Below, one piece after another: positions 1 through 16,557 of a DNA stretch of 16,557 bases. Positions within the stretch are counted from its first letter, which is position 1; every line of letters begins with the position of its first letter. The position numbers were made by a program, and so were the translations under genes. The stretch covers positions 1-16,557 of the forward strand of contig JAUQYZ020000185.1 in the NCBI GenBank assembly GCA_030587475.2, written 5' to 3'. The DNA comes from Candidatus Sigynarchaeum calidifontis (GTDB taxonomy: Archaea; Asgardarchaeota; Lokiarchaeia; Sigyniarchaeales; Sigyniarchaeaceae). The notes beneath the pieces are model-generated. The model had not been told where the DNA came from and searched no databases. It saw nothing but the letters and a program-made list of their open reading frames with translations.

Positions 1-1370
1 AAAACATGTTGTTGAAAGCAGTGAATGCAAAGGGGTATGACCCCTCCGTTGCTTCGTTGATATCCTTTACCAGGACCGTGCCATCGGCCGTGCCGTCGGT
101 GTTCCACAGCTCTCGCCCGTGAACGCTATCAAGCGCGCTGAAATAAATTGCACCATTGAAGATGATCATCTCCGAAGGCTGGGATTCTCCCGTTCCTGGA
201 TTGATGTCCTTGACCAGGATCGTACCCGCGGTCGTGCCATCGCTCTTCCAGAGCTCATACCCAAGAGTGACGTTATACGCGCTGAAATAGAGCGCGCCGT
301 TGAAAATGGTGAATCCAAGAAGATACGAGCCACCTGTTCCTTCATTGATGTCCTTGACCAAGATCGTGCCCGCGGTCGTGCCATCGCTCTTCCACAACTC
401 GCGCCCGAACGTGGTGTCAAACGCATCGAAATAGAGGGCTCCGTTGAAAACGGTCAATCTAGTCGGACCCGAACCTTCCGCTCCTCCAAGGATATCCTTG
501 ACCAGGAGCGTGCCCGCGCCCGTGCCGTCGCTCTTCCACAGTTCATACCCATTAATATTATCATTTGCCATAAAATAGAGCGCGCCGTTGAAAATGGTGC
601 ATGTACCCGGACAAGAACTTCCCTGCCCCGCCCAAATATCCTTGACGAGGACCGTGCCCGCGGCCGTGCCGTTGCTCTTCCACAATTCCCGCCCGTACGT
701 TTCATCATACGCGTTGAAATAGAGCGTGTTGTTGAAAACGATGAATCCCAATGGACTCGAATACTCTAACCCCGCGTTGATATCCTTCACCAGGGTCGTG
801 CCAGCGGCCGTGCCGTTGCTTTTCCACAGCTCGATCCCGTGCACGTTATCAAGTGCGTTGAAATAGAACTCGTTATTGAAGATGGTGAATCTTGAAGGAG
901 AAGAGCCCCCTGGTCCCGTGTTGATGTCCTTGACCAGGACCGTCCCCACGGGAGTGCCGTCGGTTTTCCATAGTTCCTGCCCGTGAGTGTCATCGGACGC
1001 GCGGAAATAGAGCGCGTCGTTGAAAATGATAAGTTCAGCGGGATCCGAGCTTGCTGTCCCAACGTTGATATCCTTAACCAAGACCGTGCCGGCGGCCGTG
1101 CCATCGGTCTTCCACAGTTCTCGCCCGTGAATGTCGTCATAGGCGCTGAAATAGAGCGCGCCGTTGAACACGATGAGTTCCGTGATTTGCGAGCCCCCCG
1201 TTCCCACGTTGATGTCTTTCACCATGGCAGTACCCGCGGTAGTGCCATCGGTTTTCCACAGCTCGCGCCCGTGGGTGCTGTTGAATGCACTGAAATAGAG
1301 CATGTTGTTGAAGATAACAAACGTGCCCGGTTCAGAGCTTGATGTATATGTGTCGATGTCTTTTAACAGA
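1..1370 (-). repeat. Coding tandem repeat with an exact 144-bp (48-aa) period, at least 9 units
   Basis: The Glu codons of the ELW motifs start at 1264, 1120, 976, 832, 688, 544, 400, 256 and 112, a constant 144-bp spacing with no indels. Confidence 0.92.
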
Positions 1371-1546
1371 GACGTGACAATCGCCTCGCTCGGCGTTTTA
1401 CCGTTGTCATTGCTCGTGATGAGAAACAAGCTCAAAGGCAAGCCAACTGCAACGATGACCGCGATGAGGAGCAGAACTCGCATTTTTGGATTCAAGTTTC
1501 TGAGGAAAGATTTCAATGAAGTAATAAACGACCGGTCCTTAGCCAT
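1..1546 (-). CDS. ELWxxDGT-repeat beta-propeller surface protein with N-terminal signal/TM anchor (3' end outside the window)
   Basis: Manual translation of the minus strand from ATG at 1546 (GAGGTG SD-like at 1561-1556) has no stop to the window edge: MAKDRSFITSLKSFLRNLNPKMRVLLLIAVIVAVGLPLSLFLITS, then 48-aa repeats such as FNGALYFSAYDDIHGRELWKTDGTAAGTVLVKDINVG. Nine ELW(K/N)(T/S)(D/N)GT motifs. Probably missing from the ORF track because no stop lies in the window. Confidence 0.93.
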   Translation of the reverse strand, partial: MAKDRSFITSLKSFLRNLNPKMRVLLLIAVIVAVGLPLSLFLITSNDNGKTPSEAIVTSLLKDIDTYTSSSEPGTFVIFNNMLYFSAFNSTHGRELWKTDGTTAGTAMVKDINVGTGGSQITELIVFNGALYFSAYDDIHGRELWKTDGTAAGTVLVKDINVGTASSDPAELIIFNDALYFRASDDTHGQELWKTDGTPVGTVLVKDINTGPGGSSPSRFTIFNNEFYFNALDNVHGIELWKSNGTAAGTTLVKDINAGLEYSSPLGFIVFNNTLYFNAYDETYGRELWKSNGTAAGTVLVKDIWAGQGSSCPGTCTIFNGALYFMANDNINGYELWKSDGTGAGTLLVKDILGGAEGSGPTRLTVFNGALYFDAFDTTFGRELWKSDGTTAGTILVKDINEGTGGSYLLGFTIFNGALYFSAYNVTLGYELWKSDGTTAGTILVKDINPGTGESQPSEMIIFNGAIYFSALDSVHGRELWNTDGTADGTVLVKDINEATEGSYPFAFTAFNNMF

Positions 1547-1859
1547 TTCTTCATGCACCTCTGATAGTGGAAGTATCAAGAAAAGTGATCAGACCATTTC
1601 AAATACTTCGTGATAACCGATGGAACCGATGCATTAACAGAGATTCTTGAGGTTATCAACTTAGCTCCAGATCAATGATTGACAACACGTGCCGGGTCCT
1701 CAATCGGTCATTCTCAGCGAGTTGCGATTTTAAACTCCATTTTTTTTAGCAGCATTCCGCATCTATCATTGAAGCTTGCAGGGTTGCAATTGTACCGCCC
1801 GCGACCGATGTTCGGCTTTTTGTATTCATGTTTAGGGCCATGTTCCTTTAGATTATGAT

Positions 1860-2468
1860 TTACGACTGTTGACTACCAAAATATCGTAATAGATCCGATT
1901 TCGTGATGATCCCTTTGATATTCTTTCCATCCTTGACGAGAATGGCGGGCGCGCTGGCCAATCTGTCTTGAACGTCGTTGATGGATGCATTGGGATCGAG
2001 TTCAGGAAATGGCACTTCGAGAACTGATTTAACGTCCATTGAAAGTGCAGTTCGCCCCCTTTCGATGATCGCCACTGTCAACCGTTTGTCGGTCACGCTA
2101 CCGACAACGTCCCCGCGTGCATCGATGACGGGCACTTGGGAAACACCTTTTTCGTTCAATACTTCAATTGCCTTAGCGACGGTATCTCCTGTCCGCAACA
2201 CGATGACGGGCTTTGCCGCTATGTCTAATGCGCTCGTGTCCGATGTAGGCACATCGCTATAAAGCACGTCCAAGAGGCGTTGAACCTTTTTCAAGGGAGG
2301 ATTGATCGACCCCTTCTCGATTCGGGCGATCAACGGTTGGCTAAACCCCTCTCCTGCCATTTTTGCGAGATCCGCCTGGGAAAGACCTTTTTGCACGCGC
2401 AACTGGCGCAAATCGTCACCCGTCGGGAGGACGAACTTTCGGGCCGTTTTATTGGGGTCGGTCTTCAT
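1860..2468 (-). CDS. XRE-family HTH transcriptional regulator with C-terminal CBS pair (COG3620-like)
   Basis: N-terminal HTH DLRQLRVQKGLSQADLAKMAGEGFSQPLIARIEKGSINPP, then CBS motifs GVSQVPVID..VVGSVT and ILVKDGKNIKGIITKSDLL. ATG at 2468 (MKTDPNK) is preferred over the TTG at 2495. Confidence 0.9.
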   Translation of the reverse strand: MKTDPNKTARKFVLPTGDDLRQLRVQKGLSQADLAKMAGEGFSQPLIARIEKGSINPPLKKVQRLLDVLYSDVPTSDTSALDIAAKPVIVLRTGDTVAKAIEVLNEKGVSQVPVIDARGDVVGSVTDKRLTVAIIERGRTALSMDVKSVLEVPFPELDPNASINDVQDRLASAPAILVKDGKNIKGIITKSDLLRYFGSQQS

Positions 2469-2495
2469 CTGGTATGCACGAAAGTAATGAGTCAA

Positions 2496-2628
2496 TTTAA
2501 GGCGGGCCCTTATTAACCTTTCTCACAAGCATTAAATATCGGGACCCATTATTGATGGTAATACAATAAGTAAAAACAATGAAATCAATTACTCACGATA
2601 ATAATTCCATGCAATTGAAGTGAACACG
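2496..2628. promoter_or_regulatory. Divergent promoter region with back-to-back BRE/TATA-like boxes and a candidate operator
   Basis: Minus strand GAAAGG-TTAATAAG (about 2522-2509), plus strand ACAAGC-ATTAAATA (2525-2538), and an inverted repeat TTATTG-N9-CAATAA (2549-2569) at the expected plus-strand start site. Identified by eye only. Confidence 0.5.
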
Positions 2629-3882
2629 ATGGCCCAGAAACAATGGAAGTTCGATACCCTCGTAATCCACGGGGCTCAAACCCCGGATCAATGGAGATCG
2701 ACAACGATTGCTCCGATCTACCAAAGTGCATCGCATCGATTCGAAACCGGGGAAGAATTATCCGATGTTTTCGCGGGTAAAAAGCCCGGGTTTATTTATC
2801 AGCGGCTCCGAAATCCGACCAATGACGTGCTCGAAAAGCGATTAGCTTTGCTCGAAGACGGGGCTGAAACGGTCGTAACGGGATCCGGAATGGCGGCGAT
2901 TAACGACACGGTGCTCGCGATTTGCCATGCAGGAGACGAGGTCGTTTCGGGGAATTCCGTGTTCATGTCAACTTACCTGCTATTCTCAAGCGTGCTCAAA
3001 AAATTCGGCATCAACGTCAAGTTCGTGGAATCGAGCGACGTCCGCGCATGGCAAAACGCCGTTACAAGGAGCACGAAGCTGCTCTTTCTCGAATCCATCG
3101 GCAATCCAAAGCTCGACGTGCCAGACATCAAGAAGATAGCCGCCATCGCGCACGAAAACGAGGCCCCACTCATCGTTGACAATACCTTGGCGACGCCATA
3201 TCTCGTCCGCCCATTTCAACATGGTGCCGACATCATCGTGCATTCAACGACAAAGTACTTGAACGGGCATGGATCGGCAATCGGTGGCGCCATCATCGAT
3301 TCGGGGAGATTCGATTGGCCAGACAACAAGTTCCCGGATTTCAAGCCTTTCAAGGACAGGAGGGGTGCCCTGGCATTCATCGACCGCGCCTGGCGGGAGA
3401 TCCACATCAATTTCGGAACGAGTCAAGCTCCACTACACAGTTACTTGACGCTGATCGGGCTCGATACCTTTGCCCTCCGCATGGAACGTCACTGTGCTAA
3501 CGCCTTGAAACTGGCACAATTCTTGAGCAAGCATCCAAAAGTGAAGTGGGTCAACTATCCTGGCCTCCAGGGGTGCATCGGGCACGAAACGGCAAAAGCC
3601 CAATTCCAAGGCAAGGGTTTCGGTGGATTGGTGACGTTCGGGCTAGAACACCAGAAGGCTTGCCTTGATTTCATCCGGAACGTCAAGCTTGCCTATCACC
3701 TGGCCAACTTGGGCGATTGCAAGACGCTGATCATCCATCCCTGGTCATCCCAATACATTAACTTCCCAGAACCTGTCAGGGTCGCCAACGGCATAAGCCC
3801 GGACATGATCCGCGTGGCGGTTGGCATCGAAGCAATCGAAGACATCATCGATGATTTCGACCAAGCACTCCGTTCGGTCTGA
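2629..3882 (+). CDS. metY: O-acetylhomoserine sulfhydrylase (aminocarboxypropyltransferase)-like PLP enzyme, Cys/Met metabolism family
   Basis: PLP-lysine motif HSTTKYLNGHG, plus IYQRLRNPT, SGMAAI, ESIGNP, VDNT, ANLGD and the MetY-type insert IIDSGRFDW..KFP. ATG at 2629. Several active-site positions deviate (see findings). Confidence 0.82.
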   Translation: MAQKQWKFDTLVIHGAQTPDQWRSTTIAPIYQSASHRFETGEELSDVFAGKKPGFIYQRLRNPTNDVLEKRLALLEDGAETVVTGSGMAAINDTVLAICHAGDEVVSGNSVFMSTYLLFSSVLKKFGINVKFVESSDVRAWQNAVTRSTKLLFLESIGNPKLDVPDIKKIAAIAHENEAPLIVDNTLATPYLVRPFQHGADIIVHSTTKYLNGHGSAIGGAIIDSGRFDWPDNKFPDFKPFKDRRGALAFIDRAWREIHINFGTSQAPLHSYLTLIGLDTFALRMERHCANALKLAQFLSKHPKVKWVNYPGLQGCIGHETAKAQFQGKGFGGLVTFGLEHQKACLDFIRNVKLAYHLANLGDCKTLIIHPWSSQYINFPEPVRVANGISPDMIRVAVGIEAIEDIIDDFDQALRSV

Positions 3883-3902
3883 ACGGCCATCGAGAAGGTG
3901 AA

Positions 3903-5102
3903 ATGCGATTGACAGCGGCATTTGTTAGCGAAAACGCACAGAACACGGGGTCTCGGCCTGCACCCGCGCAAGAGCACGAAATAATCTTCCCTGGGACGAA
4001 ATTTTTTCACGTTCCGGGATCGTTGCAGCTGGATTCTGGTCAATCACTTGATCACGCCATCCTTGCCTACGAGACGTACGGCACGCTGAATGCACGGCGA
4101 GACAATTGCATCTTGATCTGCCACGCGCTCTCGGGAAGCTCACACGTGTTTCAAGGGTCTGATACCGCCAGCCCTGGCGGATGGTGGGATCCGATGGGCG
4201 CGCCAGGCGCGTGCTTCGATCCGGCGCGATATTTCGTCGTGTGCGTGAACTTGCTCGGATCTTGCTATGGCTCCTCGGGCCCCGCATCGATCAATCCATC
4301 GACTGGCAAGCCCTATGGCTTGTCTTTCCCTGTCGTGACCGTGGGGGATAGCGTCAGGGCCCAGCACATCTTGATCCACCATCTTGGGGTGGACAAGATC
4401 CTCGCGGTCGTTGGAGGCTCGCTGGGTGGCATGCAAGCCCTCACGTGGGCCATCGCGTATCCAGACCACGTGGTCTCGACCATCCCGATCGCCACGTCGT
4501 GCCAATCATCAGCACAGAACATCGCGTTTCACGAGGTCGGTCGCCAGGCCATCAAGGCAGACCCCAATTTCAATTGCGGGGATTACTATGGCAAGGCTAT
4601 CCCTGAAACCGGGCTCGCCATCGCTCGGATGATCGGCCATATCACCTACTTGAGCGAAACGTCCATGCGGCAAAAGTTTGGCCGGAAGCTCCAGGATGCC
4701 AGCGTGCTGCGCTTCGGCTTTTCAACGGATTTCGCCGTGGAAGGGTACTTGAAACACAAGGGCCAGGCGTTCACGAAACGATTCGACGCGAATGCATACC
4801 TGTACTTGACAAAGGCCGTCGATTATTTCGATCTCACGAACGGCGGCACGAGGACGCTGTCACAAGCATTCTCCACGGTCAAGTCCCGGTTTCTCGTGCT
4901 TTCATACTCGTCCGACTGGCTCTATCCACCGCAAGAATCCAAGTTGCTGGTGCAAGCACTCAAGGCAAACCATCTCCCCGTGTCATATTGCAACATCGAA
5001 TCTGGTTACGGCCATGATGCTTTCTTGCTCGAGGCAGCGACCCAGAATGAGATCATCGGAAACTTTCTCAAGGCATTGGGAACCGGAGGTGTGGCCGAGT
5101 GA
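3903..5102 (+). CDS. metX: Homoserine O-acyltransferase (MetX family, alpha/beta hydrolase)
   Basis: AYETYGTLN, ICHALSG, nucleophile GGSLGGMQ, ARMIGHITYLS, RFDANAY, SSDWLYP, GHDAFLLE; SD-like AAGGTGA upstream. Confidence 0.95.
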   Translation: MRLTAAFVSENAQNTGSRPAPAQEHEIIFPGTKFFHVPGSLQLDSGQSLDHAILAYETYGTLNARRDNCILICHALSGSSHVFQGSDTASPGGWWDPMGAPGACFDPARYFVVCVNLLGSCYGSSGPASINPSTGKPYGLSFPVVTVGDSVRAQHILIHHLGVDKILAVVGGSLGGMQALTWAIAYPDHVVSTIPIATSCQSSAQNIAFHEVGRQAIKADPNFNCGDYYGKAIPETGLAIARMIGHITYLSETSMRQKFGRKLQDASVLRFGFSTDFAVEGYLKHKGQAFTKRFDANAYLYLTKAVDYFDLTNGGTRTLSQAFSTVKSRFLVLSYSSDWLYPPQESKLLVQALKANHLPVSYCNIESGYGHDAFLLEAATQNEIIGNFLKALGTGGVAE

Positions 5103-5800
5103 ATGGCAAGGATCCCGTTGATCACGAGTGGATCACACGTTTGATTCCACCTGGATCCCGCGTGCTTGACCTGGGTTGCGGGAACGGGGCTTTACTTGCA
5201 AAGCTCAAAAATGAGAAAGGAGTGCAAGGATCTGGCGTCGAGATCTCGCAACATTGCATCCAAGCTTGCATCGCAAAAGGAATACCCGCGATTCAAGCGG
5301 ACCTCGATGAAGGGCTTAAGGATTATCCAGATAAGGCTTTTGACTTCGTCGTTCTCTGCCGCACGCTACATCTCGTGCATCGGCCGGCATTTGTCTTGTC
5401 GGAAGCCATGCGTATTGGAAAACACGTGATTATAAGCTTTGAAAACGAGGCATACTGGAAGAATCGAATTAGATTTCTATTTAACGGAGAATTTTCCACG
5501 GAAAAAGGGCATCACGACATACTTGCACAAGATCACGTGCGAAACTACTTGACGGTGACGCGGTTGGAAACGCTCGCCCAGCGCATGGGTATCAAGATCG
5601 AGCGGAGATGTTTCTCCCGGGCACTTGGTTACGGCGAAGTGGTTTTATTTCCGAATCTCCGGGCAAAGCTCGCCTTATTCGTGCTGACTAGAATCGGATC
5701 TTCGAAATTAATCTCCACGTCGAATGAAGATGATTTCGAGATGAAAAAATCGAAAACATCATCAATAGACCATGCTCCACATCTATATAATCCCGTTTAA
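5099..5800 (+). CDS. metW: Methionine biosynthesis protein MetW (SAM-binding methyltransferase fold)
   Basis: IPPGSRVLDLGCGNG, IQADLDEGL, FDFVVL; GTGA start/stop overlap with metX, the typical metXW arrangement. Confidence 0.9.
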   Translation: MNGKDPVDHEWITRLIPPGSRVLDLGCGNGALLAKLKNEKGVQGSGVEISQHCIQACIAKGIPAIQADLDEGLKDYPDKAFDFVVLCRTLHLVHRPAFVLSEAMRIGKHVIISFENEAYWKNRIRFLFNGEFSTEKGHHDILAQDHVRNYLTVTRLETLAQRMGIKIERRCFSRALGYGEVVLFPNLRAKLALFVLTRIGSSKLISTSNEDDFEMKKSKTSSIDHAPHLYNPV

Positions 5801-5827
5801 CATGATGCTCTTAGAGGTGTGCATCGA

Positions 5828-6757
5828 ATGCCATCGAAGGTCTACAATACAATCTTGGAAACCATCGGGAACACGCCACTCGTCCGGTTACACAAGCTAT
5901 CCGAGGGCTTGAAAGCGTCGATCTATGGAAAAGCAGAATATTTCAACCCGGCCCACTCGGTCAAGGACAGGATTGCTCTTGCAATGATCGAGGAAGCAGA
6001 AAAGGCACGAATAATCAAGCCCGGGGATACGATCGTGGAGCCCACCTCGGGAAACACGGGTATTGGGCTCGCGCTCGTTGCAGCCGTCAAGGGATACAAG
6101 ATCATCCTCGTGATGCCCGAATCAATGACTGTTGAACGTAGAAAAATTCTCAAGGCATTCGGTGCCGAGCTCGTGCTCACGCCAGCTGCCGAAGGCATGA
6201 AAGGGGCGGTGAGCAAGGCAGAGGAACTGCACCAGCAAGGGCGGGCTGCATATATCCCTCAACAATTCAAAAACAAGGCGAACCCGGAGGTACACTATCG
6301 AACGACCGGGCCTGAAATATACGAGGCCTTGCAGGGCAAGATCGATGTATTTGTAGCCGCGGTCGGCACGGGCGGCACCATCACCGGCGCTGGTCGCTAC
6401 TTGCGTGAAAAACTCGGTTCCAGGGTGCGGATCGTCGCCGTCGAGCCGAGAGAGTCTCCCGTACTATCTGGCGGAAAGCCGGCCCCGCACAAGATTCAAG
6501 GCATCGGTGCTGGTTTCGTGCCAGGCGTGCTCGATACACGCATCTATGACGAGGTGCGTCTCGTCTCTGCCGATGATGCAATTGCCACGTCGAGGCGCTT
6601 GGCCAGCACGGAGGGCATCTTCGTTGGCATATCCGCGGGAGCGAATGTATGGGTGGCGCTGCAAATCGCCAAGGAAATGAATACATCCGCAAACATAGTT
6701 ACGATACTGTGCGACACAGGCGAACGTTACCTTTCCAATCCTTTATGGGACTTGTGA
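5828..6757 (+). CDS. cysK: Cysteine synthase A (O-acetylserine sulfhydrylase)
   Basis: [18 protein letters not shown] (PLP Lys), [40 protein letters not shown] at 5814-5819 favours ATG 5828. Confidence 0.96.
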
Positions 6758-6779
6758 AGGGGATGGTGGCAATCATACC

Positions 6780-7610
6780 ATGAAAAGCGATAATCCAATC
6801 AACAAGTGCCTCGCCTGCGGGGCAACGACAAAGGAACACACGGAAAGCCTTTGCGTTAACTGCTTGTTGGGGCTCGAAATTCCGGAGATCGACTTGACGA
6901 CATCCGAGGTGCGTGGCACGTTCAAGTCCATATTGGAATTCTTCAAGTCCGACGTGTATGCCGCGTTCGAGAAGGATCCCGCCGCGTATTCCGTGACGGA
7001 AGTGCTGACCTCCTACCCCGGCATCAAGGCGACGCTGATATACCGCGTCGCCCATCTATTCTGGGTCTTGAAGGTTCCCCTTGTCCCGCGGTACATGTCC
7101 GAGATGGCCCGTGAATTGACCGGCATCGACATCCACCCAGGCGCGAAGATCGGGCGGGAATTCTTCATCGATCACGGCACGGGCGTGGTCATCGGGGAAA
7201 CGGCCGAGATTGGCGACAATGTCACGCTTTATCAAGGTGTCACGCTCGGTGGCGTGAGCTTGCAGCGCGGGAAGCGCCATCCCACGCTAGGAAACAACGT
7301 CGTGGTAGGTGCCGGTGCCAAGATCCTTGGCCCGATCGTGATCGGGAACAACGTCAAGATCGGAGCCAATTCAGTTGTCACCAATGACGTCCCGGACAAC
7401 GCGGTCGTGGTCGGGATCCCCGGGCGTGTCATCGCCCGCGACATCGAGCACATTCCACGCATCGATCTCCAGCATGCAAACCTTCCAGATCCGGTTGCCG
7501 ACGTGATACGCGCGCTTGAAAACCGCATCATCTCGCTCGAGAAAAGGAGGATGTCGGATGACGATGCACTTCGGGACGCGGGTCAATTTTCCATGGGCTT
7601 GGGGATCTGA
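6780..7610 (+). CDS. cysE: Serine O-acetyltransferase with an N-terminal CxxC-x11-CxxC extension
   Basis: [39 protein letters not shown] hexapeptide-repeat domain; C-terminus FSMGLGI. Confidence 0.95.
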
Positions 7611-7637
7611 GTCATTAATCTACTAGAATGGACCTGG

Positions 7638-7647
7638 AAAAAAAAAA
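7638..7647 (-). terminator. Oligo-T tract, a likely archaeal-type terminator for the GRE fusion gene
   Basis: A10 run on the plus strand, T10 on the minus strand, about 40 bp downstream of the stop at 7685, between convergent genes. Confidence 0.5.
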
Positions 7648-7684
7648 TAAAGCTTCCAAATAGATTTCCGGTATTTCTTTTCAT

Positions 7685-10600
7685 TTAAGAGGAATAACAC
7701 GTTCTATTGATGATGCTCAACTTCAGCTCGTCGGAAAGCTCGTTGAAGTAGGCGCAATATCCAGCGATGCGAACCATGAGATACTTGTGCTTCTCCGGGT
7801 GCTTGTAGGCGTCTAGCAATATCTCCCGGTTCACGACGTTAGGTTGCAACTGCATTCCTCCGGTCGTGAGGAATGTCTTGAATATGCTGGCCAGGTTCTT
7901 CACGCCTTCCTTGCCCTGGAAAAGAGATGCATCGATCGTGAACGTGACCGTCGTGCCGTTCTCGGCATGCTCGGCGAAATCGACGCCGGAGATGGCATTG
8001 AGAGCCGATAGCAAGTCGTTCTGCTTCATCCCGTAGTGCGGTGTGACGCTGTTCGCGAATGGCACGCCTTTCAACCGTCCCGATGGCAGTGCTTGAGTAT
8101 TTTGGCCGTACCGGTGGGCGACGTTCAAGGCATAATAGCCGGCCGAGTACCTTCCATTCCGGGGGCAGTTCGGGACCGATTCCAGTGCCTTGTTATACAT
8201 GGCCATGACCTTGTTCACCCATTCCGTGGCTTCGCGGGACGAGTCATCTCCGAATTTCGGCACTGCAAGCAACGCGGCCCTGATACGCTTGTAATAGTCC
8301 CCTTGGAAATTGGCGTCGATGGCCTTGATGACGTCCATGATGGGGAAAAGCCTCTTCTTGAACACGACTTCGTCGATCGCGTGGAGCGAGTCCGCGACGT
8401 CCGTGACGCCCACCGCTTGAATGCCGCTGCTATTGAATGTCGTGCCGCCCTCGTTCACGTCTTTCCCGCTTTCGACGCATCCCTTGAAAAGTGCCGATGA
8501 AAGCGGCGTGGTGAAGTGCTCGCGAAGTTCCTTTTCGATGCGTTGGTGATCAGCCAATATCGATTGCGTGAGACGGTTTAATCGCTTCTGGAAACGGGCC
8601 AGCAGTTCGTCCATGCTCGATGGCGGGTTGTACTTGTAATACCCCTTTTTCACGTGACGCATTTCAACTGCCCTGTTGTAGGCCGTGATGATGCCCCTGG
8701 AAAGAACATCTTTCCCCTTGATAAAATACGGGACAAATCGGTTCAACAATTTCTCAACCCGATCAATGAATCCGAAGTTCCACAAGTCATGTTCTTGCCC
8801 CTTCAAGGCTTGCAAGAATGGCTGGGGCAAACACACGTTGGCGCAGTCCGTGTTGCCGAAATGGTCGTCCGAGGCGTTCGGTTCGACACAACCAACTATC
8901 GCATAGTTCCGCGCGTTTTCAAGGGTGGTCGGGTAGTGTTTCATGATGGCTTTTATGTAGATATCGTCGCTGTTTAGTTTCGGCTGGGGGCAGCCGCTAA
9001 TATACACTTCCGCGAGCCGCTCGAGATACTTGGCGGGACTGCCCTTGTGGATCCGCGCCGTCATGTCGATGGCGAGCGGTTGCAGCTCGCACGCGTCTAT
9101 CAGCATGTAGGTGACGTCGTTGGTGGCATCGTTGCCATCCTTGTCAACGCCCCCAAAGGTTATTGTCTGGTCGATGGACAAGGTTTCGAAAAGCTTGTAG
9201 ATGCTCAAGATGGAATTGCCATCGTTTACAAAAATGTCCTCGTCCATCTTGAGAATGAACAAGCAGAGGAGTTCCTTTGCCTTTTCATAAGTGATGATTC
9301 CTGCTTCCTTGTCCTTCTTGTAATAAGGGTACAATATCTGGTCGAGTCTCCCGAAAGAGAGCGCGTTTTCGTAGGTTTCAGTGCAGAGCGCGATTTGCAA
9401 GAATAGCATGCTCTGCAAGGCTTCGTGGAAGGTGCGGGCAGGATATTTCGGGACATGCTTGCAGATCTCGGCCATTTCCTCCAGCTCTTTGCGACGTTCT
9501 GGATTCGACTCGGCTTTACTCATTTCGGATAGCTTGTCGGCGTACCGCTGCGCGAAGGCTTCCAATCCTTCGAGGGCGATTATGGCGCCTTTATAAAAGT
9601 TTTGATTATTCTCGGGTTTCTCTTTCTGTTTTGCTTTTAACTCCTCAATTAGACCCGTGGTACCCAATTGAAGGATCCGCTCGAAGTTGACGATGAAGTG
9701 CGCTATCGCGGCGCCGTTGTTGTTGAACCCGGCGTTCAGCTCGGCGATCCGCGCCACCATCTCGATGAAATCCCACAATCTCGGATAAACCTTCCTCACG
9801 AGGCTGTGCTTGTACCAGAATGGGAATATCTTGAAATAAAAGTACAGCCTTTCCTCGAACGTGCAATGGAAAGGAACCGGTTTTTGACGGTTGATCCAGG
9901 GCAAGAACATGATCGCGAGAATGCCGTAATGCTCTTCCCAAAGTTGACCACCCACCCTCTTGGACGTGAAATTACCGACGAGTAATTCATCGGGATAGAT
10001 CTTGACCGTCTTGTTTTTCAAAACATACGCGAGGCGTTCCGCCCTGTGAATGGGATTGGGTTTTTTGAACCCATTTTTCTTGTAGAATTCCGTTTTGAGC
10101 CTTGCAACCTCGATGCAGAGGGCCCGGGGAGCTTTCCTTATGGCATTCTGTATGCGTTGCACACGTTTCGTGAAAGCGGCTCGATGGATGGTCGTGTCCA
10201 GTTCCGTGTTCTCGGCCGTGATGCCATGCTCCCTGAACAGTTCAACTCCCTTCTTGAGCGACGCGAGGCTTTGCTCGGGAGTGATGTTGAGCATCGGGAT
10301 GTCGATGCCGAGGCGCCTGGCCTTGTCCTCGTAAAGGTTATGGTATTTCATCAGCTCGATCGAATCGTACTTTATCTTTTTCAAGAAATCGGCGGTTGCC
10401 CGAATGTTACTCGCGCCATCTGTGTACCCGGGCACCATGACCATACGGAACTTGATATTGGCCTTCAATTCGAGAAGTTTCATGATGTTGGTATGGATCA
10501 ACGTGCTGTCTTGTTTCGTATATTTCTTGTGGAGCTCGTCGTCGCCGACGATCTTGAGATCGACGATGAATAGGTCTATGAACGGCGCGATCTTGCTGAT

Positions 10601-10981
10601 GTTCTTCCATGGGACGTTAAGTGTCGTTTCAGCCGAGATGTGGATGTTCTCTTTCTTCAATTCCTTTAACAAGCGGGATAGCATATCCGGATCTTGCAAC
10701 AAAGGTTCCCCGCCACTCAGCGTGACACCGCCAGTCGTCGGGAGATAATATGGTTTGTCCCTCGATACTACTTCCATTATCTCGTCGACCGAATATTCGA
10801 TGTCGGGGGTCTTGTCGCCTTGAAGTGACTGGCCTTCCGGGTTCTGGCACCACAAGCATCGCAGGTTGCACCCTTGAAAGAAGATCGTCGTGCGTATTCC
10901 TGGGCCATCATACACGCAAGTGCGTTGTATCTTGAATAGTTTGAGTGTTTGAGGCTTCTGGAGGCTCTGGATTATTTGCAT
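7685..10981 (-). CDS. Fusion of a glycyl-radical-enzyme activase (radical SAM, about aa 1-255) and a PFL-superfamily glycyl radical enzyme (about aa 270-1098)
   Basis: Activase: DGPGIRTTIFFQGCNLRCLWCQNPEG (C38/C42/C45), GGVTLSGGEPLLQ, IELMKYHNL. GRE: IYPDELLVG, PARTFHEALQ, SFGRLDQILYPYY, TFGGVD..GNDATN, Cys loop IVGCVEP (C698), PKFGDD, ALPSGRLKG, Gly loop LMVRIAGY (G1074). One uninterrupted ORF with SD GAGGAG upstream. Confidence 0.95.
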   Translation of the reverse strand: MQIIQSLQKPQTLKLFKIQRTCVYDGPGIRTTIFFQGCNLRCLWCQNPEGQSLQGDKTPDIEYSVDEIMEVVSRDKPYYLPTTGGVTLSGGEPLLQDPDMLSRLLKELKKENIHISAETTLNVPWKNISKIAPFIDLFIVDLKIVGDDELHKKYTKQDSTLIHTNIMKLLELKANIKFRMVMVPGYTDGASNIRATADFLKKIKYDSIELMKYHNLYEDKARRLGIDIPMLNITPEQSLASLKKGVELFREHGITAENTELDTTIHRAAFTKRVQRIQNAIRKAPRALCIEVARLKTEFYKKNGFKKPNPIHRAERLAYVLKNKTVKIYPDELLVGNFTSKRVGGQLWEEHYGILAIMFLPWINRQKPVPFHCTFEERLYFYFKIFPFWYKHSLVRKVYPRLWDFIEMVARIAELNAGFNNNGAAIAHFIVNFERILQLGTTGLIEELKAKQKEKPENNQNFYKGAIIALEGLEAFAQRYADKLSEMSKAESNPERRKELEEMAEICKHVPKYPARTFHEALQSMLFLQIALCTETYENALSFGRLDQILYPYYKKDKEAGIITYEKAKELLCLFILKMDEDIFVNDGNSILSIYKLFETLSIDQTITFGGVDKDGNDATNDVTYMLIDACELQPLAIDMTARIHKGSPAKYLERLAEVYISGCPQPKLNSDDIYIKAIMKHYPTTLENARNYAIVGCVEPNASDDHFGNTDCANVCLPQPFLQALKGQEHDLWNFGFIDRVEKLLNRFVPYFIKGKDVLSRGIITAYNRAVEMRHVKKGYYKYNPPSSMDELLARFQKRLNRLTQSILADHQRIEKELREHFTTPLSSALFKGCVESGKDVNEGGTTFNSSGIQAVGVTDVADSLHAIDEVVFKKRLFPIMDVIKAIDANFQGDYYKRIRAALLAVPKFGDDSSREATEWVNKVMAMYNKALESVPNCPRNGRYSAGYYALNVAHRYGQNTQALPSGRLKGVPFANSVTPHYGMKQNDLLSALNAISGVDFAEHAENGTTVTFTIDASLFQGKEGVKNLASIFKTFLTTGGMQLQPNVVNREILLDAYKHPEKHKYLMVRIAGYCAYFNELSDELKLSIINRTCYSS

Positions 10982-11133
10982 TCTATACTCCTCGTGATCA
11001 CGTTCTTTTTTCTTGCAATGACCAATACCTCTACCAATTCATGCAAGCATGGTAATGCATGCGCTTCCGTCGAGTTCGTAACAATGTTTTTCCGAGAACT
11101 TAATAACTTGATACTTATTTGATATTAAAGCAC

Positions 11134-11179
11134 TTTGGATTGGAATAATTTTAAATAGGTTTTCAAGTTTTGGATTGGA
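11134..11179 (-). promoter_or_regulatory. Putative BRE/TATA for the GRE fusion, flanked by two 11-bp direct repeats
   Basis: Minus strand GAAAACCTATTTAAA (11164-11150); TTTGGATTGGA at 11134-11144 and 11169-11179 on the plus strand. Confidence 0.55.
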
Positions 11180-11373
11180 TCCTCATTATAGTTCTTCATG
11201 CGGGACGGACATAAATGCCTTTCTTATCATTCCCTTTACCCATTTATACTATGGCATGTCGGCTTATCCCAAAAAAGAGCATTACTGGGGCTGGTTTCTT
11301 TTAGAAATCAAGAAAAAGATGAAACAATAAGCGATAAAAAAGGCGGGGAGTCACGGCAAGTCGAGATCCTCGT

Positions 11374-12678
11374 CTACCTCTTTGAATGCTTCCGTACAAG
11401 CCAGAAGATGACCACGAACACGAAACCCGCGTTTGCGCCGACGATGATGTAATTATCCCAAGGCACCGTGATTTCCGGTGAAAGCGGATGGGCGGCCGCG
11501 TCGAACAAGCTCGCGATCGACATGTTTACCATGATGATGTCCGACGGCAAAAACATGCCGAGAGCCCATGCGTAGTCCTTCGTGGTATCGCAAGTGTAAT
11601 AGCACATGTAGATGCGGTCTCCCTGGATGATCACGCCGCCATACGCGGTATCGCCCGAGCTCGGCAAGTCGGATATATACATCATGGATGGCTTTCCAGA
11701 CAAGTTCTTGAACTCGAAGAGCGACGTGCGCTTCCGGCTGAAGATGCTACCGGTTCCCGTGAACATGTTGTCCACGTCGGGCTGGAACCGTCCAAGCGCA
11801 AAGTATCGGGTCACGTTCGACGTGTCGTTGAGCCTGAACAAGTTAGGGCCATCGAGGCGCGTCAGCTTCTCGAGCGTGTAATTCCAGCTCGTGTATGGCG
11901 GGGCGGCAATAGCGAGCCCCGTGCCGGCGTTAACATCGCCGAACACGGAATCCTTCTGTACCTCGACTCGAATCGTGATAAGAATACGCTTGTCGTTTAA
12001 AATGACGAGCTCGGCCTCATCACTGCCCGGCGTCATTGATGCACCGGTAACTTGCGAAACCTTCGTCCAGTTGACGCCATCCGTCGTGCTTAGAAGGCAG
12101 CACTGCCCTTTTTCGAACCAATAGCCCGTCGTGTACCACGTGATGTTGTCGATCGATTTTGGGCGCCAGAATAACCAGCCTTGCTGGTTGGGGACGTCTC
12201 TCGGCTCGCTCCAGGTCAAGCCGTCCGAGGAGTTCACGAACGCGGTGCCGTAGGGATCTGCGATGAAGCCGGTATTTTTCAAGTAATAGATGAAGAGTTG
12301 GCCATTGATGGGCGCGAATTTGGGATCCCGGATGTCCTCGCCAGGAACCCGCATGTCCATGATGTGCGTCCACGTGTGCAAGTCTGTGCCCCGGTTCAGC
12401 GAAAGAAACGTCGTCGTCGATCCTTGATTTCCAGGCTGGTTCGCATAGATGAAATAGTAATACCCGTTCCAATAGATCAGGTCGGTATTGGCGTTGTGGC
12501 GACCGTTCGAGACCGCAACCCAGGACGAGAATTTGAGTCGATCATTGACTCGATACGTGCTAGGTCGCACTGCCCACCAGAGAAACAAGCTGCCTGCGAG
12601 TATCAAGAAAAAGATGATGGCGAGGAACAAGCCTTGGATGAAATGCTTCACTTTCGTGAGTACTTTTTTGGAATCCAT
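11374..12678 (-). CDS. Membrane-anchored Asp-box (BNR) beta-propeller, sialidase/glycoside hydrolase-like
   Basis: N-terminal TM (FIQGLFLAIIFFLILAGSLFLWW) and C-terminal TM with basic tail (YIIVGANAGFVFVVIFWLVRKHSKR); Asp-box-like GTDLHTW, SSDGLTW, TTDGVNW; HNANTDL, DIRDPK, GDTAYGG. ATG 12678 is preferred because it lies about 23 bp below a TATA-like box. Confidence 0.75.
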   Translation of the reverse strand: MDSKKVLTKVKHFIQGLFLAIIFFLILAGSLFLWWAVRPSTYRVNDRLKFSSWVAVSNGRHNANTDLIYWNGYYYFIYANQPGNQGSTTTFLSLNRGTDLHTWTHIMDMRVPGEDIRDPKFAPINGQLFIYYLKNTGFIADPYGTAFVNSSDGLTWSEPRDVPNQQGWLFWRPKSIDNITWYTTGYWFEKGQCCLLSTTDGVNWTKVSQVTGASMTPGSDEAELVILNDKRILITIRVEVQKDSVFGDVNAGTGLAIAAPPYTSWNYTLEKLTRLDGPNLFRLNDTSNVTRYFALGRFQPDVDNMFTGTGSIFSRKRTSLFEFKNLSGKPSMMYISDLPSSGDTAYGGVIIQGDRIYMCYYTCDTTKDYAWALGMFLPSDIIMVNMSIASLFDAAAHPLSPEITVPWDNYIIVGANAGFVFVVIFWLVRKHSKR

Positions 12679-12700
12679 GAATTGAATATTAGAATCAGCC

Positions 12701-12713
12701 CTTAAATAGGTTT
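12701..12713 (-). promoter_or_regulatory. BRE/TATA-like box, suggesting a leaderless transcript
   Basis: Minus strand AAACCTATTTAAG, nearly identical to the box upstream of the GRE fusion and ending about 23 bp above ATG 12678; no SD is visible. Confidence 0.5.
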
Positions 12714-12859
12714 GACGAGAAAAGCGAAACATGCTGGTAGATCTTTTCGCGTTGCTTCCCGAATGTCGAAAACCGCTATGGATGGTAATCGGTCAGATAA
12801 CAATGGCCGCTGGAATGCCGTTAGCATCAGCATGAAAAGCTAGATAAAAAGAAAGGATC

Positions 12860-14464
12860 CTAGAGCCGGATGATTTTCGCATCCATGATGTTCGGCAATT
12901 TCAGCAATTCAGCCATCACGTCAGGCGGGATGATGTCGTCGATCGTGATGATTGCCAGTGCCTTCTCGCCCTTTTGCCGCCGGCCGAGCTGCCAGCCCGC
13001 GATGTTGATGTTGTTCTTGCCGAGCAGCGTGCCCACGTTGCCGATCACGCCCGGCCGGTCGTTGTTGACGAGCGCGAGCATGTAGTCCGCGGGGGCGATC
13101 TCCAAATAGAGCTCGTTGATCTCGACGATGCGCGGCTTGTCGGAGAAAACGGTTCCTGCAACCTCCACGCGATCATCCTTGTCCGTCTTGACGCTCAGCT
13201 TGATGATCGTTTCATAATTCACCGGCTTGTCATATTTATCCACGACGACGTTTATCCCGTTGTCCTTGATGACCTTTTCGACGTTCATCAGCGTGACGTT
13301 TTCGCTGAAACGGTCTGTGAAGAGCGCGTGCAAGATCGTGGCCTTGATCGGCTCGAAATTCGTGAAGACGTCGCCCTTGTACTTGATGCCCACCTCCACG
13401 AAACGACCCGGCTGGAACTGGCTCACGAACCTGCCGAGCATCACGCTGAGTTCCATGTATGGCTTGTATAGCTCGGCCATTTGCTCTGAAATCTGGAAGG
13501 GAATATTAACAGCGTCGATGAAAACCTTGGAAAGCAGTGCCTTGGCCACGTGATCCGCAGCCATCCTTGCGACCTCGATCTGGGCCTCGACCGTGCTCGC
13601 GCCGATGTGCGGCGTCGTGATCACGTTTTCGAGCCCGATGAAGGGAAAATCTGCCTTGCACGCCGGTTCCTTGGAATAAACGTCGATGCACGCGCCGCCG
13701 ATCCGCTTTTCCGCGAGGGCCTGGTGGAGGGCTTTCTCGTCGATGACCTCACCTCGCGAGGCGTTGATGATGATCGCTGTTTTTTTCATCTTGGCAAGCT
13801 GCTCCTTTCCAATCAAGTTGCGGGTTTGTTCCGTGAGGGGGGTATGGATCGTTATGTAGTCCGATTGTTTCAACAAGTCATCCAGGTCGTCCACCAGCTT
13901 CACGCCCAGCTCCTCTGCACGCTTGGCCGGGATGAACTTGTCGTAGGCGAGGACTTTCATCTCGAACGCCAGGCATCGCTTCGCCACGCCGGCGCCGATG
14001 CGGCCGAGACCGATGATGCCCACGGTCTTGCCCTTGAGCTCGGTCCCTTCGAGTTTCTTCTTTTCCCACTTGTCCATCGCCATGGTCTGGTTTGCAAGCG
14101 AGATGTGGCGCGCTGCATCGAGCATGAAGCCCATGGTGAGCTCGATGACCGCGTTGGAATTGCCGAGGGGCGTGATGAGCACCACGATGCCCCGTTTCGT
14201 GCACGCGTCCGCGTCGATGTTGTCGTAGCCCGTGCCCGCCCGCGCGACCACCTTCAAGTTCTTCGCAGCTGCGATGATATCAGCTGACAGCTTGGTCGCG
14301 CTGCGCACGATGATCGCGTCGTACACGGGTATTATTTGAGCCAGTTCTTCCTTGGTGAGCTTTGGTTTCACGTCGACCGAAAATTCCTTGAAGCCCTTGA
14401 GGATGTCGATGCCCTCTTGCGCGAGTCCATCGGCGACCAATATCTTGAATTTCTTATTCTCCAT
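12860..14464 (-). CDS. serA: D-3-phosphoglycerate dehydrogenase, long (type I) form with ASB and ACT domains
   Basis: IIVRSATK, ARAGTGYDNID, GIIGLGRIG, INASRG, DVYSKEP, TPHIGASTVEAQ, an ASB-length middle region and ACT NNDRPGVIGNVG; 534 aa. Confidence 0.93.
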   Translation of the reverse strand: MENKKFKILVADGLAQEGIDILKGFKEFSVDVKPKLTKEELAQIIPVYDAIIVRSATKLSADIIAAAKNLKVVARAGTGYDNIDADACTKRGIVVLITPLGNSNAVIELTMGFMLDAARHISLANQTMAMDKWEKKKLEGTELKGKTVGIIGLGRIGAGVAKRCLAFEMKVLAYDKFIPAKRAEELGVKLVDDLDDLLKQSDYITIHTPLTEQTRNLIGKEQLAKMKKTAIIINASRGEVIDEKALHQALAEKRIGGACIDVYSKEPACKADFPFIGLENVITTPHIGASTVEAQIEVARMAADHVAKALLSKVFIDAVNIPFQISEQMAELYKPYMELSVMLGRFVSQFQPGRFVEVGIKYKGDVFTNFEPIKATILHALFTDRFSENVTLMNVEKVIKDNGINVVVDKYDKPVNYETIIKLSVKTDKDDRVEVAGTVFSDKPRIVEINELYLEIAPADYMLALVNNDRPGVIGNVGTLLGKNNINIAGWQLGRRQKGEKALAIITIDDIIPPDVMAELLKLPNIMDAKIIRL

Positions 14465-14613
14465 GTGCCCTCACGAATGTCGTTTCGAGCCGTTTGCTTG
14501 GAATGTTACTCGTCGGGTCTAAAAAGGATCCGGCGGTTAATGGATTTCTTCTCGTGGATGGCGACGAAAGCCCGTGCGGCAAGCATTTCCGAAACTGGTA
14601 GACGATACGTTTT

Positions 14614-14635
14614 GCGAGGGGAAGTCTCCCCTTGC
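14614..14635. other. GC-rich hairpin immediately after the stop of the upstream serA
   Basis: GCGAGGGGA-AGTC-TCCCCTTGC, a 9-bp stem with one non-canonical pair; no downstream U-tract on either strand. Confidence 0.5.
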
Positions 14636-15871
14636 TCAGGATATCACGCGAACGCGGATCGTGCCGGGCGCGGCTTGGAGCCTGCTCAAGGCATCGGCGC
14701 TGAACTCGGATTCCACGTCCGTGACCGCGTAGCCGATGGCCTGGTTGGTTTGCAAGTACTGGCCGGCGATGTTCACGTGGAGGTCGGAGAACACGCTGTT
14801 GATGGCGGACAAGACGCCGGGAATGTTCTTGTGGACGTGGAGCACGCGGTGCCGTCCCGGTAACCCGAACAACGACACCTGGGGAAAGTTGACCGACATG
14901 CTCGTCGAGCCAAACAGCACGAAGTTGATGAGCTTCTCGCTGACCTCCTCGCCGATGTGCATTTGCGCTTCTTGCGTGCTGCCCGCGATGTGCGGCGTGA
15001 GGATCACGTTGTCCAGGTCCTGGAGCGGGGTGCAAAACTTGTCCCCGTCGCACGATGGCTCCTCGGGAAACACGTCGATCGCGGCGCCGCTGATCCTCCC
15101 GCTTCGCAAGGCTTCCGCCAGGGCGGGAATGTTCACGACGGAGCCACGCGACGCGTTGATGAAAACGCAGCCTGGCTTCATCATGGCAAATTGTTCCGTG
15201 CTGATCATGTTTTTCGTGAACGGGGTTTCGGGAACATGCAGCGTTATGACATCGCATTCCTGGAGCAGCTTCTTGAGGTTGGGCGCGGGGAGGACGTTGC
15301 CGTGGGGCAATTTCGGCACGATGTCGTAGAAACAAACGCGCATGCCGATCGCCTCGGCGAGGTAACCGAGCTGGGTCCCGATGTTGCCGTAACCGATGAT
15401 GCCGAGCTTTTTCCCCCGCACCTCGTACGAGTTTGGAGAACCCTTCTGCCAAATGGAGCGGTGGAGCTGGGCGTTTTTCTCGGGCACGCCGCGCATCAGC
15501 ATGATGATCTCGCCGAGCACCATCTCCGCCACGCTGCGCGTGTTGGAATACGGCCCGTTGAAGACCGGGATACCGATGGACGTGGCGGTCTTGAGATCGA
15601 TCTGGTTCGTGCCGATGCAGAATGCCCCGATGACGAGCAAGTCCTTCGCCGCGGGGGACGCGAGCACGCGGCTCGTGATTTGCGTGCGTGACCTGATGCC
15701 GAGCACGTCGACATCCGGCAGCCTTTTCATGAGTTCCTCCTCGCTCAATGCGCCCTTAACGGTTTCGATGTTCTTGAAACCGGCGGCCTTGAAGTTCTCG
15801 ACCGCTGACTCGTGAATGCCTTCCAGGAGCAGTATTTTCGTCTCTTCTTTGCGTGCACGGGCATCGAGCAT
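14636..15871 (-). CDS. serA: D-3-phosphoglycerate dehydrogenase, E. coli-like (type II) form with ACT domain only
   Basis: KILLLEGIH, GIRSRTQ, GAFCIGTNQIDL, NTRSVAE, GYGNIGTQL, TPHIAGSTQEAQ, SVNFP and ACT HVHKNIPGVL; 411 aa. Confidence 0.95.
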   Translation of the reverse strand: MLDARARKEETKILLLEGIHESAVENFKAAGFKNIETVKGALSEEELMKRLPDVDVLGIRSRTQITSRVLASPAAKDLLVIGAFCIGTNQIDLKTATSIGIPVFNGPYSNTRSVAEMVLGEIIMLMRGVPEKNAQLHRSIWQKGSPNSYEVRGKKLGIIGYGNIGTQLGYLAEAIGMRVCFYDIVPKLPHGNVLPAPNLKKLLQECDVITLHVPETPFTKNMISTEQFAMMKPGCVFINASRGSVVNIPALAEALRSGRISGAAIDVFPEEPSCDGDKFCTPLQDLDNVILTPHIAGSTQEAQMHIGEEVSEKLINFVLFGSTSMSVNFPQVSLFGLPGRHRVLHVHKNIPGVLSAINSVFSDLHVNIAGQYLQTNQAIGYAVTDVESEFSADALSRLQAAPGTIRVRVIS

Positions 15872-16250
15872 GCGATCGTCTCGTCTCCGGCAGCAAGGTT
15901 TCCCGCCATCGTGATCGATAGGGCGCGCCTTGCTGGCTGGTGCTTAAAAATGAGAGGGGAGATAAAAGAACCGTCTTGATTTCCTTCGCTTCTAGCTTGG
16001 TGATAGGATACCGCTGGCAGCTCTTTCAGTGATATATCTGAGATTCCCACTTCATTTTGAACTCCGAGCGAGAAGCAATCGGGCGCCCGGCCGAAGCCCC
16101 TCGTTCTCGATCCGAAAGACCCGGGGTTCCCGGGAATGTTCGACGTCATGCTTTTTGGCTTCCCGACCAGGCTCACGGATGCCGAGGCCTCGGCCCGCTT
16201 GAAGGCTAGAGTCCATGTGCTCATGCTCGGTACGTCGAATGTGCATCTAT

Positions 16251-16556
16251 TCATGCTTGCCCCGTGTGCAGCTTCCACCGCCGGGCGATGGTCGCCGCGT
16301 CGAGCACGGGGTCGGAGACATCGAGCCGCAGCTCTCGCCACGTGGCTCCCGCCCTGGCCAGCGGCTTGCCTGCCACGATGATCACCTTCCCGCGTGAATC
16401 CAGCTCGAGAACGATATCGATGACGCGATATACCGCACTGCCCGGCAGTGCCGTCGTGCCCCCCCGGCATGGCGCTTCAGCCGCTTGGCGATGAAGGTGA
16501 TCAACCCGCTCGATTTGCTCGATTCGTGCGCCGGGCTTGGCGCGCGGCGGCCAGCT
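16251..16556 (-). CDS. Possible 3' end of a hypothetical protein (5' end outside the window)
   Basis: The frame is open from the right edge to TGA at 16253-16251: ...SAVYRVIDIVLELDSRGKVIIVAGKPLARAGATWRELRLDVSDPVLDAATIARRWKLHTGQA*. Composition is protein-like, but I recognise no family. Confidence 0.4.
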   Translation of the reverse strand, partial: SWPPRAKPGARIEQIERVDHLHRQAAEAPCRGGTTALPGSAVYRVIDIVLELDSRGKVIIVAGKPLARAGATWRELRLDVSDPVLDAATIARRWKLHTGQA

Positions 16557-16557
16557 T

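Follow-up and report, generated by a model that had tools for sequence, protein, structure and literature searches.

The 16,557-nucleotide stretch of Candidatus Sigynarchaeum calidifontis DNA that we analysed (the window) contains a gene that joins a radical-SAM activase to a glycyl radical enzyme (GRE), and the encoded protein is probably a self-activating GRE whose N-terminal activase is held beside the radical domain. With regard to chemistry, it is most likely a self-activating eliminase or isomerase of the CXE type. The activase-GRE fusion is conserved in uncultured anaerobes, well over a hundred of them, and is apparently unstudied: a literature search returned no paper on this fusion family, and fusions go unmentioned in a review of GREs from 2026.

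One gene for an activase and a glycyl radical enzyme

The fusion gene occupies positions 7685-10981 of the minus strand, on which all features given below also lie. Translation yields one open reading frame of 1098 amino acids with zero internal stops, preceded, 7 nt 5' of the ATG, by a GAGGAG motif (10988-10993) that by its sequence resembles a ribosome-binding site; promoter and terminator scans around the gene gave chance-level output. Pfam places Radical_SAM at residues 33-189, a PFL-like domain from residue 271 and Gly_radical at 976-1080, and AlphaFold2 modelled the whole fused chain with a mean pLDDT of 89.9 and a pTM of 0.89. A preliminary description had proposed that a single 1098-residue frame holds both enzymes, which translation, Pfam and TIGR02494 bear out. 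The motifs it listed are all present (CxxxCxxC at C38/C42/C45, GGEP at 90-93, GCVEP at 697-701, and RIAGY at 1071-1075 with G1074), and the linker that it put at about 15 residues is 14 residues long.

A misassembly, or loss of the stop codon between two genes, has practically no chance of accounting for this arrangement. The same genome encodes a second fused protein (on C205) with 69% identity, and more than 140 clusters of fused homologs keep the linker fixed; because this paralog and these clusters, which come from independent samples, share the architecture, a sequencing artefact is ruled out. The absence of a separate activase from the window was also confirmed, in that the contig encodes no further GRE activase. 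Elsewhere in the genome, the other GRE activases are two stand-alone proteins beside other GREs (C226 and C266) and the fused paralog. Consistently split homologs would have spoken against the preliminary description; the opposite was seen, with activase sequence on the GRE chain in all 147 of the closest homologs.

The activase domain (10214-10945, residues 13-256) is of the short form, without a ferredoxin insert. It scores 208.8 bits with TIGR02494 (cut-off 174.35) and aligns with E. coli PFL-AE (3C8F/8FO0) at E values of 1e-23 to 1e-25, again without the long insert; a search of the domain for the CxxCxxCxxxC motif of ferredoxin boxes found none. The features expected of a GRE activase are in place, namely the CX3CX2C [4Fe-4S] motif (10847-10870; C38, C42 and C45), followed by N47 at the position of PFL-AE Asn38, the SAM-binding GGEP (10703-10714; G90-G91-E92) and a DGPG motif (10898-10909) whose D25 corresponds to the glycine-loop anchor Asp16. 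D25 is kept in 134/134 homologs that cover the position (13 of the 147 start inside the activase), and the SAM motif reads GGE in 107 homologs and GGD in 37. From its sequence, the domain is predicted to cleave SAM and install the glycyl radical. The likeness to E. coli PFL-AE (3C8F, 3CB8, 8FO0) extends to the short form and the later motifs, but PFL-AE acts on pyruvate formate-lyase (PFL) as a free monomer, whereas the activase of the fusion is tethered to an eliminase-type GRE. Characterised relatives among the eliminase-type GREs mostly have a long activase, in contrast to the short form found here.

Between the halves lies the linker (10172-10213, residues 257-270). The span from G253 to R273 across it measures 21 residues in 145 of the 147 homologs, and F270 and R273 are invariant in the homolog alignment. 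The linker thus looks like a fixed-length connector rather than a loose tether.

Active site and candidate reactions

The GRE domain (7688-10171, residues 271-1098) has the hallmarks of a PFL-like GRE: a ten-stranded barrel, a Cys loop and a C-terminal Gly loop (PF02901, PF01228). Its best match by both sequence and structure is Archaeoglobus fulgidus PFL2 (2F3O), an archaeal GRE of debated function (phmmer E 5.6e-102; Foldseek target-normalised TM 0.94); an atlas structure search with the fusion protein returned only a generic GRE. The Cys loop GCVEP (8879-8893) carries the catalytic CXE motif as C698 and E700, and C698-V-E700 is present in 147/147 homologs. This motif is the mark of GRE eliminases and isomerases (PMC13450708). 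The glycyl radical domain (7694-8056, residues 976-1096) includes the invariant Gly loop RIAGY with G1074 (7757-7771).

The family tests set the protein apart from known GREs. The single Cys, with no adjacent Cys-Cys pair, and a TIGR01255 score of 105.7 versus 994.2 bits argue against pyruvate formate-lyase. NCBIfam models for CutC (329, cut-off 1050), HypD (348, 1100), HpfG (368, 1000), IAD (240, 1100) and HPAD (216, 1150) were not reached; the best GRE model was TIGR01774 (PFL2/glycerol dehydratase), at 490.1 against a cut-off of 678.2. The GRE half matches PFL-like families alone, and no NrdD-type catalytic domain was found in it. Archaeoglobus PFL2 stands nearest to it, together with the diol dehydratases, and it falls below the cut-off of every characterised family.

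An alkyl- or benzylsuccinate synthase that activates hydrocarbons, a role put forward for certain archaeal PFL2-like enzymes, is very improbable. This function has been suggested for A. fulgidus PFL2, whose structure is the closest, similar Asgard GREs are annotated so (PMC8163825), and Smithella is among the hosts; however, the CXE loop is of the eliminase type, and the structure search places BSS and MASS at ranks 46th-50th, under all eliminases. The activase lacks ferredoxin boxes and scores 133.7 with TIGR04003 BssD (cut-off 496.45), and neither BSS/MASS accessory small subunits nor a BssD-type activase was found beside the gene.

An ordinary diol or glycerol dehydratase, in which fusion is a convenience for co-expression or gene transfer, has more in its favour but is still improbable. 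The best structural matches are A. fulgidus PFL2 and the B12-independent propanediol and glycerol dehydratases (1R8W/1R9D, 5I2G, 9RCO), which share the fold and the CXE motif. In pairwise alignment, H428, C698, E700, D712 and Y950 match His166, Cys438, Glu440, Asp452 and Tyr694 of propanediol dehydratase; H428 (9698-9700; also glycerol dehydratase His164) is invariant in 147/147 homologs, as is D712, which lies in an NTDC motif (8843-8854). A. fulgidus PFL2 likewise has a single Cys with CXE, and its residues equivalent to H428, D712 and E538 are His, Asp and Glu. The substrate site differs, however: invariant E538-N539-A540 (9362-9370) stands in place of the diol dehydratase Gly-His-Ser, such that His283 and Ser284 are replaced by N539 and A540, and a family-specific F-E-T-x-S-x-D-Q segment (9167-9190, residues 598-605) supplies an invariant D604 where the diol and choline enzymes have Phe. 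Identity to these dehydratases, whose activase is a separate protein, is only 26-28%. A. fulgidus PFL2, at 29% identity, is a 776-residue protein without an activase domain, with other residues at 539 and 598-604.

PFL2 also lacks a long helical region (8621-8800, residues 728-787) that is specific to the family and spans about 61 residues, compared with about 21 in relatives, with a mean net charge of +5.6 and about 10 aromatic residues. This basic, aromatic insert might anchor the enzyme at a membrane for a reaction on a lipid polar head, which might, for example, cleave a glycerol ether C-O bond or dehydrate a diol or amino-alcohol lipid; we regard this reading as doubtful. In its favour, the insert is about 40 residues longer than in relatives, helix 759-778 has a mean charge of +6 and a high hydrophobic moment, and YbiW and PflD are CXE enzymes able to cleave C-O ether bonds. 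The hosts include Smithella, Desulfomonilia and Promethearchaeota, which are lipid and fatty-acid degraders, and scattered neighbouring genes encode an acyl-CoA ligase/acyltransferase, an FAD oxidase and FadR-like regulators (3 of 74 neighbours). Against this, several ordinary helices equal helix 759-778 in hydrophobic moment, the charge of segment 372-414 overlaps that of relatives, and the insert may instead be an oligomer surface; in addition, Pfam detected no SCP2 domain in a sister GRE of the same genome.

The neighbouring genes are not conserved and point to no pathway, which weakens the lipid reading; against the dehydratase reading, no genes for aldehyde handling are conserved at the flanks of the fusion. 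Among 74 flanking genes at 25 loci, no Pfam family occurs in more than three members; clustering of neighbour genes revealed lineage-specific synteny only, and the Met/Cys operon that adjoins the fusion gene in the window is convergent and not conserved.

Predicted docking and probable self-activation

For complex prediction, the halves were supplied as separate chains with the linker removed and residues 257-344 left out. The activase-GRE dock scored 0.76, compared with 0.00 for the best of three controls; runs shared at least 97% of contacts and partner pLDDT was at least 85. Of 80 solved complexes, 58 attain the score mark, as do 2 of 110 mismatched pairs; with our own alignment these counts hold only approximately. 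Textbook enzyme pairs and halves of one gene, of which this dock is both, tend to pass. Predicted contacts join activase residues 19-29 and 71-82 to GRE residues 913-914, 989-995, 1020-1040 and 1096, such that 989-995 and 1020-1040 of the glycyl radical domain form the predicted docking site; R74, D75 and Y78 of the activase and L991, N995 and T1036 of the GRE belong to this interface. The residues that flank D25 (19-23 and 27-29) lie within the interface, and the model predicts that the glycine-loop-binding face of the activase sits on the glycyl radical domain. The docked state is closed, with G1074 outside the interface. The position of the tethered activase is defined, because the pTM of the whole chain is above 0.75-0.82, the range roughly calculated for an activase that is not placed. 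Mutual information between the halves singled out variable surface positions, and the predicted contacts are mostly near-invariant.

The preliminary description had advanced a self-activating GRE with a 1:1 activase ratio, and this is the best reading because the fusion and its catalytic residues are conserved and the predicted interface fits. By analogy with known GRE chemistry, from which both radical formation and reaction class are inferred, the N-terminal domain would bind a [4Fe-4S] cluster and SAM, with the fixed-length linker keeping it near the glycyl radical domain. That domain would swing out of the barrel, allowing the 5'-deoxyadenosyl radical to abstract hydrogen from G1074; the loop would then go back into the barrel and the radical move to C698. 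There, C698 and E700 would act on a small hydroxylated group by 1,2-elimination or by an isomerisation that cleaves a C-O bond.

Activation would most likely occur in cis, with action across the dimer, or by both routes, holding the lesser chance. Activation in trans, with the tethered activase of a dimer or tetramer reaching the glycine loop of a neighbouring subunit, appears unlikely. GREs are homodimers or tetramers, and the dock, predicted without the linker, is silent on which chain supplies the loop; however, the single-chain model positions the activase confidently with the second subunit absent, the glycyl radical domain is found at the outer edge of the dimer, and the linker is both short and constant in length. 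For PFL, a 1:1 activase ratio brings faster radical installation but also faster radical loss. Because this ratio shortens the life of the radical, a permanent fusion poses a puzzle and would somehow have to escape such loss, a point against the self-activation reading.

Spread, origin and precedent

The 147 closest homologs come from Promethearchaeota, Hodarchaeota, Smithella, Spirochaetes and Clostridia, with Desulfomonilia also named, and essentially all keep the catalytic residues of both halves. When the search was ranked on the GRE part alone, the best 120 matches were all at least 915 amino acids long, with none of stand-alone size; the end points of short activase matches were scattered. 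Three apparent natural splits that were inspected (L012, L178 and L179) proved to be frameshifts or a scaffold gap rather than true split genes. Within the phylum, 12 of 400 genomes, all of one order, carry the fusion, and this patchy spread of a solitary gene would also suit the mobile module imagined under the dehydratase reading, as argued for NrdDG.

In most of the nearest unfused relatives, an activase gene lies immediately upstream of the GRE gene, and read-through of such an activase-then-GRE pair is the probable origin of the fusion. The fused clade probably switched later to the short activase, and the fusion probably spreads as a module of one gene. As to one or several origins of the fusion, the GRE tree requires three changes; a single fused clade is not rejected (AU test, p 0.104); the activase tree is weakly resolved.

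The preliminary description had contrasted the fusion with GREs that use separately encoded activases. The architecture is not unprecedented. Fungi and oomycetes have single-ORF NrdD-NrdG fusions, known from sequence alone (Lundin et al. 2010, PMC3019208), which likewise place a GRE and a radical-SAM activase in one frame and have spread patchily via gene transfer; they differ in being class III ribonucleotide reductases, from the other GRE division, and are restricted to eukaryotes (PMC3019208). An ESM Atlas cluster named 'formate C-acetyltransferase', of about 1133 amino acids and commonest in diatoms, is probably another activase-GRE fusion, because PFL-like, Gly_radical and Fer4_12 domains occur in 98-100% of it; it is probably a true PFL. 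A diatom PFL-activase fusion was reportedly described by Stairs et al. in 2011. The principle of fusion is already known from NrdD-NrdG (PMC3019208).

A natural one-chain activase-GRE could serve as a model for how GREs get switched on. A single construct would suit cryo-EM of the full activation complex, the fused chain allows a simple mutant-mixing comparison of cis and trans activation, and it offers a template for engineered self-activating GREs. The invariant, unmatched active site suggests a reaction not yet assigned in Asgard archaea and syntrophic bacteria. It is a long shot that the protein is a membrane-associated self-activating GRE, with a permanently docked activase and a new GRE reaction such as oxygen-free cleavage of glycerol-lipid ethers or head groups; if true, such a lipid-cleaving GRE would have syntrophic bacteria and the Asgard archaea of sediments as its hosts.

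A genuine and recurrent activase-GRE fusion

The minus-strand ORF at 7685-10981 is a single 1098-aa frame, and all of the activase and glycyl radical enzyme (GRE) motifs named in the preliminary description were found where it had placed them. Pfam assigns Radical_SAM to residues 33-189, a PFL-like domain from residue 271 and Gly_radical to residues 976-1080. The activase part exceeds the cut-off of the NCBIfam GRE-activase model TIGR02494 (208.8; cut-off 174.35), and the GRE part, though similar, falls short of the NCBIfam cut-offs for the PFL2/glycerol dehydratase subfamily and for all characterised GRE equivalogs. A second full-length fused copy, 69% identical, lies on contig C205 of the same genome, which also encodes three unfused GREs, two adjoining a separate activase and one truncated by a contig end. 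The possibility that homologs are always split does not hold: the 120 best database homologs (1047-1146 aa, 65-78% identity) each match both halves, and when the GRE part alone was scored, the best 120 were all at least 915 aa, with none of stand-alone size. Of the 147 aligned homologs, 13 have no cysteine motif; their sequences start within the activase and never at the beginning of the GRE. The short activase relatives have scattered end points. Thus, the frame, the Pfam and NCBIfam matches, the paralog and the fused homologs confirm the earlier observation, and the fusion is genuine. Separately, natural splits were rejected at three split-looking loci, where frameshifts or a scaffold gap are present.

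The nearest homologs come from Promethearchaeota (Lokiarchaeota), so the present genome very probably belongs to an Asgard archaeon of this group; hosts named among the homologs include Promethearchaeota, Hodarchaeota, Smithella, Desulfomonilia, Spirochaetes, Eubacteriales and Christensenellales. Matches across the junction occur in 12 of 400 genomes of the window's phylum, a patchy spread confined to one order; many of these assemblies are incomplete. Clustering at 50% identity reduces the core family to very few clusters. In databases the fusion proteins carry automatic names, for example "radical SAM protein" and "formate C-acetyltransferase". Several Promethearchaeota, including the present genome, have two fused copies; at L164:10001-16798, a homolog locus on a single contig, P0035 and a 1109-aa paralog form a tandem pair.

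Catalytic residues and the active site

In the activase half, D25, C38, C42, C45, N47, E118, T119, D141, K143 and R179 are kept wherever the 147 aligned homologs cover them, and position 92 is Glu or Asp. The SAM-binding motif (10703-10714) reads GGD instead of GGE in 37 of 144 homologs. In the alignment, D25 and N47 correspond to the glycine-loop anchors of E. coli PFL-AE, Asp16 and Asn38. Like the short PFL-AE, and in contrast to most GRE activases, the activase has no ferredoxin insert. In the GRE half, H428, E538, N539, A540, D604, C698, E700, T711, D712, Y950 and G1074 are kept in all 147 homologs. Mean conservation is alike in the two halves (0.74 vs 0.77-0.81), and by these sequence criteria both look functional.

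The best structure match is Archaeoglobus fulgidus PFL2 (TM 0.94 by target), followed by propanediol and glycerol dehydratases, with succinate synthases and HPAD at the bottom of the 50 matches. The CXE motif is a mark of 1,2-eliminases and isomerases (PMC13450708). His166, Cys438, Glu440, Asp452 and Tyr694 of propanediol dehydratase are all matched, whereas its His283/Ser284 are replaced by N539/A540, a Phe by D604 and Val696 by L952; the signatures at 598-605 differ in the nearest relatives. The pocket is polar and acidic in the sequence alignment, which suggests a hydroxylated, perhaps amine-bearing, substrate group. The core family has a basic, aromatic helical region at 728-787, some 40 residues longer than its counterpart in relatives, which could conceivably anchor the protein to membranes for action on a lipid-linked substrate.

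Linker, predicted dock and probable activation in cis

The G253-R273 stretch has a constant length of 21 residues in 145 of 147 homologs, and F270 and R273 are invariant; judged from this alignment, the linker looks like a fixed connector rather than a loose tether. AlphaFold2 folded the whole chain with a mean pLDDT of 89.9 and a pTM of 0.89; because a rough calculation gives 0.75-0.82 for an unplaced activase, the position of the tethered activase appears defined. In two-chain folding, with the linker and residues 257-344 taken out, activase residues 19-29 and 71-82 were predicted to dock on the glycyl radical domain (989-995, 1020-1040, 1096) and on 913-914. The dock scored 0.76 against 0.00 for the best of three controls, with inter-run contact agreement of at least 97% and partner pLDDT of at least 85. 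Among solved complexes, 58 of 80 attain this mark, against 2 of 110 mismatched pairs, a benchmark only approximate here given the user-built alignment. Textbook pairs and halves of a single gene, both of which apply here, tend to pass. According to a GRE review, there is no full activase-GRE structure, only PFL-AE with peptide. The docking face corresponds to a PFL-AE region that is mobile on peptide binding and predicted to contact PFL, and its conservation is above average (0.84 vs 0.73; 0.81 vs 0.77). G1074 lies outside the predicted interface, and the model shows what would be a closed, parked state.

The proposal of a self-activating GRE, in cis or across the dimer, is therefore supported with qualifications: the conserved fusion, the functional-looking halves and the predicted dock favor it, and we infer that activation is probably in cis.

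Gene context, origin and precedents

The fusion gene is mostly solitary: among 74 flanking genes, no family occurs more than three times, and the neighbors give no lead on the reaction. In one lineage (locus L085:9264-13772), a convergent set of genes downstream of the fusion encodes an aldehyde ferredoxin oxidoreductase, an iron alcohol dehydrogenase and an SCP2 protein; the arrangement would suit an aldehyde product but is not conserved elsewhere. In the window, immediately upstream of the fusion, 392 nt from its start and likewise on the minus strand (11374-12732), is a gene for a 452-aa protein with a membrane anchor and weak matches to beta-propellers (BNR-like). Beyond it is a tandem pair of SerA-like D-2-hydroxyacid dehydrogenases (12860-15871, minus strand), of which the 534-aa member is also found upstream of the fusion in the close relative L011. 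Convergent on the fusion is a plus-strand operon, assigned by sequence features to sulfur amino acid metabolism (2620-7610; sulfhydrylase, homoserine acyltransferase, MetW-like methyltransferase, cysteine synthase, serine acetyltransferase), with a divergent HTH-CBS regulator at 1860-2495. A surface beta-propeller is probably encoded by the open-ended minus-strand ORF at 2-1579, which has a hydrophobic stretch at the N-terminus and ELWxxDGT repeats of 48 aa, from a 144-bp tandem array of 8.5 copies; the ORF at 119-769 on the plus strand is the shadow of this ORF.

In the tree, the core fusions group as a single clade, with good support and a long branch. Distant fusions (P0123, P0126, P0134, P0237, P0269, P0272 and L108; 33-39% identity) have the ferredoxin insert; Oligoflexia and the anaerobic eukaryote Anaeramoeba flamelloides are among their hosts, and a partial protein from Waddliaceae falls in the same group. 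The GRE tree calls for three changes, and a single origin is neither supported nor rejected (AU p 0.104). Since the activase gene of most of the nearest unfused relatives sits just before the GRE gene and abuts or overlaps it, read-through of such a pair offers a simple route to fusion. The Anaeramoeba gene (P0126, KAJ3428281.1; L083:8001-11411) is an uninterrupted frame on a 7.2-Mb contig, with 34% GC against 22% in its flanks; its protein may be altered or inactive, because the DGPG motif lacks its Asp and the Cys and Gly loops read GSCEL and PLSGN. The 1188-aa P0272 (L167:6109-9675), also with the insert, is followed by a zinc alcohol dehydrogenase; its gene-sparse contig, which also encodes a protein kinase and a reverse transcriptase, is possibly from another eukaryote. 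GREs at L002:4617-7568 (contig C266 of the present genome) and L157:5113-8391 have N-terminal extensions of ca. 190 and 290 aa without an activase; Pfam found no family in that of L002.

Fusing an activase to a GRE has precedent in principle: several fungi and oomycetes encode NrdD and NrdG in a single ORF (PMC3019208), and a mostly diatom ESM Atlas cluster (ca. 1133 aa) combines PFL-like and activase-type domains. The incomplete literature collection searched yielded no report of a prokaryotic fusion between an activase and an eliminase-type GRE, and neither "fused" nor "fusion" appears in the text of a 2026 GRE review. The architecture is real, widespread and apparently unstudied, and it makes open questions of GRE activation by activases directly testable.
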